Assembly: GCA_050251055.1 (NCBI GenBank)
Contig: JBFWNL010000005.1
Location: 96,001 to 160,000, forward strand
From: Bacteriovoracia bacterium
Lineage (GTDB): Bacteria; Bdellovibrionota; UBA1018; JBFWNL01
Direction of reading: 5' to 3'
Length of the DNA: 64,000 bases
Shown: positions 1-64,000 of the stretch, piece after piece
How positions within the stretch are numbered: position 1 is the stretch's first letter
Layout of the letters: each line of letters starts with the position of its first letter
Program-made: the position numbers and the translations under genes
Notes under the pieces: model-generated
What the model was told of the DNA's origin: nothing
What the model saw: the letters and a program-made list of their open reading frames with translations, nothing else
The model's database searches: none

Positions 1-60
1 CAGGGATAAAGCGAAAAGCGCCACTACTGCGAAATTCACTACTTTCAACCGGATCTTCAT
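1..60 (-). CDS. 5' end of a secreted protein running off the window edge (MKIRLKVVNFAVVALFALSL...)
   Basis: ATG at 60 on the minus strand with AAGGGAG upstream; open to position 1; signal-peptide-like sequence; not in the ORF track because it is truncated. Confidence 0.6.
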   Translation of the reverse strand, partial: MKIRLKVVNFAVVALFALSL

Positions 61-204
61 AGCTGGATCATCTCCCTTATATATCCTCAAGAATGACGGG
101 GATATGCAACAAAATCAATTGAAAAGGTGGCAATGGCTCCTCCTTTCCTCCGTCAATTTTGTGGCATGGTGATTCGGGGAGTCGCGTGCGATCCTAAGCC
201 GTAT

Positions 205-1326
205 ATGAAAATCAAATGGATCGTAGCGGGCGTGGGGTTCGCGTGGGCCATGACGGGACCCGCGACGGTGCAAGATCACGGTTTTCGATTTCGGGATGGA
301 GTCTGCCAGGATGAACGGGGGCTGCGCGGGCTGAATCCGGGGTACTTCGGCCAGTGTGGGGATCTGAGTGGCGCGGTGCTCGCCAAACTCGATTTGAGCG
401 GAACAGACTTCAGCGGTACGCTCTTGTCCTCCGCGATTTTAACTCAGGTGTCTTTCAAGGGGGCGACCCTTAAGGGTGTTCGCTTTGATTCATCCCGATT
501 CGAAGACGTGAAATTCGACGACGCCTTGGTTCAGGGCGCGGATTTCTCACGGGGTACCTTCAAGCGCGTGACGTTTCTGAATGCCAAGCTTTCGTCGACG
601 CGATTCGTAGGCAGCGATTTGCAGGGTACGGTTGCGGATCAGTTCGCTTGCGAAAAATGCGATTTCACGGGGGCATTTCTGAATGGCGTGACGTGGACCT
701 CCGCGCAGCTGGAAGGTGGAAAGTTCGTGCGCGCCAATCTCTCCAGCGCCAATCTCTCGCGTGCCAACCTGGGAGGAGCTGATTTTTCGGAGGCGCGCGT
801 GACTTCCGCGGTGTTAGAACGCGCCACGCTCAGTCGCGCGGAAATGCGGGGGGCGAACTTTCGGGCCGCGAAGCTGAAGGGTGCCATCGTGGCGGATGTG
901 CGCTGGGCGGGCGCGGTCTACAGCCGTAAGACGATCCTCCCTTTTTCTGAAACCGACGCCAAGGACCTGGGAATGATCTTGAAGGGTGCCGAATGCCAAG
1001 CGGGCACCGACGTCGAAGTGGACGAGATTTGCTATTACCTAGACGGCTCGGGCGGCAACTGCGCCGAAGACTTCATGCTCGCGCCCCAGTCGATCCTGGC
1101 GACGATTGGCACGAAATTCGTGGGCAAGACCTATCGCACGAAGGTTTCCGATAACTGCTGCGTCTACCATGCCGAGGTGGCGAAGGAAGGCGAAGATTAC
1201 GGTGCGCAAATCGACTGTAACGAGCCAGGCCCTTTCAAGGAGGGCGTTATTCTCAATGGTGCCGGCTGCACGGACGTACAGAACAAGCAGCCGGCTCAGC
1301 TGACTCTTTGTATGTCGAAGGAATAG
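205..1326 (+). CDS. Secreted pentapeptide-repeat protein with a C-terminal Cys-rich domain
   Basis: Long A(D/N)LxxA pentapeptide run (ANLSSANLSRANLGGADFSEA); signal peptide MKIKWIVAGVGFAWA from ATG 205 (track start 127); 8 Cys in the last ~110 aa. Confidence 0.85.
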   Translation: MKIKWIVAGVGFAWAMTGPATVQDHGFRFRDGVCQDERGLRGLNPGYFGQCGDLSGAVLAKLDLSGTDFSGTLLSSAILTQVSFKGATLKGVRFDSSRFEDVKFDDALVQGADFSRGTFKRVTFLNAKLSSTRFVGSDLQGTVADQFACEKCDFTGAFLNGVTWTSAQLEGGKFVRANLSSANLSRANLGGADFSEARVTSAVLERATLSRAEMRGANFRAAKLKGAIVADVRWAGAVYSRKTILPFSETDAKDLGMILKGAECQAGTDVEVDEICYYLDGSGGNCAEDFMLAPQSILATIGTKFVGKTYRTKVSDNCCVYHAEVAKEGEDYGAQIDCNEPGPFKEGVILNGAGCTDVQNKQPAQLTLCMSKE

Positions 1327-1342
1327 TCCAGAGCAACGCTTA

Positions 1343-2614
1343 TTAGCGCAGGCCCCAGATCTCCACCGTGGCTTGCGAATTGTTCAATACCGGATATCCG
1401 CCGTAAGGGCTGCGCACGTAAGTGGACACGCTTTGGCCTACGACGACGATCGAGTCGATGCACTTGGTGCCCCAACGCGAGAGATCGCGCCAGGCGAGAT
1501 CGCCCGCACCATCGACGTACACGCCGTTGACATCAAGCTCGTCGCCCGTGCCGTCGGTGAACCGCAGCGCGATACGATCGATGTTCGCGGCGGCGCCCGT
1601 CACGCGGATGCGCACCTTCTTCACGCAATTGGTGTAATCATTCACTTCGATGACGTCGAAGTCCGTCATGCTGGTGGAGAGCGACGTCGATCCGATTTTA
1701 TAGACCGACTGGCCAGTGGGAATGCCCACGCGACAGGCGTCTTCCCAGTTGCCGACGAAGCGATCGTAGCGGGCCGAGCCGGCACGCATGCTGAAGCCGC
1801 GCTGGGGTTTGAAGCGATAGCGCCCTCCGCGCTCTTCGGCATTGCCGATCGTGCCCCAGCCGCCGTGGCGTTGGGGGCGGCCCGGGTTCGGATTATAACC
1901 GCCTGGGTTACCAGGGTTACCGGGGTAGCCAGGGTTGCCACCGGGGCGTCCAGGGCCGCCGGGGTAACCGGGGTAACCAGGATTGCCTGGGTAACCTGGG
2001 TTTCCAGGATAGCCGGGGTTCGTGGGTGGAGCCGGCGGATTGTAGGCCGGGACCAAGCTCTTCATGTAAAGGCGAAGCGTCACCATCGCGGCGGATACCT
2101 TATCGTAGTCCGCTTCGATCTGACGCAGGTTGAAATGGCGCGCGAAACGGGCGCGGCGGCCGCCGTTAAATTCCGTCATCTGCATCACGAGCTGGGTCTT
2201 GAAGCTCGTGGCGTGCTCGTCCAGAACTTCGAAGGCCGTCGGCAGCGAGAATAGCGTCCATTCCACGGCGTACTTTCCGGTACTGTCGACGCGATTCACG
2301 AGGTCGTTGAAGATCAGCACCGAGGTGTTCAGGCGCTGGGCTTCGAACATGATATCCATTTCAGCCTTGCTGCTCGTGTCTTGACCGCGCCAGTAGTCGG
2401 CGCCCCAGTAGTCGCCGCTCATGTTGTTGAAGTAGGTGTTGGCGGTCGTATTCATGGCGTTCGCCTGCGTCACCAGGTAATTGGTGAGCTCGCGGACGCG
2501 ATCCATGCGAGGATCGCTGCAGTGGCCGTCGATTCCGGGTTGGGCCTGGGAGGTCGCCGCGATGGCGAGCAGGGCCAGGGCGGATACGATTTGGGTCGAG
2601 ATCTTGGTTTTCAT
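1343..2614 (-). CDS. Secreted protein: helical N-terminal domain, PGYPGN-repeat linker, C-terminal beta-rich domain (DUF2541-like pattern)
   Basis: Signal peptide MKTKISTQIVSALALLAIAATSQA (AAGGA before ATG 2614; track start 2632); Gly-Pro linker; paralogous to 2650-3795. Confidence 0.75.
   Translation of the reverse strand: MKTKISTQIVSALALLAIAATSQAQPGIDGHCSDPRMDRVRELTNYLVTQANAMNTTANTYFNNMSGDYWGADYWRGQDTSSKAEMDIMFEAQRLNTSVLIFNDLVNRVDSTGKYAVEWTLFSLPTAFEVLDEHATSFKTQLVMQMTEFNGGRRARFARHFNLRQIEADYDKVSAAMVTLRLYMKSLVPAYNPPAPPTNPGYPGNPGYPGNPGYPGYPGGPGRPGGNPGYPGNPGNPGGYNPNPGRPQRHGGWGTIGNAEERGGRYRFKPQRGFSMRAGSARYDRFVGNWEDACRVGIPTGQSVYKIGSTSLSTSMTDFDVIEVNDYTNCVKKVRIRVTGAAANIDRIALRFTDGTGDELDVNGVYVDGAGDLAWRDLSRWGTKCIDSIVVVGQSVSTYVRSPYGGYPVLNNSQATVEIWGLR
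1876..2035 (-). repeat. Coding low-complexity tandem repeat (PGY/PGN/PGG)n
   Basis: NPGYPGNPGYPGNPGYPGYPGGPGRPGGNPGYPGNPGNPGG; boundaries approximate. Confidence 0.85.
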
Positions 2615-2649
2615 TTTCGTTTCCTTTTCCATTTTCTCTAGGGCTGGAT

Positions 2650-3795
2650 TCAGCGCGTATATTTCACGGTTACTTTTTCAACGACGACTTCGTTGTTGCC
2701 GCTGGCGTGCAGGCGCAACGTGCCGCTTCCGGAGGTCTCGGCAGGCGCGTCGAACGCCGCGATCATTGAGTTCTTTCCGATGGAGACTCCGTCCCCGAAG
2801 TTGAAGCCCAGGCTAGAGACGCCCTTTAGGGTGATGGAAGCGTTGCCGCGCTTGGGATAGATCACGTACGCGTAGAGATATCCGTTCTTCGAGTCCCCGA
2901 CGCGCGCGTTCGCTTGTACGCTCACTTGGACAACCTTCGCCCCGCGTGGGAGCATCGAGTCCAAGTCGAAGTCGAGCATGTCTTTATTCGGGACCGTCGG
3001 GGGGGCGATGCGAGCGCCTTCCGTCGCGCACTTGTTGCCGCCGATACAGTACCAGCCGCGAGAGCCGTCCGCCGCGTTTTTCGGCATTTCGATTAACTCG
3101 AAAGTCGGGCCAGGGTTCGGGCGACCAGGGCCACCCGGAAAACCAGGGCCATTCGGGCCTCCCGGACGTCCGGGACCATTCGGATTTCCAGGCGGGTAGC
3201 CCGGACCGTTGGGACGGCCAGGGCCGCCAGGGTTACCTGGCCCAGAGGGGCCGTCGATTTCATTCACCCAAGCCTTCAGCTGATCCATCTTTTGGTTGAG
3301 GCTAATGAGCTGATTGTAGGTTTGTTCAATCTTGGTGTGCTCGCAGAAATCGCGGTGGCGATCACCGTTCATGATGTTGGCGATGATCTGGATAAGCGAG
3401 GCATGATCGCCGGAGAACACGCGGAACGCTTTCGGCAGGGAGTAGTAGGTGCTGTCGATGCGATAGGTCGTGGGCGCGGGCATCCACCAGGTACCGGTGC
3501 TGACGATGGGATTCACCAAGTTGTCGAACGTCTGCGCCGAAGTGACGAAACGGCGCACTTCGAAGATGGCCTTCATCTCGTCCTTGCGATTCTGGGGGTT
3601 TTGCACCCAGTAGCGCGGGTTGTTCTCCACGAAGGCATCGAAAGCGGCGGTGAGCTGAGTGGCTTCGTCGAGCACGTTCTTGCTAAGCGTGCGGATCGCG
3701 GCTTTGTTTTGATACTCTTCACGGGGGCCGTCGGCCAAAGCGGCCACGGCGATAACGAGCAACGAGCTGATAGCGATAAGCGGTGACTTCACCAT
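2650..3795 (-). CDS. Secreted protein, paralogue of 1343-2614, with a GPG/PN-repeat linker and a different C-terminal beta domain
   Basis: Signal peptide; EMKAIFEVRRFVTSAQTFDNLVNPIVSTG...YSLPKAFRV aligns by eye with EMDIMFEAQRLNTSVLIFNDLVNRVDSTG...FSLPTAFEV; AAGGAG RBS. Confidence 0.75.
   Translation of the reverse strand: MVKSPLIAISSLLVIAVAALADGPREEYQNKAAIRTLSKNVLDEATQLTAAFDAFVENNPRYWVQNPQNRKDEMKAIFEVRRFVTSAQTFDNLVNPIVSTGTWWMPAPTTYRIDSTYYSLPKAFRVFSGDHASLIQIIANIMNGDRHRDFCEHTKIEQTYNQLISLNQKMDQLKAWVNEIDGPSGPGNPGGPGRPNGPGYPPGNPNGPGRPGGPNGPGFPGGPGRPNPGPTFELIEMPKNAADGSRGWYCIGGNKCATEGARIAPPTVPNKDMLDFDLDSMLPRGAKVVQVSVQANARVGDSKNGYLYAYVIYPKRGNASITLKGVSSLGFNFGDGVSIGKNSMIAAFDAPAETSGSGTLRLHASGNNEVVVEKVTVKYTR
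3107..3252 (-). repeat. Coding low-complexity repeat (GPG/PGG/PNG)n
   Basis: GPSGPGNPGGPGRPNGPGYPPGNPNGPGRPGGPNGPGFPGGPGRPNPGP; boundaries approximate. Confidence 0.8.
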
Positions 3796-3908
3796 TTGCG
3801 TACTCCTTAGGTAATCAATCGAGGAAGCTATACCGAATGGTGACGCGTTGTGTCAATGATTCTGTGGGGATCGTTGCTAGAAAAAAGGTTTTATTAGAAC
3901 ATGGGCTT

Positions 3909-4337
3909 ATGCCGATTTGGTTTCGTGATTATGAGTTAGAGGAAGTGAGAAAGCTTGGGCGGGAGACGATGGTCGACCACCTGGGTATCGAAATCACCTA
4001 TATAGATGATCAGGCCATTCACGGCTCCATGCCGGTGGACGCGCGTACGAAACAGCCGGCCGGTCTCCTGCATGGAGGAGCTTCGGTTGCGCTCGCCGAG
4101 TCGCTTGCGAGCATTGGAGCAAACCTCGTAGTCGACCCGAGTCGGCAGTATTGCGTGGGTTTGGAAATCAACGCAAACCACGTGGGCGCTTGCACGGAAG
4201 GAAAGGTGCAGGCGACGGCGGCGCCGCTTCACTTGGGGAAGAGCACCCAGGTGTGGGAAACCCGCATTCACCAGGGAGACCGCCTGGTTTGCGTAAGTCG
4301 CATGACTCTGGCCGTGCTTGAACGACGCGTGAAATAG
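3909..4337 (+). CDS. Hotdog-fold thioesterase (PaaI/YdiI(MenI)/EntH family)
   Basis: QPAGLLHGGASVALAESLAS and GLEINANH motifs; likely start MPIWF at 3909. Confidence 0.9.
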   Translation: MPIWFRDYELEEVRKLGRETMVDHLGIEITYIDDQAIHGSMPVDARTKQPAGLLHGGASVALAESLASIGANLVVDPSRQYCVGLEINANHVGACTEGKVQATAAPLHLGKSTQVWETRIHQGDRLVCVSRMTLAVLERRVK

Positions 4338-4410
4338 TCCCGCCATACTTGTGTTGTCCGATCTACCATGTTAACACGCCGCCCAGTCGCCTATAGAATT
4401 GACGGGGGAA

Positions 4411-5232
4411 ATGAGCGTGGTGGTGAGTTTAGAACCGAACGTGGAGCCGATCATTTCGGCCAGAAGCCTGGTGAAAACATTTGTAGGTGGCGCGCGCGTG
4501 CTCAACGGCGTGGACCTATCCATTTATCCCGGCGAGTTGGTGGTTTTCATAGGGTCCTCCGGGTGCGGTAAAACGACGCTGCTGAAATGCCTGAACGGGT
4601 TAGAGGCTTTTGATACGGGCGCGCTGAGCATCGCGGGCGTGGAGGTTCATAAATCTGCTGGGGGGACGGGATCTCCCGAGCTAGTCGAAGCCGCCTTCGC
4701 CAAGATTCGCCGCAAGGTCGGCATGGTTTTCCAAAGCTTCAACCTTTTTCCTCACCTCAGCTTGCTGGAGAACGTCGTGAAGCCTCAGGTCGTGGTGCAA
4801 AAGACCGATCTGGAGACGGCGCGCCGTCAGGCCGTTCGCCAGCTAGAACGCGTGGGACTCGCGTCGCTCGCTTCGCGTTTTCCCGCCCAGCTTTCGGGTG
4901 GCCAACAGCAGCGGGCGGCGATCGCGCGCGCGCTGGCACTTTCTCCCGAAGTGATGCTTTATGACGAACCTACCTCGGCGCTCGATCCGGAACTCGTCGA
5001 CGAAGTACTTGACGTGATGAAGCGGCTGGATACCGAGGGGATGACCCAGCTCGTAGTCACGCATGAAATGCACTTCGCGCGGCAAGCTGCGGATAGGATT
5101 CTCTATTTACATGAAGGCGCAATCGCGGAAGAAGGCGCGCCGACCGATATTTTCCAAGCGCCGAAGGACGCACGCACGCGCAAGTTTTTAAAGCGCTTCC
5201 TTTCGCAAGGGGTGGGGGTGGAGCTCGCATGA
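4411..5232 (+). CDS. Polar amino-acid ABC transporter ATP-binding subunit (GlnQ-like)
   Basis: [49 protein letters not shown]. Confidence 0.93.
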
Positions 5233-6881
5233 TTACGCACGTTTTCGAAAGGCTCTGGATTCTCTTCGTGGGATTGTTCCTGGTGGTCTGGTCGGCGTCG
5301 GCCGCCGACGGCGATGAGCTCCCCGTATTGAAGTGGGGCGCGGATTCCGAGGGCGGAGCCCCGTACATCATGCAGGATCCCGCCGATCCCGCGCGCGTGA
5401 TTGGTTACGAGGTGGACCTGATGGAAGCCGTGGCCGCCCAGATGGGGCGTCGCTCGGAGTTTGTTCAGAATCAATGGGACGGGCTGATCCCCGGATTGAA
5501 CCGCGGTAATTATGATCTGGTGGTGAACGGGCTAGAGATCACCGAAGACCGCAAAGCGGAGGTTCTCTTTTCTGATCCCTACTACGTCACCTACGAGCAG
5601 CTCACTGTCCGCAAAGAAACTTCGCATATCCAGTCGCTGCGCGATTTGCCCGGCCGCAAGGTAGGTACCCTTAAAGCCACCTTGGCCGAGCGCATCTTGC
5701 AGGGATTTGGGCAAGGCGAGACGACCGGTGCCGGCCAAAAGATCGAGGTCGTAAGTTACGACGGCCAGATCAACGCGTATGAAGATTTGGCTTTGGGGCG
5801 GGTGGAAGCGGTGCTGATGGATTGGCCGATCGCGCTCTATTATGGACATCCGAACCCGAAGCTAAAACCAGTGGGGCTCGAGATCAGTGATCTGGCTTAC
5901 GGCATGGGTATTCGCAAGCGTGATACTGCGCTCCAGCGCGAAGTGAACGCCGCGATCGCGACCCTCAAGGCCAACGGAAAACTACGCGAGATCTACGAGC
6001 GGTGGGGCATGTGGAACCCGCGGGTGGCTTCGTTCCTACGCGACATGGGTCCGCCACAGCATCAACCCGACAAGTACATGGCTTATCTGAAGGCCGTCGG
6101 CATGGAGCGCGACTGGCGCGTGCGCCTGCAGCAGTACGCGGGCTATCTTCCGTTGTTAATTGACGGGGCATGGATGACGCTGAAGATTTCCTTCCTGGCT
6201 ATGGCGTTGGCCGTGAGCTTTGGGCTTTTGCTCACCTTGGTGCGTCTATATGCTCCGGCGCCCTTGTCGACGCTATCGGTGGCGTACATCGAATTGGTGC
6301 GCGGCACGCCACTTTTGATCCAGCTCTTTTTCATTTTTTATGGTTTGCCGAACCTCGGCATTAGCCTTAGCCCGATCGTGGCCGCAGTATTGGGCTTGGG
6401 CTTGAACTACGCCGCTTATGAGTCTGAGAACTATCGGGCGGGTATTTGTTCGATGCCTAAAAGTCAGTTCGAAGCCGCGAAGGCCTTGGGATTTTCCGAG
6501 CGCCAGTCGCTTTTCCACATCATCCTCCCGCAGGCGATCCGCGTGGTGATCCCGCCGGTGACGAACGACTTCATCTCGCTTTTGAAGGATTCCTCGCTCG
6601 TGTCGGTCATCACGATGGTGGAGCTCACGAAGGTTTACGGACAGCTCGCTTCGACCTACTACGATTATTTTGGCATCGGCGTGATGACGGCCATCCTCTA
6701 CCTGGTGATGGGCTTGCCGTTCGTACTGCTTTCCCGTATGGCGGAGAAAAAATTCGCGGTGGCCGGCACTTCCGGCGCGACGCTCGTATCGAGTCGAGGC
6801 ACGGGCGGTATTGCGGGAGGATTAAGACGGGTTCTGAGCGGTGCTTCCGACCGGCTGCGGGGCCGGCAGGTGTCTACTTAG
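5229..6881 (+). CDS. Fused amino-acid ABC substrate-binding protein and permease
   Basis: N-terminal SBP family 3 domain (GYEVDL, WDGLIPGL); C-terminal HisM/GlnP permease (RGTPLLIQLF, EAAKALG, LKDSSL); ATGA overlap with the ATPase. Confidence 0.92.
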   Translation: MITHVFERLWILFVGLFLVVWSASAADGDELPVLKWGADSEGGAPYIMQDPADPARVIGYEVDLMEAVAAQMGRRSEFVQNQWDGLIPGLNRGNYDLVVNGLEITEDRKAEVLFSDPYYVTYEQLTVRKETSHIQSLRDLPGRKVGTLKATLAERILQGFGQGETTGAGQKIEVVSYDGQINAYEDLALGRVEAVLMDWPIALYYGHPNPKLKPVGLEISDLAYGMGIRKRDTALQREVNAAIATLKANGKLREIYERWGMWNPRVASFLRDMGPPQHQPDKYMAYLKAVGMERDWRVRLQQYAGYLPLLIDGAWMTLKISFLAMALAVSFGLLLTLVRLYAPAPLSTLSVAYIELVRGTPLLIQLFFIFYGLPNLGISLSPIVAAVLGLGLNYAAYESENYRAGICSMPKSQFEAAKALGFSERQSLFHIILPQAIRVVIPPVTNDFISLLKDSSLVSVITMVELTKVYGQLASTYYDYFGIGVMTAILYLVMGLPFVLLSRMAEKKFAVAGTSGATLVSSRGTGGIAGGLRRVLSGASDRLRGRQVST

Positions 6882-7811
6882 TCGTCCGCCGAGGCTAAGC
6901 CAATATTCCAGTACGCGCGCGGTGGCTTCGAAGCGCGCCTTTTGTCCGGGATCGGCCTGCTGGGCCGGCCGGCGGCTTTCCCCGGAAGCGGGGGCCGCGA
7001 CTTTTTTCAGCTCCGATTTTACGATCTCGAGCGGCGTACGGCCGAAGGCGTCGCGATGCTCAATATTCACTTTGCTCTTCAATAACAGCTGTGCGACGCG
7101 GGCGAATCCTTTTTCGGAGGCCGCCAGCAACGGGGTCATTTTCGTATACTTCGTGGCGGCGTCCGCGTTCGCTCCGGCTTGGAGTAATAGCTGCACGGAT
7201 TCGAATTCACCGCGCTCAGCGGCTACGTAAAGGGGCGTTTCGTGGACTCGGTTGGGTTGGTCAACACGCGCGCCGTAGGCCAAGAGCGCTTCCACGAGTT
7301 CGGCGTGACCGTAAGCCGCAGCCAAGTGAAGGGCGCTGCGGCCGTCTCCGATGTAGGCTCGATCGATGGCATTGGGATCGGCGCCGTGGCTCAGCAAGAT
7401 GCGTACGGTCTCCAAGCCAGCATGTTTTAGGGTCGCGAAATATGCAACGACGCTAACTAGGATCGGGGTGCCGCGCGCATCCCGGGCGTTCGGGTTCGCG
7501 CCCGCCCGTAAAAGGGCTTCGATCGTGGCTGGGCGCGCTTGGGTCGCGGCGAGATACAAAAGGGGAAAACGAAACGAGTCCGCCGTGCGGGCGTTGGGAT
7601 CGGCGCCCTGTTGCACGAAAGCTAAAACTTGCTCGGGACGATTTTCGTATACGGCCACGGCGAGCCGCTGATCCAGCTGCTGAATCTCGCCCGCGGGGGT
7701 GCGGCCGGGGACGGCGGCGTGGGTAGGGGACGGGCCGAAGAGGCTACCGATTACGGCGACGCAGGTGATGACGGATCTCAACTCAACTCTCACTGCTTGA
7801 TGATTTCGCAA
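6822..7811 (-). CDS. Secreted ankyrin-repeat protein
   Basis: Several ankyrin repeats (SALHLAAAYGHAELVEALLAYGA, TPLYVAAERG, TPLLAASEKG); N-terminal signal-like segment. Confidence 0.9.
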   Translation of the reverse strand: MRNHQAVRVELRSVITCVAVIGSLFGPSPTHAAVPGRTPAGEIQQLDQRLAVAVYENRPEQVLAFVQQGADPNARTADSFRFPLLYLAATQARPATIEALLRAGANPNARDARGTPILVSVVAYFATLKHAGLETVRILLSHGADPNAIDRAYIGDGRSALHLAAAYGHAELVEALLAYGARVDQPNRVHETPLYVAAERGEFESVQLLLQAGANADAATKYTKMTPLLAASEKGFARVAQLLLKSKVNIEHRDAFGRTPLEIVKSELKKVAAPASGESRRPAQQADPGQKARFEATARVLEYWLSLGGRLSRHLPAPQPVGSTAQNPS

Positions 7812-7953
7812 GTTTCAGACCAGGCTCCCCCCGGCCGGCTTCATGACATCCCTTTGATATTATGGGCTGTCTTTGATGTGTAGAAAAGAAAAGTGTCTAA
7901 TGTTTTGACGGTTGAGGTGATTCGCAGCTCGGTCCTGATCGTCGGTCCTTGAT

Positions 7954-8592
7954 CTACTCGAGGGGGAACTGGGCCTTAACGGCCTCCAGGAACGCCGGTT
8001 TGAGGGTCATGGGCTTGCGAATCTTATCTCCGAACCGGCCACCTAGACCGCCCCACTGCCCGGCCTTTACACGGGTGGACGGAAAGGGCCGGGTGGTCGA
8101 GCCAAAATCGATTTCGTGCTCAAAGCAGATCGTCTCAGTTTCGCCCAGCCCAGGTTCGTAAGACGCGAAGAAGTCCGTACCCCGTACGCCCATCACCGCT
8201 ACGGGCGTTTTTACGGGGCGATACTTCATTTTTTTATTCGCAGGTAGGTTCTTGAAACGTGCGCGCAATTTACCGAAATTCAGCTGGATCTCCGCCAGCT
8301 CCTTCACTTCGCCGTTCGCCTGCAGGAGCATGTCGAATGGCCCTTGGAGCGCCACATCTTCGTAAGGCAATTGAAGGATGGCGACGGAGCCCGCCTCGCC
8401 GACGATTCGATCGCCGAACTGGAGCGGACTTCCTGCCTTAACTTCCGATTTCTTTCCGGAGTATTCGGTAGTGACCGCGCCTTTCACGGAAATGAATTTC
8501 ATGTCCGCCCCCGCGGCGCCCGCCAGGAGTAAAGCCCCGATCCCGCAAGCCAAGGCCGTAAAACAACGACGAAGAGAAGAGTGGTTCAGCAT
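7954..8592 (-). CDS. Secreted FecR-domain protein
   Basis: Signal peptide; GDRI, LNFGKLRA and VKTPVAVMGVRGTDF are FecR-type signatures. Confidence 0.8.
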   Translation of the reverse strand: MLNHSSLRRCFTALACGIGALLLAGAAGADMKFISVKGAVTTEYSGKKSEVKAGSPLQFGDRIVGEAGSVAILQLPYEDVALQGPFDMLLQANGEVKELAEIQLNFGKLRARFKNLPANKKMKYRPVKTPVAVMGVRGTDFFASYEPGLGETETICFEHEIDFGSTTRPFPSTRVKAGQWGGLGGRFGDKIRKPMTLKPAFLEAVKAQFPLE

Positions 8593-8621
8593 AGGCGCTC
8601 ATGGTAACGAGGAAAGAACCG

Positions 8622-9239
8622 ATGAGCAAGCAATCGATCGTGGTTTTTGATTTGGGCGGTGTGTTGGTGGACTGGGATCCTCGCTACTTGTTCATGAAAA
8701 TGAAGCGGCCCGAAGGCGTGACGGAAGACATCGAATGGTTCTTGGGTCACGTCTGTACCCAGGCGTGGAACGAGCAAATGGACGAGGGACTCCCGTTCCG
8801 GGAGGGTTTGGCGCAGCTCTCGCCGCAGTTTCCGGCTTGGCGCGACTGGATCGAGGCGTATCACGCGCGGTGGGTGGAGATGCTTGGCGGCGAGATAGGT
8901 GGGACCGTCGAGATTTTGAACCGCCTCTCCGCGCGCGGCGTACCACTCTATGCGCTGTCCAACTGGTCGGCAGAAACGTTTCCGATTGCCCGTGCGCGCT
9001 ACGACTTTTTCCGTCATTTTCGGGGAATCGTGCTGTCGGGCGAGGTTAAACTCAAAAAGCCAGACCTGCGCATTTATCGGCATTTGCTGACGACGCATGG
9101 GCTGGAGGCGGACCGTTGCGTCTATATCGACGACGTGGCCCGTAATGTTGAAGCCGCCCGGACGCTCGGTTTTCACGGCCACCTGTTTCGGGATCCGCCC
9201 GCGCTGGCTCGCGAACTGGCCAGTTTAGGTCTGTTGTAG
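8622..9239 (+). CDS. HAD-superfamily phosphatase
   Basis: VFDLGGVL motif I, LSN, KPD, YIDDVARNVEAARTLG. Confidence 0.92.
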   Translation: MSKQSIVVFDLGGVLVDWDPRYLFMKMKRPEGVTEDIEWFLGHVCTQAWNEQMDEGLPFREGLAQLSPQFPAWRDWIEAYHARWVEMLGGEIGGTVEILNRLSARGVPLYALSNWSAETFPIARARYDFFRHFRGIVLSGEVKLKKPDLRIYRHLLTTHGLEADRCVYIDDVARNVEAARTLGFHGHLFRDPPALARELASLGLL

Positions 9240-11054
9240 GTTTTCCAGGCGCGATTGCGCTTCCCGCGCTTCTTGCTGCTTCGCCCACATGTGGGCGTAT
9301 TCGCCGCCACGGGCAAGCAGTTCGGCGTGGCGGCCCCGTTCCACGATCTGTCCGTCTTTTAGGACGAGGATTTGATCGGCGTTCACAATGGTCGAAAGGC
9401 GGTGGGCAATAACGAGGGTCGTGCGGTCGCTCGAGACTTCGTCCAGGGACTTTTGGATTTCCTTCTCGGTGTGCGAGTCAAGCGCCGAGGTGGCTTCGTC
9501 GAACAGCAATATGCGCGGATTCTTGAGGATCGTGCGCGCGATGGCCACGCGTTGTTTTTCGCCACCCGAAAGCTTTAATCCGCGCTCGCCCACGGCCGTC
9601 TCCATCTTCTTCGGAAGTTTTTCGATGAAGCCCGCGAGCTTGGCGAAGTCCGCCGCGCGCTCGACTTCGGCGACGGAGGCGTTCGGGCGCCCATATAGAA
9701 TGTTGTAGCCCAGGGTATCGTTGAAGAGGACCGTATCTTGGGGGACAATGCCGATCACCGATCGCAGCGAGCTTTGTTTCACCCGCCGGATATCCTGGCC
9801 GTCGATGCGGATGGTTCCGCCTTTTACGTCATAGAATCGAAAGAGGAGACGCGCGAGCGTGGACTTGCCGGCGCCGCTCGGGCCGACAATGGCGTAAGTT
9901 TGCCCGGCCGGAACCTTGAAGCTGACGTCGGTCAGGATGGGCCGGGCGGACGTGGCGTCCGGGCCGCCGTAGTCGAACGATACGTGATCGAACTCGACTT
10001 CTCCGTGGTGGACGCGCAGGGCCTCCGCGCCGGGGACGTCGCTGATATCCGCGTTCACCGCGAGCAGCTCGAACATCTTTTCCATGTCGATCAGGCTTTG
10101 CTTGATTTCACGGTAGACGAAACCCAGGAAGTTGAGCGGCAGGTAGAGCTGGATCAGATAGGTGTTCACGAGAACGAAGTCGCCCACCGTCATGGCTTTT
10201 TCCGCGACCTGACGGGCGGAGAGCACCATTACGATCACCAAGCCTACGCCGATGATGAGGCCTTGGCCCACGTTCAGGAAGGAAAGCGAAGCTTGGCTTT
10301 GCACCGCCGCTTTTTCGTAGCCCTGCAGTGCATGGTCGAAACGGCGGTACTCGTGCTCCTCGTTGTTAAAGTACTTCACGGTTTCGTAATTCAGCAGGCT
10401 GTCGATGGCCTTGGTGTTAGCCGTGGTGTCCGTCTGGTTCATCTCCTTGCGGTACTTTAACCGCCAGTCGGTGATGCCTAGGGTGAAGGCGACGTAGACC
10501 ACGATCGTGACGAAGATTACCAGCGAGAATTCGCTTGGGTACTGCCAGTACAGCACGATCGTCACGAGCACAATCTCGAGCAGGGTAGGCAAGATATTGA
10601 AGAGCATGAAATTCAGCACGAACTGGATGCCGCGCGTTCCGCGCTCGATCACCCGGCTCAAGCCTCCGATTTGGCGATCCAGATGGAACGCGAGCGAGAG
10701 CTGGTGCAGGTGCCGAAAAGTATGAAGCGCGATCGTTCGTTGCGCGTGCTGGGCCACGCGCGCGAAAACGAAGTCGCGGAACTCACCGAAGAACTGACTA
10801 AGGATTCGGGCGCCCCCGTAAGCGACGGTGAAACCGACGGCGAGCGAGACCGCAAGGTCCGGGCCGGTAAGCGAATCGACGGCGCGTTTATAAAGGAAGG
10901 GGATGTAGACGCTGATGGCTTTCGCGCCCAATAGGCTCAGCATGGCGATCACTACGCGCAGGCGTAGGTCGGCGCGGCCGCGGGGCCAGAGATATGCGCT
11001 CAGCGTGCGCAGGGTGGACCAGTTGGAGCGGGCGGTGGTTTCCGAGGTTTTCAT
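9225..11054 (-). CDS. ABCB exporter, ATM1/AtmA-type (TMD plus NBD)
   Basis: DSLLNYETVKYFNNE, QLYLPLNFLGFVYREIKQSLIDME, GPSGAGKS, LSGGEKQR. Confidence 0.93.
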   Translation of the reverse strand: MKTSETTARSNWSTLRTLSAYLWPRGRADLRLRVVIAMLSLLGAKAISVYIPFLYKRAVDSLTGPDLAVSLAVGFTVAYGGARILSQFFGEFRDFVFARVAQHAQRTIALHTFRHLHQLSLAFHLDRQIGGLSRVIERGTRGIQFVLNFMLFNILPTLLEIVLVTIVLYWQYPSEFSLVIFVTIVVYVAFTLGITDWRLKYRKEMNQTDTTANTKAIDSLLNYETVKYFNNEEHEYRRFDHALQGYEKAAVQSQASLSFLNVGQGLIIGVGLVIVMVLSARQVAEKAMTVGDFVLVNTYLIQLYLPLNFLGFVYREIKQSLIDMEKMFELLAVNADISDVPGAEALRVHHGEVEFDHVSFDYGGPDATSARPILTDVSFKVPAGQTYAIVGPSGAGKSTLARLLFRFYDVKGGTIRIDGQDIRRVKQSSLRSVIGIVPQDTVLFNDTLGYNILYGRPNASVAEVERAADFAKLAGFIEKLPKKMETAVGERGLKLSGGEKQRVAIARTILKNPRILLFDEATSALDSHTEKEIQKSLDEVSSDRTTLVIAHRLSTIVNADQILVLKDGQIVERGRHAELLARGGEYAHMWAKQQEAREAQSRLENLQQT

Positions 11055-11081
11055 GACCCACGTATGGTAAAGGGGTGGGGC

Positions 11082-11924
11082 ATGGAAAATCAAACGCCAA
11101 ACGGTGCGCGATTCAAAGAGTGGGCGGTCCCCGGTCCCGCCGCGCCCGGATCGGACGGTCCCCCTTTTGAAGAACCCGGCGTAACGCTCGACGCGATCTC
11201 CGGCCAGTTTCGTCTTCTTCAGTTACGTGAGGGACATCGTTTTTCTACCGATGATTTGTTGGTGGCTTGGTACGGCACGACTCACGCGCCGTGTGTGCGA
11301 ACGATCTTGGATCTGGGGAGCGGAATCGGGTCGGTGGCTACGATCGCCGCTTGGAGACTCCAGGGTGCCCAGGTTACCACGATCGAAGCCCAGCCCGAGA
11401 GCGTCGCACTGGCGCGACGGTCGGCGACATATAACGGTCTTGAATCGCGTATGGATATTCGTCAGGGAGATCTGCGCGACTTGAACCTGCCCGCAGGCTT
11501 TGATTTGGTTTTGGGGAGTCCTCCCTATTTTCCACCGGGCAGCGGCATTGAGGGTGATCACCCTCAAAAGGTCGCCTGTCGTTTCGAAATGCGAGGAGAC
11601 ATCGCGGATTATTGCCAGGCGGCGCGTCGGCACCTAGCCCATGCCGGTGTTTTTGCCGTGGTGTTCCCCGCCCATCCGGAGGAGCAGCGTGCCCGTGCCG
11701 ACCGCGCCGCCGCGGCCGCGCGGCTGAGACGTTTGCGCTCGCGCGATATCATTTTCAAAGAAGGGGATCCGCCGCTCTTACGGGTAGCGCTCTATGGGCG
11801 GGAGGAGGATTTCCCCCGGTCCGTTTCCGAGTGGTGCGAGCCTCCGCTGACGATTCGTTTGGCCGATGGCCGGGTTCATCCCGAATATTCCGTTATAAAG
11901 ATGGAAATTGGTTTCCCTCCCTGA
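11082..11924 (+). CDS. SAM-dependent amino-methyltransferase, YfiC/TrmN(6)-like
   Basis: GHRFSTDDLL, LDLGSGIG, SPPYF (NPPY-type), ACRFE. Confidence 0.75.
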   Translation: MENQTPNGARFKEWAVPGPAAPGSDGPPFEEPGVTLDAISGQFRLLQLREGHRFSTDDLLVAWYGTTHAPCVRTILDLGSGIGSVATIAAWRLQGAQVTTIEAQPESVALARRSATYNGLESRMDIRQGDLRDLNLPAGFDLVLGSPPYFPPGSGIEGDHPQKVACRFEMRGDIADYCQAARRHLAHAGVFAVVFPAHPEEQRARADRAAAAARLRRLRSRDIIFKEGDPPLLRVALYGREEDFPRSVSEWCEPPLTIRLADGRVHPEYSVIKMEIGFPP

Positions 11925-12101
11925 TCCGCGCTCTTTCCAGGTTTGCTGACGTCTTTGTTAAGAGAATCACATAAAAACAGCAAGTATTTGATATTAAACA
12001 ATAAATATAGCATCACCAAAGTTGCTTTGACCCTCTGTTTTCGCCATAATTAAGGGGAGAACAAGTTTTTTAGAGTGGTACGTGAGTTGAGGGAGAACAC
12101 C

Positions 12102-14129
12102 ATGTTTAGCTTTGGTAACCGGAAGTCCATGCGCTTATTCAAGACGTTGGCGCTGATCTGTGCGCTGATGGGTATGGGATCCTCGTGTTTATTGACGACA
12201 GCCAACCAGCACTTGGGGAAGCTCCCCGGAAGTGGCGTCGATTTAGTCTCGATCGAAGTGGATCCGCCCGTCTTGGCCTTGGCCAAGGGGATGAAGCAGG
12301 CGATCACCGTCATTGGCTACGACAAGGAAGGCAACAAGTACAACGTCACGCAGCTCGCGAACTGGGCTTCCCTGAAGGAAGTGATCGCCGAAGTGGAAAA
12401 CCAGGGCGTGGATGTCGGCGTGGTGAAGGCCATGGACAAGGGCAGTGTAGTCATTACTGTCAGCTATAAAGATTTGGAAGCGGAGTTACCGGTAGACGTC
12501 AGCGACGCGGAGCTTTCGCGGATCGAGATTTCCCCGTCGATCGTCTCGGTGGCCAAGGGCATGAGCCAGAAACTCGTGGCGACCGGCGTTTTCACCGACG
12601 ATACGACCCAGGATTTGTCCGGCGATGTGAAGTGGACGTCTTCTGCCTCGGCGGTGACTATCGATGCCAAGGGCGTGTTGGCTGGGGCGGATGTGGGTGG
12701 TGCCAAGATTAAGGCCGCGTTGAATGGCGTGGAAGCCGCCGCCGAAGCGGTGATCACTTCCGCGAGCTTGAGTTCGCTCGAAATTTCCCCCACGAACCCG
12801 TCGGCCCCCGTCGGAGTAGCGCAGAGCTTTGTTGCTACGGGCATCTTCAGCGACGGATCCAAGCAAGACCTAACCAAGTCGGTGAAGTGGGCATCTGCCG
12901 AGGCCAAATTCGCCAGCGTGGACTCGAGTGGCGGCGCATTGGGGATTTCGGCCGGTTCAAGCGCTATTTCCATCCAATATGAATCAGGAGATGGCTCGAT
13001 CTTGGACGCCAAGACGAGCTTTGCCGTCACGGCGGCGGAGTTGGTTAGCTTGACGGTCAGCCCGGATAAGGGCTCGATCGCGGCCGGGCTCACGCAACAG
13101 TTTTCGGCCATGGGTTCTTATACCGACGGCACCCAAAAGGATGTTTCCGCCTCGGTAACCTGGAGCGCTTCGGATAAGAATGTGTTGGCGATTTCCAACG
13201 GCAAGGGCACGGAGGGCCTCGCGACTAGCCTGCAGGCTGGCGTGACGGAAGTGCAAGCGCAGATGAACGGCTTCGGCGGCATGGTCACGGGCAAGATCGA
13301 CTTCACGGTTTCGGCCGCCGAGCTTGTGTCGATCGACATCAAGCCCGCGAGCCTAGCGCTGGCCAAAGGCCTCACCCAGAGTTTTTTCGCAACCGGTAAT
13401 TACACGGACGGAAGCGTGAACGACATCACCACCGACGTGGTTTGGGATTCTTCGGACGCGAAGGTCGCGGCGGTAAGCAATGGCAAGGGGGAGCAAGGTT
13501 TGGCTTCCGCGCTTTCGGCCGGACAGGTCACCGTCACCGCATCACTCAACGGCATTGATGCCAAAGCGGCGATGGAAACGACGGCCGCCGAGTTGGTTTC
13601 GATCGCGGTCAGTCCCAATAATGCCTCGCTCGTGACCGGTGAAACCGGAGTCTACACCGCGACGGGCACCTACACGGACGGTTCGACGGAAGATTTGAGC
13701 GCCAGCGCGGTTTGGGCTTCTTCGGATACGAAGTACGCCACCCTGAGCAACGGCAAGGGCAGTGAAGGCGTCGCTACGGGCGTGGCCAAAGGAAATGTCG
13801 TCGTAAGCGCCACCTTGAAAGGCGTCAGTGGCAGCGCGGACTTGGCGATTCTGGCGCCGAGCTTGAAGAGCATTGCGGTGACTCCGGCTAACTCGTCGGT
13901 GAGCGTGGGAGGGAAGCTCCAATACGTGGCTACCGGCACTTATTCCAACGGCTCCACCGCCGACATTACGGCCAGCGTGGCCTGGACGGCGACGGCCGGA
14001 TCAAAAGGCGCTTCTGCCACCATCTCGGCTTCCGGTCTGTTGACCGGGGGTACAGCCGGTCAGGTCATCGTATCGGCCACGGCTGAAGAGATCGGTGGAT
14101 CGACTAACCTTACGGTCTCCTCCAAGTAA
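12102..14129 (+). CDS. Lipoprotein with about 7 bacterial Ig-like group 2 (Big_2) repeats, Lig-like
   Basis: Lipobox-like MGSSC; repeated AELVSIxVxP...ATGxYTDG..D....WxSSD units of ~90 aa; GAGGGAG RBS. Confidence 0.88.
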   Translation: MFSFGNRKSMRLFKTLALICALMGMGSSCLLTTANQHLGKLPGSGVDLVSIEVDPPVLALAKGMKQAITVIGYDKEGNKYNVTQLANWASLKEVIAEVENQGVDVGVVKAMDKGSVVITVSYKDLEAELPVDVSDAELSRIEISPSIVSVAKGMSQKLVATGVFTDDTTQDLSGDVKWTSSASAVTIDAKGVLAGADVGGAKIKAALNGVEAAAEAVITSASLSSLEISPTNPSAPVGVAQSFVATGIFSDGSKQDLTKSVKWASAEAKFASVDSSGGALGISAGSSAISIQYESGDGSILDAKTSFAVTAAELVSLTVSPDKGSIAAGLTQQFSAMGSYTDGTQKDVSASVTWSASDKNVLAISNGKGTEGLATSLQAGVTEVQAQMNGFGGMVTGKIDFTVSAAELVSIDIKPASLALAKGLTQSFFATGNYTDGSVNDITTDVVWDSSDAKVAAVSNGKGEQGLASALSAGQVTVTASLNGIDAKAAMETTAAELVSIAVSPNNASLVTGETGVYTATGTYTDGSTEDLSASAVWASSDTKYATLSNGKGSEGVATGVAKGNVVVSATLKGVSGSADLAILAPSLKSIAVTPANSSVSVGGKLQYVATGTYSNGSTADITASVAWTATAGSKGASATISASGLLTGGTAGQVIVSATAEEIGGSTNLTVSSK

Positions 14130-14286
14130 GACGATTGATAATTGTGAAGGTTTGTATATATTATTAGTAAGTCATTGAAACCAAAGGATAATCACCGGAT
14201 AGGTTGAGTTGTGCAAAGGCCGGGCTTTTGAGAGAATTATAAATAAGCAGTTTGCCTAATTGCAGTACGTTTGTTGAGGTAAAGAT

Positions 14287-17200
14287 ATGCAAACATTTCT
14301 AAAGAAACTGGGTTCAATGCTGGCCACGTCCGCGTTCCTCGCGGCCTCCTCCGGCTGTGTGGTGGTAACCAAGGGTTCGCTTTCAAAAAAGCAAATCGTT
14401 ATCCCCGATGCCAAGCTGGTTTCCTTGGAAATCGACCCTCCCACCGCGGCCATCGCCAAGGGCACGGAAGTGGGATTCACGGCGACCGCGATCTTCGACG
14501 ACGGCACTAAAACGGAAATCAAGGAAGTGGCGACCTGGGTCACCAGCAACGCCGCGGTTGCCACGGTAGAGAACACCGGCGATGAAATCGGTAACGCCAC
14601 GGGCGTGACCGTCGGGACCGTATTGGTTCAAGCGACCTATGAAGGCATGACCGCGGAAGCGGAGCTCGAAGTCACCGCCGCGGAACTCGTGAGCTTGGCC
14701 GTGACTCCGGCCAGCCCGGTGGTCGCGAAAGGCACGACGCAGGCGCTGGTCGTTACCGGCACGTACACCGACAATTCTACCCAAGACATTTCGGGTCTCG
14801 TGACTTGGCTTTCGGCTGACGGCGCGGTGGCCATGGTTGACGCCGCTGGCGTGCTTACCGCCGTAAACGGCGGATCTGCCAACATCACCGCGATGCTCGA
14901 CGGCAAGTCGGGCTCGCAAACTGTGACGGTCACTTCGGCCAGCCTGGTTTCCATCGACGTCACTCCCGCCAATCCTTCCGCCGCGAAGGGCACCACTAAA
15001 CAGTTTACGGCGACCGGCGTTTTCAGCGATGCCAGCACCCAAAACCTTACCGCCATGGCGACGTGGAGTTCGTCCGCCACGGGGGTAGCGACGGTCAGTA
15101 TTTCCGGCCTTGCCTCCGGCGTAGCCATGGGCAGCGCTAACATTAGTGCAAGCTACGGCGGCCAGACGGGCCAGACCACGTTCACGGTGACGGCGGCCAC
15201 ACTTGTTTCCATCGATATTACTCCTAAAAATCCCACGAAGCCTTTGGGCCTGAGCGAGCAGCTCACCGCCACTGGCACGTATACCGACGCCACGACGCAG
15301 GACCTGACTTCGCTCGTGACGTGGTCTTCCGATGATACTTCAGTAGCGACGGTCAGCAACGCGGGCGGCACCCAGGGTAAGGCTACGACCGGTAGCAAGA
15401 CCGGCACGGCGAAAATCAAGGCCGCCTTGAGTGGCGTGGAAGCGGAAGTAGATTTCACCACCACGAGTCCAGAGCTTGTGTCGATCGGCGTGACGCCTTC
15501 CAACCCATCTATTGCCAAGGGCCTGACCCAGCAGTTTACCGCTACCGGCGTGTATACCGACAACAGCTCGGCGGATATCACCAGCGATGTGACTTGGTCT
15601 TCTTCCGCTTCGGACGTTGCTTCGATCAGTAACGCGGGTGGTAGCAAGGGCTTGGCTTCTTCGATCAAGGCCGGATCTACCACGGTTACGGCCGCGAAGG
15701 GATCGATCAACGGTTCGACCACTTTGACAGTCACCGCCGCGGAACTTGTTTCGGTCGCGGTTACTCCGGGCACGCCCTCGATCGCGAAGGGCTTAACCCA
15801 GCAGTTCGCCCTGACCGGCACGTACACCGATGCAACCACCCAAGATTTGACCGCGACGGGTACTTGGACTTCGTCGAACACGGGCGTGGCGACTATTAGC
15901 AACGCCGGCGGTAGCCAGGGCTTAGCAACGAGCGTGGCCGCGGGTTCGACGACGATCACCGGCACCTCGGGCGGCAAGAGTCATACGGCAACGCTTACGG
16001 TGACGGCGGCGACGCTGGTTTCCGTCGGCGTGACCCCGAAGAGCACGTCGATCGCTCTGGGGCTCACGAAACAGTTTGCGGTTACGGGTGTGTACACCGA
16101 CGCCTCGACGCAGGATCTGACGGCATCTGCGACGTGGAGCTCGAGCGATACCGGCGTGGCGACGATCAGCAACGCGGGCGGGAGCCAAGGTTTGGCTACT
16201 TCGGCGGGCACGGGCTCGACGACGATTACGGCCACCTATAGCGGTCAAAGTGATACCGCCAGCCTCGCGGTTACCGCCGCAGAGTTGGTCTCGATCGGAG
16301 TCTCCGGATCGAAAGCTTCGATTCCGAAAGGTTTGACCACTCAGTTGACCGCCACGGGTACCTACACGGATGGTTCGAAACAGGCTTTAACCACGACGGC
16401 GACTTGGACTTCGAACGATTCGCTCGTCGCGGCCGTTAACAACGCTGGCAGCAAGGGCTTGGTGAGTGGCGCCGGCAAGGGGAGCGCCACGATCACTGCG
16501 GCCGTGGGAGGCATCAGCGGTACGTTCGATATCTCTGTGACGGACGCCGAACTCGTGTCCATCGCGGTAAGCCCCTCGTCCGCCTCGGTGGCGAAGGGTC
16601 TGACCCAGCAGTTCGCGGCTACCGGTACCTATACGGATAGCAGCACCCAAACGTTGACGACGACGGTGACCTGGTCTTCGTCCGACACTGGCGTGGTGAC
16701 GATCAGTAACGCGGGCGGCAGCAAGGGCTTGGCGTCTTCGATCGCTACGGGTTCGGTTACGATCACGGCGACTTCGGGTACGGTAAGCGGCACGGCTTCG
16801 ATGACGGTGACGGCGGCGACGCTTGTCTCCGTCGCGGTCACGCCGGGAAGTGCGACCAAGGCTGCGGGCTATACCCAGCAGTTTACGGCGACGGGCACGT
16901 ATACCGATGCTTCGACGCAGAATCTGACGAGTTCGGCCACTTGGAGTTCTAGCTCATCGGGCGTAGGTTCGGTTTCTAACGCCGCTGGAACTAAAGGCCT
17001 GGCGACGGCCGTTTCTTCCGGCACGGTAACGATTACGGCTCTCAGCGGCGGCGTATCCGGTACGGCGACGTTCACCGTGACGGCCGCAGTCGTGACTTCA
17101 CTCATTGCGACCGACGAAATCAACTTGGCCGTGGGCGATGCCGAAGAGGCCTTTGCCATGGCATTATACTCTAACTCAACCAGTGCCGACGTGACTGCAG

Positions 17201-17385
17201 AAACGACTTGGACTTCAAGCGACGAAAGTATCGTGCAGCTAGACTCCAAGGCTCCTAACCAAGCCACTTGCGTTGCCGAAGGCAATGCGAAGCTCACGGC
17301 GGAATACAGTGGATTCACGGCCGAAGTTCCCGTGAACTGCGTGGATATGAGCGGCGGCGGCGGTGGCGGCGACACTAAAAAGTAA
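14287..17385 (+). CDS. Lipoprotein with about 11 Big_2 repeats, Lig-like
   Basis: Lipobox-like ASSGC; 11 units counted (AxLVSxxVTP...ATGTYTDxSTQDLT...WSSS...SNAGGSxGLA). Confidence 0.9.
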   Translation: MQTFLKKLGSMLATSAFLAASSGCVVVTKGSLSKKQIVIPDAKLVSLEIDPPTAAIAKGTEVGFTATAIFDDGTKTEIKEVATWVTSNAAVATVENTGDEIGNATGVTVGTVLVQATYEGMTAEAELEVTAAELVSLAVTPASPVVAKGTTQALVVTGTYTDNSTQDISGLVTWLSADGAVAMVDAAGVLTAVNGGSANITAMLDGKSGSQTVTVTSASLVSIDVTPANPSAAKGTTKQFTATGVFSDASTQNLTAMATWSSSATGVATVSISGLASGVAMGSANISASYGGQTGQTTFTVTAATLVSIDITPKNPTKPLGLSEQLTATGTYTDATTQDLTSLVTWSSDDTSVATVSNAGGTQGKATTGSKTGTAKIKAALSGVEAEVDFTTTSPELVSIGVTPSNPSIAKGLTQQFTATGVYTDNSSADITSDVTWSSSASDVASISNAGGSKGLASSIKAGSTTVTAAKGSINGSTTLTVTAAELVSVAVTPGTPSIAKGLTQQFALTGTYTDATTQDLTATGTWTSSNTGVATISNAGGSQGLATSVAAGSTTITGTSGGKSHTATLTVTAATLVSVGVTPKSTSIALGLTKQFAVTGVYTDASTQDLTASATWSSSDTGVATISNAGGSQGLATSAGTGSTTITATYSGQSDTASLAVTAAELVSIGVSGSKASIPKGLTTQLTATGTYTDGSKQALTTTATWTSNDSLVAAVNNAGSKGLVSGAGKGSATITAAVGGISGTFDISVTDAELVSIAVSPSSASVAKGLTQQFAATGTYTDSSTQTLTTTVTWSSSDTGVVTISNAGGSKGLASSIATGSVTITATSGTVSGTASMTVTAATLVSVAVTPGSATKAAGYTQQFTATGTYTDASTQNLTSSATWSSSSSGVGSVSNAAGTKGLATAVSSGTVTITALSGGVSGTATFTVTAAVVTSLIATDEINLAVGDAEEAFAMALYSNSTSADVTAETTWTSSDESIVQLDSKAPNQATCVAEGNAKLTAEYSGFTAEVPVNCVDMSGGGGGGDTKK

Positions 17386-17426
17386 GGTGTTTGCCGCAAG
17401 GTGACGGCCATGCTAAAGCCATACGC

Positions 17427-18290
17427 ATGCCGTCTGCACGCCTTGCTCAGTCCGCCCGCCTAATCGAGCTGCCCGACATAACTCGATTGGCGAAAAACTC
17501 GAAGCTGAAATCCGCGTCTCGGATTTGGCTCTGGCTGTTGAAGGCCTACTTTCGTGTGGAAGTCGAGGGTCTGGAGAATATCCCCCGCCGTGGCCGAGCG
17601 CTTATCATGCCGAACCACTCCGGATTCGCCGGGGCGGACGCGGTCCTGCTGACTTACATCGTAAAACGCAATACCCGCCGTCGCGCCCGGATTTTGGCGC
17701 ATCGGGCATTTTTTGATTTTTCCAAAACCTTGAAGACGATCTCCGAAAGCCATGGCCTGCGGAAGGCTTCGATACAATCGGGGGTAGACGTGCTCAAGCG
17801 CGATCAGCTCCTGGTGATCTTCCCCGAAGGCGAGACCGGAAACTTCAAGTCTACTTACCGGCGTTATAAACTGCAGCGCTTTCACACGGGGTTCCTGCGC
17901 ATGGCGGCCCAGGCCCAGGCGCCCATCATTCCCTGCGTGATTATTGGCGCGGAAGAAAGCCACCTCAACCTCGGTAACATTAACTTCTCGAAACTCATCC
18001 GCGGGCTGCGGATGCCGTTGCCGCTCAACTGGATCCCGTTACCGGCGAAGTGGCGGATCGTCTTTTTGCCGCCGTTGCCGATCGAATGGACGTCCGAACT
18101 CCTGACCAATCCAGAAAAGTTGAAGGCTTTGGCAGAAAAAATTCAATCCAACCACCAGCGCGAACTCAAGAAACGGCTTCAAAGCCGCCCGTATGTTTAT
18201 TTTCGGCAAACCCAAAAAATCTACAATGAAGTCCGCCGGCGCGTCGGTGCCCGGCTCAGGTCAAAAGCGCGAGCAGGTCGTCGCGGGTAA
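17427..18290 (+). CDS. Lysophospholipid/PlsC-family acyltransferase
   Basis: NHSGFAGAD, IFPEG, GFLRMAAQAQAPIIP. Confidence 0.88.
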   Translation: MPSARLAQSARLIELPDITRLAKNSKLKSASRIWLWLLKAYFRVEVEGLENIPRRGRALIMPNHSGFAGADAVLLTYIVKRNTRRRARILAHRAFFDFSKTLKTISESHGLRKASIQSGVDVLKRDQLLVIFPEGETGNFKSTYRRYKLQRFHTGFLRMAAQAQAPIIPCVIIGAEESHLNLGNINFSKLIRGLRMPLPLNWIPLPAKWRIVFLPPLPIEWTSELLTNPEKLKALAEKIQSNHQRELKKRLQSRPYVYFRQTQKIYNEVRRRVGARLRSKARAGRRG

Positions 18291-21222
18291 GCGCCGTGTC
18301 CCCGAAAGTCAGCAGGTCTTCGGCGAGCTGTTGCTTGCTCGCCTGCAGGGCCAGAATTTTTTCCTCGATCGTATCGCGGGCAATGAGTTTATGGATGATT
18401 ACGGGCCGGGACTGTCCGATGCGATGGGCCCGATCGGCGGCTTGTCGCTCGACCGCGGGGTTCCACCACGGATCCATCAGGAAGACGTAGTCGGCTTCCG
18501 TGAGTGTTAGGCCCACGCCACCTGCTTTCAGAGAGAGCAGTAGAACGGGCGGCCCATCCGGCCGTTGAAACCCTTGCACGATTTCTTCGCGATTCGCGGT
18601 GGCGCCGTCGAGCCGGAGGAAGGGAATATCCCGTTCGAGGAGTCCGGGCTCCAATAAGTCCAGGAAGCTTGTCCATTGGGAGAATACGAGGGCCTTGTGC
18701 CCGGCGGCCACGGCTTCGTGCAATCTCTCCCAAAGAAGCTCCGCCTTAGCGGAGCTTGCGTCCGCCTCGGTCATGCCCGGAAGGAGGCGCGGGTGGCAAC
18801 AGGCCTGGCGCAAGCGAAGCAACGCTTCGAGCGCCCCAAATAGACCGCCTGCAGAATGCCCTGAGGCAAGTTGGGCCACAACTTCGGCGCGGGTCGCCGC
18901 GAGCACGGCCTGGTACTTTTCTCGTTCCGGCGCGCTGAGTTCGAGCGAAAGAGTAAGCTCAGTCTTGGATGGGAGCTCGCGCGTGACGTCTTCTTTTGTC
19001 CGGCGCAGGAAAAACGGGCGGATTCGCCGCCGCGTGGATTCGACATCGCTTTCGCCGAATTCGCGCGGGAGCAATCCCGGATTGATGAATTCGAACTGCG
19101 CCCACAGATCCGAAAAGCGGTTTTCGATCGGCGTTCCCGAGAGCGCCAGGCGGAATGGGGCCCGTAGTTTTTTCACGGCTTGGAAGGTTTGGCTTTGCGG
19201 ATTTCGAATGATCTGTGACTCGTCGATCACGATCATGTCCCAAGCTTCTCCGGCCAGACGGTCAGCTTCGGCACGCAAAGTGCCGAAGCTCGTTAGCATG
19301 ACGTCGCCGCCCTCGATTGCGCGACCCGCGCCATGGAAGAGATTCGGTGCGAGGCTGGGTCGGAATTTGCGCAATTGCTCGCGCCAACCGTGGAGAACAC
19401 TCGTCGGTGCGACGACTAATGTACGGGCGCCACCGCCTTCGGGCATTGCGCAGATCGCTTGCAAGGTCTTGCCTAAACCCATGTCGTCGGCCAGCAGTCC
19501 ACCCATTTCGTGGCGGCGGAGGAACTGCAGCCAGGCCACGCCTGCTTTCTGGTAGTCGCGCAGCGTGGCGCTTACTCCCGCGGGGAGAGCGGCGGCGGGA
19601 ATTTGGGTGAAGTCTTTCGTGAATTCACGAATTCGCGCCAGGGTTTGGGCTTCTCCGTCGACTTCGCCAATATCAAGTAGGGCGGGGATCAGGTACGGCG
19701 GCAGCCGCTCGCCGTTCGCCGTTTGGGCCGCAAGCAAATCTTGGATCGTCTTCCCGTAGCGTTCTAGCCAGTCGCGGGGCAATTCCCCCCAGGCGCCTTC
19801 GGTGACCGGCACGTACGCACGTCCGTCGCCCCACGCCGCCCAAACGGCGTCGGCCGTGACGCCCACGTCGTGGCTTCCCGTCGATGACCGGAATTGGAGT
19901 TGAAAGCGCCCTTTGGGGTCGAGGCTCAATTGTGGAATGAGTTCGCCTAGCAGCCGCGGCGAGGGTCGGGACGTTCCGCCCACGGGCTTTTCCGCCGGCT
20001 CGCCCAGGTTTTCCCAGCCCGCGGCGAGCCGTAAAAATCGCACCGCCTCCATCCCCTCGAAGCGAGTGGGTTGATCGAGCTGGAGATGAAGTTCGGACTT
20101 CAGCGATTTCGCTAGTGCGGCTTCTAGGGCGAGGATCGCCGCGTCTCGTATGGGGACTTTTCCAGGGTGCTCGAGCAAGAGCTCGCCGCCCCGAACTTGG
20201 CCAAGCCGGGGACCGCCGGGCTCGGCGTAGACGATCACGGCCGTTACCACGAGCCGGTCCTCGCCCAGGCTTTCTTGCTTCAGGGCAATCCGTGGACGCA
20301 CCCGGACGGACTCGGGTAATCGCGCCTCGCTGACGTCGAGCGCCAGCTCCTGACGCAGTTCAGGCAAAGTTTCGGAGACAAACCGGGGTAGGGCTTTTTC
20401 TTCGATGAGCCGTCCTTCGAGGAAAGCCAGGGTGGTCGTGGAAAGCCGGGGGACCTCGTAGGGGCATAAGGTGTCACCCTGACAGGCGATGCCATTTTCA
20501 AAGATCTCCATGCCGTTCCCACCTGCCTGGCTTTCGATCCGAAGGCCGCCCGGGACCCGCATCAGCCGCGCCGAGTGTCGGATGGGAGTCGTTGAGATTT
20601 TCATGCGCACCTCCGCCCGACGGGTTTCCGACAAGCCCTGCGCGGCTTTCAAAAATGAGATCGAGTCGGGCGCCTGGGTTCCGCCCGCTTCACTCAAAAG
20701 GCGATCCATCGCAAAGTCAGCGCGCGTGGCGGCTGGGAGCGCTCCCGCGATGCGGCCCGAGGTGATACCGCCCAGGTATCCGACTAGGCTTCCCGTCAGC
20801 GGGACTGGCGCGCCTCGCTGTACGATCGCGCGCTCGAGGAGCAGTCGAGGTAACGCTCGCCCCGCGCGGGTTACCCAAGTGTAGATGATCTGCCCGTTCT
20901 GTCGGGCCTGACCTTCGTGTCCCGCGCTTTCGTCCGGTTTCTTTAGCAGGTCGTTTTTCAGCGCCACGACTGCCGCCACCACGTGCAGGCAGGGTTCCAC
21001 CCGGTCTCCGCAATCGCAATAGGCGTCGTCTTCTTCGGGCCAAAGGGTGACCTGGGGACTTACGGGCCGATTCGTTACCTTGACGCGCAGGTGGATTTCC
21101 CCTGCTTCCCGTCGGTCTTCGTAGACGGAGTTCTCACGGGCCAACGCGACGCCGCGGGACCAGATTCCCGGTAGGGCTTGGCGTTGGATAGATTGAAAGA
21201 ATTCGTCGATCACCTTGGACAT
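18256..21222 (-). CDS. SWIM zinc-finger SNF2-family helicase
   Basis: CDC...PCLH SWIM motif; LRDYQ, LADDMGLGKT, DESQ, LSGTPIEN, FSQW, DPWWNPAVERQAADRAHRIGQ. Confidence 0.93.
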   Translation of the reverse strand: MSKVIDEFFQSIQRQALPGIWSRGVALARENSVYEDRREAGEIHLRVKVTNRPVSPQVTLWPEEDDAYCDCGDRVEPCLHVVAAVVALKNDLLKKPDESAGHEGQARQNGQIIYTWVTRAGRALPRLLLERAIVQRGAPVPLTGSLVGYLGGITSGRIAGALPAATRADFAMDRLLSEAGGTQAPDSISFLKAAQGLSETRRAEVRMKISTTPIRHSARLMRVPGGLRIESQAGGNGMEIFENGIACQGDTLCPYEVPRLSTTTLAFLEGRLIEEKALPRFVSETLPELRQELALDVSEARLPESVRVRPRIALKQESLGEDRLVVTAVIVYAEPGGPRLGQVRGGELLLEHPGKVPIRDAAILALEAALAKSLKSELHLQLDQPTRFEGMEAVRFLRLAAGWENLGEPAEKPVGGTSRPSPRLLGELIPQLSLDPKGRFQLQFRSSTGSHDVGVTADAVWAAWGDGRAYVPVTEGAWGELPRDWLERYGKTIQDLLAAQTANGERLPPYLIPALLDIGEVDGEAQTLARIREFTKDFTQIPAAALPAGVSATLRDYQKAGVAWLQFLRRHEMGGLLADDMGLGKTLQAICAMPEGGGARTLVVAPTSVLHGWREQLRKFRPSLAPNLFHGAGRAIEGGDVMLTSFGTLRAEADRLAGEAWDMIVIDESQIIRNPQSQTFQAVKKLRAPFRLALSGTPIENRFSDLWAQFEFINPGLLPREFGESDVESTRRRIRPFFLRRTKEDVTRELPSKTELTLSLELSAPEREKYQAVLAATRAEVVAQLASGHSAGGLFGALEALLRLRQACCHPRLLPGMTEADASSAKAELLWERLHEAVAAGHKALVFSQWTSFLDLLEPGLLERDIPFLRLDGATANREEIVQGFQRPDGPPVLLLSLKAGGVGLTLTEADYVFLMDPWWNPAVERQAADRAHRIGQSRPVIIHKLIARDTIEEKILALQASKQQLAEDLLTFGDTALTRDDLLALLT

Positions 21223-21243
21223 ACCGGGATATACTGCCCCGGA

Positions 21244-21939
21244 GTGAAGCTCAAAACCACGCATTTATCACGGCCGCCGCACCCTTATTCGATTCCGATG
21301 ACACTGGGAATTCTCCTCTGGGTGGCCACCTGGTCCACCGCGTATTGGCAGGACTGGGGTGGACTCGCCGGCCTATGGAGCGCGATTCCCGAGCGCGTAC
21401 TTCAGCACGGCGAACTCTGGCGGATCCTCACCGCCGCGTTCGTTCACTCCGATCTGTCCCATTTGCTTTCCAATGCGTTGGGGTTGGGCGTGCTCTCGTT
21501 TCTCACTTTCGGTTACTACGGGTTCCGCGTGACGCCGCTACTGACGTTGGGGTTGGCTGCGGCGGCGAACTTGATCGTGATGTTCACGTACTCCCCGCAA
21601 GTTCGGCTGGTCGGAGCATCCGGCTGGGTATATACGCTCGCCGGTTTTTGGTTGGTTCAGTTCATTTGCCTGCAACGCCAATACACACTCCCGGGCAGAT
21701 GGATGCGTGCGGTGGCGGTCGCCTTGGCTACGATGGGACCTTCCACTTACGAGCCCGGCGTCAGCTACCGAACCCATGTGGTGGGATTTTTCTTGGGTGC
21801 CGTGGTTTCCTGGTTTTATTTTAGAATTCATCGCGAGCGTCTCCGCTCGGCGGAAGAGTGGGTATTGACGAGCTTGGAGCGCCCCCTGGGTTGGGAAGAA
21901 CAAGCGGATGCGTCTTCCAACCGTTCTCGCCCGTCTTGA
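21244..21939 (+). CDS. Rhomboid intramembrane serine protease
   Basis: WRILTAAFVH, HLLSN, GASG catalytic Ser, THVVG catalytic His; start uncertain (GTG 21244 or ATG 21298). Confidence 0.88.
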   Translation: MKLKTTHLSRPPHPYSIPMTLGILLWVATWSTAYWQDWGGLAGLWSAIPERVLQHGELWRILTAAFVHSDLSHLLSNALGLGVLSFLTFGYYGFRVTPLLTLGLAAAANLIVMFTYSPQVRLVGASGWVYTLAGFWLVQFICLQRQYTLPGRWMRAVAVALATMGPSTYEPGVSYRTHVVGFFLGAVVSWFYFRIHRERLRSAEEWVLTSLERPLGWEEQADASSNRSRPS

Positions 21940-21969
21940 CAACCCGCGTCTTATTCTGTATTAATACAG
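21936..21969 (+). promoter_or_regulatory. Putative sigma70 promoter overlapped by a 14-bp palindrome
   Basis: TTGACA (21936-41), 17 nt, then TATTAA; perfect palindrome CTGTATTAATACAG at 21956-21969. Confidence 0.5.
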
Positions 21970-21982
21970 TCGGTTTATTGTT

Positions 21983-23557
21983 GTGAAAAACTACTTTAAT
22001 TTCAAATATTTAATTCTGGGATGGGGAATTGGGATCGGCGCAATTAGCTGTGCCCCCTCCGCTTCTCGAACTCCGCTTCCGAGTCATTCGGGAGGCGGCC
22101 ATCAAAGGGCTGCCGTGGAAGACGTTTACGTGGCCGAGGTCTGGCCGCTCGATGAGGCCGTATCTCGGCTGCAAAGTAATATCTCGACCTTGGCTAAAGG
22201 ACTCGAAGCAGAAGCGGAGCTTAAGCTGGAGGCGAGCCGATTCGTGGAATCCGTGCTGCGATCGCGCAACGGCGACGGTGCGGATATCCGTGCCTTTAAT
22301 CGTTTTGAGACCGTCTTTTCGGCGGTGTACGAGAACGACTTTCCCAGGGATCCGGTGTGGTTCGACGGTAGAGACCTCGTGGCGGACACGATCCAGCTCA
22401 TGAACTTTCTTCACCACCGCTTGCATGGTGCGGAGGAGGGAGAAAGTGGTTCCGGCCTCGACGACTACCGGGCGTGGGTGAGAATCCGAGAGCTGGCGGG
22501 TGCTCTGCGGGAGCGTATAAACGCCCAGCTCCAAGCTCGTGAGATCGTTTCCCGTGACTTCGTGACTTACGAAGTGGGCAGAGTTCGGATGACTGCCTCG
22601 TGGGCGGCTCAATTCCACGACGCATTGCGGGTGACACTATTCCACAACCCGCTTTGTAAGCGAGGTACCCTCCGCGCGCCTTTCGCTTGGAAAGACCTGT
22701 TTCCGAATCCGGAACTTTTACCCGCGTTGAACCAAACTTACCGGCAATTCCTGTATTTTTGGCAGGCGGCAGGGATCAGGGATTCTGCCACGGTTTTGGC
22801 TTTCAATCGGCTGCATGCGGAGCTGGACCGGCAAGCGGTCGTGTCGGCGAAGCTGACGGGATCGATGAAATTTTATCTTGAGCACACCAAGATCATCGAC
22901 GATCGGTCGCGCGTGCGGTTCGTCGTCAGTGAGTTAGAGCTTCCCGAGCTCAAGGATGACGAACAGGGTTTCGAGCTGCGGGTGGAGATGGAGAAGACCT
23001 TGTCGTTGATAGACGGCAACGCGCTGCAAGTCCGGCACGCGCTGGCTTCGACGGCGCTCCTCAAGCATTCGCCAGGGACTTCTGACAGCTTAGAGCTGAA
23101 TTTTCCGGCACGGCTGCTCAACGAAGCGATTGGCCAGCTGGAGCCCCTTTCCTTTTTTCCTCCTAGCCGTCTCCGCCTGGGGCTTTACCGGATTGATGGA
23201 AAGGGCGAAGAGCACGAGGTGGGTTATCTCTACCTGCCTTTCAAACGGAGTCTAGAGAACCCCTCGCTGACACGTTTGAATTTAATCGCGCTCTATCCAC
23301 CTAACGAGCGTTATGGGCTCGGGCATGTCAAAGGCTATGATTTAGGTCATTTTGAGTCCGATTCGGTGGATCGTAGTTTTCATCTTTACCTGGAAGAGAT
23401 CGATCGCGCCGCTCCGCAGGTGGAAGTCGCCCTCAATGAGCGTTGGGCGCGCTCTTTCCACGTGGGCGCTCCGGGCGAGGAAGAAGCCGCTACCCGGTGG
23501 GGCAAGGACACTCGAATTTTGGCCCGGATGCACCTTCAATTCCTGATTTCCCGATAG
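21983..23557 (+). CDS. Hypothetical lipoprotein
   Basis: 524-aa ORF with lipobox-like AISC; no recognisable motif. Confidence 0.65.
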   Translation: MKNYFNFKYLILGWGIGIGAISCAPSASRTPLPSHSGGGHQRAAVEDVYVAEVWPLDEAVSRLQSNISTLAKGLEAEAELKLEASRFVESVLRSRNGDGADIRAFNRFETVFSAVYENDFPRDPVWFDGRDLVADTIQLMNFLHHRLHGAEEGESGSGLDDYRAWVRIRELAGALRERINAQLQAREIVSRDFVTYEVGRVRMTASWAAQFHDALRVTLFHNPLCKRGTLRAPFAWKDLFPNPELLPALNQTYRQFLYFWQAAGIRDSATVLAFNRLHAELDRQAVVSAKLTGSMKFYLEHTKIIDDRSRVRFVVSELELPELKDDEQGFELRVEMEKTLSLIDGNALQVRHALASTALLKHSPGTSDSLELNFPARLLNEAIGQLEPLSFFPPSRLRLGLYRIDGKGEEHEVGYLYLPFKRSLENPSLTRLNLIALYPPNERYGLGHVKGYDLGHFESDSVDRSFHLYLEEIDRAAPQVEVALNERWARSFHVGAPGEEEAATRWGKDTRILARMHLQFLISR

Positions 23558-23573
23558 TACAATACGGGCACGC

Positions 23574-24338
23574 ATGACCATCGCGCGAGCCGGGCTGATT
23601 TCCTTTTTTTTGTTTTTCGGTTTCTCCCGTGGAGCCGTCGCCGAGGAATGGCAGGTTTTGGCGGAGCGACTGACGGGGGAGTCCGACGCCGCGCGCGCCG
23701 AAGTCGTGCAAGCGTTGCGCGACGTCCCCGATCTCCAAAATCTCCTGTTTCGGGAGTTAAGCGGTATGAACCGCCCTCTGGCGCTCGATGTGATCGCCGC
23801 GCTTGGATTGAAGGAGTTCATCCCGGAGCTCAAGGCGCGCGTGGCCAGCGATGCCGATGGCTTGGTCACGTTGGCTTTGAATACCTTGGCCGCGGGACCC
23901 GCGGCGCACGAGCTGGCGGAGTTTTACCGGGCCGTGCTCGAAACCGCCCGTACGGGGATTTACCTATCTCCCGTGACGCGGGTGATTCTACTCGACACCT
24001 TGGGACGTTTTGGCGGATTCGTGGATCCTGCCGTGCTTCAGGAGCTGCTGGTGGCCGACGAACCCGAAGTCCGCAGCGCGGTCTTGTACTACTCTCGCTT
24101 CTTCTGGAAAAAAAGCGAGCGAGCTGAGCTTTTACCTTTAGCCAGGGAAGCCCTCTTTGCCCCTGCTTTTCAGCTGCGCCTACAGGTTTTGAGTCTCCTG
24201 CCGGAGTTGCCGCCCGCGTTTCGTTCCACGGGACGTCGCTATCTCGACCACTGCTTGCGGGATCCCCATGCGGAAGTGCGGGCTCAGTGCCGTTTGCAGC
24301 TTCAAGCCGAGTTGACGCGAGGGTGGGGGCGTTCATGA
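23574..24338 (+). CDS. Secreted HEAT-repeat-like protein
   Basis: Signal peptide; helical repeats (LLVADEPEVRSAV, CLRDPHAEVRAQC). Confidence 0.65.
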   Translation: MTIARAGLISFFLFFGFSRGAVAEEWQVLAERLTGESDAARAEVVQALRDVPDLQNLLFRELSGMNRPLALDVIAALGLKEFIPELKARVASDADGLVTLALNTLAAGPAAHELAEFYRAVLETARTGIYLSPVTRVILLDTLGRFGGFVDPAVLQELLVADEPEVRSAVLYYSRFFWKKSERAELLPLAREALFAPAFQLRLQVLSLLPELPPAFRSTGRRYLDHCLRDPHAEVRAQCRLQLQAELTRGWGRS

Positions 24339-25168
24339 GCCCGCGCGCATTCTATGGTGCATGGACGATCCTTCTCGTGGCCATGGCTCCCGTGGCGGCT
24401 GCAGCTCCGGTTGATTGCTCCTCCGCGTTTAGCCGGATTTTCGGCAAGCCGACAGCCGATATCCGGCTGGTGTTTGGGTATAAAGATGCGCGGCCGGCCC
24501 GCTTCGTGGGTGATCGCTACGAGCGAATGATGGTGATTCGCCGTTTGATGGCTCCGTGCGTGGCTGATCAGAGTGTTTGCGGATTTCGGCGCGATCCGGG
24601 GGATGCGGAGCTATTCCTAAAGGATATCCCCGGAGAAACGGGCGATACGACCGTGCGACTCCGCGTGGTCGCCAGTTCCGCCGGTCCGGACGACGATGCT
24701 AACCGTGAGGATCCTTTTCAATCTTGGTTGAGTCGCCGCGCCGAACAAGTGTTTCTATCCGGACTCCAGTTCGCGGACGTGGTTTTTTATCTCGGGCACT
24801 CTCGTTCCGGTGGGGGGCCGGACTTCACGCCGCCGCGGCTCGATTCCGCCCAGCACGCCGACTACGCTTGGTACAAGGCACAGGCGCCCGGCCTCAAGCG
24901 GATGCTTGAAAGTTTAGCGCGTGCGGACATTCCGCCCCGCTGGATCGGGTTGTTTTCATGTGTTTCGGAAAGGCATTTCCTGGAAGCATCGACCAAGGCT
25001 TTGCCTAGGTCGGTTCGGGGCGAGGTGGGATTCATCACTAGCGATCGGCTGCTCTACTATTGGGATTCGTTACAAAACGCGCTGGCGGCGCTGTCGGCCG
25101 TGTTGGGAAAAAGATGCGAGCCCGCCTTGAGCGGAGCCGTTTATGGCGACGCTCAGGCGGGCCCGTAA
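24335..25168 (+). CDS. Secreted hypothetical protein with a possible clan-CD His/Cys dyad
   Basis: Signal peptide; VVFYLGHS and IGLFSC motifs; ATGA overlap with the upstream gene. Confidence 0.6.
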   Translation: MSPRAFYGAWTILLVAMAPVAAAAPVDCSSAFSRIFGKPTADIRLVFGYKDARPARFVGDRYERMMVIRRLMAPCVADQSVCGFRRDPGDAELFLKDIPGETGDTTVRLRVVASSAGPDDDANREDPFQSWLSRRAEQVFLSGLQFADVVFYLGHSRSGGGPDFTPPRLDSAQHADYAWYKAQAPGLKRMLESLARADIPPRWIGLFSCVSERHFLEASTKALPRSVRGEVGFITSDRLLYYWDSLQNALAALSAVLGKRCEPALSGAVYGDAQAGP

Positions 25169-25185
25169 ATCTTTATTAAATGGAA

Positions 25186-25365
25186 TTAGATACCGCGGCC
25201 GCTAGAGGCAGCGCCGAGGGAAAGCGAGTCGGAAGTTTGCATGGGGGCAGCTTCCGGAGCCGGGGCAGCCACGGCTACCGGTTCTTCCTGCTTCACTTCT
25301 TTGTTGCTGCAAGCAAACGCCATCATGGTTACGGCAGCTAAAAACAACGTCTTCAAGGTTTTCAT
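25186..25365 (-). CDS. Small lipoprotein (59 aa)
   Basis: GGAG RBS; MKTLKTLFLAAVTMMAFAC lipobox; Ala/Pro linker; C-terminal LGAASSGRGI. Confidence 0.8.
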   Translation of the reverse strand: MKTLKTLFLAAVTMMAFACSNKEVKQEEPVAVAAPAPEAAPMQTSDSLSLGAASSGRGI

Positions 25366-25400
25366 AGTTTCATCTCCAAATAGGTTCAAGGCATACAATG

Positions 25401-25416
25401 TGCAAAGCATATGCCG
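25401..25416 (-). promoter_or_regulatory. Putative sigma54 (-24/-12) promoter of the small lipoprotein
   Basis: Minus strand CGGCATATGCTTTGCA (GG-N10-GC), about 35 nt before the ATG. Confidence 0.6.
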
Positions 25417-25519
25417 CCGCGATAATACCGGAAGTATTTGAAACTTCAAGTGTTTTTGATAAAGCGCTCAGGGTAATTTGGGCGGTGTTGTCACAAAATT
25501 ACCCGCAACTGTTGAAACT

Positions 25520-26074
25520 CTAGACAAATTTCCAAAGGTAGGTGGGTTGGCCCCAGAGCCCCGCGACCTGACGAAAGCCGGCATTCATGAAACGCGTGTT
25601 CCACCAAGCTTCCGAACGCAGCGTACGGCGGTAGGAATCGCGGCAGGCATTTCCCAAAAAAGAGCCCTCGTAGTGGAAATAGCGGCATTTCTTCCCGGCG
25701 GTGATGAGAAACGGCTCGATCTCCGCGGGCCGAAGGTACATGAGGGAGTTGGAGAAAATGAGGTCAAAGCGCGGGCATTCCTGGATATAGTCGCGCATGT
25801 CGCGAAGCTCGATCCGCGCCCGCAGGGCGCGGGGAATACGGGTAAATGCCCACGGGCTGAATTCGCAGCCGTAGGGAGTTCGGTGTAATCGCTTGCGGAA
25901 AATCCGAAGGACCTGGCCGGTGCCGGCCCCGAGCACGCAGATCGTGCGTAACCGCGGCGCCCCAGGCGCCTTGAAAAGTTCAATGCACTCGTCGACGGCG
26001 CTATATTCCCGAAAAACTTGGGAATAGGACTTTCCCGAGCCCGCGTAGCGCTGAAAGTACTTTTGGTCAAACAT
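25520..26074 (-). CDS. Class I SAM-dependent methyltransferase
   Basis: VLGAGTG motif I, YGCEFS, FDLIFSNSLMYL. Confidence 0.8.
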   Translation of the reverse strand: MFDQKYFQRYAGSGKSYSQVFREYSAVDECIELFKAPGAPRLRTICVLGAGTGQVLRIFRKRLHRTPYGCEFSPWAFTRIPRALRARIELRDMRDYIQECPRFDLIFSNSLMYLRPAEIEPFLITAGKKCRYFHYEGSFLGNACRDSYRRTLRSEAWWNTRFMNAGFRQVAGLWGQPTYLWKFV

Positions 26075-26201
26075 GAAGGAATCCTATGTAAAAAAGGCCC
26101 TCCGGGATGGCAACGAAATACGCTTTTGATAGCCACCAAATTTGACATCGCGCTTCAAAGCATGCTATCGCGGTGCATCCTGACCGACTCGTCAGGACAG
26201 T

Positions 26202-27149
26202 TTGGGGGGAGTCTTGAAGCAGAATCGTAATTTTTTTTGGGTGAGTTTACTGGGCGTCCTGGTCTTGGGCTCCGTAACGCCGGTGGAAGCGAATGTCTCT
26301 TCCGTGCTGCGCCGGTTGGCCGGCCCGATTGGCCGCTTCTTCGTCCAGGAAACGAGTGAGGGGCAAGCGCTTTTGCGCAGCCTGGGAGCGAGCGACGAAC
26401 GGGCCTTGGCCCTCAAGCTCATGGCTCCGGACGCGAACGAGCTTGCGAATAGCTTGGGCGGACGGTTGAGAACGATCGAGCGGGAACTCTTTTACCGCTC
26501 ATTGTTAGATGACGCATTCGACGCCGAATCAGTCCTGAGAACCTTGATCGCTTCCGAACTCAAGCTCGCGGCCCGCGTGCCGGGCCGGATATCCTTTGTC
26601 ATTTCCGAGACGGAAGAAACTTATCGAGCGACGGTACTCGCCGTGGAGGCCAAGTTGAAGGAAACCAAGCAGGCCTCCTCGTTAGTGGGAAAGGTCCTCG
26701 CGCGATCACAGTCCAAGTTCGTGGGGACTGAGCTGGATCTACGCTTCGGGCATTGGCAGAGCGTGAAGGCGGAGATGAATACGCCGGGATTGCGCGCGGG
26801 GCGCGCGGTATTCGAGGACTGTCAGTTAGTCGAGGCGGTTTGGTTGGACGCGCAGGCCGCCCGGGCCGAGATCGTCGGCGGCACGGTGGAAAACATGATT
26901 GCCGACGGCGCTAATTTCCAAAATTCGATTTGGCGTGGGCAGATTCGCATCGATGGCGCGAGCTTCCGCCACGCGGACTTTCGTGGAGCGGACATGCGCG
27001 GTATGGAGGCCGGAACTCTCTTCGACGCCGGCCGCGCCCACGGGCTGATTGGCCGCGTGGATTTCACGGGCGCGATCTTTGACGAGGCGACGAAGTTGCC
27101 CTTTCCGCGGGAACGGGCACTCGAGCTAGGGATGGTGTTTCTTCGGTAG
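26202..27149 (+). CDS. Secreted protein with C-terminal pentapeptide repeats
   Basis: ASFRHADFRGADMRG; terminal cap GAIFDEATKLPF...ALELGM; N-terminal signal-like segment. Confidence 0.75.
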   Translation: MGGVLKQNRNFFWVSLLGVLVLGSVTPVEANVSSVLRRLAGPIGRFFVQETSEGQALLRSLGASDERALALKLMAPDANELANSLGGRLRTIERELFYRSLLDDAFDAESVLRTLIASELKLAARVPGRISFVISETEETYRATVLAVEAKLKETKQASSLVGKVLARSQSKFVGTELDLRFGHWQSVKAEMNTPGLRAGRAVFEDCQLVEAVWLDAQAARAEIVGGTVENMIADGANFQNSIWRGQIRIDGASFRHADFRGADMRGMEAGTLFDAGRAHGLIGRVDFTGAIFDEATKLPFPRERALELGMVFLR

Positions 27150-28280
27150 CTTCACTACGAAGCACGTCTGGGGACAGGCTTCGTCGATGTAGAGCTGGCC
27201 TCGGTGGCGGAGCACGATCTGCCGGGAGATGCTGAGACCTAGCCCGCTGCCCTGGCCGGGGGGTTTGGTGGTGAACAAGGGTTCGAAGATCCGGTGCCGC
27301 ACATTTTCGGGGACCCCCCTTCCGCCATCAGTTACCTTTATGCTCACGGTATCTGAGCTTGAGACGGATTCGATCCGAATCCACCGTCGATCGGCGGGCA
27401 GCCCCGTTACGGCATCGGTTGCGTTGTTCAGTAAATTCACAATCAGCTGAAAGATCTGTACCCCCGAGCATTCGGCTTCGAAATTTTCCAGCGGGGTTGA
27501 GATTTCGAGGCGTGCGTTCGCGTCCCTTAAACGGTGGGCGCAAAAATCCGCGGCTTCTTGGATGACTCGCGACAAATTGGTCTCTGTCACGACGGCGTTT
27601 TCGCCATCAGCCGAAAGCTTCCGCATTCCCTCCACGATCTCATTCGCCTTGCCGGAAGCGGCGTGAAGCTTCTCGATGACTTCGCGTAGTTTTATCAGAT
27701 CGGGAGGCATCGCCTCTAGGCGGCGCTGCAGCTCTTCCACGCGAAGCTGGATCACCGCCAGGGGATTGCGTACCTCGTGAGCGACGTGCATGGCCGCCTC
27801 GCCCGCGTTGACGAACTTGCCTAGCCGGGAGAGGTTTTTCTCGTGCATCTCAAGCCGTTGCTCTAGGCTGAGCAGTCTTCCGGCGAGCTCCGCCAGCGCG
27901 CATAGTCGTGCGCGCTGCACATCGGAGAGGTGCCGAGGTTCGCGATCCATCACGCAGAGCGTGCCGATCGCTTCCCCTCGTGAGTCGAGCACGGGAATCC
28001 CGGCATAAAAGCGCAGATCTGGATGCTTGCGTAAGATCGGAAAGTCGTAAGCCGCCGTATCTACGGAGATGTCGGGTATTTCGTGTAAGGATCGGGTCGA
28101 AAGAGCCTGCTCGCAAAACGCGCGTCCCCGAGGCTGTTCGTCCATTTCGATAGCGTGGGATGAGTAGGCTTTCCAACCCGTCTCGTCCACGCGGTTCAAC
28201 ATGGCATAGGGGGTCTCGCAAAGCTCGGATGCCAGCGTCACCCAGGTTTTTGCCACTGTATCCACGTCGGGGGAGCTCAT
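27126..28280 (-). CDS. Cytoplasmic GAF-domain sensor histidine kinase
   Basis: GAF (AFCEQAL, LRFYAGIPV, IGTLCVMD); H-box HEVRNPL; NLLNNA, DGGRG, FTTK, GSGLGL. Confidence 0.92.
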   Translation of the reverse strand: MSSPDVDTVAKTWVTLASELCETPYAMLNRVDETGWKAYSSHAIEMDEQPRGRAFCEQALSTRSLHEIPDISVDTAAYDFPILRKHPDLRFYAGIPVLDSRGEAIGTLCVMDREPRHLSDVQRARLCALAELAGRLLSLEQRLEMHEKNLSRLGKFVNAGEAAMHVAHEVRNPLAVIQLRVEELQRRLEAMPPDLIKLREVIEKLHAASGKANEIVEGMRKLSADGENAVVTETNLSRVIQEAADFCAHRLRDANARLEISTPLENFEAECSGVQIFQLIVNLLNNATDAVTGLPADRRWIRIESVSSSDTVSIKVTDGGRGVPENVRHRIFEPLFTTKPPGQGSGLGLSISRQIVLRHRGQLYIDEACPQTCFVVKLPKKHHP

Positions 28281-28363
28281 CGTTCCGAAGCTATACGGAC
28301 AAAATCGGTTTCCTAGAAGTAAAGATCCCTTAACTTGAGTTGGAGTTTCTCATGAATGCCGCG

Positions 28364-28375
28364 TGACGCGCGTCA
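28364..28375. promoter_or_regulatory. Perfect 12-bp palindrome TGACGCGCGTCA, possible operator
   Basis: Lies in the divergent intergenic region between the GAF kinase and the GNAT gene. Confidence 0.3.
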
Positions 28376-28384
28376 TGGGGGTGT

Positions 28385-29098
28385 ATGTGGTTAGCTTTAA
28401 TTAACTTGTCGCCATTCCGGTTTGCCCCGACGATTTCCCCACCTCAAATGACAAACGTAGGGTTTGGGTCTTTCTCATTTTCGCATTCAGTGCTGGGAAT
28501 CCAGTGGGAGAAGCACTTTCCCTGGCCCGCCACGCCGAGCATCGAGGTGCGGCCGGGAAGTTTTCCCCGCTTCATGGATTTTCTCCAGACCCATCAGGCC
28601 AGGCTATTCGCGGATTCAGTTTCCGCGGGGGGATTTCTGTCGGAGCCATTCAGTTCCAATAAGCGCCGGTACTACGAGTTAGCTGGCGACTTTCTCGAGT
28701 TCTTTGCGGACGGCCGACCCGTCGGTTATTTCATTGGCAACGTGCAGGACTGGAATACTTACTACTTGAGGTTCTGCGCGATATTGCCGGAGTACCGTGG
28801 ATCCCCCGCGTACGCGCGATTTTTACGACACCTTTTGGAGATCTTGCCGGTTTATGGCGTGGAAAGAGTGGAAGCCCACGTGTCTCCCGCGAACTTTGTA
28901 AACCTTCACATGCTGACGAAGCTGCAGTTCAACGTCTCTGGACAATGCCTCAGCGAGCGCTGGGGAGCGCTATTGCATTTTACGAAGTTCCTGAGCGCTC
29001 GGCATGAAAACGTCTTCCTGAAGCAGTTCTGTAATAGTGATTGGCCTCAGGTGAGGAATCGTGCTGGTTCCGATGATCTTACGCCGATGAGCGTGTGA
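28385..29098 (+). CDS. GNAT-fold protein, first gene of the candidate RiPP cluster
   Basis: GRPVGYF...YYLRFCAILPEYRG...GVERVEAHVSPAN...LTKLQF follows the GNAT pattern; start uncertain (28385 or 28448). Confidence 0.72.
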   Translation: MWLALINLSPFRFAPTISPPQMTNVGFGSFSFSHSVLGIQWEKHFPWPATPSIEVRPGSFPRFMDFLQTHQARLFADSVSAGGFLSEPFSSNKRRYYELAGDFLEFFADGRPVGYFIGNVQDWNTYYLRFCAILPEYRGSPAYARFLRHLLEILPVYGVERVEAHVSPANFVNLHMLTKLQFNVSGQCLSERWGALLHFTKFLSARHENVFLKQFCNSDWPQVRNRAGSDDLTPMSV

Positions 29099-29113
29099 AA
29101 GGGGGATTGGATC

Positions 29114-29143
29114 ATGAAAAAGTTCGCAAAATGGTGCGCCTAA
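29114..29143 (+). CDS. Putative 9-aa RiPP precursor peptide MKKFAKWCA
   Basis: ATG AAA AAG TTC GCA AAA TGG TGC GCC TAA; GGGGGA Shine-Dalgarno at 29101-29106; between the GNAT and HDO genes; followed by a hairpin; below the ORF-track size cut-off. Confidence 0.62.
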   Translation: MKKFAKWCA

Positions 29144-29159
29144 TTTTCTGAACGAGTGT

Positions 29160-29196
29160 CTCCCTCGCGCCATCCCTCACGGGTGGCTCGGGGGAG
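29160..29196 (+). promoter_or_regulatory. Stable stem-loop after the micro-ORF (mRNA stabiliser or partial terminator)
   Basis: CUCCCUCG-C-GCCAUCC (loop CUCAC) GGGUGGC-U-CGGGGGAG gives 15 bp including 2 G:U; followed by GCTTGAATTTTT. Confidence 0.7.
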
Positions 29197-29220
29197 GCTT
29201 GAATTTTTCCTGGAGGTAAT

Positions 29221-29880
29221 GTGATTTCCGAAGTTATCCGTAAGACAATCGAAGACGAAACGAATAATATCCTGGCGGAAAACCGCCTAGTGGCGAAGGT
29301 GAAGAGCGGCCAGCTGGACCCCCGTGATTTTCGCCTCTATCTATATAATTTAAAATACGCTTTCTCCAATACTCCACCCAATCTCGAGCGGGCGGCTCGC
29401 CTCGCCGCTGAGCGAGGACATTCGTTGGTTTCCGAGTTCATGCTGGAAAAGCTAAGCGAAGAGATCGGACACGATCTATGGCCCGAAGCCGATCTGAAGA
29501 AAACCTCCGACCTGGCGAATCCCGAGGGCGAGAATCTGTACGTTACTCAGGCGACGAAAGACCTCATGGATTATACGGCCGCGGTCGTCACCGAAGATCC
29601 CCGCGTTTATCTTTCCTATCTTACCTTCACCGAATACTTTACGGTGCTGGCCGCCCCGCAGTTCCTGCAGGACATGGAAGACAAGTGCGGTATCGCCAAA
29701 GATAAGGTGAGCGCGATTGCCAATCACGAAGAATCCGACCGCGAGCACTCGAAGGAAGATTTCAAGGTTTTCGATCAGCTGGAGATGGACGATCAGTTGC
29801 GCGAACAGCTCGTGACCGCGGTCAAGCGTTCCGCGCGTTTGGTCGGCAACGCCATGAACGCTTGTGTTCAGGCGTCATGA
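29221..29880 (+). CDS. Heme-oxygenase-like diiron oxidase (HDO; CADD/PqqC-like iron-containing redox enzyme)
   Basis: All-helical 219 aa; EEIGHD, TEY and NHEESDREH (H-x3-D-x2-H) metal-ligand pattern; GGAGG RBS before GTG. Confidence 0.8.
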   Translation: MISEVIRKTIEDETNNILAENRLVAKVKSGQLDPRDFRLYLYNLKYAFSNTPPNLERAARLAAERGHSLVSEFMLEKLSEEIGHDLWPEADLKKTSDLANPEGENLYVTQATKDLMDYTAAVVTEDPRVYLSYLTFTEYFTVLAAPQFLQDMEDKCGIAKDKVSAIANHEESDREHSKEDFKVFDQLEMDDQLREQLVTAVKRSARLVGNAMNACVQAS

Positions 29881-30899
29881 GGCCGGAGTGGCCGGCGTTG
29901 CCGGCGGGGTGCGGGCTGCTCGAGGTCTTTGAGTCCGAGTTCGCCCTTGGCGCCACGAGCTACCGCATGGTGGGCATGAGCGCGCCCTCGAGCCGCCATG
30001 GCGAGGTGGTCGGCAGCGCCGTGGGTACGGGACCGGACACATCCCAGCGCGCATATTTCGAGCTCTGGGAACGTGCGGTCCTGTTCGATGCGGACGCGCG
30101 CGCGCAGGAGGACACGGAGCATCCCGGGTTTCCCGGGTTGGCTTTCGATGGAACGCCGCTGGGCCGGTTGGAGCCGACCGCGGTTTTCCCACGTTCCCCG
30201 AGTCCGGAAACTTGGACTTATGCGCGATCTAGCGGAGTAGCGGCGCATGCTGATCTGACCCGGGCGTGCATGTCCGCGGTTTGGGAGTTGATCGAGCGAG
30301 ATCGCGTCTTGCGTGCTTGGTGGGGGCAGTACGTGCCGCGTCCCCTGAGTGGCGTTCCTGCCGGGGCACTGGAGACCGTGAACGAGCGGTTCGCGGCCCG
30401 ATTTTGGGATTTTGGCTGCGGAGTGGTGGGCGTATTCGGACCCGCGCGTCAGTCGGGCAAGCCATTTCTGATGGGATTTGGCGCCGGCGCTAACGTGGCC
30501 GAGGCTTGCGATCACGCCTTGCGGGATGCGATTCAACGGGTGGCTTTTCTCTGGGATGAGCCCGCCGCGGATCCGAATCCACAGGCGGAGATCGAGTTTC
30601 GGCCCTCCGTCGACTTCCACTTGGAGAGCTTCCTGCTTCCGCGCAGCTTTGATCGCGTGCAGGCGTGGCTTGACGGAAAGCATCTAGGTCGCGTACCGGG
30701 GTTGGTCCCGGCGGCGCCGGAGGCCTACCGGCTGGAGAGCTTCGCTTTCGCGGATATTACCCCGGAGGGGAGCCGATCCCACGGTCGCGTCGTGCGCGCG
30801 ATTTCGCCCGTTCTGATTCCGTTGTGCTTTGGACGCGGAAACGCGCGGGTGGCTCCAGGCGGGATGCCCGAAGGGCTATGGATTCATCCCTTCGCCTGA
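29877..30899 (+). CDS. YcaO-like protein, compact and stand-alone
   Basis: RAYFELWER and SSGVAAH...AVWELIERD ATP-binding motifs; GFGAG; C-terminal IHPFA; ATGA overlap with the HDO stop. Confidence 0.85.
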   Translation: MRPEWPALPAGCGLLEVFESEFALGATSYRMVGMSAPSSRHGEVVGSAVGTGPDTSQRAYFELWERAVLFDADARAQEDTEHPGFPGLAFDGTPLGRLEPTAVFPRSPSPETWTYARSSGVAAHADLTRACMSAVWELIERDRVLRAWWGQYVPRPLSGVPAGALETVNERFAARFWDFGCGVVGVFGPARQSGKPFLMGFGAGANVAEACDHALRDAIQRVAFLWDEPAADPNPQAEIEFRPSVDFHLESFLLPRSFDRVQAWLDGKHLGRVPGLVPAAPEAYRLESFAFADITPEGSRSHGRVVRAISPVLIPLCFGRGNARVAPGGMPEGLWIHPFA

Positions 30900-31565
30900 G
30901 AGGGTGTAGCCGTCGGGCGACTGAAACTGAATTTCGACGTCTAACTGGGATAACTTCTTCCGTAAATTGTACAGATGCACGTCGAGTGTTTTTGCGGAAA
31001 CCGTGACGTTCTTCCAAACTTCATCCTGCATTTCCTTGCGGCGGACGATGCGGCCGCGCGCGCGGTGCAGGAGGGAAAAGATTTGAAGCTCTCGTGCGGT
31101 CAATTGCGCCAAAACGTCATCCCCCTTCTTGAGGGCTAGGGCAGTGGGGTCGAAGGTGAATTTGGAATCCAGGTTTCCGCGGGTAGCGGGAGTGAGAAAG
31201 AACCGCTCGATTTTCACGATTAGCTCTGAGCGCGTAAACGGCTTAGTCAGGTAGTCAATGGCGCCTTCCTTGAAGCAGGTCTGCAGAATTTCGATGTTGT
31301 CGCAGGACGACACTACCAGGAAAGGGATCGAATTGGGCAGCAGGGCTTCTTGCTGGGAAAGGAACTCGAAGAAATGCCCGTCCGGAAGGGTAAGATCGGC
31401 GATGAGCAGATGGGGCGTCTCCGCGGCGTTGGCTTTCAGAGCCTTGAAGTTTTCGCTAAATTCTCGCAGGCATTTAAAGATCCGTATTTCATATTTGCTG
31501 CCTAATATCTCTCGATAGACAAAGAGCGCGTCGGTATCATCCTCTACGATCCAGATCTTTTTCAT
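30876..31565 (-). CDS. OmpR/PhoB-family response regulator
   Basis: VEDD, ADLTLPDG, DYLTKPF; winged helix LTARE...TLDVHLYNLRKKL. Confidence 0.92.
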   Translation of the reverse strand: MKKIWIVEDDTDALFVYREILGSKYEIRIFKCLREFSENFKALKANAAETPHLLIADLTLPDGHFFEFLSQQEALLPNSIPFLVVSSCDNIEILQTCFKEGAIDYLTKPFTRSELIVKIERFFLTPATRGNLDSKFTFDPTALALKKGDDVLAQLTARELQIFSLLHRARGRIVRRKEMQDEVWKNVTVSAKTLDVHLYNLRKKLSQLDVEIQFQSPDGYTLSGEGMNP

Positions 31566-33247
31566 ACGAATTCCTCAAGGCGAGTCGATGTCGTTGGAGT
31601 TTCCACCCTCATCCCCGGCTTTTCGGCCGCAGCGCGGGGCAGGCGTAGGTTGAAGTGACTACCCGGTAGGCCGGTCGGATCCATCGCTTCCAAGGTTCCC
31701 CCCGCGAGCTCCACTAGCCGGCGGGTCAAACGTAATCCTAACCCGATTCGGGCCTGGGAGTTCGTGAGTTGCTCAAAGCGTTCCGGAGTCAAGCCGCTGC
31801 CGTAGTCCCGGATGGAAATCTCGACCGCGTCCGCAGATTCGGCGACGAGGCTAACCTCGATCGTGCACTCGGCCAAGCGGAGAGACGCTCGGTGGCGCAG
31901 AAAATCTTCGATACTGTTGCGATACAAGTTATCCAGGATATGAATTAGGTCAATTTGGGGCATGCTCACCCTGACACTGTGAAGGGCCGGATCCAGCGGG
32001 AAGCGTACCTGCATGAAATCGGATTTTTTGAATTGCAGTGCGAGCAGCGTGACCACATGGTGATGGGCAGTTTCGAAAGATGCGTAGCCCAGATCGTCGC
32101 CCGGGTTCTTGAGGCTAGCCATGAGCGAAGTCAAAAGTTCGGTAGCGCGGTCCATGTTTCCTCGCATCCGCTCTAGATATGCGTCCTTCTTTTCGTGCTC
32201 GGGGTCGGCGATCAGCTCCGCGACGCAGAACTTCGCCGCGTGCAGGGGACCGCTCAAATTGTGGGCGATTAAGGCCGACATTTCGCCGACGGCGAGCATT
32301 CGGCCTTTGTCCGTTTCACGCGATACCATGGTGGAGAGCTCGCGCTCGCTCGTGGCCAACCGCCTTACCAGCTGGTTATACGCGGTCTCGAACTGGGCAA
32401 GCAGAGGCGAAGTATGCATGGCCAAGGTCGGTGGTGGCTGTTTATATCCTACATGGGCGAGTTGCTGAAAGAGGTGCTCTAGTCCACCGACGAAGAATTG
32501 CCGTCGCAGGTACCAGATACGGCAAAACAACGCGATGGCGATGAGTCCGACGGTCCCTACCTCGGTAGCTAGGCGGGCCGGGGTTTCCTCATAGTGAGAA
32601 ACTACAGACACGATCTGTAGGGTCACCATGAAAAAGATGATGAAGGTCATCACCAGGATCTCTTGGCGTTCAAAGTCTTGCCGCCGGTAGGGGATCTTCA
32701 CGCGGCTAAACACCTCGGTGAAGTCGAAGCGCTGGTGCAGCCGAGAAATCTCTTCGGAGAGGAAAATATGGGATTCGATGAAAACGGCGCCGTAAAAGTA
32801 ACAGAAATTAAGCAAATTGATGCAGTAGATTTTAAGGAACTGTTCCCAATTCGAAGCTTCGGGATGCTCCCAAACAAATACTACGACGCATACCGCGGGA
32901 AAAACCTTCAGGACACTTTCAAAATAGAGGAACTTGGCACGGCGGGCGGGAAAGCGAGCGAACGATTCGATGAGGGCGATTCGGCGCTTGCGATCCATTT
33001 TCTCGACGGCTGCGTCTTCGAGGCCATCGAAATAGGTGGCGGCGTCTGGATAGAGTTTTAAGAAGAATTTCCGTTCCAGCTTTCGATTGACCAGGAAGGC
33101 CACCATGTCGACGGCCATGACGAGAAGGAACTCTAAAACCGTTGGCTTCAAGAGGATGAAGACCGCGGGGATGACCGCCAGGGTCATAAACTGCCAGCTT
33201 ATCGGACTAACTAAGTCTGATATCCGTTTTAATTTAAAAACCGACAT
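31562..33247 (-). CDS. Multi-TM sensor histidine kinase, coupled to the response regulator
   Basis: About 6 hydrophobic segments; AHNLSGPL H-box; DNLYRNS; DYGSG; IGLGL with a short ATP lid; 4-bp overlap with the regulator. Confidence 0.87.
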   Translation of the reverse strand: MSVFKLKRISDLVSPISWQFMTLAVIPAVFILLKPTVLEFLLVMAVDMVAFLVNRKLERKFFLKLYPDAATYFDGLEDAAVEKMDRKRRIALIESFARFPARRAKFLYFESVLKVFPAVCVVVFVWEHPEASNWEQFLKIYCINLLNFCYFYGAVFIESHIFLSEEISRLHQRFDFTEVFSRVKIPYRRQDFERQEILVMTFIIFFMVTLQIVSVVSHYEETPARLATEVGTVGLIAIALFCRIWYLRRQFFVGGLEHLFQQLAHVGYKQPPPTLAMHTSPLLAQFETAYNQLVRRLATSERELSTMVSRETDKGRMLAVGEMSALIAHNLSGPLHAAKFCVAELIADPEHEKKDAYLERMRGNMDRATELLTSLMASLKNPGDDLGYASFETAHHHVVTLLALQFKKSDFMQVRFPLDPALHSVRVSMPQIDLIHILDNLYRNSIEDFLRHRASLRLAECTIEVSLVAESADAVEISIRDYGSGLTPERFEQLTNSQARIGLGLRLTRRLVELAGGTLEAMDPTGLPGSHFNLRLPRAAAEKPGMRVETPTTSTRLEEFV

Positions 33248-33286
33248 ACACGCACTGCGTTATACGTGGTTTGGGCGGAAAAAGAT

Positions 33287-33313
33287 AGAGGAGAAGGGGT
33301 TCCCTTCTCCTCT
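33287..33313 (-). terminator. Hairpin with a perfect 12-bp stem, probable terminator or attenuator
   Basis: AGAGGAGAAGGG-N3-CCCTTCTCCTCT, followed on the minus strand by ATCTTTTT. Confidence 0.7.
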
Positions 33314-33396
33314 GACTACTTTAATAGTATCAACTAGATAGGTACGGTTAAGATCATTTAAACAGTAGTTCTTGGACGACCTCCTCTCTTTGGTCT

Positions 33397-34575
33397 TTAG
33401 GTGGGGTTGGGTTCGGAGGGACGTTGATTCACCCTCACCTGAAGTTTTTGAATGGCTCCATCGCGGAGTATTTGCAGCTCGGCCGTGTCCCCGCTTTTCC
33501 GGGAGCTGACCAGCAGAACGAGTTCCCGAGCGGAGCGGACGGGGGTGCCGCCAAAGCTCAAGATCATGTCTCTTGGCTGGACGCCGGCTTTCTCGGCCGG
33601 ACTTTTGGGTTCTACCGCAACTACAATAGGTGGGGTCGCGGCCGCGGTGCCGTCCTCAAAGCGGTCCATCATCGCCGGGGAGGGGGCCGCATTGGAGAGC
33701 TGAATGCCGAGGTAGCCGCGGTCCACGCGTCCGTTCACGCGCAGCTGGGCAAGCACTGGACGAATCGCATTGGCGGGAATGGCGAATCCGATTCCTTGAG
33801 CTTGGGCAAGAATCGCGTCGTTGATGCCGATGATCTCGCCTTTGAGGTTGAGGAGCGGTCCACCGGAATTCCCCGGATTAATCGGAGCGTCCGTCTGCAG
33901 GTAATCGCCCAAGATCATGGGCGTGGCCCTTCCTTTGGCGGAAATGATCCCGTGGGAGACCGAATGGCCGTGCCCGAAGGGGTTGCCGACCGCCATGACG
34001 TACTCACCGACGCGTAGCTGGTCCGAATCTCCTAGCTGGAGCGGGGTGATTGCGCGCGAAGTTTTCACTTCAAGGAGGGCAAGATCAAGCTCTGGATCCC
34101 GCCCGATGATTTTTGCCGGCGTCGATTTTTCCCCTCGTTCTTCACTGAACTGAACCTGCACGGACTCGGCGTCCGCGATGACGTGATGGTTGGTTAGGAT
34201 AAGTTTACGGTCTCCTTCGGCCTCCACGACCACGCCACTGCCCAGCGCCCTAGGCATCGCGCCGCCAGGAAACCCGGGAAAGCCGAAATATCGGTCAAGT
34301 GGGCTAGGGGCCCGCAGCTTGGCCGTGGTGGAGATGTTCACCACCGAAGGAACGGCTTTTTCGGCCAGGGCCGCGAAGATATTGGGATCGGTCGCGAGCA
34401 CGGCAGGAGGAGGGGGCGAAACGGGGGACGCCCCGGTGCTGGTGGTGACCGCGGCGCGGCTAGGCGCCCCACCCAGGCCACTCAAACCCCAAAATCCCGC
34501 GATGAACGATCCCCCTGCCAGCAGGGCAAGCGTGACGATAGCGATGGCTGGGATATTCTGGTTCAGGCGTTTCAT
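33397..34575 (-). CDS. HtrA/DegP-family serine protease with a single PDZ domain
   Basis: TNHHV, DLALL and INPGNSGGPL triad motifs; PDZ (GYLGI, SPAEKAG); N-terminal TM. Confidence 0.93.
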   Translation of the reverse strand: MKRLNQNIPAIAIVTLALLAGGSFIAGFWGLSGLGGAPSRAAVTTSTGASPVSPPPPAVLATDPNIFAALAEKAVPSVVNISTTAKLRAPSPLDRYFGFPGFPGGAMPRALGSGVVVEAEGDRKLILTNHHVIADAESVQVQFSEERGEKSTPAKIIGRDPELDLALLEVKTSRAITPLQLGDSDQLRVGEYVMAVGNPFGHGHSVSHGIISAKGRATPMILGDYLQTDAPINPGNSGGPLLNLKGEIIGINDAILAQAQGIGFAIPANAIRPVLAQLRVNGRVDRGYLGIQLSNAAPSPAMMDRFEDGTAAATPPIVVAVEPKSPAEKAGVQPRDMILSFGGTPVRSARELVLLVSSRKSGDTAELQILRDGAIQKLQVRVNQRPSEPNPT

Positions 34576-34648
34576 GGTTCAATCAACCTCCTGGATCCGG
34601 TTTTACCCAGGAAGGCTTAGAGCCACATGAATAAGGGATTAAAAAAAA

Positions 34649-35917
34649 TTAACCTCCGGAGGGGAGGAGAATCACGAAGCGGGTGTTTGGGGATGAGGCA
34701 TCCAGCGACATATTACCGCCGAAGCGGAGCAGCAGGTTGCGGGAGATGCTGAGGCCGAGACCCGTGCCCTTACCCGCTTCTTTCGTGGTGAAGAAAGAGT
34801 CGAATATTTTCGCCTGGAAGTCGGCCGGGATGCCAGGGCCGGAGTCCGTCACGGAAATCTCGATTTGCCCGGCCACGGGTTTGGCTTCGATCTTTACCCA
34901 AGGCGCGGTCGTACCTTGGACGGCGTCGAAGCTGTTGTTAAGGAGGTTGAGGAGAATTTGGCTTAACTCGGTCATGCGCCCCTTCACGCGTAGGGGGCGG
35001 GTCGGGTCCTCGCGAAGCTGGATTTGGAGGCCGATGCCGTGGCGGCGGAAGCGGTCCCGGGAAAAGGAAAGGGTGTTATCCACCCAGTCACGCACGTGGA
35101 TCGTGCTCAACGGATCCTGTGACCCTTCTCGCGAAAAACCGCGAATACCGGCGATAATTTCCGCCGCGCGATCAGTCGCGGCGATTACCTTCTTGAACGT
35201 GTTCCTCACTTTTTCGTTAGCGAGTTCGGTTTCCGGGGGCAACGACTGAAGGATGTCCAGACTGGCCCGGACGATCGTTAGCGGATTATTGATTTCGTGA
35301 CCTATTCCGCTCGCCATCGTTCCCAGGGCCACGAGCTTCGAGCTGCGCGCCATCTCGTCCTGGTGTTTCTGCTGTTGCGTCAAAATCGCGTTCAAAAAGC
35401 GGAACTGTTCCCGAATCACGATCAAGTACCAGATGAGCAGGGGTGTGATGGCGCCCAGGAACATCAACTCCGGAAATCCTTCGGGCTTGGGCGAGAGCAG
35501 GGTCGTTATTACGAGTCCGGCCATCAAGTACACCGCGGCGGCGCTGGCGGCCTTCAAGGAGGTCCCGCCGATGGCGACGAGCACCCCGAACACCATGATG
35601 TAGCAGGCGTGTGAGTAGGCGGGCGCCATTTCATTTCGATAGGCCGAGTAAAAAAAACTCGTGGCCAGGAACAGGATGTTGACCGTGAAAATCCAGGTCA
35701 TTCGTTTCCGAAGGGCTTCCACGTGATAGCTGAGGGCGGTCGTCACGAGAAAAAGTACGGGGATGAAAAGATAATGTAGCAAACCGTCGGTGCCGATCGG
35801 CTGGCCGATCGAGACGAATCCACAAAACATAGGATATAGAAAGGCCGCCGCGATAGACATGACGCGTAGACGGCTAAGCTGGGCGGCCTGCAGGCCTGAA
35901 TCAATCTTGGTAATCAC
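34649..35917 (-). CDS. Membrane sensor histidine kinase (orphan)
   Basis: 5-6 TM segments; HEINNPL, NLLNNS, DSGPGI, FFTTK, GTGLGL. Confidence 0.9.
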   Translation of the reverse strand: MITKIDSGLQAAQLSRLRVMSIAAAFLYPMFCGFVSIGQPIGTDGLLHYLFIPVLFLVTTALSYHVEALRKRMTWIFTVNILFLATSFFYSAYRNEMAPAYSHACYIMVFGVLVAIGGTSLKAASAAAVYLMAGLVITTLLSPKPEGFPELMFLGAITPLLIWYLIVIREQFRFLNAILTQQQKHQDEMARSSKLVALGTMASGIGHEINNPLTIVRASLDILQSLPPETELANEKVRNTFKKVIAATDRAAEIIAGIRGFSREGSQDPLSTIHVRDWVDNTLSFSRDRFRRHGIGLQIQLREDPTRPLRVKGRMTELSQILLNLLNNSFDAVQGTTAPWVKIEAKPVAGQIEISVTDSGPGIPADFQAKIFDSFFTTKEAGKGTGLGLSISRNLLLRFGGNMSLDASSPNTRFVILLPSGG

Positions 35918-35952
35918 CCGGGGTTAGCGGAGATTGTACCCAAAAAACAGGC

Positions 35953-36465
35953 TTATGGGCGAAGGGTTTTTTGCACCCGCTGCATTTCGTAACGGGTGGC
36001 CTTGGCCGGACAGCCGATTTCCCAGTTGCCCGTCACGGAGTCGATCAGGACGGTGCCTTCCAGGCAGTGGAACATGGGGATGCCTTCGACGGGGGTCTTC
36101 TGCTTGCTGTCGGCCGCGGCATAAAGCACTTCCGCGCGGAACCAGACTAGGCCACCTTCTTCTCGTTTAGAGTTCGCATCGGGGGAGACCCAGAAGATAT
36201 CCAGGTGGTTTTTCTCGGAGGCGTCCGGGACCGTGACAAAAATACCGGCCTGGGCCTTGAGCAGGGCGTTTACCTGGAGATCGGCGGCCTTGGCGGTGAG
36301 GATCCGGCCATCCGCGAAAGTAAGGGTGCCCGAGCCGCTCTGCAGGGTGAGTTGAGTGCCCGATGCGGCGTCACGGAAACTCCCCTGATAGGCGGAAGGG
36401 ATCTTGCCGCAAGCCGAAGCCAGGGCCATTAGCGCCAAAACTGAAAGTCGAGTGATGATTCTCAT
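35953..36465 (-). CDS. Hypothetical lipoprotein
   Basis: LASAC lipobox; beta-rich; directly downstream of 36492-38729. Confidence 0.72.
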   Translation of the reverse strand: MRIITRLSVLALMALASACGKIPSAYQGSFRDAASGTQLTLQSGSGTLTFADGRILTAKAADLQVNALLKAQAGIFVTVPDASEKNHLDIFWVSPDANSKREEGGLVWFRAEVLYAAADSKQKTPVEGIPMFHCLEGTVLIDSVTGNWEIGCPAKATRYEMQRVQKTLRP

Positions 36466-36491
36466 GATTCTATTCCCTCTTACTGGTTCCG

Positions 36492-38729
36492 TTAGAACTT
36501 CGCCTGGTGGACGACGACCGTTCGGCCGTCTTCTTGTACTTCGAGCACCAGGGTGCCACCGTCGTTATCCCGCTTTGACATCACCGGAATAACGAAGCTG
36601 AGTGATTTACCTCTACGAATTGGTTTCAGGTACTGGGGGTTCGGCCCAAGCACGACGAGATTGGCATCCGCATCGTCCAGAAACGACGCCTTTAGCTGCA
36701 GTCCGCGGCTCGAAACGCGCGAGCTGATGTTGGTAATCACGTACTCCGCGCGAGTGGTGCCGGCCTTACGTAAGCCCCCAATGGAGTTCTTTAGGCCGAT
36801 ACGGTAGTCGTTCTTGAGTGGGATCTCTTTCATCTCGTCGAGCAGCCCCACCCGGCGCCCCCCGCGGTCGGCCGGACCGAGATTGGCGCTGAAAAACACC
36901 GGGATCTTGATCGAGCTGCCAGGCTTACGCGCGATGGCTCTGAATTCCACCACCCGGCTCTCCCCGGGTTGCAGTACGCCCACCGCCGCGCTGCCTACGG
37001 TGATCTGCAGGTCTTCCGGTTTGGATTCGAAGGTAACGAGCAGGTTCGCTTCCGTCGCCGCCTGCGATTGGTTGGTCACCTTCATTTTTACCGGGCTTTC
37101 AATGCCTTCTTGCAGTTCCGGCGGTTCCGCGTAGGTCACGACGGTCATGAATTTTGCCGTTACGACCAGCTGTGAGTTGCCGATCTGTCGGCCTTGATAA
37201 AAGGCTTTGAGCACGAAAGCCTTCGCTTGGTTGACGGCAGATTCGTTCATGCGAAACTCGAGCGCTTCCGTGACGTCCGTCACGCTCTTGCGACGCAGAT
37301 CACGCTTGAGGGTGGCGCTAGCCTCGGAAATCACCGCGGAGTTCGCGTCGAGCGCCTCGAGCTGGAACTGGATGTCGCGGCCCGCGAGCGCGGAAGCGTC
37401 GAAGTTGCGCAACTGCACCGTCAATCGCAAGGGCTCCCCGGGTTCGTAAAGGCCATTGACGATGGTTTCCGTCACCTGGGCGGATTGCACGCGCACCGGA
37501 CGCAGGCGGAAGTCTTCCGCCTCGTCGGCTTGGCCTAGTTTGTACTGCTGGGCCGCGTAAGTGGGATAGACTTCGTCGTACTTTCTGCGCTTGGCCGCAT
37601 TATAGGCCGCCGTGTAAAGCTCGTTCACGCGTTGAGCGTAAGCACGTTGCCTGGCGTCCTCGTAATGACGAGCGTAGGCTGCGTCGTAGGTGCGCCGGTA
37701 GGCGGCTTCCGAAGCGTCGCGGAAAGCGTCGCGGTAGGCGTCCGCGTACGCGCGATCGTAGGCGCGTCGATACTCCTGGGCGTAACCATCGCGGTAGCCG
37801 TCATTATATCCTCGTACGCGGTCTTGGCGGTAATCTTGCGCGCGAGCTTTTGCGCAGCCGTCGTTGTAGCCCGCGTTGTACGCGGCGTTGTAGGCGTTGT
37901 TGTAGGTTCCGTTGTAGGCGCTTTGGAACCCAGAAGGGTACCCGCTTCCATAGCCCGCCAGATAAGCGCGGTTTTCCTCGTCGGATGGATAGGTGCGCCG
38001 GGGTTTATAATACCGATTATCTGGAGACGCGAAAAAATTCATGGATTCTGCCGCGGTAAGCCCGTGCGTCTCTCCGGCTTCTTCTCCCAGGAGGTCCGGC
38101 GCGAACCCACCGAATGCACGCTGAGAAAACGTGTCTCGATTCTCCACCGCTTCCGCCATGCGCGCGTCCCGGTAGTCCTTGCGTCCCCGTGGGTAGTCGA
38201 CTCGCCGAGCGGTTTCTTGGGCTTCTTGATCACCCGCGATTATCCCGTCGCGATCGCCGCGTTGAGGGGCGTCCGAGCGGTTCGCCTCATCAATTCCACG
38301 TTGAGTGCCGAGCGGAACGGCCACGGAGGCAGCATCCCGATCGGCGCGCGCGATCCCGTCGGCGTCACCGTCGCGGTCTCCCCGATTGCGTCCGTCGATT
38401 TCACCGGCGCGATCGCCATCGTACCTTCCAATGCGTTCCCCTTCGAGAAGACCCGTACGATATCCTTCCCGGTAGTAGCGTTCTTTCTCTTCGCGTTCAC
38501 ATTTGTTAAAGCCATCTTGAAAACCTTTGCCAAGACCCGCCTGACGTCCTTCAGCGGGGCCGCGTTCATTGCCTTCGCGGGCTCCGTCCGCCGAGCCATC
38601 GCTGACGCCTTGGGAGCGTGCGCCGGCGGGATCCGCTTGCGCGCTGGGAATAGCACCGGCAGGTAGGATCAAGCTCAGTACTAGTAGGATGTAGAACCAG
38701 GAACGCGCCGGGCGTAGATAGGTGATCAC
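36492..38729 (-). CDS. Secreted protein with GxxxG/AYxx tetrad repeats and C-terminal Ig-like beta domains
   Basis: Signal peptide; GxxxG runs and AYxxAYxxAY runs; about three beta-rich C-terminal modules; AAGGAGG RBS. Confidence 0.78.
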   Translation of the reverse strand: MITYLRPARSWFYILLVLSLILPAGAIPSAQADPAGARSQGVSDGSADGAREGNERGPAEGRQAGLGKGFQDGFNKCEREEKERYYREGYRTGLLEGERIGRYDGDRAGEIDGRNRGDRDGDADGIARADRDAASVAVPLGTQRGIDEANRSDAPQRGDRDGIIAGDQEAQETARRVDYPRGRKDYRDARMAEAVENRDTFSQRAFGGFAPDLLGEEAGETHGLTAAESMNFFASPDNRYYKPRRTYPSDEENRAYLAGYGSGYPSGFQSAYNGTYNNAYNAAYNAGYNDGCAKARAQDYRQDRVRGYNDGYRDGYAQEYRRAYDRAYADAYRDAFRDASEAAYRRTYDAAYARHYEDARQRAYAQRVNELYTAAYNAAKRRKYDEVYPTYAAQQYKLGQADEAEDFRLRPVRVQSAQVTETIVNGLYEPGEPLRLTVQLRNFDASALAGRDIQFQLEALDANSAVISEASATLKRDLRRKSVTDVTEALEFRMNESAVNQAKAFVLKAFYQGRQIGNSQLVVTAKFMTVVTYAEPPELQEGIESPVKMKVTNQSQAATEANLLVTFESKPEDLQITVGSAAVGVLQPGESRVVEFRAIARKPGSSIKIPVFFSANLGPADRGGRRVGLLDEMKEIPLKNDYRIGLKNSIGGLRKAGTTRAEYVITNISSRVSSRGLQLKASFLDDADANLVVLGPNPQYLKPIRRGKSLSFVIPVMSKRDNDGGTLVLEVQEDGRTVVVHQAKF

Positions 38730-38768
38730 GATATTTCCCTCCTTAGAATGCGATTAAGATACTCGTTA

Positions 38769-38784
38769 AGCAAAAAAAGTGCCG
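38769..38784 (-). promoter_or_regulatory. Putative sigma54 promoter of the tetrad-repeat gene
   Basis: Minus strand CGGCACTTTTTTTGCT (GGCAC-N5-TTGC), about 40 nt before the start. Confidence 0.7.
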
Positions 38785-38923
38785 GGAAAAAGGGCGCGCG
38801 CTCTGTGTCATCTTGCAAAATAACGCGGTGTCTGGCTATCATCCAGAGTCAGTTTGGCGCTATGCGAGCGGTGAGGTGGTAGCAATTCGTCGCGCGCACG
38901 GGATCGTGATCGAGGAGAAAATC

Positions 38924-40138
38924 ATGTCGGCGAAGTTGATGGCTCATCTGAAAAACGAAACGCAAAAGCTCCGAGAGACGGGATTGTACAAACCGGAACG
39001 GGTGATGAGCTCCCCACAAGGCTCGGTGGTTTCGGTGACGTCGGGCGCTACGGCTGGTACTAAACTCATTAACCTTTGCGCCAATAACTATCTCGGCCTA
39101 TCCAATCACCCCGCTTTGGTTCGGGCGGCCGTCGAGGCGCTTCCGAAATACGGTTTCGGGCTTTCCTCGGTGCGCTTTATCTGCGGCACGCAGGACATTC
39201 ATAAGGAACTCGAGCGTGAGCTCAGCCGGTTTTTAGGCACTGACGACACGATCCTCTATTCTTCCTGCTTCGACGCTAACGGCGGGGTGTTCGAAACGCT
39301 CTTCGGTGAAGAGGACGCGATTATCAGCGACGCGCTCAATCACGCCAGTATCATCGATGGCATCCGTCTTTCGAAAGCCAAGCGCTTCCGCTACGCCAAC
39401 AACGACATGGCCGATCTCGAGAAGAACCTGAAGGACGCGGCGGGCACTCGTTTTCGCGTGATCGTAACCGACGGGGTGTTTTCGATGGATGGCACGCTCG
39501 CCAATCTCACGGAGATCTGCCGCCTTGCCGATCGATACGACTGCCTGGTCATGGTCGACGATTCGCACGCCGTCGGCTTCATGGGGAAAGACGGTCGGGG
39601 CGTACCGGAGCACTACGGGTTGATGAAGCGCGTGGACATCCTTACGGGCACCCTGGGTAAGGCGCTCGGTGGTGCTTCGGGAGGGTACGTAGCCGCTCGG
39701 AAGGACATCGTTGAGTGGCTGCGCCAGCGCTCGCGTCCTTATCTCTTTTCGAATTCGGTGGCGCCGGTCATTGTGGCCACGTCGCTGGAGGTTTTGAAGC
39801 TGCTCAATACTTCGGGCGAGCTTCGCACCCGCCTCCATGCCAACGCCAAGCACTTTCGGACCCAGATGACCAAGCTGGGCTTTCGCCTGATCCCGGGCGA
39901 GCATCCCATTATCCCGGTGATGATGCCCGAGGGACCGAATAACGCGAAACTTGCTGGCCAGATGGCCGAAAAACTCATGGCCGAAGGGGTTTACGTGATC
40001 GGCTTTTCGTTCCCGGTGGTGCCCATGGGCCAGGCGCGTATTCGCACCCAGATTTCGGCTGCGCATACGATTCCGGAATTGGATCAAGCGGTTGCTGCCT
40101 TCGCAAAAGTTGGGCGTGAACTAGGCGTCCTAAGCTGA
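38924..40138 (+). CDS. kbl: 2-amino-3-ketobutyrate CoA ligase (glycine C-acetyltransferase)
   Basis: [52 protein letters not shown]; GAGGAG RBS; adjacent to tdh. Confidence 0.96.
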
Positions 40139-40154
40139 TATAAACGGCTCCACT

Positions 40155-41180
40155 ATGAAAGCTCTGCAGAAGAAAGAAGCCAAAGAGGGCCTATGGTTGG
40201 TCGACGCCCCCGTGCCCAAAATTGGTCCCAATGACCTCCTGATTCGCATCAAGAAAACCGCGATTTGCGGCACCGACGTGCATATCTATAATTGGGACGC
40301 CTGGTCGCAGAAGACCATTCCCGTGCCGATGATCACCGGCCACGAATTCGTAGGCGTGGTGGAGGAAGTGGGCTCCGCCGTCCACGGATTTCAGAAGGGC
40401 GATCGCGTTTCCGGAGAAGGACATCTTACCTGCGGGAATTGTCGAAATTGCCGAGCCGGCAAGCGGCACCTTTGCCGAAACACGGTGGGGGTCGGCGTGA
40501 ATCGCGACGGCTGTTTCGCCGAGTTCCTGGCGCTTCCCGCCGGGAACGCCTTCAAAATTCCGGATTCCATCCCGGACGAGATTGCGGCTTTTTTTGATCC
40601 CTATGGCAACGCCGCGCACACGGCGCTTTCGTTCGATCTCGTGGGCGAAGACGTATTGATCACCGGTGCCGGTCCGATTGGGATTATGGCCGTGGCCATC
40701 GCCAAGCGCGCTGGCGCGCGCCATGTCGTCATTACCGACGTGAATGACTATCGGCTGGAGCTTGCCAAGAAAATGGGCCCCACGCGCGTGGTGAACCCAA
40801 AGCACGAAGATCTCAAGAAAGTCATGCAGGGCTTGGGCATGACGGAAGGCTTCGATGTTGGCATGGAAATGTCCGGTAGCGCGCCGGCGTTCCAAAGCAT
40901 GCTCGAGAACATGAATCACGGCGGGAAGATCGCGATGCTCGGAATTTTCTCCGATCCGGTCGCCATCGACTGGAGCAAGGTGATCTTCAAGGGCCTGGTG
41001 CTGAAGGGCGTCTATGGCCGCGAGATGTACGAGACCTGGTACAAGATGACGAGCATGCTGCAAAGCGGGCTCGATCTCACGCCCGTGATCACCCACCGTT
41101 TTCCGGCGGCCGAATTTCAAAAGGGATTCGATGCGATGCGCTCGGGGAGGTCGGGCAAGGTGATTCTCGACTGGACCTAG
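40155..41180 (+). CDS. tdh: L-threonine 3-dehydrogenase
   Basis: [43 protein letters not shown]. Confidence 0.97.
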
Positions 41181-41250
41181 GCTAAAGTTCGCTGGGCCGC
41201 CATGGCAAGTCTGTTTGCCACGGCGGCGATCCAATCAAAGAGGGTAGAAC

Positions 41251-41691
41251 TTAGGTGCGAGCGTGGGCTTTTTGCCAAGCCTGCATGGGCTTGAAAGTCC
41301 AGGTCATGATGAACGAAGCGCAAAGGACCTGCACGACGGAAACGAAAAACCAGCGCATGACGAGTTCCGTCGGGACCGGCGTGGTGACCCACATACCGAG
41401 CTGACCGGGAAGGTGCGCGACTATGAGGATTCCCAGGCCGTAGCGGAAGGCTTGATGCCACGGGTTGTCCTTGCTAATTCCCTTGGAGTAGATCCAAACG
41501 AACGCCCATGAGAAGATGAAGTCGCCCAGCCACATGAAGGCCATCATCTTCTGCATTTCTTCCATCGGTCGCCAGAGCTGCGCGGTGGCCTGATACATCG
41601 GCGACAACCAGATGCCGTGGAACAGGAAGTTGGTCACCATCATGACTACCCATACTGCGAAAACGGAAAACCAGAATCGTTTTTGACTCAT
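41251..41691 (-). CDS. Small 4-TM membrane protein
   Basis: Four hydrophobic segments; AAGGGG RBS. Confidence 0.7.
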   Translation of the reverse strand: MSQKRFWFSVFAVWVVMMVTNFLFHGIWLSPMYQATAQLWRPMEEMQKMMAFMWLGDFIFSWAFVWIYSKGISKDNPWHQAFRYGLGILIVAHLPGQLGMWVTTPVPTELVMRWFFVSVVQVLCASFIMTWTFKPMQAWQKAHART

Positions 41692-41764
41692 GGACTTTTC
41701 CCCCTTTCCCCAATTCTAGGGGCCAATCTTCCTTAAAAACAAGGTCAAAGGTATACTCTCGGCC

Positions 41765-42322
41765 ATGGATCCCCGTATCGTGGCCAAGGAGTTTTACTTC
41801 TTTCGGCATGCCGCCACCGACCTGCATGCGAAGGGCCTGGCTTGTGGCGGCGGGAGCGATGTGCCGCTCAGCGAGGCTGGATTGCAAGAGGCCAGGGCGG
41901 CCGCGAAAATTTTTCGGAAGAACCCCCAGAAGATCAAAACTATTTTTAGCAGCTCGTTGCTGCGCGCGATTCAAACCGCGGACATCGTGCACGATGTGGT
42001 CGACGTGAAGCTGCGGGTGTTCCCGCATTTCGCCGAGCGGCACCTGGGGGATTGGGAGGGAAAGCCCGTGGCGGAGATCGAGGGGTTTTCCGCTTTCGCG
42101 CCGACGATTCCCCGGGGCGAGGCGTACGCAGCGTTTGAAAAGCGCGTAGGCGAGGGTTTGGTGATTGCTCTGGGTACGGCGCAGGTGAGCCTGATTGTGA
42201 GTCATGGGTTCGTGGCGGCCGTGATTCAGAGAATTCTCGGGGCCCCGGAAGTTTCGGCCGAACGATGTCGCCTGTTACATTTTACGCGAGGCGACGCCGG
42301 CTGGAGCGTGCGCCTCGCGTGA
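41765..42322 (+). CDS. Histidine phosphatase (phosphoglycerate mutase family)
   Basis: FRHAAT (RHG variant), SSLLRAIQTA, ERHLGDWEG, VSHG. Confidence 0.88.
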   Translation: MDPRIVAKEFYFFRHAATDLHAKGLACGGGSDVPLSEAGLQEARAAAKIFRKNPQKIKTIFSSSLLRAIQTADIVHDVVDVKLRVFPHFAERHLGDWEGKPVAEIEGFSAFAPTIPRGEAYAAFEKRVGEGLVIALGTAQVSLIVSHGFVAAVIQRILGAPEVSAERCRLLHFTRGDAGWSVRLA

Positions 42323-42328
42323 GCTGAA

Positions 42329-43615
42329 TTAACGCTGATTTTCCGATGGGGTTGTTTCTTTTACTTTTTCGATCTCCTTCAGCAGCTGTTGTGCTTGATC
42401 GACAAGTGGTTTCACTTCACGTAGTAACTCGTTTACTCCGGCATACCAGTCTTCGACTACTTGGTCTTTTAGGCGAGCCAGCTTGCATATGTATTGATCC
42501 GGCCCGCCTCGACGGGGCGATTCTTGCACTACGCACGGACGTCCCGCCAAAGTCGCAAACCGATGCTTTGCGAGGTTGGCGAAGTTTGCCGGAAATCCGA
42601 AGGTAACACTTCCCTTGGTCGCTTGTTTAAAAGATTCCGATTCGAACTCATGGGCTAAGGGGCGATAGTTCTTGGGCAGTGAAAAGTGGAGATAGTGCAG
42701 GTTCATCTGACCTTGCAGCTTGAGGAAATTAGTCGCCGTGATGTGGTATTCCCAGCCCTGGGGTTCTGACCCGCTGACGTAGTGGTAGCCGTCGGTGGAC
42801 CAACTCCCGTCCGTAGCTCCGATTTCGATGCCGTGATCTCCGCGGCTCAGGTCGCGCTGGTGAGTCATCCAAACGGGGACAAGCTCCTTCACGGCGGGGT
42901 GGAGGCGAAGGAATTGAGCTTCGCCTTCGGGGCTTAACGCAAACTGATGAAAAAGGGCAAAGATCGTTTTCTTTACTTCATGCGGTTCCCAAAGATCCTT
43001 CACGGAGAAGAGCTTATTCGTTCCGGCACCCAACTTTCTACGTAGCGAGATCCAGTTCGGAACCTTGCCTTCGCGGACAAATACCGCGTGGATTTCAAAG
43101 AGAGAGTCGGCGTTTTCTGGGTTTTGTTTCAGGTACTGGGCGATTCCTTGCGCAAAAGCCTTTAGCTTCGTCGGCTCAATCAAACCGGATTTTATCAGTT
43201 TAGGGGCGAATGCTTCCCCAGCGGGGAGAACTTCGAAGTGCTCCCAGCCTGTGACACTCACTAAATGCGAAATGATATTCGCGAATACGCATTGAACCAA
43301 CGGCGTGTAGGGATTCTCTTTTGGAAGCGCGTCCATTTTCTGTATGGCCTCGAATTCGAGATGGGTCTGGTAGAGGAGAAGGTCGGATTGATTGCTGCCC
43401 ACAGGCGCGGTTCCGCGGCAATAGGTGTCGACTAGCGCTTGGCCTTGGTCGGTTAGATTCAGGTTGCCCGCGTAGAAATTCGAGTCATAGGCTCCCATGA
43501 CGGCGGCGTAGGGTCGGGCGGTGATTTCATCCGCCGATGCATGCGGAAAGACGGTCGTCGCAATGGGCGAAGCGACGATCAAAAAAGCATAAACAACAAA
43601 AAGCAAAGGCTTCAT
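42329..43615 (-). CDS. Secreted hypothetical protein
   Basis: 428-aa ORF with signal peptide and AGGAG RBS; no recognised motif. Confidence 0.7.
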   Translation of the reverse strand: MKPLLFVVYAFLIVASPIATTVFPHASADEITARPYAAVMGAYDSNFYAGNLNLTDQGQALVDTYCRGTAPVGSNQSDLLLYQTHLEFEAIQKMDALPKENPYTPLVQCVFANIISHLVSVTGWEHFEVLPAGEAFAPKLIKSGLIEPTKLKAFAQGIAQYLKQNPENADSLFEIHAVFVREGKVPNWISLRRKLGAGTNKLFSVKDLWEPHEVKKTIFALFHQFALSPEGEAQFLRLHPAVKELVPVWMTHQRDLSRGDHGIEIGATDGSWSTDGYHYVSGSEPQGWEYHITATNFLKLQGQMNLHYLHFSLPKNYRPLAHEFESESFKQATKGSVTFGFPANFANLAKHRFATLAGRPCVVQESPRRGGPDQYICKLARLKDQVVEDWYAGVNELLREVKPLVDQAQQLLKEIEKVKETTPSENQR

Positions 43616-43852
43616 ATAGTGCTCCTGTGAGGGTGTTTGAGGTTCCTGACGAGGAATCTAAAGGAAAGGGGAGGGGGCAGGGAGTTACTTTCAGTTACAT
43701 TTAAAAAAGGGAAGAAAACCGCTGACTTCTTTTTAATCTGGGCCCGGTTTTCCGTTCGTCAAGGAATGCGGCGAAAAATATTTTCGGGTCGGGGACGGTT
43801 GACGATCTGAAAACGAGATCCACCTTAGTTTTGTAACAAGGAGGAATAAGAT

Positions 43853-44272
43853 ATGTTCGGAGCATTGGCATTGAGAAAAAATCATTGGTTGGATAATCCT
43901 TTCGACGCGCTTTTTAGCGACGAGGTCTTTAACGACGTGGCCGTCTTGCGGCCCGCGGTGGACCTGACGGAAGAAAAGGACCGTTATCTATTGCGCGCCG
44001 ATCTGCCGGGCGTGGCTGAGAAAGATCTTAAGGTGGAGTTTTCCGACGGTCAGCTCGTTATCGAAGGTAAACGGGAAGCCGCCACCAAGCGCGAGGGCGC
44101 CTCCCTGATCTCGGAGCGAGCCTACTCCCGGTTCCGCCGGGCCTTCGAGCTAGGCGAAGGCGTAAACGCGGAAAAAATCGAAGCCACCTATCAGGACGGC
44201 ACGCTGACATTGTCGATCCCGAAGAGTGAGCGAGCTTTGCCCAAAGTGATCCCGATTACCGTGAAAAAGTAA
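43853..44272 (+). CDS. Small heat-shock protein Hsp20 (alpha-crystallin domain)
   Basis: PAVDL, ADLPGV, FRRAFEL, ATYQDGTLTLSIPK, IPI tail; AAGGAGG RBS. Confidence 0.95.
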   Translation: MFGALALRKNHWLDNPFDALFSDEVFNDVAVLRPAVDLTEEKDRYLLRADLPGVAEKDLKVEFSDGQLVIEGKREAATKREGASLISERAYSRFRRAFELGEGVNAEKIEATYQDGTLTLSIPKSERALPKVIPITVKK

Positions 44273-44280
44273 CGGGGATC

Positions 44281-44350
44281 CACGGCCGGTCGGGGCGGAT
44301 GTCCATTCCCTCTGGTAGAGCATCTATCCGCTCCGGCCGCTCCGGTCGTG
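44281..44350. terminator. Inverted repeat between convergent hsp20 and the puuD-like gene
   Basis: CGGTCGGGGCGGAT (44287-300) pairs with ATCCGCTCCGGCCG (44326-339) using G:U; no clear U-tract. Confidence 0.45.
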
Positions 44351-44353
44351 CCC

Positions 44354-45973
44354 TTACTTTCCTACGAAGTTGAAGTCGATGGTGGCCGAGGCTCCGCCGG
44401 AAATTTGGAATTCCTGGGTCTGAGTCCCTAAGGATTCATGCCAGGCGGTCAGGGTATAGTTTCCATCCGGCAAGCTAGCGATCCGGAATCCGCCTTTTCC
44501 ATCGCTAACGGCGAAATAAGGATGCGGCACCACGCCGATGAACGAGCTCATCCAGGGATGCACGTCGCACTTTGCGCGGACCATGATCTCAGGCTCGGAG
44601 AAAATCTTTGTCATGCGCATGCCTTGGCTTGGCATCATTTCGTTGAAGGTGGGATTCGTTCCCCCGAGCGTGCGGACGTTGTGGAACACGGGGTCGCTGT
44701 TGAGGAATACCACCTTCTGGCCAACTTGGGCGCCAATGACGTGCGGGTCGTAGATGCAGCCTTTTTGATCGACGATCACCTCTTTTTCCGGAACCGGGTA
44801 GGTCTGGCTTTCGAGACCCCGAGTCACCGCTAGAAAAACGTTTTTGAGCTTCCCGTCCTGCGCGAGCACGGTCGTGCTCGTGGGCGGTTTTCCATTCGGA
44901 GGAACGCAACCGGGTGGGAGCATGATCGGCTGAGGCTCCGGAATCTTGCCGGCGAAGGTGACGGTACCGGAGACGGTGCCGTTTCCGCTCGCGCCAGTGG
45001 GCGCGGACACCGTCGCCGGAGTGGTTGGGTTGGAGGCGTGGCCGCCATCGAAGTTCGCGGCCCGCGGCGCGGTGTACATGAAAAGTCCGACGACCGTGGC
45101 CAGCGATGCCGCGAACGCGAACCGGCTAAAGACAGTTTTGACGTTTAGGAAGTGGCGCACGCCCGCCCCGGCGAGCATGAGGCCGATGAGGATCGTCCAG
45201 TTATAAGGATGCCCATAGGTGCTCGGGAAATGGTTACTCAGCATGATGAAGAGCACGGGGAAAGTCATGTAGTTGTTGTGGATCGAGCGCATCTTCGCCC
45301 GGACGCCCAGGCTATAGTCCGCTTTCTTGCCGGCTTGGGTGGCGGCAATCATCGCGCTTTGGGCCGGAAGAATTCGGACCCAGACATTGACCATCATGAG
45401 CGTGCCCATCAGGGCGCCGACGTGCAGGTACGCCGCTCGGCCACTTAAGGTATGGCAAAGGTAATAAGCAATGCCACAAAGGGCGGCGAAGGATATCGCG
45501 GCCCCGAGCTTAGCGTGGTTCTTGAAGGCATGCGCCCAGAACAAATCGTAGGCGAACCAGCCGACGACTAAGAGGCCTATACCCAAAACGGTCGCCGCTC
45601 CCGCGCTGATGCTAGAGATTCCCGTGTCGACGAGGTAGGCGCCGCCGCTCAGATAGTAGACGATGGCGAGCAAGCAGAAGCCCGTAATCCACGTGAACGT
45701 CGCTTCCCACTTGAACCAATGCAGGACGGGCGGCACCTGTCCGGGCGCGAGATAGCGTTTTTGCACAAGATAGAATCCACCGCTGTGAACCATCCAGAGC
45801 TCACCCGCGACGTTTTCCTTGGCAGGATCGTCTTTGTTTTCTGGAGCAGCGATGTGGCTATCGAGCCACATGAAATAGAAGGAGCTGCCAATCCAAGAAA
45901 TGCCCGCGATGAGGTGTAGCCAGCGGAAGATCAGATTGAGCCATTCGCCCCAGTGCGCGTCGAGTGTGAACAT
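44354..45973 (-). CDS. puuD: PuuD-type urate oxidase membrane domain fused to a cupredoxin-like/carboxypeptidase-regulatory-like domain
   Basis: RWLHLIAGISWIGSSFYF, LWMVHSGGFY, LHWFKWEA, RSIHNNYMTFPVLFIMLSNHFP; C-terminal DQKGCIYDPHV, HNV, CDVHPWM; no CxxCH. Confidence 0.85.
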   Translation of the reverse strand: MFTLDAHWGEWLNLIFRWLHLIAGISWIGSSFYFMWLDSHIAAPENKDDPAKENVAGELWMVHSGGFYLVQKRYLAPGQVPPVLHWFKWEATFTWITGFCLLAIVYYLSGGAYLVDTGISSISAGAATVLGIGLLVVGWFAYDLFWAHAFKNHAKLGAAISFAALCGIAYYLCHTLSGRAAYLHVGALMGTLMMVNVWVRILPAQSAMIAATQAGKKADYSLGVRAKMRSIHNNYMTFPVLFIMLSNHFPSTYGHPYNWTILIGLMLAGAGVRHFLNVKTVFSRFAFAASLATVVGLFMYTAPRAANFDGGHASNPTTPATVSAPTGASGNGTVSGTVTFAGKIPEPQPIMLPPGCVPPNGKPPTSTTVLAQDGKLKNVFLAVTRGLESQTYPVPEKEVIVDQKGCIYDPHVIGAQVGQKVVFLNSDPVFHNVRTLGGTNPTFNEMMPSQGMRMTKIFSEPEIMVRAKCDVHPWMSSFIGVVPHPYFAVSDGKGGFRIASLPDGNYTLTAWHESLGTQTQEFQISGGASATIDFNFVGK

Positions 45974-46007
45974 ATCCGACTCTTCTATTTAAGTTTTATA
46001 GGGAGGT

Positions 46008-46499
46008 CTAGCGGATTTCTTCGAAAACGCCTTTTTTGCGATCCTTACGGACGTTGTTCCACTTGAAGTAGCGTCCGTTCATCGCGACGTAGACGCCGGG
46101 GGGGAGGGTTTGCGCAAACGCTAGCGCGCTGCCCAAATTGAAGAGGCCGTCCGAGCTGCCAAACTTATAGGGGACCATGGCGCCGGTCATGACGATCGTC
46201 TTATCTTTGATTGCGGGACCCAAGACGCGCGCGGTCTGGTCCATCGTGTCGGTCCCGTGCGTGATCACGATGCGCTTGGCCTTCGCTCGCTTGCACTCGC
46301 GCAGGATCTTCGCGCGACTCAAGTCTGTCATATCCAGGCTATCGATCATCATGAGCGTGCTGACCTTCACGGTAAGGCGTGAGCGTCCCAGCTTGAGCAT
46401 TTCCGGAACGTGGGTTTCCTTGAAGAAAAGCCGGCCTTGGATTTCTTGGTATTCCTTGTCGAAGGTGCCGCCGGTGACGAAGATTTGCAGTTGAGCCAT
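46008..46499 (-). CDS. Short single-domain L-asparaginase-like protein
   Basis: TGGTFDK, HGTDTM, TGAMVP, SDGLFNLG; 163 aa with no C-terminal domain. Confidence 0.88.
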   Translation of the reverse strand: MAQLQIFVTGGTFDKEYQEIQGRLFFKETHVPEMLKLGRSRLTVKVSTLMMIDSLDMTDLSRAKILRECKRAKAKRIVITHGTDTMDQTARVLGPAIKDKTIVMTGAMVPYKFGSSDGLFNLGSALAFAQTLPPGVYVAMNGRYFKWNNVRKDRKKGVFEEIR

Positions 46500-46520
46500 A
46501 CTTTGGTTTTAAAGCCCTGC

Positions 46521-47258
46521 CTAAGGCTTGTCTATGGGGTTATTGGAGGGGGCGTCGAGCAATCGGTCGACAAACTTCGGCACTTCCCGTCCCGCCGGCC
46601 CCAGCACGTGTTCGTCAAAGGCGTTCGACATCATGGAAGGTTCGAGGTTGATCTCCACCCGCCGGGCGCGGCGTGGGGTTTCGTGCACGAAGCCGGCGGC
46701 AGGGTAGACGTTGCCCGAAGTTCCGATCGAGAGAAAGAGATCGCATTCGGCGACGGCTTTGAAGATGAGATCCATTTCGAAGGGCATTTCTCCAAACCAC
46801 ACGATGTGGGGGCGCAGGGCTCCCGGCTTTTTACAGCAAGGGCAGGGGGTGTGTTGGTCGAGGTCTTCCCGCCACGGTAGATCTTTTTCCGTGTGCCGGC
46901 AGCGCGCGCGTAAGAGTTCGCCATGCATGTGGAGGACGCCGTGGCTTCCCGCCCGTTCGTGCAGGTCGTCCACGTTTTGGGTCACTAGCAGAAAACTACT
47001 GCGCCACTCGCGTTGGAGATGCGCGAGCGCCAAGTGCGCGGGATTGGGTGTCACCTCCGGCGAAAGCAGCTGTTTTCTCCGGGCGTTGTAAAAGGCTTGG
47101 ACCAGTTGGGGATTACGCGCGAATCCCTCCGGGGTCGCGACATCTTCGATGCGGTGATCTTCCCAGAGCCCGTTCTGGTCCCGGAAAGTGCGGATGCCCG
47201 ACTCGGCCGAGATCCCGGCTCCGGTGAGAATGACGATCGAAGGGGCCCGAGGTGTCAT
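46521..47258 (-). CDS. cobB: NAD-dependent protein deacylase (sirtuin)
   Basis: GAGISAESGIRTFR, TQNVDDLHERAG, HMHGEL, RPHIVWFGE, GTSGNVYPAA. Confidence 0.95.
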   Translation of the reverse strand: MTPRAPSIVILTGAGISAESGIRTFRDQNGLWEDHRIEDVATPEGFARNPQLVQAFYNARRKQLLSPEVTPNPAHLALAHLQREWRSSFLLVTQNVDDLHERAGSHGVLHMHGELLRARCRHTEKDLPWREDLDQHTPCPCCKKPGALRPHIVWFGEMPFEMDLIFKAVAECDLFLSIGTSGNVYPAAGFVHETPRRARRVEINLEPSMMSNAFDEHVLGPAGREVPKFVDRLLDAPSNNPIDKP

Positions 47259-47914
47259 GTCTCTAGCTCCAGGGCGGGAACTGCGAGTGATTCATTCGGT
47301 TGAAGGCCCATCGCCGCCGCGGCCGAGGGATCGGTGAATTCAAGCTTGCGGGCACGCAGCGCGATCGTGTCGGCGCGGATCGCGATTTTCGATCCGTAAA
47401 GCGAGTCGCCTACGATCGGGTAGCCGTTATGACTGAGGTGGAAGCGGATTTGATGGCCGCGACCCGTGAGCGGTTCAATTTCCCAGTGCAGGGCCGTGGT
47501 GTTCGCGACAGTCCGCTCGCCCAGGTAGTGCGCCAGGGTGATGCTGGATTTGCCGTGCGGAGTCTCGTACGCGCGTTTTTTTCCCCGCAAGATTTTGGAT
47601 TCCCAGCGTGCTTCAGGGGTCGGGGGCGCCATGCCCGCCGTAAAAGCCTCGTAGAATTTTCTCACGGCGCGGGACTCAAACGCCATCGAGGCCGCCCGGT
47701 GGGCATCCGGCGTCTTGGCGAAGAGAATCAGACCTGAAACTTCAAAATCCAAACGGTGCACGGGCCAAATTTTTTGGCCGAGGACTTTTTCCAATTCCGT
47801 ATGCAGGCACGGGCGAGGATCCTGATCCGGCATCCGGCTTGCCACGCTCAACATGCCCGCCGGTTTATCGACGGCGACGATGGCGGCGTTCTGCCGGGTG
47901 AGGGTAAATTTCAT
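47255..47914 (-). CDS. RluA-family pseudouridine synthase
   Basis: VDKPAG, VHRLDFEVSG, TGRGHQIR, PIVGDSLYG; likely start 47914, coupled to the upstream stop (TAATG). Confidence 0.92.
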   Translation of the reverse strand: MKFTLTRQNAAIVAVDKPAGMLSVASRMPDQDPRPCLHTELEKVLGQKIWPVHRLDFEVSGLILFAKTPDAHRAASMAFESRAVRKFYEAFTAGMAPPTPEARWESKILRGKKRAYETPHGKSSITLAHYLGERTVANTTALHWEIEPLTGRGHQIRFHLSHNGYPIVGDSLYGSKIAIRADTIALRARKLEFTDPSAAAAMGLQPNESLAVPALELET

Positions 47915-48639
47915 TAAATCACTCCTACCATCATTAGGACCGCGGTGACGGCAAGCATCGCGGCGATGACTCGGTCCATGGCTTCGCGACTCACGGAGGG
48001 GAGCCAGGTTTTTCCGGCAAATGTTCCCAGGAGCGCTCCGCTCGCGCCTATCGCCAGATGGGCCCGGTGAAGCGCGAGAAAATCCGGCGTTAGGTAAGAG
48101 ATGTACACCGGGATGCGCACCCCATCGACCGCGCAAGCGATGGCGGCGGTCGTGGCGATAAACCCCTCCTTAGTGAGCGGTGTCTTTTTCAGAAAGAGCG
48201 TGCGAAGCGCGCCCTGATGTCCAGAAATTCCTCCGAAGAAGCCGCTCAATGCGCCGCCAAAGGATAGGTACTTCGTGGAAACCTGCCAACGTCGTAGTGG
48301 CGGTAGAATCTCTAGTGCGACAAAAGCCAGGATCAAGACCGCAATCGAGAGCTTGGCTTCCCGTTCACCTAAATGACCCAGGAGCGCCGCTCCACCAATT
48401 GCCGCCGGCAGCGAAGGCAAGCCGAAGCGGATCAGAATGCTTCGATCGACGTAGGAAAGAGTGAAAGCGAGTTTAAAAACCTTGCTGAGAAAGTGGACCA
48501 AAGCCGTCAAGGCCACCGCGGCGGGCAAGGGCAGGAAGTACGCGAACGCGGGCATGAGAATGGATCCCAGTCCAAAACCTGAATAAAAAGCGAGGAGGGC
48601 CGCTCCGAAAGAAACGACGGCAATGATGAGGTAGTCCAC
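47914..48639 (-). CDS. TauE/SafE (TSUP) family membrane protein
   Basis: SGFGLG and GFFGGISGHQG motifs; about 8 TM segments. Confidence 0.82.
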   Translation of the reverse strand: MDYLIIAVVSFGAALLAFYSGFGLGSILMPAFAYFLPLPAAVALTALVHFLSKVFKLAFTLSYVDRSILIRFGLPSLPAAIGGAALLGHLGEREAKLSIAVLILAFVALEILPPLRRWQVSTKYLSFGGALSGFFGGISGHQGALRTLFLKKTPLTKEGFIATTAAIACAVDGVRIPVYISYLTPDFLALHRAHLAIGASGALLGTFAGKTWLPSVSREAMDRVIAAMLAVTAVLMMVGVI

Positions 48640-48677
48640 GCCTCCTATCTTCGCTGAAATATGCTAAGGTTGGCCAC

Positions 48678-49163
48678 ATGAAAGAAACGGCGATTTTGGC
48701 GGGCGGCTGCTTCTGGGGGATGGAAGACATCCTGCGGAAGCTGCCCGGCGTCTTTGACACCGAGGTCGGCTACACGGGAGGGCAAACCCCGAACCCACGC
48801 TATCCAGACGTCAAGCAGGGCAATACGGGGCATGCCGAGGCGATTCGGATTGAGTTTGATCCGGCTGAAATCTCTTTCGAGGAGCTGTTGGGGGTGTTTT
48901 TTCGTATGCACGACCCGACGACGCCCAATCGCCAGGGAAATGATTTGGGTAGCCAATACCGTTCGGCGATATTCTATACTTCGGAGGCGCAGCGCGAGAC
49001 CGCGGCGCGTGTGAAGGCCGCCGTGGACCGATCGGGGAAATGGAAGCGCCCCGTGGTGACGGAGATCTCGCCGGCAGTCGAGTTCTTTAGCGCCGAAGAC
49101 TACCATCAGGATTACCTGGAGAAGAATCCGGGTGGCTACACCTGTCACTTTTTGCGCGACTAA
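48678..49163 (+). CDS. msrA: Peptide methionine-S-sulfoxide reductase, cytoplasmic
   Basis: GGCFWG, GHAEA, QYRSAIF, AEDYHQDY, GYTCH. Confidence 0.95.
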   Translation: MKETAILAGGCFWGMEDILRKLPGVFDTEVGYTGGQTPNPRYPDVKQGNTGHAEAIRIEFDPAEISFEELLGVFFRMHDPTTPNRQGNDLGSQYRSAIFYTSEAQRETAARVKAAVDRSGKWKRPVVTEISPAVEFFSAEDYHQDYLEKNPGGYTCHFLRD

Positions 49164-49172
49164 AGGGATTCT

Positions 49173-49802
49173 ATGGGACACAAATTCAGTTTGGGATCAG
49201 GTTGGATCGGAGTGGCCGCGTTGGCAGCCGCGTTTACCGCCGGTGCCGCCGAGCGGAAGGTGAAGCCCATGCCCAACCCGAAGCCGGTACCGCCGATAAC
49301 GGAGGATGCACGTTTGAAGGATTTCAAGAAACCCAGTTTGGACGAACTCAAAAAAAAGCTTTCGCCGATGCAATGCGAAGTCACCCAAAACGACGCGACC
49401 GAGCGGCCGTTTCATAACGAGTACTGGGACAACAAGCGGCCCGGGATATACGTCGACGTGGTTTCTGGCGAAGCGCTGTTTAGCTCCGTCGATAAGTACG
49501 ATTCCGGCAGCGGTTGGCCGAGCTTCACCCAGCCGCTTGAAGGCGAGAATATCCAGAAGAAAGACGACCACAAGCTTGGGATGAAGCGCATCGAAGTGCG
49601 CTCCAAACACGCCGACTCGCATCTGGGGCACGTATTTGACGATGGACCCGGCCCGACGGGCCTGCGCTATTGCATCAATTCTGCGTCCCTGCGCTTTATT
49701 CCGCTCGAGAACCTCGAAGCCGAAGGCTACGGAAAGTATCGAAAGCTCTTCGATCCCGGCTCGAAAGCCCCGGACCCGAAAAGCAAGGGGAAGGCGAAGT
49801 GA
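49173..49802 (+). CDS. msrB: Peptide methionine-R-sulfoxide reductase, exported
   Basis: [29 protein letters not shown]; signal peptide. Confidence 0.95.
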
Positions 49803-50461
49803 ATCGGGGTGTGCTGACTTTTGCTTTGCGGGCCGCCGTGGTTTTTTGGATCGGCGGAATCGCTTCTTCTTTCGTGACGGCAGCGCCGAAGTCCACCTCG
49901 AAGGCCCCTTCGGCTGGCATATTCGAGCGGGCCACCTTCGCCGGTGGTTGCTTTTGGTGCATGGAGTCCCCCTTTGATAAGCTGCCCGGCGTGAAGTCCG
50001 TCGTCGTGGGTTACACGGGCGGAAAAACCAAAGATCCGACCTATAAAGAAGTCTCCGGTGGAAGCACGGGCCACGCGGAAGCCGTCCAGATCACGTTCGA
50101 TCCCCAACGCATTAGTTACCTCGAGCTCTTGGATGTTTATTGGCGGAACGTGGATCCCACGGCGGTTGACCGACAGTTCGTCGACGTGGGAACTCAGTAT
50201 CGCACCGCGATCTTCTATCACACAGAGAAACAAAAGCGCGAGGCGCTCGATTCCAAAGCACGTCTAGAGAATCTGGGCAAATTCAAAGGAAAAGTCGTCA
50301 CCGAAATCACCGCGGCCTCGGTCTTTTATCCGGCGGAAAGCTATCATCAGGGCTACTACAAGAAGAATCCCCTCGAATACGAGCGCTATCGCAAAGGCTC
50401 GGGCCGGGATGCTTTTCTGGATGGGGTCTGGGGCTCAGAACAGAGGAAGGCCCACCCGTGA
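49799..50461 (+). CDS. msrA: Second MsrA, exported
   Basis: GGCFWC, GHAEA, QYRTAIF, AESYHQ; GTG 49799 overlaps the msrB stop; signal-like N-terminus. Confidence 0.93.
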
Positions 50462-51159
50462 TCGAGATTCGCCGCTCCGACGAACGCGGGCGCTTTGACC
50501 ACGGCTGGCTCAAGAGCTATCACACGTTTTCTTTCGCCGATTATTTCGATCGGAGTTGGATGCATTTTCGTCATCTGCGGGTGATCAACGAAGACTTTGT
50601 CGAGCCCGGCCAGGGATTTCCCACTCATCCCCACCAGGACATGGAGATCATTACTTATATCTTGGACGGGGCGCTCGCCCACAAAGACAGCATGGGAAAC
50701 GGCTCCACGATTCTCCCCGGGGAGATCCAATATATGTCGGCGGGCAGCGGCGTGACTCATAGCGAGTTCAATCCCTCGCCCACCGAAGGCGTGCACTTAT
50801 TGCAGATCTGGATCTTTCCTTGGGAAAAAGGGCTGACGCCCCGTTACGACCAGCGCAAGTTCGAGGTAGGTCCCCAGTTCAAATGCCTGGTGTCTCCGGA
50901 TAATTCCGATCGCCGTCCGGATTCGGTGCCGATCCGACAGGACGCCTACATTTATGCCGCGCGCCTGAAGCAAGGGGAGAAGGTGACCCAAAAATTAGAC
51001 GGGAAGAGATTCGCTTGGCTGCAAGTTGCCCGGGGGGAGATCACGTTAAATGGCAAGCGCCTGGAAGCCGGGGATGCGGCGGGCCTTACCGCGGAGTTGT
51101 CCGTGGACGTACAAGGTGTTTCGGACCACTCCGAAGTCGTACTCTTTGATCTGAACTGA
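50458..51159 (+). CDS. Pirin-family protein (YhhW-like)
   Basis: GWLKSYHTFSFA, HPHQDMEI, HKDSMGN, HSEFN, LQIWI. Confidence 0.93.
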   Translation: MIEIRRSDERGRFDHGWLKSYHTFSFADYFDRSWMHFRHLRVINEDFVEPGQGFPTHPHQDMEIITYILDGALAHKDSMGNGSTILPGEIQYMSAGSGVTHSEFNPSPTEGVHLLQIWIFPWEKGLTPRYDQRKFEVGPQFKCLVSPDNSDRRPDSVPIRQDAYIYAARLKQGEKVTQKLDGKRFAWLQVARGEITLNGKRLEAGDAAGLTAELSVDVQGVSDHSEVVLFDLN

Positions 51160-51171
51160 TATCCTGTTCGC

Positions 51172-51621
51172 ATGAGCTTTGAGGGAATGGCGCCCGAAAC
51201 ACCGGGCCAAACGACTCGGACCGTCGATGTAAACGTCTTCGACTCTTCCATGAACGGTACGCCGGGCGTGGCGACGGTCCAAGAGTGGAATTCCACGCAG
51301 GCGTTCGTCCGCGGGTTCAAGCGCTCCGCTCGCATCGTGATCATGATTTTCGTCATTATGCTCCCGCTCGCCGTGATCGAGCCCTTCCTATTCATGATCT
51401 GGGGGTCGGCGATTTCGGCCCTGCTTATCTTTATTGTCGGCCCCTTTCTCCATATGAAGTACTGGAGTGAGCGCGCGACCTTTCTGCATGTGGAGAGCAG
51501 TTGTCCTTACTGCAAGGTGGAGGGAAGGCTCACTCCGTTTCTGAGCACGGCCTTCGTGCGCGAAGGGTTCACGGCGCTGTGTCCGGCTTGTGGGCAAACG
51601 GTGAGGGTGGTCGGGAGGTAG
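51172..51621 (+). CDS. Membrane protein with a C-terminal zinc-ribbon-like 2xCxxC
   Basis: Two TM segments followed by CPYC...CPAC. Confidence 0.65.
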   Translation: MSFEGMAPETPGQTTRTVDVNVFDSSMNGTPGVATVQEWNSTQAFVRGFKRSARIVIMIFVIMLPLAVIEPFLFMIWGSAISALLIFIVGPFLHMKYWSERATFLHVESSCPYCKVEGRLTPFLSTAFVREGFTALCPACGQTVRVVGR

Positions 51622-51625
51622 GGAT

Positions 51626-52492
51626 CTACTTCGATTTCACCACGGGATGCGATAGCGGGAAAAACTGAAAATTCGCCTGGTACACCTTGGGCGACTTGAG
51701 TTCATCACGTGCGACTACATCCATGATTTGATCCCGTAGATTGCGGATCATTTCCTTGATCTGCGCGCAGGCCTCTTCCGAGGCGAGGATCGTGATCGAC
51801 GAGATATCGCGCTCGGGTTTAGGGATGCGATCGATCGCTTCACCTGCCAAGCGCAGCATATGCCGATGATACTGGGCGATGGCCGCGGAAGTCACCTCGT
51901 CGCTCGTCATGAGCGCACCGGTATTTTGCCGCAGCTGGCCCTTTGGATCGCGCTGCAGGATTCCCAGCGCCAAAAGATCCTTCAGGGCTTTTTTTGCGTC
52001 CTCCGTGGAAATGGGTGGGTTCATCTGGCGCGCGATCCAGGCGGGATCTTCGCGGAAGCCCGGAGCGCCCACCAGCTCGCGAATCGGGATCAGGAACCAC
52101 TGAGAGTAATACTGGTATTGAGCGTCATTGAGCGGGTGCATCCGCTTGTACTTCTCGCTTTGCAGCAGCTCGCTCGCATGGTGCTCTTTCTGCACGGTGT
52201 TTTTTGATTGGTTGAAATTCACAAGGTTGCGGAAAAATGCGGATTCCGCCCGGCTGAGTTTCAGCGCGCGCGCCACCTTGGTCACGCCCTGGGGCGATAG
52301 GTTGCGTTTCCCTTCCATCACCAGTTTGAAAAAATTCGGCGAGGCAAACCCGCCGCGTTTGGCGAGGAAGCGAAACGAGAATTCCGGCCGCACAGCTTTC
52401 ATCTGCTGATAGTAGTCGCGAAGGTATTGCCGGTAATCGGCGTAGCCGAAGATAACGGGGGTCGCGTGAGTTTTAGAAGATGCTTTGGCCAC
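51626..52492 (-). CDS. TIGR02147/DUF4423-family protein
   Basis: YADYRQYLRD, FSFR, GKRNLS, YYSQW...IRELV, ERDISS, VYQANFQFFPLS. Confidence 0.88.
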   Translation of the reverse strand: MAKASSKTHATPVIFGYADYRQYLRDYYQQMKAVRPEFSFRFLAKRGGFASPNFFKLVMEGKRNLSPQGVTKVARALKLSRAESAFFRNLVNFNQSKNTVQKEHHASELLQSEKYKRMHPLNDAQYQYYSQWFLIPIRELVGAPGFREDPAWIARQMNPPISTEDAKKALKDLLALGILQRDPKGQLRQNTGALMTSDEVTSAAIAQYHRHMLRLAGEAIDRIPKPERDISSITILASEEACAQIKEMIRNLRDQIMDVVARDELKSPKVYQANFQFFPLSHPVVKSK

Positions 52493-52545
52493 CTACTTGA
52501 GTATACGGCCAGAATACGAAACCGCAACCAGGTTACGGAGCGGGT

Positions 52546-53832
52546 CTAGCGTCGACCGCCGCCGCTACGGGGGCCCCGGCCACCACGTCCGCCACGTCCA
52601 CCGCGTGCGCCGCCGCCACCGCGCCCACCTCGGCCCCCCCGTTCGGCGGGGCGGGAATTCAGAGCTTCGGGGTTCAAGGAGTCGCGGAATTCCGCGGGAA
52701 TGGGTTTGCCGAGCATGCGCTCGATTTCGCGGATCGAGCCGCGATCACGCAAGGTTGCAAATGTAGTCGCGCGGCCGGTTTCTCCCTTGCGACCCGTGCG
52801 GCCGATGCGATGGATGTAATCTTCGGGTTCCATGGGCAGGTCGTAGTTTACGACGTGCGCCACGCTGTCGACGTGAATGCCGCGACCGGCGACGTCGGTG
52901 GCGATCAGGATGCGGTACTTTCCTTCTTTGAATTCCGCGAGCGCCTGCTCACGGTATTTTTGGAGGCGGTCGGAATGGATTTGGGTCGCGTCGTAGATGC
53001 CGCGGCTATGCAGGGAGCGCCAAAGGTGGCTGGCGCCGTCTTTCGAGCGGGTGAAGACGATGATCGTACCTTTTTCCTCACGCATCACGCGCGAGAGCTC
53101 GCGGTTCTTGGATTCTTCCTTCATCCAGATCAGCCGCTGGTCGACGGTAGGGGCGCTGGAAGTCGGCTTGCCGATGGCGACGCGCTTGGGCTCGTACATG
53201 ATCTTCGCCGCCAGGCGTTCCACGGAAGGCGGAAATGTCGCCGAAAATACCATGGTTTGGCGCTCCGGTGGGACGGCCATCATGATGCGGGAGAGCTGAT
53301 CGGCGAAACCCATGTCGAGCATGCGATCGGCTTCGTCGAGCACCACCATCTGGATGAAGTCGAGCCAGATATTGCCGCGCTCTAGGTGATCACAAAGCCG
53401 CCCGGGAGTGGCGACGATGATCTGCGGATAGGTAGCCAGCGCTGCGGCATCTTGGCGCATATCGACGCCGCCAATGAGCACGGCCGAACGCACGCCTCGG
53501 GGCGTGCCAAAAATTTCGAGGGTCGCTTGGGTTTGCTGCGCGATCTCACGCGTGGGCGCCAAGATCAATCCGTACGTGCCTTCCTTGCCCACGAAGCGCT
53601 CCACCATGGGAAGCACGAAGCTGGCGGTTTTTCCGGTTCCGGTCTGCGCCGAGGCGATGAGGTCATGATGGTCGAGTGACAGGGGAATCGTTTGCGCTTG
53701 CACCGGCGTGGGATACTGGAAGCCAGCTTTCTCAATGAGCTTCAGAGTTTCGGATGACAAGCCGAGTTCAGCCCACGTAGCGCGCGGCGCTTCTGGGGCG
53801 GGTGTCGGTTCAGGGGTGATCGTGTCAGACAT
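52546..53832 (-). CDS. DEAD-box RNA helicase with an RGG tail
   Basis: AQTGTGKT, PTRE, TPGR, DEAD, SAT, HRIGRTGR. Confidence 0.95.
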   Translation of the reverse strand: MSDTITPEPTPAPEAPRATWAELGLSSETLKLIEKAGFQYPTPVQAQTIPLSLDHHDLIASAQTGTGKTASFVLPMVERFVGKEGTYGLILAPTREIAQQTQATLEIFGTPRGVRSAVLIGGVDMRQDAAALATYPQIIVATPGRLCDHLERGNIWLDFIQMVVLDEADRMLDMGFADQLSRIMMAVPPERQTMVFSATFPPSVERLAAKIMYEPKRVAIGKPTSSAPTVDQRLIWMKEESKNRELSRVMREEKGTIIVFTRSKDGASHLWRSLHSRGIYDATQIHSDRLQKYREQALAEFKEGKYRILIATDVAGRGIHVDSVAHVVNYDLPMEPEDYIHRIGRTGRKGETGRATTFATLRDRGSIREIERMLGKPIPAEFRDSLNPEALNSRPAERGGRGGRGGGGARGGRGGRGGRGPRSGGGRR

Positions 53833-53912
53833 TGAGCTTCTGTTTACCCAAAAACATATAAAAACCGTAGGAAAATCCCCCGGGGGTGCGTCATCTACGG
53901 TATGATTCCTCC

Positions 53913-55433
53913 ATGACCAAGCTAAAACCGACTGAACATGTCGGTTGGGCTATCTTCTGGATAACGCTGGCGCTCCGGGTGTTTTGGGCCTGGCGGATTC
54001 CGCTCACCGGTGACGAAGCCTACTACGTGACTTGGGGCTTAACCCCCGCCCTCGGGTATTACGATCACCCTCCCATGGTGGGGTGGTGGCTGGCGGCGCT
54101 CGTTCCGTTTTCTTTGCATGCGCTTTGGCTTCGCTTGCCCGCAGTGTTCCTGTTCCCGGTGATCGCCCTTTGGGCGCGGCGCGAACAAGGGCGCTGGGAT
54201 GCGGCGGCGCTTCTTTGGGTAATAGTGCCGCTGGACCTCTTCATGTTCGCCATGGTCCCGGACGCGCCGCTCGTATTATTTCTTGCCGCATTTTTTGGGA
54301 TCTGGACTCAGGGACGAACGCGGGCGTCCGCGGTTACCGCGGGCATTTGCCTGGGGGGTGCGCTGCTCTCGAAGTACTTCGCCTGGTTTCTCTTGCCGAT
54401 CCTGGGGGCGACTCTGATTTTGCCCGCGCTCGGTCGACGCATGCAGCAGGCCCGGTTGGGTGAACTACGGGGTTTGCCCGATCCCCGCCGCACGGCTTTG
54501 ACATTTCTCGCGGCCGCACCGGCGATGTTCTTTCATTTGGGCTGGAACTCCGCTCATTGCTGGGTGAATTGGGAGTTCAACGCGCATACGCGGCTGCGCG
54601 TGGCGCAGGCAGCGAGTATCGGTGAACGTCTCACGCAGGTTGGGGTAGGGGTGTTTTGGGCCGCGCTGTTCCTATGGCCTTTTGTACCCGCCTTGCGCAA
54701 GCATTGGCGAGAGAGCGCCCATCTGTGGACGGTGGCGCTCGCGGGCTTTGCGCTCGTGATCGCGTCCACCTGGAAAAACCCGGTCAGCATTCACTATTAT
54801 CTCCCTTATCTGGTACCGTTGCTGGTCTGGATGGGACGTCTCCCGCGTAGCGCGGATTTTTCGGGAGATCGCGCGGCGGCCTGGGCGTTGGCTGGCAATG
54901 GTTTGATGTCGGGTGTGCTCGCGCTGGGCGTGACGGGTGTGCTGCTCCTGCCGATGGACACCTGGAAAGACTATCGAATTCATCGAAGCCTGGTACTGTT
55001 CGCCGGGGCGCCGGCGCTCGCACGCCAGATTGAAAGTCGTGCGCGAGACCTGGGAGGGGAGTGGATTTGGGCGTCCGATGGGTACACGAGTAGCGCCATG
55101 CTGGAGGCCGCGCGCGGGCGCGACGTGGTGGTGTTGGGGTGGCACTCGCACTGGGGACGCCAAGACGATTACCGTACGGACTTTCGACGACTGGACGGAA
55201 AGTCCTTTTTAATTTTCTCCCAGCATGTGGCCGCAGGCTCTCCCTACGGAGCGTATTTCCAAGACGTGAAGCAGGAAACGATCACGTTGCAGGGCCAGAC
55301 GTTTTACCTTTGGGTGGGAAAGGGATTTCGCTTCGCCGATTACGCGCGCGAAGTGATGAGCATCGATCGTCGCTCCGGGCTGCTGCTCCCCTGCGCCCGT
55401 ACGGCCTTGCCAGACGCGGTAGATTCCCGGTAA
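53913..55433 (+). CDS. GT-C family glycosyltransferase (PMT/ArnT-like, GT39/83)
   Basis: DEAYY, GYYDHPPM, PDAPL, LSKY; multiple TM segments. Confidence 0.85.
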   Translation: MTKLKPTEHVGWAIFWITLALRVFWAWRIPLTGDEAYYVTWGLTPALGYYDHPPMVGWWLAALVPFSLHALWLRLPAVFLFPVIALWARREQGRWDAAALLWVIVPLDLFMFAMVPDAPLVLFLAAFFGIWTQGRTRASAVTAGICLGGALLSKYFAWFLLPILGATLILPALGRRMQQARLGELRGLPDPRRTALTFLAAAPAMFFHLGWNSAHCWVNWEFNAHTRLRVAQAASIGERLTQVGVGVFWAALFLWPFVPALRKHWRESAHLWTVALAGFALVIASTWKNPVSIHYYLPYLVPLLVWMGRLPRSADFSGDRAAAWALAGNGLMSGVLALGVTGVLLLPMDTWKDYRIHRSLVLFAGAPALARQIESRARDLGGEWIWASDGYTSSAMLEAARGRDVVVLGWHSHWGRQDDYRTDFRRLDGKSFLIFSQHVAAGSPYGAYFQDVKQETITLQGQTFYLWVGKGFRFADYAREVMSIDRRSGLLLPCARTALPDAVDSR

Positions 55434-55445
55434 AGACAAAACTCC

Positions 55446-57404
55446 ATGCTGCAACTCCGCGATCTTAGCAAGCGCTTCGGGTCCAAGGTTCTCTTCGAGG
55501 GGGCCGAGCTGAATCTAGGCCACCGCTCCCGCGTGGCGCTGATTGGTCCCAACGGCGCCGGCAAAAGCACGCTCATTCGCATGATCCTGGGTCTGGAAGA
55601 CCCGGACACGGGCGTGGTCGCGCGCGCGAATCACCTGGCCATCGGACATCTGCCGCAGGAGCTGCCGCGGATGGAGAGTGATACGGTGCTGGGCGAAGTC
55701 CTGCGTTTGGACGGGAGAACGCAAGATTTGGCGGCGGCGAAGCGGGAGCTCGAGGAGAAGTTTTCGGCTGCCGGAGCGGAACCTAGCGAGGCGGACCTCG
55801 AGCGCTACGGGCGAGTACTCGAGGAGATCGAGGGGCTGGACGAAGCCCGGCGGGAGGCGAAGGCGAAGTCCATTTTGAGCGGAATGGGATTCGCCGCGAA
55901 GGATTACGGAAGGAAGCTCACGGAGTTCAGCGGCGGCTGGCTCATGCGCGTGGCGCTTTCCCGGATCCTGCTCATGGATCCCGATCTGCTTCTGCTCGAC
56001 GAGCCCACCAACCACTTGGATTTGGAATCACTCCTGTGGCTCGAGAATTTCTTGCAGCGCCATCGTGGCGCGCTCTTCATGGTGAGTCACGATACGGCGT
56101 TCCTCAATAAGCTCGTGACGGAGGTCATGGAGATCGATCAGAAACGCCTTTGGGTGTATCGCGGCAATCTCGATTCTTATGTCGTGCAAAAAGAAGAACG
56201 GCTGAAGGTGTTGCGCGCGCAGTACGCGGGTCAGCAGGCGAAGATCGCCGAAATCGAAGCATTCGTCGCACGCTTCGGGGCCAAGGCCACGAAGGCGAGC
56301 CAGGCGCAGAGCCGTCTCAAGCAGCTCGAGAAAATGGAGCGGATCGAACTACCCGATGAGCAAGCGACCGTGCGCTTCCGTTTCCCGCCCGCTCCCCATA
56401 GCGGTAAGGAAGTTCTCACCGTGAAGCAGGGGCAGGTGCGCTTCGGGGAAAAGGTGGTGTTTCGCGACCTCAACTGGACGGTCCCGCGGGGCTCGCGCAC
56501 CGCGATCGTCGGGGTGAATGGGGCGGGAAAGACCACCTTGCTGAAATTACTCGCGCAGATCTTGCCGCCGTCGGAAGGCACGGTGAAGTTGGGGCACGAG
56601 GTGAAGGTGGGCTACTACGCCCAGCTGCAGGCCGAAACCCTGAATCCCGCGCACACGGTGGTGCAGGAGCTCGAGACGGTCGTGAAGGACCTGCCGGTGA
56701 GCCGGGTGCGGGCGATCGCGGGCGCGTTTCTTTTTTCGGGCGATGCGGCGGACAAGAAGTGTTCGGTGCTCTCGGGCGGTGAGCGCGCGCGCGTCGCCTT
56801 GGCGAAGCTCTTGCTTTCGCCGTCGAACTTCCTCTTGCTGGACGAACCTACGAACCACTTGGATGTGCAATCCCGCGGCGTGCTGGCCGAAGCGCTGGCA
56901 GATTACACGGGAACGCTTTGTCTGGTGTCCCACGATCGGGCCTTTATGGCGCCGCTCGTGGACCGGGTCTTGGAGATCGTACCGGCTCCCGGCGGTTCGC
57001 AAGTGCATTTTCTTTTGGATAGCTACGAAGACTATTTGGCGCGCAAGGTCCGCGAGCTGGCGGAACAGGGCGACGCCTTGGCCGCCGATGCGTCGGATGG
57101 GCGGGCCAGCGTTCGCGCGGAAAAGGGGACGGAGGAGAGGGGGGCTAAGTCCACCCGGACCGGCCCTTCCAACAACCAGATTCAAGCCTGGCGCCGGGAA
57201 CGTGAGAAGCTCGAAGCCGAGATCACGGCCACGGAAAAGGATCAAGCGGCGGTGCGTGAACAGGCGGCCGATCCCGCCGCCTACGAAGATAAGACGAAGG
57301 CCTTGGCGCTGATCGAAAAGCAGCGCGAGATTGAATCGAAGCTGCATTCTCTCCTCTCCCGCTGGGAAGAAGTCTGTACGCAGCTCGAGGCCGCCGGGAA
57401 GTAG
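55446..57404 (+). CDS. ABC-F family ATPase (YheS/Uup-like)
   Basis: Two NBDs (GPNGAGKS/FSGGW and GVNGAGKT/LSGGE, DEPTNHLD twice); no TM segments; C-terminal coiled coil. Confidence 0.94.
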   Translation: MLQLRDLSKRFGSKVLFEGAELNLGHRSRVALIGPNGAGKSTLIRMILGLEDPDTGVVARANHLAIGHLPQELPRMESDTVLGEVLRLDGRTQDLAAAKRELEEKFSAAGAEPSEADLERYGRVLEEIEGLDEARREAKAKSILSGMGFAAKDYGRKLTEFSGGWLMRVALSRILLMDPDLLLLDEPTNHLDLESLLWLENFLQRHRGALFMVSHDTAFLNKLVTEVMEIDQKRLWVYRGNLDSYVVQKEERLKVLRAQYAGQQAKIAEIEAFVARFGAKATKASQAQSRLKQLEKMERIELPDEQATVRFRFPPAPHSGKEVLTVKQGQVRFGEKVVFRDLNWTVPRGSRTAIVGVNGAGKTTLLKLLAQILPPSEGTVKLGHEVKVGYYAQLQAETLNPAHTVVQELETVVKDLPVSRVRAIAGAFLFSGDAADKKCSVLSGGERARVALAKLLLSPSNFLLLDEPTNHLDVQSRGVLAEALADYTGTLCLVSHDRAFMAPLVDRVLEIVPAPGGSQVHFLLDSYEDYLARKVRELAEQGDALAADASDGRASVRAEKGTEERGAKSTRTGPSNNQIQAWRREREKLEAEITATEKDQAAVREQAADPAAYEDKTKALALIEKQREIESKLHSLLSRWEEVCTQLEAAGK

Positions 57405-57418
57405 CTCGGATCGGCGGG

Positions 57419-57841
57419 TTATTGATTGCCGAAGATCACGCGGTCGGCCGAAAAGCGTCCTGGGCCACCGACCAAGAACAGCATCGACACCGCGAAATAC
57501 ACGGAGGCGAGTTCATAGGAGCCGCCGCGACCGACGAAGGGATCGCCCCGCATGATGTGCGTCGAAGCCGCCACCGTCATCGTGCAAAGCAGGCCGAACG
57601 ACGCCACCGGCACGAAGAGTCCGATGGCGAGCAGGAAGCCGCCGCCAAATTCGGAGAGCGCAGCTAACGCCTGCAGAATCGCGGGCATGTTGGCGTCCGG
57701 GCCCATCCAGCTCAACGGATTTTGGATCTTGCCCCAGCCGTGGAACATGAAGGCGATGCCGGTGATCACGCGTAGGATCAGTAACGCGATAGAAGGAACG
57801 ATCGGAGAGTGGGGGACGCGCAGGTATTTCGCTAGGGCCAT
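57419..57841 (-). CDS. DoxX-family membrane protein
   Basis: LRV...FMFHGWGK, EFGGG, YELA, GPGRFSAD. Confidence 0.9.
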   Translation of the reverse strand: MALAKYLRVPHSPIVPSIALLILRVITGIAFMFHGWGKIQNPLSWMGPDANMPAILQALAALSEFGGGFLLAIGLFVPVASFGLLCTMTVAASTHIMRGDPFVGRGGSYELASVYFAVSMLFLVGGPGRFSADRVIFGNQ

Positions 57842-57852
57842 TTTTTCCTCAT

Positions 57853-57885
57853 AAAAAAACCGACCACCCGTACGGGCATGGCCGG
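57853..57885 (-). terminator. Intrinsic terminator after the Spy/CpxP-like gene
   Basis: Minus strand CCGGCCA..CCCG-TA-CGGG TGGTCGG followed by TTTTTTT. Confidence 0.65.
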
Positions 57886-57922
57886 TCGATAAATTTCGAT
57901 GAACTTCAGTAAAGCGGGCCGA

Positions 57923-58351
57923 CTATTCGCGGACGCATTCCATGAAGACTTCGTTGAATACTTCGCGTTGCTCCTTGGAGAGCAGATTAATCACGCCGAC
58001 TTGAGCGTCACGGATCGCGCCATGCACGGGAGCCCCGGCTTCCATGAGGCCTTTTTCTGCGGCAATCACGGCGTCGCGCGAGATGGGGTGGGCTTTCCAG
58101 GCCACCATCATGCCCTTCATGGCTTTCTGGATGGCTTCCTTGTTCTTCTTCATCACGTCACGGGCGCCCGCGATGATTTCGCCGGCTTTATTGTTTTGCT
58201 CGTCGGAGGTGTCCGCGGCTTTCCAAGCTTCGTGCATGCATTCGTGCACCTTGCCGGCGCCGTTTTCCTTCAGGTCGGCGAAGTCCACGGTTTCGGCGAA
58301 CGCCGCGGAAGAGATCAAGAGTACGGCCAAAGAGCTCATTGCTTTTAACAT
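57923..58351 (-). CDS. Periplasmic Spy/CpxP-like helical protein
   Basis: Signal peptide; TSDEQ and LSKEQR (LTxxQ-like) motifs; Met-rich. Confidence 0.68.
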   Translation of the reverse strand: MLKAMSSLAVLLISSAAFAETVDFADLKENGAGKVHECMHEAWKAADTSDEQNNKAGEIIAGARDVMKKNKEAIQKAMKGMMVAWKAHPISRDAVIAAEKGLMEAGAPVHGAIRDAQVGVINLLSKEQREVFNEVFMECVRE

Positions 58352-58457
58352 CGTTCATTCCCCCTTTTAGGTTGGCCTGGAGTGTACCCCCCGTATTTGG
58401 GAGGGACAAGGCGAATTTCCGATTGCGCGTTGCAGCTGGTTACGTCACACTCACCAG

Positions 58458-59318
58458 GTGGCGTCCCCGCGCGATTTTGACGCGAAGTTTGGCCGTGAGT
58501 TCATCGATACTCTCCCGCGCACTCCGGGGGTCTACCGGATTTTCGACGCCGGTTCCCAGTTAATCTATATCGGTAAAGCGAAAAACCTGCGGCGGCGTCT
58601 CGCTCAGTACCGGAAACCTAAACGGGTGAAGCGTCATGCGAAAATGCGGGCGGTGATTACTGATGCCGCCCGGATCGAGATCGAGACCTGTCCGACGGAA
58701 CTCGCCGCGCTTTTGCTGGAAACCCAGTTGATCCAAGCGCATCGGCCCAAATGGAACGTCGCGGGGGCTTTTTACTTTCTTTATCCCTTGGTTGGCTGGC
58801 AGCGCTTGCCAAATGGCGATGTTTTGCTGGGATACACCACCTCGCCCGATGAGGTCGCCGCTGCGTGCCCGGGCATTTCGTTTCACGGCGCCTTCCGTTC
58901 GCGCCAGCGCACGCGCGAGGCGTTCTTTGCCTTGAGTCGGCTACTCGAGTATATCGGCCATCGCGAAATTCCTTCGCTGGCTTTACCCAAATACACGCAC
59001 GTCTACCGGTTTCGTAAACTGCCCGAGGCCGGTGATTGGGCCGGGCAGTGGGACGCTTTTTTCCGCGGCGATTCGATGCAGGCGTTAAAGGAGCTATCCT
59101 TGGCCTTAGTGGAGAAACCGGCGGCCCGCCGGGACAGTGGCGAAGTGCAGGACCATCTTCGGGCGATTGCCCGTTTTTGGCGACATGAAGTGCAGCTTTT
59201 GAGGCAAACGCGCGATCGAATCCAGGAAATGGCGTATCCGATCCCACAAAAACGCCGGGATGCACTTTTTTTAGAAGCGCGGTTTCGCGAGCGAGCCCCC
59301 GAGGTTCAGGCTCCGTGA
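58458..59318 (+). CDS. Stand-alone GIY-YIG nuclease (UvrC N-terminal/Cho-like)
   Basis: PGVY...IYIGKAKNLRRRL...ALLLETQLI...PKWN. Confidence 0.87.
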   Translation: MASPRDFDAKFGREFIDTLPRTPGVYRIFDAGSQLIYIGKAKNLRRRLAQYRKPKRVKRHAKMRAVITDAARIEIETCPTELAALLLETQLIQAHRPKWNVAGAFYFLYPLVGWQRLPNGDVLLGYTTSPDEVAAACPGISFHGAFRSRQRTREAFFALSRLLEYIGHREIPSLALPKYTHVYRFRKLPEAGDWAGQWDAFFRGDSMQALKELSLALVEKPAARRDSGEVQDHLRAIARFWRHEVQLLRQTRDRIQEMAYPIPQKRRDALFLEARFRERAPEVQAP

Positions 59319-60064
59319 CCGGAGCTGCCCAGCTTGGCTTGGCGTCGGAACTCCCCGAACAATCCCATGAAACGTGAGAAGACTTCGGTACTGAGCTCGA
59401 GGGAGCGCGCGATATGCCGCTCGGTATCTTGGCGAATCTGATCGGCCGAGTAGGCGTTGCCGGGTTCGGCGAGCTCCCTTTGATTGCCGGGGACCTGCAA
59501 CCAACGCTCGATCATGGGTTGATCCACTTCGAGATGAAATTGCAGACCGTAAACTTTTTCTCCGTATCGGAAGGCCTGGCTCGCACATCCGGAGGTGAAG
59601 GCCAGGTGGCGGGCGTCCCGGGGGACGTCAAAGGTGTCGCCGTGCCATTGAAAGATCATCTCACGTGGTCGGCAGCCCGCGAATAGGGGGTCGGCTTGTC
59701 CCTCCTGGGTAAGGGACACCTCGTACCAACCAATCTCCCGTCGTTCGTGCTTGCGCGCCGTCGCGCCCAATACTTGCGCGAGCAGTTGGGAGCCGAGGCA
59801 AATTCCCAATATCGGAATCCCCAGCTTGAGGGCTTGCTCGATGCCGCGCATTTCCTCGCGAAGGTGGGGGTAGTGGTCAGCTTCGTAAACCCCCATCGGA
59901 CCCCCGAGTATAATGAGTCCATTGTATCCTTCTAGCTCGGGCTTCAGCCCGCCGTCCCGCCCGAAGTTCAGGTATCGAATCTTGAAACCCGCTTTTTTGA
60001 GGAGCGGGTTCAAGGTGCCCAGTGGTTCGTGGGCCACGTGTTGGAAGATCATCATGTTACGCAT
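59306..60064 (-). CDS. Class I glutamine amidotransferase-like protein
   Basis: GGPM, GICLGSQL, WHGDTF, QFHLE. Confidence 0.92.
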   Translation of the reverse strand: MRNMMIFQHVAHEPLGTLNPLLKKAGFKIRYLNFGRDGGLKPELEGYNGLIILGGPMGVYEADHYPHLREEMRGIEQALKLGIPILGICLGSQLLAQVLGATARKHERREIGWYEVSLTQEGQADPLFAGCRPREMIFQWHGDTFDVPRDARHLAFTSGCASQAFRYGEKVYGLQFHLEVDQPMIERWLQVPGNQRELAEPGNAYSADQIRQDTERHIARSLELSTEVFSRFMGLFGEFRRQAKLGSSGHGA

Positions 60065-60104
60065 AGGGTGTTCCTCGACCGGAACTCACCCAGTGTAACA
60101 CGGC

Positions 60105-61976
60105 CTATTGGGCGTTGAGAATCGAGTAGCTTCCGCCCGGATTGCCCAGGAGAGGCGTGAAAATATTCTGGATGGCCATGATCGATCCGCGAACCAAGAC
60201 GATGGAAGCCGAAGGCCCGTGCGCGCCCGAGCCGCCCCGGCCGCCGTTTCCACCGCTACCGCCCTTACCGCCGTTTCCTCCCGCACCGGATTTCGAGCAG
60301 CCATTCTTTTGCCCGCCCTTGCCACCATTTCCGCCGGATCCACCGGCGCCGCCTGAACCGCCCATGCCACCGGCGCCCCCGCCGGCGGCGATGAGAGAGT
60401 TATTCTGGAGGAGCGTGCCGCTGGACTCGTAGATGAACACCGCGAATGAGCCTCCTCCGCCTTGTCCACCGGTGCCGCCTTGTCCACCGGTGCCGCCCGC
60501 GCCGCCCCCGCCGCCACTCCCGCCCGCGGTCTCCGAACAGCCAAAAAAGCACTCACGGGTTCCGCCCCCGCCGCCCCCGCCACCACCACCGGCGCCCGTA
60601 TTTCCGGTCTCGCCCGACTTTCCAGCCGCACTTACCCAAAAGCCTTCCACGCTTCCGCCGCCGTTTCCGTTCGAGCCATCGGTACCCGTCAGCGCCGCCG
60701 GAGCGTTCGCGCCGTTTGCGCCGGATTTTGCGTTGGAGCCGTCGGTGGAGCTTTGGCCACCGAGACCGCCGAGTATACCTTGCGCGCTCGCCGCACCACT
60801 GCGTCCAGCAGTCGCTCCCAGGCCGGAGTCGCCACCTCGTCCGCCGTACGTGAGTGCGACGGCGCCGACGCCACCGCTACCCCCGGCACTCGGATATTGG
60901 GGGTTTGGATTTGAGCACACTGCGTCTCGACCGCTTACGCCGTATCCTCCTGGCGTACCCTGCGGACCCGAGGTTCCCGCGGTCCCGGGGGCACCGTATT
61001 TTGCTTGGATGACGTTATCGCGTAGGGCTAGAGCCGGGCAGTGGATGCAGTAAACGCCGTAGCTAGAGCCGGCGAGCTGCGAGGCCTGCGGTCCCACGAT
61101 GGTGAATCGTTGGACCTGAGTGCTCTGAGAGATGTTTGCCGCGACGAGCGCTACTTGGTTGCCACCGAGGTCCGCGGCCGCGCTGGGCTGGATCGTAGTC
61201 GTGTGCGTGGCGGAACGTTGCCATTGCGCAGCGGCGTCGTACCCACCGAAAAGCGAGATCCCGTTTACGAGTTCCACGCGCTCGGCATAAGTTCCTCGGC
61301 TGACGTAAACTTCCCGGCGTCCCAGTGCCTGTGCGCGCGTAATGCCGTAGCGGATGGTTTTCGTGGGTTGGCTCATCGTGCCGCTGGTCGCTGCATCTGT
61401 ACCGCTGACGATGTCCACGAATACTCCAGCACTGCGCGTACCGTCGATGCCGTCACAGTTCGTGTCCTGGAAAGCCGTATCAGGCGAATCGGCGGGGGAG
61501 GTGATGTGACATTCGCAACCATCGGCGTCGTCTCCATTCAGATCCACGGTGTCGGGCGAGCACGCCTTACGGATAAATGTAACCGAGAGCACTTCGTCTT
61601 GGCTTAGGTTCAACCGGCAAACGGTGCTTTCGCCGCGAACTTCCACTACGCATGCGGCAGGCCACTGGGCTTCCCAGTGGGCGTTGATTGGCTGGGCCGT
61701 GACCACGATCTCGGTTCCTTCTTCCAGGGAAGCCTCACAGGCTCCCGGGCAGTCGAGCTCCATGTCCGGGTCTTCCGCCCGCAGGGAGCCTTGTTCGGGG
61801 TTGGTGATTTCTAGGCTGAGAGAATGAAGGATGACGGGAACCAGAGTAGTCGTCGGGGTAGGGGTGGGGTCGACCTCGGGGGTGCCGGCGTTTAGGCGAA
61901 CTTGTTGCTCGCATCCCCACATTGCCGCCAGGCTCATCACCATCATCAATGCCCAGAAACGATTCGTGACTTTCAT
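60105..61976 (-). CDS. Gly-rich (PGRS-like) lipoprotein with a DUF1565/beta-helix-like domain
   Basis: MWGC lipobox; Cys-containing beta module; DLNGDDADGCEC and DTNCDGIDG; VFVD..GT..P.KTI..GI...GTY.E; long GGxGGxGG runs. Confidence 0.78.
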   Translation of the reverse strand: MKVTNRFWALMMVMSLAAMWGCEQQVRLNAGTPEVDPTPTPTTTLVPVILHSLSLEITNPEQGSLRAEDPDMELDCPGACEASLEEGTEIVVTAQPINAHWEAQWPAACVVEVRGESTVCRLNLSQDEVLSVTFIRKACSPDTVDLNGDDADGCECHITSPADSPDTAFQDTNCDGIDGTRSAGVFVDIVSGTDAATSGTMSQPTKTIRYGITRAQALGRREVYVSRGTYAERVELVNGISLFGGYDAAAQWQRSATHTTTIQPSAAADLGGNQVALVAANISQSTQVQRFTIVGPQASQLAGSSYGVYCIHCPALALRDNVIQAKYGAPGTAGTSGPQGTPGGYGVSGRDAVCSNPNPQYPSAGGSGGVGAVALTYGGRGGDSGLGATAGRSGAASAQGILGGLGGQSSTDGSNAKSGANGANAPAALTGTDGSNGNGGGSVEGFWVSAAGKSGETGNTGAGGGGGGGGGGTRECFFGCSETAGGSGGGGGAGGTGGQGGTGGQGGGGSFAVFIYESSGTLLQNNSLIAAGGGAGGMGGSGGAGGSGGNGGKGGQKNGCSKSGAGGNGGKGGSGGNGGRGGSGAHGPSASIVLVRGSIMAIQNIFTPLLGNPGGSYSILNAQ

Positions 61977-62004
61977 GTGTTCCTCCGCTGTCCCCCTGAT
62001 TTAA

Positions 62005-62020
62005 AGCAGTGCTTGAGCCA
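62005..62020 (-). promoter_or_regulatory. Possible sigma54 promoter of the Gly-rich lipoprotein
   Basis: Minus strand TGGCTCAAGCACTGCT (GG-N10-GC), about 28 nt before the ATG. Confidence 0.45.
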
Positions 62021-62122
62021 GAAAAAAATAAAGCAATATCAATATGTTATGATCTTAGGTGAAAGCGATTTCCTAGGTGATTTTGGACCCGCCTGGGTTT
62101 TCCTGACACTCTCCCGTGCGCC

Positions 62123-62779
62123 TTAGTTTCCGCAAACGGTGGCGCGAAAGGCGAAGTCATAGGTGGTGTATTCCGCGAACCAACCCAAGCTCCCCGTCCC
62201 AAGCTTCACTTTTTCGTTCACTAGGCCGTTGCTTTGGTCACGGTAGATTCGAATCATTTCCCCGAAGTGATCCATGGACACCACCCACCAATACTTTTGG
62301 CCGGCTAGGACCTCGTAGGGCGACGAAAAAACGTAGGCGTCCCAGTTGGCGGGGGCGGCGAGGCTGCCAATGGCCTGTACCGCTGGGTTGACTCCGTCGG
62401 AGATCGCGAGGACGCCGGAGCAGGGGTTCCCTCCGCAGTCGCCGGTTAATCGCAAGGTGAGGGGAGCCGAAAGCGTGGCCCCTTGGAGCTGCACGAGTTT
62501 CAATTCGATTTGGGAAAGTGAGCCCGTGACGGAAGGAGTGAAACTCTGCGCCCAAAGCTCGGGGACATCGCCTCCGCTCCAGTGGGCGCTCGCTTCGATC
62601 GGGGAGTTCGTCGTTGTGGTTTGCTCAAAGTTGATTGCGCAGCCCACGGCGGTTGATGGAGGGAGGCCTCCAGCCGGCGTGTTACTCACGGGATTTTCTT
62701 CGGTATCTTGACCCCGAAAGAGTTTGCAGGATTGAAGCGCGGCGAGAATCGCCAGCGCAGCGAGAAATCGAATCGGCAA
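62123..62779 (-). CDS. Lipoprotein with a jelly-roll-like domain
   Basis: LQSC lipobox; WAQSFTP...G.LSQI.L and LAGQKYWWV pattern. Confidence 0.65.
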   Translation of the reverse strand: MPIRFLAALAILAALQSCKLFRGQDTEENPVSNTPAGGLPPSTAVGCAINFEQTTTTNSPIEASAHWSGGDVPELWAQSFTPSVTGSLSQIELKLVQLQGATLSAPLTLRLTGDCGGNPCSGVLAISDGVNPAVQAIGSLAAPANWDAYVFSSPYEVLAGQKYWWVVSMDHFGEMIRIYRDQSNGLVNEKVKLGTGSLGWFAEYTTYDFAFRATVCGN

Positions 62780-62909
62780 GAGGCCCCCTTTTTCTAGCGA
62801 GCCACTCCTTCCACACCTACTGCTAGTTTAGAGGGAGGGATCAGAAGATGTCAACGCGGCAAGTCAATGACGGCTTGCCTCAAGCCGGGGGTGGCTATAT
62901 AAGAGCAGC

Positions 62910-63470
62910 ATGCTTAGGGTGGTTTTTTCGCTGATCGTCGGAGCCTGGGGGCTAGGGGCGTTGCCCGCCCACGCGGCAATCGAACCGGCGCTCGCGGGAC
63001 AAGATTTGCTTTCGGATCGTCCGGTCGTCATGCCGCTCACGGACGCGAAAGGCGCGACCGTCGTTGTCTTCCTTTCCTCCCGCTGCCCTTGTTCCATGAG
63101 CCACGAACCCGCGCTGCGTGATCTGCACGCGCAGTTTGCAAGCCAGGGGATTCGCTTCGTCGGCGTGCACTCCAACGTAGATGAGACGCCCGCGGAGTCC
63201 GCCCGGCACTTTCGGGAGGCTCGCGTACCGTTTCCCGTCTTGCAGGACGAAGCTGCGCAGATCGCCAACCGCTTTGGCGCTTTGAAGACGCCGCACGTTT
63301 TTGTCTGGGCGGGAGGAAAGCTCGTTTACCAGGGAGGCGTCGATGACAGCCGCGTGGCGGCTTCGGCGAAGCACCACTACTTAAGAGAAGCTTTGACTGC
63401 GATCGTCGCCGGAGAGCCCCCTCCGCGCGGGGATTCGCGCACTTTGGGCTGTGTGATCCGCCGTCCTTAG
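62910..63470 (+). CDS. Exported thioredoxin-fold redoxin (AhpC/TSA-like)
   Basis: VVVFLSSRCPCS, FVGVHSN, KTPHVFV, YQGGVDD, C-terminal GCVI. Confidence 0.85.
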   Translation: MLRVVFSLIVGAWGLGALPAHAAIEPALAGQDLLSDRPVVMPLTDAKGATVVVFLSSRCPCSMSHEPALRDLHAQFASQGIRFVGVHSNVDETPAESARHFREARVPFPVLQDEAAQIANRFGALKTPHVFVWAGGKLVYQGGVDDSRVAASAKHHYLREALTAIVAGEPPPRGDSRTLGCVIRRP

Positions 63471-63493
63471 GTACGAAATTGAAGGAGAGAACG

Positions 63494-63991
63494 ATGAAGA
63501 GAACCGTATTTTTGCTCGTGGGCCTGATGGCGTGTAATTCACCGCTATTAAATCATGTCAACGCCGACGATCTGAGCAGGAAGGATCCATCCGCCGCCGG
63601 TGAGCCTTTGACAGCGGACGACGCTAAAAACTGCCCCCTGGCGTTTCCCGAGGCCGGTCTTTGCGCGGAACTGATTTGGAAAGCCACGCCGACCGCCGAC
63701 GAGTTGGCGACCTTCACCCTGAAGTTTTGGAACGAGGCTGACGCCGACCGGAAAGGTCCGTATGTTAGCCCAACTGACGAGCCATTCGTGAAACTATGGA
63801 TGACGTCGATGGGGCATGGATCTTCTCCCGTCAAGCTTGCTCCCGCCCGGGACGCCGAAGGGGCGCCGGTGGACGGTGTCTATGACGGCACGGACGCGTT
63901 TTTCAGTATGGGCGGCGATTGGGACGTGAAGGTCCAGCTGCGCCGGGAAAAAAAGGTACAGGAAGAGGCCGTCCTGAAGGTGAAGATCTAA
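63494..63991 (+). CDS. FixH/YtkA-like lipoprotein
   Basis: LMAC lipobox; LWMTSMGHGSSP and FSMGGDWDVKV; AAGGAG RBS. Confidence 0.75.
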   Translation: MKRTVFLLVGLMACNSPLLNHVNADDLSRKDPSAAGEPLTADDAKNCPLAFPEAGLCAELIWKATPTADELATFTLKFWNEADADRKGPYVSPTDEPFVKLWMTSMGHGSSPVKLAPARDAEGAPVDGVYDGTDAFFSMGGDWDVKVQLRREKKVQEEAVLKVKI

Positions 63992-64000
63992 CCTTCCATG

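What the first reader, a model, noticed from the sequence alone, without database searches (positions are those of the whole stretch)
28385..30899. Candidate new minimal RiPP system: GNAT, micro-peptide, heme-oxygenase-like diiron oxidase and YcaO
Seen: four co-directional, tightly packed units of about 2.5 kb in total. They are a GNAT-fold gene, a 9-residue ORF with its own RBS, an HDO with E..H / E / H-x3-D-x2-H ligands, and a YcaO coupled to the HDO by an ATGA overlap. Established: YcaO enzymes activate peptide backbone amides with ATP to give azolines, thioamides or amidines. HDOs (CADD, UndA, BesC, SznF) perform O2-dependent C-C cleavage, decarboxylation or N-oxidation. Inference: the three enzymes mature the micro-peptide into a small modified product. 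The cluster has no E1/ThiF partner, TfuA, FMN dehydrogenase, RRE, peptidase or transporter, so it matches no YcaO class I know.
Basis: partly seen in the sequence, partly recalled or inferred. Interest (0 to 1): 0.92.

Follow-up and report, generated by a model that had tools for sequence, protein, structure and literature searches.

The report
Micro-peptide YcaO–diiron oxidase sensor cassette
A nine-residue gene sits between enzymes that probably turn its peptide into a small ring-bearing molecule, next to a membrane sensor and its regulator, and the whole set recurs in relatives of predatory bacteria, so it is a likely new kind of ribosomal natural product or signal.

Summary
The window carries GNAT (28385-29098), a 9-codon ORF MKKFAKWCA with its own RBS (29114-29143), a strong hairpin, a heme-oxygenase-like dimetal oxidase (HDO, 29221-29880) and a YcaO (29877-30899, ATGA overlap).

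The micro-ORF is real. It is present in all 26 related loci examined, as M-[KR]-K-K-[FY]-A-x-x-[Cys/Ser/Thr]-x. A DNA pattern for it found 15 sites in two public collections, and all 15 lie in this cassette.

The HDO call is confirmed by profile, fold and six conserved metal ligands. Natural HDO-YcaO and HDO-GNAT fusions exist.

- GNAT is optional (absent in 4 of 19 genomes).
It is adjacent in 17 of 17 assessable loci.

TfuA and SagB were not found in 5 cassette genomes. No peptidase or transporter is conserved nearby.

Best reading: a minimal RiPP-like module in which a standalone YcaO cyclodehydrates the penultimate Cys/Ser/Thr and the HDO oxidises the product. It is coupled to the sensor pair as regulator or receptor. 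The chemistry and the role are inferred, not shown.

The closest precedent is thiovarsolin (YcaO, TfuA and a heme-oxygenase-like protein). My seven searches of the open-access and bioRxiv library found no description of this cassette.

The parts
28320..28333 (.). Candidate operator: near-palindrome TAAAG-N4-CTTAA (consensus TTAAG-N4-CTTAA), about 59 bp upstream of the GNAT start
   Evidence: A site with at most 1 mismatch lies upstream of the first cassette gene in 11 of 18 loci. Of 22 sites in 301,827 bp, 12 fall in the 5,598 bp of promoter windows. I derived the motif by eye from these same regions, so the enrichment figure is inflated.
28385..29098 (+). GNAT-fold acyltransferase (237 aa), an accessory member of the cassette
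   Evidence: PF00583 E 3.4e-8. A profile of 10 orthologues is closest to YqjY (6.5e-12), RimI (1.1e-6), YpeA, EctA and Naa30/50. Present next to the cassette in 15 of 19 genomes. A natural HDO-GNAT fusion, P0054, exists.
29097..29105 (+). Ribosome-binding site GAAAGGGGG of the micro-ORF
   Evidence: AAAGG(A/G)G stands 5-9 nt before the ATG in the window and the first seven related loci. The other loci have GGAG-type sites. Coordinates.
29114..29143 (+). Micro-ORF MKKFAKWCA (9 codons plus stop): the candidate precursor peptide
   Evidence: Conserved in 26 of 26 loci as M-[KR]-K-K-[FY]-A-x-x-[C/S/T]-x, 9-12 aa. The penultimate residue is Cys in 13, Ser in 10 and Thr in 3. Synonymous codons vary: Ala GCA/GCC/GCG/GCT, Ser AGC/TCA/TCG, Lys AAA/AAG.
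29158..29210 (+). 17-pair hairpin (29158-29198) followed by a T-run (29202-29210): a leaky terminator or attenuator after the micro-ORF
   Evidence: MFE -35.5 kcal/mol, z -3.24 against shuffles. A hairpin of -12 to -31.5 kcal/mol starts 0-14 nt after the stop in 22 of 22 loci computed. The simple terminator scan did not flag it, because the T-run starts too far from the stem.
29221..29880 (+). [quoted passage not shown]
   Evidence: Profile against the PDB: 3dde 1e-24, pABA synthase/CADD 1.3e-8 and 6.8e-6, MboA 8.1e-7, UndA 0.011. AlphaFold model pLDDT 96.8. Foldseek: CADD TM 0.79-0.83, 3dde 0.84. Ligands E81, H84, E138, H169, D173 and H176 are conserved. PF14518 matches 7 of 8 orthologues but not this protein itself.
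29877..30899 (+). Standalone YcaO (340 aa), start overlapping the HDO stop (ATGA)
   Evidence: PF02624 E 8.7e-13. Profile against the PDB: TruD 5.6e-9, MJ1094 3.6e-8, MusD, LynD, McbD. Invariant E62, E65, G120, E137, E140, R141 and a conserved C-terminal H337-P338. Adjacent to the HDO in 19 of 19 genomes. Natural HDO-YcaO fusions P0056 and P0130.
30876..31565 (-). OmpR-type response regulator (229 aa), convergent, its 3' end overlapping the YcaO 3' end by 24 bp
   Evidence: PF00072 and PF00486. An orthologue is adjacent to the cassette in 16 of 16 assessable loci. It lies upstream instead of downstream in two of them.
31562..33247 (-). Histidine kinase (561 aa) with a polytopic N-terminal membrane domain of no known family
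   Evidence: HATPase_c. There are 4-6 hydrophobic segments in the first 250 aa across orthologues. The N-terminal 260 aa have no Pfam match. The sensor domain was found in 11 of 61 relatives: all 9 cassette genomes plus 2 others.
33348..33361 (.). Second operator-like site (TTAAG-N4-TTTAA), about 100 bp upstream of the kinase start
   Evidence: A site in this position was seen in only 2 of 16 loci, so it is weak.

Best explanation
This is a compact RiPP-like module of Bdellovibrionota. Its core is a 9-12-residue ribosomal peptide, a standalone YcaO and a heme-oxygenase-like dimetal oxidase. A GNAT is an optional tailoring or self-protection enzyme. A dedicated two-component pair is encoded convergently.

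Proposed course of events:
1. The operon is transcribed from a promoter carrying a TTAAG-N4-CTTAA site.
2. Most transcripts stop at the hairpin after the micro-ORF, giving an excess of peptide message. Read-through yields the translationally coupled HDO and YcaO.
3. The conserved N-terminal M-K-K-K-F/Y-A acts as a minimal recognition sequence.
4. The YcaO uses ATP to activate the backbone amide preceding the penultimate Cys/Ser/Thr, whose side chain closes an azoline.
5. The HDO uses O2 to oxidise the product. The most economical guess is azoline to azole, replacing the missing FMN dehydrogenase. Oxidative decarboxylation of the last residue is an alternative.
6. Where present, the GNAT acetylates an amine: the N-terminus or a Lys.
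7. The polytopic kinase and OmpR-type regulator either control the operon or sense its product.

Shown: the genes, folds, motifs, conservation and linkage. Inferred: translation of the micro-ORF, every chemical step and the role of the sensor pair.
For: (1) Micro-ORF conservation. It is present in 26 of 26 loci, and the penultimate residue is always Cys, Ser or Thr (13/10/3). The enzymes have diverged to roughly 24-40% identity, yet the first six peptide residues barely change. Codons vary synonymously, including both Ser codon families.

(2) Independent specificity test. A pattern for RBS plus the first six codons, with the last four codons free, hit 8 places in 185,579 species genomes and 7 metagenome contigs. 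All 15 have GNAT and/or HDO/YcaO beside them, and all 15 have Cys/Ser/Thr at position -2.

(3) Linkage of HDO and YcaO. They are adjacent in 19 of 19 genomes, mostly with overlapping stop and start codons. Natural fusions exist: HDO-YcaO (P0056, P0130) and HDO-GNAT (P0054).

(4) YcaO features. The YcaO is closest to azoline-forming TruD/LynD/McbD and to MJ1094, and it keeps the acidic E-x-x-E motifs.

(5) HDO fold and six ligands.

(6) Missing usual partners. TfuA was found in 0 of 5 cassette genomes and the SagB dehydrogenase in 0 of 5. Thioamidation therefore lacks its usual partner, and an azoline would lack its usual oxidant.

(7) Hairpin. One follows the micro-ORF in 22 of 22 loci computed.

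(8) Sensor pair. Regulator and kinase are adjacent in 16 of 16 assessable loci, and in G039 the kinase lies on the same contig. The sensor domain occurs in all 9 cassette genomes among 61 relatives. None of the 50 genomes lacking the sensor domain has the cassette.

(9) Precedent. A heme-oxygenase-like protein acts as a dehydrogenase in a YcaO pathway: VarO in thiovarsolin (PMC6511847, passages read).
Against: - There is no expression or product evidence of any kind.
- From recall, most azoline-forming YcaOs need an E1-like/RRE partner. None is among the conserved neighbours.
- From recall, the peptide is shorter than any YcaO substrate I know.
- The NCBIfam SagD model scores far below its cut-off: 48.8 against 219.25 bits.
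- The window's own HDO does not reach Pfam PF14518.
- The HDO's role is a guess. Its nearest solved relatives (CADD, 3dde, MboA) do unrelated chemistry.
- No exporter or peptidase is conserved nearby, which fits a secreted signal or antibiotic poorly.
- Two relatives (G034, G042) have the kinase and regulator without this cassette.
- The operator-like site was found in only 11 of 18 loci, and I derived it from the same sequences.
- The YcaO tree is unresolved (1 of 14 inner branches supported), so nothing can be said about co-evolution of enzyme and nucleophile.
Confidence: 0.7

Rival explanations
1. The micro-ORF is only a regulatory leader peptide. Its translation, ending 0-14 nt before the terminator hairpin, sets read-through into HDO and YcaO. 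The enzymes act on some other substrate: a protein, as E. coli YcaO is thought to (recalled), or a small molecule.
For: A strong hairpin with a T-run follows the micro-ORF so closely that a terminating ribosome would cover its 5' arm, in 22 of 22 loci computed. The peptide is very short, and no leader-binding RRE/E1 protein is present.
Against: An attenuator does not explain why the penultimate residue is always one of the three YcaO nucleophiles, encoded by unrelated codons: TGY, AGY, TCN and ACN in 26 of 26 loci. It also does not explain why the neighbouring enzyme belongs to a family that modifies peptide backbones. The two roles are not exclusive.
Confidence: 0.1
2. It is a RiPP, but with other chemistry. 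The YcaO would make a thioamide or an amidine, for example by attack of the N-terminal amine or a Lys side chain. The HDO would act on Lys, Phe/Tyr or the C-terminal residue by N-oxygenation, C-C cleavage or decarboxylation, rather than oxidising an azoline.
For: The YcaO profile scores almost as well against the thioamide-linked MJ1094 (3.6e-8) as against TruD (5.6e-9). Lys-Lys-Lys and Phe/Tyr are the most conserved residues of the peptide. Known HDOs act on Lys, Arg, Trp and carboxylates (abstracts listed). From recall, standalone amidine-forming YcaOs exist in the bottromycin, klebsazolicin and streptamidine pathways. For streptamidine I read passages of PMC8442711.
Against: TfuA was not found in 5 of 5 cassette genomes. 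Strict Cys/Ser/Thr conservation with free interchange among the three points to a side-chain nucleophile. In the one well-supported YcaO clade, Ser and Thr stand side by side.
Confidence: 0.2
3. The product is an antimicrobial, a predation factor or a metal-binding peptide. The two-component pair merely regulates its production in response to an outside cue, rather than sensing the peptide itself.
For: From recall, many RiPP antibiotic clusters carry a two-component system. The operator-like site sits in front of the cassette in 11 of 18 loci but in front of the kinase operon in only 2 of 16, so a positive feedback loop is not general. G034 and G042 keep the kinase and regulator without the cassette.
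Against: No immunity gene, transporter or peptidase is conserved beside the cassette. The kinase has a polytopic membrane domain without a large outside loop, the build of the peptide-sensing kinases I recall (AgrC type).
Confidence: 0.3

Closest known systems
Thiovarsolin cluster of Streptomyces varsoviensis (VarA precursor, VarY YcaO, VarT TfuA, VarO heme-oxygenase-like protein); PMC6511847, passages read
   Same: It is the only YcaO pathway in print that I found with a heme-oxygenase-like protein. VarO behaves as a dehydrogenase. The products are very small peptides that end up N-acetylated.
   Different: Thiovarsolin needs TfuA and makes a thioamide. Its precursor is long and repetitive, its acetylation is ascribed to a host enzyme, and it comes from an actinomycete. 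Here TfuA was not found, the precursor is a single 9-12-mer, a GNAT is usually encoded in the cassette, and a sensor pair is attached. I did not test whether VarO and this HDO are orthologues, because I held no VarO sequence.
Linear azol(in)e peptides and cyanobactins (McbBCD of microcin B17; TruD, LynD, MusD heterocyclases)
   Same: These are the best solved matches of the YcaO profile. They share the Cys/Ser/Thr nucleophile logic.
   Different: From recall, those enzymes carry or partner with an E1-like/RRE domain, use long leader peptides and use an FMN dehydrogenase. Here there is no partner among the conserved neighbours, no SagB in 5 genomes and a six-residue constant part instead of a leader.
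Standalone YcaOs of bottromycin and streptamidine pathways (bottromycin recalled; PMC8442711, passages read)
   Same: The YcaO works without an E1-like partner on a precursor that lacks a classical N-terminal leader.
   Different: Those precursors are several times longer and their clusters hold hydrolases, P450 or other dehydrogenases and transporters. There is no HDO and no attached sensor pair. They are actinobacterial.
Microcin C (7-residue MccA; GNAT domain of MccE for self-protection), recalled, not tested
   Same: It has a precursor gene of fewer than 10 codons, and a GNAT that may detoxify the product.
   Different: Maturation there is by an E1-like adenylating enzyme, not by a YcaO or an HDO.
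agr-type peptide signalling (AgrD, AgrB, AgrC, AgrA); abstracts listed, otherwise recalled
   Same: A short ribosomal peptide, its maturation enzyme(s), a polytopic histidine kinase and a response regulator are encoded together without a dedicated ABC exporter.
   Different: There is no AgrB-like peptidase. The regulator is OmpR-type, not LytTR. The organism is Gram-negative, the gene layout is convergent, and sensing of the peptide is not shown.
HDO enzymes CADD/pABA synthase and the uncharacterised Sden_3740 (PDB 3dde)
   Same: They share the seven-helix fold (TM 0.79-0.84) and all six metal ligands aligned.
   Different: Sequence identity is about 15%. CADD consumes its own residues, and no peptide substrate is known for either.

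Membership tests
YcaO superfamily (PF02624) | Match to the YcaO model above the curated cut-off | tested here: met
   48.7 bits against 25.7. Also found by the family search in the genome.
YcaO superfamily (PF02624) | Conserved acidic ATP/Mg-binding motifs (the role of these residues is recalled) | tested here: met
   E62, E65, E137, E140 and R141 are invariant in 24 sequences. S-N-G..E-L-x-E-R-D aligns with TruD.
Azoline-forming cyclodehydratase systems (TOMM / LAP / cyanobactin) | E1-like / Ocin-ThiF / RRE partner, fused or adjacent | tested here: not met
   Only five families are shared by the neighbourhoods of 18 loci: HDO, YcaO, kinase, regulator and GNAT. The YcaO is 300-367 aa with no extra domain. 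I ran no direct HMM search for E1-like proteins.
Azoline-forming cyclodehydratase systems (TOMM / LAP / cyanobactin) | Cys, Ser or Thr in the core peptide | tested here: met
   The penultimate residue is Cys, Ser or Thr in 26 of 26 peptides.
Azoline-forming cyclodehydratase systems (TOMM / LAP / cyanobactin) | SagB-type FMN dehydrogenase | tested here: not met
   TIGR03605 found in 0 of 5 cassette genomes, 90-96% complete.
Azoline-forming cyclodehydratase systems (TOMM / LAP / cyanobactin) | Match to the SagD-type model above its cut-off | tested here: not met
   TIGR03604 scores 48.8 bits against a cut-off of 219.25.
Thioamide-forming YcaO-TfuA systems (including thiovarsolin) | TfuA partner | tested here: not met
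   PF07812 found in 0 of 5 cassette genomes. The control rang in Methanosarcina.
Thioamide-forming YcaO-TfuA systems (including thiovarsolin) | Heme-oxygenase-like protein orthologous to VarO | not tested
   A heme-oxygenase-like protein is present, but I held no VarO sequence to compare.
Heme-oxygenase-like dimetal oxidases/oxygenases (HDO) | Seven-helix heme-oxygenase-like fold | tested here: met
   Model pLDDT 96.8. Foldseek: CADD TM 0.79-0.83, 3dde 0.84, then heme oxygenases, TenA and UndA.
Heme-oxygenase-like dimetal oxidases/oxygenases (HDO) | Six carboxylate/histidine metal ligands (E, H, E, H, D, H) | tested here: met
   E81, H84, E138, H169, D173 and H176 are conserved. They align with the corresponding motifs of 3dde and of pABA synthase 9pj4.
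Heme-oxygenase-like dimetal oxidases/oxygenases (HDO) | Pfam PF14518 (Haem_oxygenas_2) | tested here: inconclusive
   The window protein has no match at E up to 1. Seven of the 8 cassette HDOs scanned match, best E 8.3e-10.
Heme-oxygenase-like dimetal oxidases/oxygenases (HDO) | Binds two metal ions and activates O2 | not testable with these tools
   Needs purified protein.
GNAT acyltransferases | Match to PF00583 above the cut-off | tested here: met
   34.2 bits against 20.7.
GNAT acyltransferases | Acyl-CoA-binding loop (R/Q-x-x-G-x-G/A, recalled) | tested here: inconclusive
   Most orthologues have R/Q-G-x-G, but the window has R-G-S-P-A.
RiPP pathway | Gene for a precursor peptide beside the modifying enzymes | tested here: met
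   26 of 26 loci.
RiPP pathway | A post-translationally modified product | not testable with these tools
   No mass spectrometry. No RNA run is listed for this DNA.
agr-like peptide signalling | Precursor, histidine kinase and response regulator encoded together | tested here: met
   16 of 16 assessable loci, plus G039.
agr-like peptide signalling | AgrB-type peptidase and LytTR-type regulator | tested here: not met
   The regulator has a Trans_reg_C (OmpR-type) domain. No peptidase is conserved.

The most novel reading that the evidence does not exclude
This would be a peptide autoinducer circuit of a Gram-negative predatory lineage. A 9-12-residue ribosomal peptide is released without any leader removal. 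A partner-less YcaO and a dimetal oxidase, used in place of a flavin dehydrogenase, convert it to a C-terminal azole or a new oxidised heterocycle. The dedicated polytopic histidine kinase then senses it in or at the membrane, and its OmpR-type regulator binds the TTAAG-N4-CTTAA site in front of the operon. If so, it would be at once a new RiPP class with a precursor of about ten residues, a new reaction for HDO enzymes on peptides, and a new kind of cell-cell or cell-autonomous signal in Bdellovibrionota.
Probability: 0.3. Interest if true: 0.92.

Novelty: new variant of a known kind. Interest (0 to 1): 0.8.

Why it matters
YcaO enzymes are a main route to backbone-modified peptides, and HDOs are a fast-growing family of oxidants that so far act almost only on free amino acids and fatty acids. 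A conserved pairing of the two on a peptide of about ten residues would give several things:
- a partner-less YcaO with what may be the shortest recognition sequence known;
- a first well-defined peptide substrate for an HDO;
- a system small enough to be reconstituted with a synthetic peptide and two proteins.

The fixed link to a membrane kinase and its regulator suggests peptide signalling in Bdellovibrionota, for which I know of no described peptide signalling system. The case also shows that genes of 9-12 codons, which gene callers and RiPP miners skip, can be recovered by comparative genomics.

Tried and rejected
- Single-sequence AlphaFold of the HDO gave a useless model (pLDDT 39.5). 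I repeated it with a 145-row alignment.
I used a DNA pattern instead.
- The simple terminator scan did not list the hairpin after the micro-ORF. Folding did show it.
- Complex prediction of YcaO with HDO returned 'no answer'. It says nothing either way.
- The look-up of sequencing runs listed no RNA holder. Two coded DNA runs hold the stretch and may be its source.
- The kinase N-terminal domain has no Pfam match. The Atlas gave only leads: unnamed clusters at 0.91-0.95 and MASE10 at 0.85-0.89.
- The search for homologous proteins found only 8 YcaO relatives.
- The YcaO tree of 17 rows is unresolved: 1 of 14 inner branches is supported and there are several long branches. The Cys/Ser/Thr label needs 6 changes against a shuffled mean of 7.6. 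I draw only the weak point that the nucleophile is not clade-bound. Rows left out: G251 (truncated YcaO), G039 and the P0152-P0158 proteins.
- The motif regex missed three loci (L027, L029, L032), so their hairpins were not computed.
- The hairpin picker sometimes merged a second small stem. Its count of T-rich tails (14 of 22 with at least 4 T in 10 nt) is therefore rough.
- A positive-feedback site in front of the kinase operon was seen in only 2 of 16 loci, so I dropped it as a general feature.
- Literature: seven searches found no paper on this cassette. In one search, none of the 20 listed papers held the word YcaO. The library covers open-access PMC and bioRxiv only, and supplements were closed. 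Neighbourhood tables of HDO or YcaO surveys that sit in supplements could mention it.
- I considered and rejected a degenerate signal-peptide remnant, although the peptides resemble the start of one. The stop codon position is kept in 26 loci.

Full report
**What is there.** On the + strand the window carries the following features.
- A GNAT gene at 28385-29098 (PF00583).
- A nine-codon ORF at 29114-29143, reading MKKFAKWCA, preceded by GAAAGGGGG.
- A 17-pair hairpin at 29158-29198, followed by a T-run. Its MFE is -35.5 kcal/mol, z -3.24.
- A 219-residue helical protein at 29221-29880, with a GTG start behind GGAGG.
- A 340-residue YcaO at 29877-30899 (PF02624). Its ATG overlaps the preceding stop as ATGA.

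**The middle protein is an HDO.**
- Pfam and NCBIfam gave nothing for it.
- A profile of 11 homologues matched the heme-oxygenase-like structure 3dde (1e-24), the self-sacrificing pABA synthases of the CADD type (1.3e-8, 6.8e-6, 2.2e-5), MboA (8.1e-7), UndA (0.011) and BesC (0.21).
- A single-sequence fold failed.
- With 145 homologues from a search of 1.84 billion representatives, the model reached pLDDT 96.8. That search gave 2502 hits at E up to 1e-3 and 358 at E up to 1e-30.
- The best Foldseek matches in the PDB were CADD (TM 0.79-0.83) and 3dde (0.84).
- E81, H84, E138, H169, D173 and H176 are invariant or nearly so. They align with the ligand motifs of 3dde and of a pABA synthase.
- Seven of the 8 cassette HDOs scanned do match Pfam PF14518.

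**The cassette is conserved.**
- Among 60 relatives of the same order, 8 further genomes have a close HDO homologue with a YcaO beside it.
- In an even sample of 401 genomes of the phylum, 18 genomes from at least 11 families have one. Every such HDO (E up to 3e-35) is followed by a YcaO. Weaker HDO hits are paralogues without a YcaO.
- HDO and YcaO mostly overlap.
- GNAT precedes them in 15 of 19 genomes. The four genomes without it have no close orthologue elsewhere.
- Public protein sets hold natural fusions: HDO-YcaO (P0056 at 559 aa, and P0130) and HDO-GNAT (P0054).
- Record titles of the matching contigs name Bdellovibrionales, Bdellovibrionota and Oligoflexia MAGs.

**The micro-ORF is real.**
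- In every one of the 19 genomes, a 9-12-codon ORF with a strong RBS lies just upstream of the HDO. This includes the four genomes without GNAT.
- Examples: MKKFAKWCA, MKKKFAQHCL, MKKKFAQISF, MKKKFALVSV, MKKKYAKICT, MRKKYAHASM, MKNKKKYAQFCF, MKKKFAKYTL, MKKYALLTF, MKKYGFVTV, MKKLFATVCL.
- I then wrote a DNA pattern for the RBS and the first six codons, leaving the last four codons free, and scanned two collections. It matched 8 places in 185,579 species genomes and 7 metagenome contigs. All 15 lie next to GNAT and/or HDO/YcaO genes.
- Over the 26 distinct loci, the penultimate residue is Cys 13 times, Ser 10 times and Thr 3 times. The last residue is small or hydrophobic.
- Synonymous codons vary freely, including both Ser codon families.
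- The enzymes share only about 24-40% identity, so the peptide is under stronger constraint than its enzymes.
- A hairpin follows the stop within 0-14 nt in 22 of 22 loci computed, with different sequences.

- Clustering the neighbours of 18 loci (up to about 9 kb of DNA on each side) gave only five shared families: HDO, YcaO, GNAT, an OmpR-type response regulator, and a histidine kinase of 530-600 aa with 4-6 N-terminal membrane segments.
- Regulator and kinase are adjacent in all 16 loci where the DNA is available. They are usually convergent, with the 3' ends of YcaO and regulator overlapping (24 bp in the window). G039 has the kinase on the same short contig.
- The kinase's sensor domain alone was found in 11 of 61 relatives: all 9 cassette genomes plus G034 and G042. 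None of the 50 genomes without it has the cassette.
- G034 carries a variant. The orthologous kinase and regulator lie beside a GNAT and a divergent YcaO-like gene, without HDO or a micro-ORF of this type. G042 has no cassette nearby.
- A near-palindrome, TTAAG-N4-CTTAA, lies upstream of the first cassette gene in 11 of 18 loci. This motif came from inspecting those same regions.

**What is absent.**
- TfuA and the SagB dehydrogenase were not found in five cassette genomes that are 90-96% complete.
- No peptidase, transporter or E1-like gene is conserved nearby.

**Mechanism.** The YcaO profile is closest to the azoline-forming TruD, MusD, LynD and McbD, and to MJ1094. It keeps the paired acidic motifs and a conserved C-terminal His-Pro. 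An invariant Cys/Ser/Thr one residue from the C-terminus is what a cyclodehydratase substrate would look like. I therefore propose ATP-dependent azoline formation at that residue. The constant M-K-K-K-F/Y-A would serve as the recognition element.

The HDO step is the least certain. With no flavin dehydrogenase found in the five cassette genomes searched, oxidation of azoline to azole is the simplest role. VarO of the thiovarsolin pathway is a precedent for a heme-oxygenase-like dehydrogenase beside a YcaO (PMC6511847, passages read). Oxidative decarboxylation of the last residue, or chemistry on Lys or Phe/Tyr, cannot be excluded.

The GNAT resembles RimI and N-alpha-acetyltransferases. It is optional, so I read it as tailoring or self-protection.

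The sensor pair may regulate the operon or sense its product. The polytopic kinase and the lack of an exporter recall agr-type circuits, but nothing here shows sensing.

**Comparison with the known.** The cassette belongs to the YcaO, HDO and GNAT superfamilies. It fails defining features of TOMM/LAP systems (no partner, no SagB, SagD model far below its cut-off) and of YcaO-TfuA systems (no TfuA).

Seven literature searches found no description of it. A 2026 HDO review cites only the thiovarsolin paper for RiPPs (PMC13108848, term search of the text). The survey of standalone YcaOs that I read in part covers Actinobacteria only (PMC8442711). Public records call the orthologues 'hypothetical protein' or 'PqqC'.

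The library is limited to open-access papers and bioRxiv preprints, and supplements were closed.

**Verdict.** The feature is real, conserved and so far undescribed. I rate it a new variant of YcaO-dependent RiPP biosynthesis, with an unusually small precursor, an HDO partner and an attached two-component system. Product, chemistry and biological role remain to be shown.

Noticed in passing
L076 7690-8754 (G000 contig C5, about 110 kb beyond the window): A second YcaO gene in the same genome (PF02624, E 3.1e-11). It sits next to a 496-aa ORF that looks secreted, a 479-aa histidine kinase and a 451-aa response regulator. This may be another YcaO-plus-sensor module of a different type.
   Followed up: partly
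L074 2900-9150 (G034): The closest orthologues of the window's kinase (43% identity) and regulator (51%) lie beside a GNAT and a divergent 329-aa YcaO-like gene ending in LLHPFD, which are convergent. A 735-aa hybrid kinase lies between them and the kinase-regulator pair. There is no HDO and no micro-ORF of the MKKKFA type. It looks like a rearranged or alternative version of the module.
   Followed up: partly
L077 5270-6695 (G000 contig C9); L010 1411-2922: HDO paralogues occur without a YcaO. In the window's genome one follows a 227-aa ORF. In G006 two stand in tandem. A 480-aa tandem-HDO protein (P0003) is in the protein library.
   Followed up: no
window 30876-30899: The convergent YcaO and response-regulator genes overlap by 24 bp at their 3' ends. 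A similar overlap is seen in other loci, for example L050. Transcription of one may interfere with the other.
   Followed up: no
window 26202-28280 and 33397-35917: Flanking genes are not conserved with the cassette: a pentapeptide-repeat protein (26202-27149), a GAF histidine kinase (27126-28280, minus strand), an HtrA-type serine protease with a PDZ domain (33397-34575, minus strand) and a further histidine kinase (34649-35917, minus strand).
   Followed up: partly
L003 / L017 (G039): The GNAT of this locus is cut by the contig end and its two matching pieces lie in different frames. This is either a frameshift or an assembly error.
   Followed up: no
all micro-ORFs: The peptides (Lys-rich start, then hydrophobic residues) look like the first ten residues of a bacterial signal peptide. 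Such a cationic-hydrophobic peptide could partition into the inner membrane, where the polytopic kinase sits.
   Followed up: no

Follow-up and report, generated by a model that had tools for sequence, protein, structure and literature searches.

The 30-nt open reading frame (ORF) that lies between a GNAT-family acetyltransferase gene and a gene for a heme-oxygenase-like dimetal oxidase (HDO) in the 64,000-nt stretch of Bacteriovoracia DNA analysed here (the window) is a real gene, a copy of a conserved family that encodes peptides of 9-12 residues. We consider it likely that its product, MKKFAKWCA, and the related peptides are leaderless or mini-leader RiPP precursors, in which the YcaO enzyme encoded at the same locus would cyclise the penultimate Cys, Ser or Thr to an azoline, and whose products would be tailored by HDO and GNAT as optional enzymes. 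A preliminary description of this DNA had named the ORF as the likely precursor; that assignment is supported by the conservation of the ORF at the enzyme loci and by the invariant penultimate Cys/Ser/Thr. The features of the locus are listed in Table 1.

Table 1. Features of the peptide-HDO-YcaO locus (positions are those of the window)
Feature	Position	Strand	Evidence or description
TTAACT element, possible shared regulator site	28330..28335	+	~50 nt upstream of the GNAT start
GNAT-family N-acetyltransferase, 237 aa	28385..29098	+	First gene of the operon; Pfam PF00583 at 3.4e-8
Shine-Dalgarno-like GGGGGA	29101..29106	+	7-nt spacer (29107-29113) before ATG
Candidate precursor ORF, MKKFAKWCA, 9 codons	29114..29143	+	Sequence, conservation, synonymous codon variation
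GC-rich hairpin, 41 nt	29158..29198	+	MFE -32.7 kcal/mol (65 nt after stop), z -3.9
HDO, 219 aa	29221..29880	+	Profile, AF2 fold, invariant residues
Stand-alone YcaO, 340 aa from ATG 29877 (ORF list: TTG 29862)	29877..30899	+	PF02624; ATGA overlap
OmpR-type response regulator	30876..31565	-	Pfam Response_reg and Trans_reg_C; convergent, overlaps the YcaO 3' end
Histidine kinase, 561 aa	31562..33247	-	Polytopic membrane N-terminal half; HATPase_c

The ORF reads ATG AAA AAG TTC GCA AAA TGG TGC GCC TAA (30 nt). The GNAT stop codon TGA occupies positions 29096-29098, which leaves 15 nt between it and the ATG, and the GGGGGA, the 7-nt spacer and the frame from ATG to TAA were all found where the preliminary description had placed them. 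Read in frame back to the TGA at 29096, the codons AAG GGG GAT TGG ATC include no other start, which fixes the length of the ORF at nine codons. Cys8 is the sole Cys, Ser or Thr of the peptide, in agreement with its earlier designation as the only heterocyclisable residue. The 3.77-Mb genome contains 9304 ATG-initiated ORFs of 8-13 codons, of which 1253 are preceded by an SD-like site; two ORFs of the genome match the pattern of the peptide family described below, and of these the MKKFAKWCA ORF alone has an SD site. Within the family the window peptide is an outlier, with nine residues, one Lys fewer and, as the sole copy, a C-terminal Ala.

The genome collection contains no other genome of the window's family, and relatives of the locus were therefore sought with the HDO and then with an HDO profile. 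Matches were obtained in 10 of 41 relatives, in 16 of the 116 genomes of the whole order (E <= 1e-10) and in 19 of 401 genomes of the phylum (E <= 1e-20), and all HDO loci that have a YcaO gene or run into the end of a contig were read in three frames, 21 in total from 20 genomes, the window included. Each of these 21 HDO-YcaO loci contains an ORF of 9-12 codons just upstream of HDO, and the peptides follow the pattern M-K/R-K-K-F/Y-A-x-x-[C/S/T]-x. The SD sites of the relatives are of the GAAAGGGGG or AAGGAG type and lie at the same distance from the ATG as the GGGGGA of the window; examples of the encoded products are MKKKFAQISF, MKKKFALLTV, MRKKYAHASM and MKNKKKYAQFCF. The enzymes of these loci are ~25-35% identical to those of the window, yet the first six residues of the peptides are nearly invariant. 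The tail nearest to the KWCA of the window is K-W-T-L, found in locus L120. The relatives that carry the locus belong to Bdellovibrionota (Oligoflexia, Bacteriovoracaceae and Oligoflexus). The peptide ORF was found in none of 11 control loci, which encode an HDO paralogue without YcaO and comprise one strong HDO match (G153) and 10 further HDO-paralogue loci. A comparison of the window HDO with metagenome contigs gave 102 pattern matches, none of which was confirmed by tblastn, and these contigs yielded no locus closely related to that of the window. A chance origin of the ORF is ruled out by its uniqueness within the genome, by the control loci and by the comparative loci.

The family was also searched for from the peptide side, with a degenerate DNA pattern for M-K-K-K-F-A-x-x-[codon starting W-S]-x-TAA. 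In two public collections 72 exact DNA matches were found, 35 of which adjoin GNAT, HDO or YcaO genes. Genome contigs (596 billion bases) contributed 30 stretches, 16 of them linked to these genes (8 known loci and 8 new ones), and metagenome contigs contributed 42, with 19 linked. When the upstream sequences were read by eye, an SD site was present at the linked matches and absent at the unlinked ones, among which L071 has a distal GGGG. Judged by this reading, the unlinked matches look like accidental in-gene matches.

The set used for codon analysis consists of 52 ORF copies from 47 loci, which reduce to 48 different DNA sequences and 43 different peptides, and was partly collected with a pattern demanding Cys, Ser or Thr, the uniformity of its N-termini being partly built in. 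Among the 48 distinct ORFs the penultimate residue is Cys (19), Thr (18) or Ser (11) and nothing else. The 21 loci found through HDO were read by eye, independently of the pattern that demands Cys, Ser or Thr, and have one of these three residues at the penultimate position in every case. Alanine is encoded by GCA (27), GCT (10), GCC (6) and GCG (4), serine by codons of both families (AGC 8, TCA/TCG 3), and both synonymous codons of Phe and both of Lys are in use. As judged from these synonymous codons, selection at the conserved residues is at the level of the protein. The preliminary description had proposed that homologous clusters be inspected for a conserved ribosome-binding site and a short ORF with synonymous variation, and this comparison was positive. 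It had also expected an aromatic residue before the Cys as a shared trait, which did not hold: Phe, Tyr or Trp occupies that position in just 13 of the 48 distinct ORFs. The residues on both sides of the penultimate Cys/Ser/Thr vary freely, and at the C-terminus Phe and Leu predominate, the others being V, I, M, T, W, N and A. Overall, the peptides are amphipathic, of a cationic-hydrophobic type. Several switches between Cys, Ser and Thr are seen on the YcaO tree, for example in a Ser/Thr sister pair at 98/99 support, although good support at 3 of its 21 inner branches leaves the tree too poorly resolved to date or order them.

The usual gene order is GNAT, peptide, HDO and YcaO, with the genes for the response regulator and the histidine kinase convergent to them. 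An all-against-all comparison of 23 loci revealed five conserved protein families only, namely GNAT, HDO, YcaO, the kinase and the regulator; no exporter, protease, RRE or E1-like partner, FMN dehydrogenase or TfuA was present among the conserved neighbours at these loci. HDO is missing from four loci (L072, L116, L124 and L080, all with Cys peptides), in which the peptide gene directly precedes YcaO, and GNAT is missing from at least eight. Because each of them is missing from some loci, GNAT and HDO are tailoring or accessory enzymes rather than part of the core. Peptide genes occur in tandem at some loci, with two copies in L064, three in L110 and L122 or five in L068, and the hairpin described below follows the last copy only. 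In L079 the peptide gene is convergent on YcaO instead of preceding it. In one MAG, YcaO lies on a separate contig.

The start of the window YcaO is most likely the ATG at 29877, which overlaps the HDO stop codon as ATGA. The protein matches Pfam PF02624 at 9.1e-13, above the cut-off, whereas the NCBIfam cyclodehydratase model TIGR03604 gives 48.7 bits, far below its cut-off of 219.25. Residues E67, E70, E142, E145 and R146, which we take to be involved in ATP/Mg binding, are invariant among 24 sequences, and a C-terminal H-P-x-x end is conserved. YcaO length ranges from 300 to 367 residues across the loci. In a comparison of the YcaO profile with the PDB, TruD came first (6.9e-12), followed by MusD and LynD and then by MJ1094 and McbD; the first three are heterocyclases that form azolines, and by this profile comparison they are the closest relatives of known structure. 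Applied to 1.84 billion representative proteins, the same profile retrieved 466 clusters (E <= 1e-30), of which almost every one is 300-360 residues long. TfuA (PF07812) was not found in the window genome, which is 93.5% complete. Azoline-forming YcaO enzymes use Cys, Ser and Thr as nucleophiles. The residues seen at the penultimate position of the peptides are this very set, which fits a role as the YcaO nucleophile and agrees with the thiazoline at Cys8 that had been proposed for the window peptide.

HDO has no match in Pfam or NCBIfam. Its family profile matched 3dde (3.2e-17) and CADD/CT610 in the PDB, and the AF2 model (pLDDT 96, pTM 0.92) gave Foldseek matches to CADD (TMq 0.79-0.81), 3dde (0.82) and UndA (0.73-0.75), and also to HmuO and TenA. 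According to the model, the protein has a seven-helix heme-oxygenase-like fold, an assignment made with confidence. Residues E80, E81, H84, E138, H169, D173 and H176 are invariant among 24 sequences, and by their spacing we presume that they correspond to the 3-His/3-carboxylate ligands. Such a metal ligand set is given for HDOs in a review (PMC13108848). A natural fusion of HDO and YcaO, 558 residues long, has an HDO part that matches at E 9.8e-44 with its ligand motifs intact, and it is recurrent: nine contigs carry it, in three full-length variants. The existence of this fusion suggests that HDO and YcaO belong to one pathway. In another YcaO cluster, a degenerate HDO-like domain is fused to YcaO. 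The preliminary description had also suggested that HDO could act on Trp7 or Ala9 of the peptide; since neither residue is a feature of the family, this is unlikely to be a conserved step.

The GNAT family profile matched YqjY (2.3e-12), RimI, YpeA and N-terminal acetyltransferases in the PDB, and the AF2 model (pLDDT 83.6) contains one GNAT domain, with Foldseek matches to PaiA, Ard1, RimI, SpeG and RimL. The nearest relatives of the enzyme acetylate N-termini, polyamines or amino-acid-like antibiotics. Its acetyl-CoA loop reads R-G-S-P in the window, as against the family consensus Q/R-G-x-G; the fold is that of a GNAT. The N-terminal region was considered as a separate peptide-binding domain and rejected, as there is a single GNAT domain and the first ~30 residues are disordered. 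In many relatives the GNAT stop codon overlaps the ATG of the peptide gene as ATGA.

The enzymes could also act on the peptide by a chemistry other than azoline formation. YcaO would then form an amidine or activate the C-terminal amide for attack by a different nucleophile, HDO would carry out oxidative decarboxylation or desaturation at the C-terminus, and a small fragment would be N-acetylated; thiovarsolins and mycofactocin offer parallels. The fold matches of HDO include UndA, and the relatives of GNAT include N-alpha and small-amine acetyltransferases. HDOs are known to perform decarboxylation, desaturation and N-oxygenation (PMC13108848), and thiovarsolins are described as N-acetylated tripeptides (PMC6511847). 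Against this, the nearest solved relatives of YcaO form azolines, the locus has no conserved protease, and the invariance of Cys/Ser/Thr, as read from the aligned peptides, would most simply be that of a cyclodehydration nucleophile. We therefore regard a precursor with other chemistry as improbable, and retain cyclisation of the penultimate residue as the preferred reading.

The response regulator and the membrane kinase form a conserved part of the locus that did not figure in the preliminary description. One or both of them adjoin YcaO in 23 of the 26 loci with enough flanking sequence to be assessed, and are missing in L068, L077 and L079. The hydrophobic segments of the kinase fall within residues 13-247, a large external domain is lacking, and orthologues of 536-597 aa could be aligned across 17 loci. 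Divergence of the membrane half of the kinase showed no covariation with the peptide tail (rho 0.05, p 0.53, 17 loci), in what is a weak test at such divergence. The presence of the pair suggests that production is regulated and possibly self-induced. A micro-protein that acts unmodified, for example on this kinase, while YcaO, HDO and GNAT use another substrate, would account for the conserved polytopic kinase and its regulator, for the amphipathic character of the peptide and for a locus with neither leader nor RRE. However, the nucleophiles Cys, Ser and Thr at a single fixed site are in keeping with YcaO chemistry, the tandem peptide copies would be left unexplained, the linkage of peptide and YcaO persists where HDO or GNAT is missing (L072, L116, L124 and L080), and no alternative substrate gene is conserved. 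An unmodified micro-protein is, in our estimate, very improbable.

In the window, the hairpin downstream of the peptide gene is followed by a T5 run (29204-29208), by GGAGG and, at 29221, by the GTG that starts HDO. In all 21 loci a hairpin begins 1-22 nt 3' of the peptide stop codon, often with a T run; its z-score is below -2 in 19 of the 21, with a median of -3.51 relative to shuffled sequence. A consensus scan of positions 27900-31200 found no promoters and four terminator-like sites (4.0 expected), none of them at the hairpin, which is not a textbook intrinsic terminator; with counts at the expected level, the scan is uninformative. No Rfam family matched the gap at E <= 1. Of 24 operon-upstream regions, 11 contain the element TTAACT, against a mean of 2.3 and a maximum of 7 in 300 mononucleotide shuffles; AT-rich words are enriched as well, and as a shared regulator site the element may be taken as a weak hint. 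The sequencing runs listed for the window DNA include no RNA run. The window DNA was found in two DNA runs of one landfill-metagenome study, from which it may originate.

Lys/Arg-x-Lys/Arg motifs can stall ribosomes. The peptide could thus be a regulatory leader instead of a substrate: ORF and hairpin would act together as an attenuator that is coupled to translation and sets HDO-YcaO expression, for instance through ribosomes that stall at the Lys-rich start. This reading is suggested by the place of the ORF just upstream of these genes, the stable hairpin with its frequent T run and the conserved N-terminal K-K-K, but we hold it to be the least probable of the explanations considered, because tandem copies (2-5) and a copy convergent on YcaO (L079) do not fit a cis-acting leader, an invariant penultimate Cys/Ser/Thr amid free variation is left unexplained, and Rfam holds no matching family.

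Based on these results, we propose a working model in which the peptide is a YcaO substrate; translation of the ORF, each chemical step and the biological role are parts of this model. Translation would be driven by the SD site, and the hairpin may stabilise or partly terminate the transcript, so that the peptide message would exceed the enzyme message. The nearly invariant M-K/R-K-K-F/Y-A segment, typically M-K-K-K-F-A, could serve as a minimal recognition handle for YcaO and may also aid initiation on so short an ORF; the variable tail would comprise the four residues x-x-[Cys/Ser/Thr]-x that follow. In the window peptide, YcaO with ATP would activate the carbonyl of Trp7, and the thiol of Cys8 would close a thiazoline, while relatives with Ser or Thr would yield an oxazoline or methyloxazoline. 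Where HDO is present, it may catalyse an O2-dependent two-electron oxidation, most simply of the azoline to an azole, and replace the FMN dehydrogenase; this role is assigned to it because the locus has no flavin dehydrogenase and because the thiovarsolin pathway, discussed below, provides a precedent. Where GNAT is present, it could acetylate a free amine (the N-terminus, a Lys or that of a processed fragment) for tailoring or for self-protection of the kind known from trifolitoxin. The membrane kinase and the OmpR-type regulator would control the operon or respond to the product.

The usual view of YcaO enzymes is that they depend on both a leader peptide and a partner for recognition. With the LAP and cyanobactin enzymes TruD, LynD, MusD and McbD the locus shares the YcaO domain with its glutamate motifs and a co-encoded candidate substrate containing Cys, Ser or Thr. 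In contrast to those systems, it has neither a fused nor a separate E1-like/RRE partner and no FMN dehydrogenase of the SagB/McbC type, and its precursor, at only 9-12 residues, lacks a leader of the usual length. Because partner, leader and dehydrogenase are all wanting, the locus is set apart from canonical azoline-synthetase (TOMM/LAP) systems, and it appears to represent a new form of RiPP pathway with a YcaO enzyme. Very short precursors that gene callers miss are known from microcin C (MccA, 7 residues) and the biarylitides (BytA, 5 residues), and mccA shares further traits, since a hairpin follows this gene as well and its system includes an immunity domain of the GNAT type. The likeness to microcin C and the biarylitides lies in this very short, overlooked ribosomal precursor; unlike them, the locus has no conserved ThiF-like MccB or P450, and the modifying enzyme is YcaO. 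The C-terminal residue of the peptides is hydrophobic instead of the Asn of microcin C (Asn in 1 of 48).

Peptide autoinduction circuits are exemplified by agr (AgrD/B/C/A) and by lantibiotic NisRK. As in these circuits, the locus unites a peptide gene with genes for a modifying enzyme, a polytopic membrane kinase and a response regulator; it differs from them in having no AgrB-type protein or exporter, a regulator of the OmpR type and no covariation of sensor and peptide. Tentatively, and with more doubt than confidence, we suggest that the locus could be an agr-like autoinduction cassette of Bdellovibrionota, whose signal would be an azol(in)e decapeptide from a precursor that consists nearly entirely of core, with a six-residue handle in place of a leader, and in which a diiron HDO would replace the flavin dehydrogenase. 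If this reading is true, the peptide would be the smallest YcaO substrate, the locus a new RiPP class and the signal a new peptide-signalling chemistry.

The thiovarsolin cluster (VarA, VarY, the TfuA protein VarT, and VarO) is the sole RiPP precedent that we found for a YcaO together with a heme-oxygenase-like protein. There VarO, the heme-oxygenase-like protein encoded beside the YcaO VarY, behaves as a dehydrogenase and the product is N-acetylated (PMC6511847). Thiovarsolins differ in that they are TfuA-dependent thioamides made from a long repeat precursor (PMC6511847), whereas the present locus has no TfuA, encodes a peptide of 9-12 residues and includes an acetyltransferase in the cluster. 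Tiarins, as presented in a preprint, are likewise RiPPs with YcaO and GNAT: in the tiarin/trifolitoxin group, a thiazoline is made by YcaO in some clusters, and GNAT acetylates the processed product and shields the producer (bioRxiv 10.64898/2025.12.02.691738). Membership of the locus in this group was considered and rejected, as tiarins, according to the preprint, are characterised by TfxB/TfxC and by precursors of 23-65 residues with a conserved Gln, none of which is found at the locus (bioRxiv 10.64898/2025.12.02.691738).

No description of the combination of YcaO, HDO and a very short precursor was found in the literature searched, which excluded subscription papers and supplements, and in that literature the string MKKKFA occurred only in a paper on a Bacillus signal peptide. 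The RiPPER-based surveys consulted, one of them PMC6511847, covered Actinobacteria only. The case illustrates what is lost when ORFs of fewer than 30 codons are ignored.

If the proposed route is true, a substrate of 9-12 residues with a six-residue handle would be a minimal and easily synthesised model for how a stand-alone YcaO finds its substrate, and a first function would be assigned to a heme-oxygenase-like oxidase that is absent from the family libraries. The peptides would also form a RiPP family whose diverse members, by the count of 466 YcaO clusters, number several hundred at the least, in a phylum of predators whose secondary metabolism is little known, and the linked two-component system would make a role in signalling or as a self-regulated antibiotic directly testable.

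In the window, the short ORF encoding the candidate precursor peptide lies in frame with the GNAT gene, 18 nt past the GNAT TGA codon (29096-29143), and read-through of this stop codon would yield a GNAT-peptide fusion. The shared frame looks incidental, however, since in most relatives the GNAT and peptide genes overlap as ATGA, in different frames. Tandem arrays of identical peptide genes, each gene preceded by its own SD sequence, were found in Oligoflexus-type and other MAGs.

Tandem arrays of identical peptide genes (the sequence of the L068 array is partly N-masked)
Locus	Coordinates	Copies	Position
L068	4790-5306	5	upstream of HDO-YcaO
L110	2214-2407	3	upstream of HDO-YcaO
L064	2121-2234	2	upstream of HDO-YcaO

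In a 7.2-Mb MAG labelled Polyangiaceae (G425), the GNAT, peptide and HDO genes share a single contig, and a YcaO gene from the peptide-linked family stands alone on another, 6.6 kb long (loci L052 and L139). This arrangement may represent either a split cluster or an artefact of assembly or binning.

Directly upstream of the GNAT gene, the window encodes a pentapeptide-repeat protein and a GAF histidine kinase (26202-28280), neither of which is conserved at the other loci compared. Elsewhere in the same genome we found an HDO-like paralogue (G000:C9:99978-100592, L038/L021), which is linked neither to YcaO nor to a short ORF. The genome also encodes, outside the window, a divergent second YcaO of 354 aa. 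It is the first gene of an operon (locus L138, G000:C5:265181-270753) that also includes a family-5 peptide-binding solute-binding protein, a histidine kinase and a sigma-54-dependent response regulator, and that is preceded by a promoter-like TGGC-N7-TTGC site and repeated TTGCGCA words. No short ORF comparable to that of the precursor peptide was seen at this locus.

The region preceding the first gene of the peptide-linked operon was compared between the window and 23 other loci. TTAACT/CTTAAC words recur in these regions (28330-28335 in the window) and sometimes form direct repeats with a spacing of about 10-11 nt (L015, L019, L089 and L097). These words are possible binding sites for the OmpR-type regulator.

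Natural HDO-YcaO fusion proteins were also recovered, in two protein clusters from the YcaO profile search (P0145 and P0121). A 558-aa fusion, found on nine contigs, retains intact metal-ligand motifs; in a 515-aa fusion the ligand motifs of the HDO-like domain have been lost, which hints that this domain could act as a non-catalytic scaffold.
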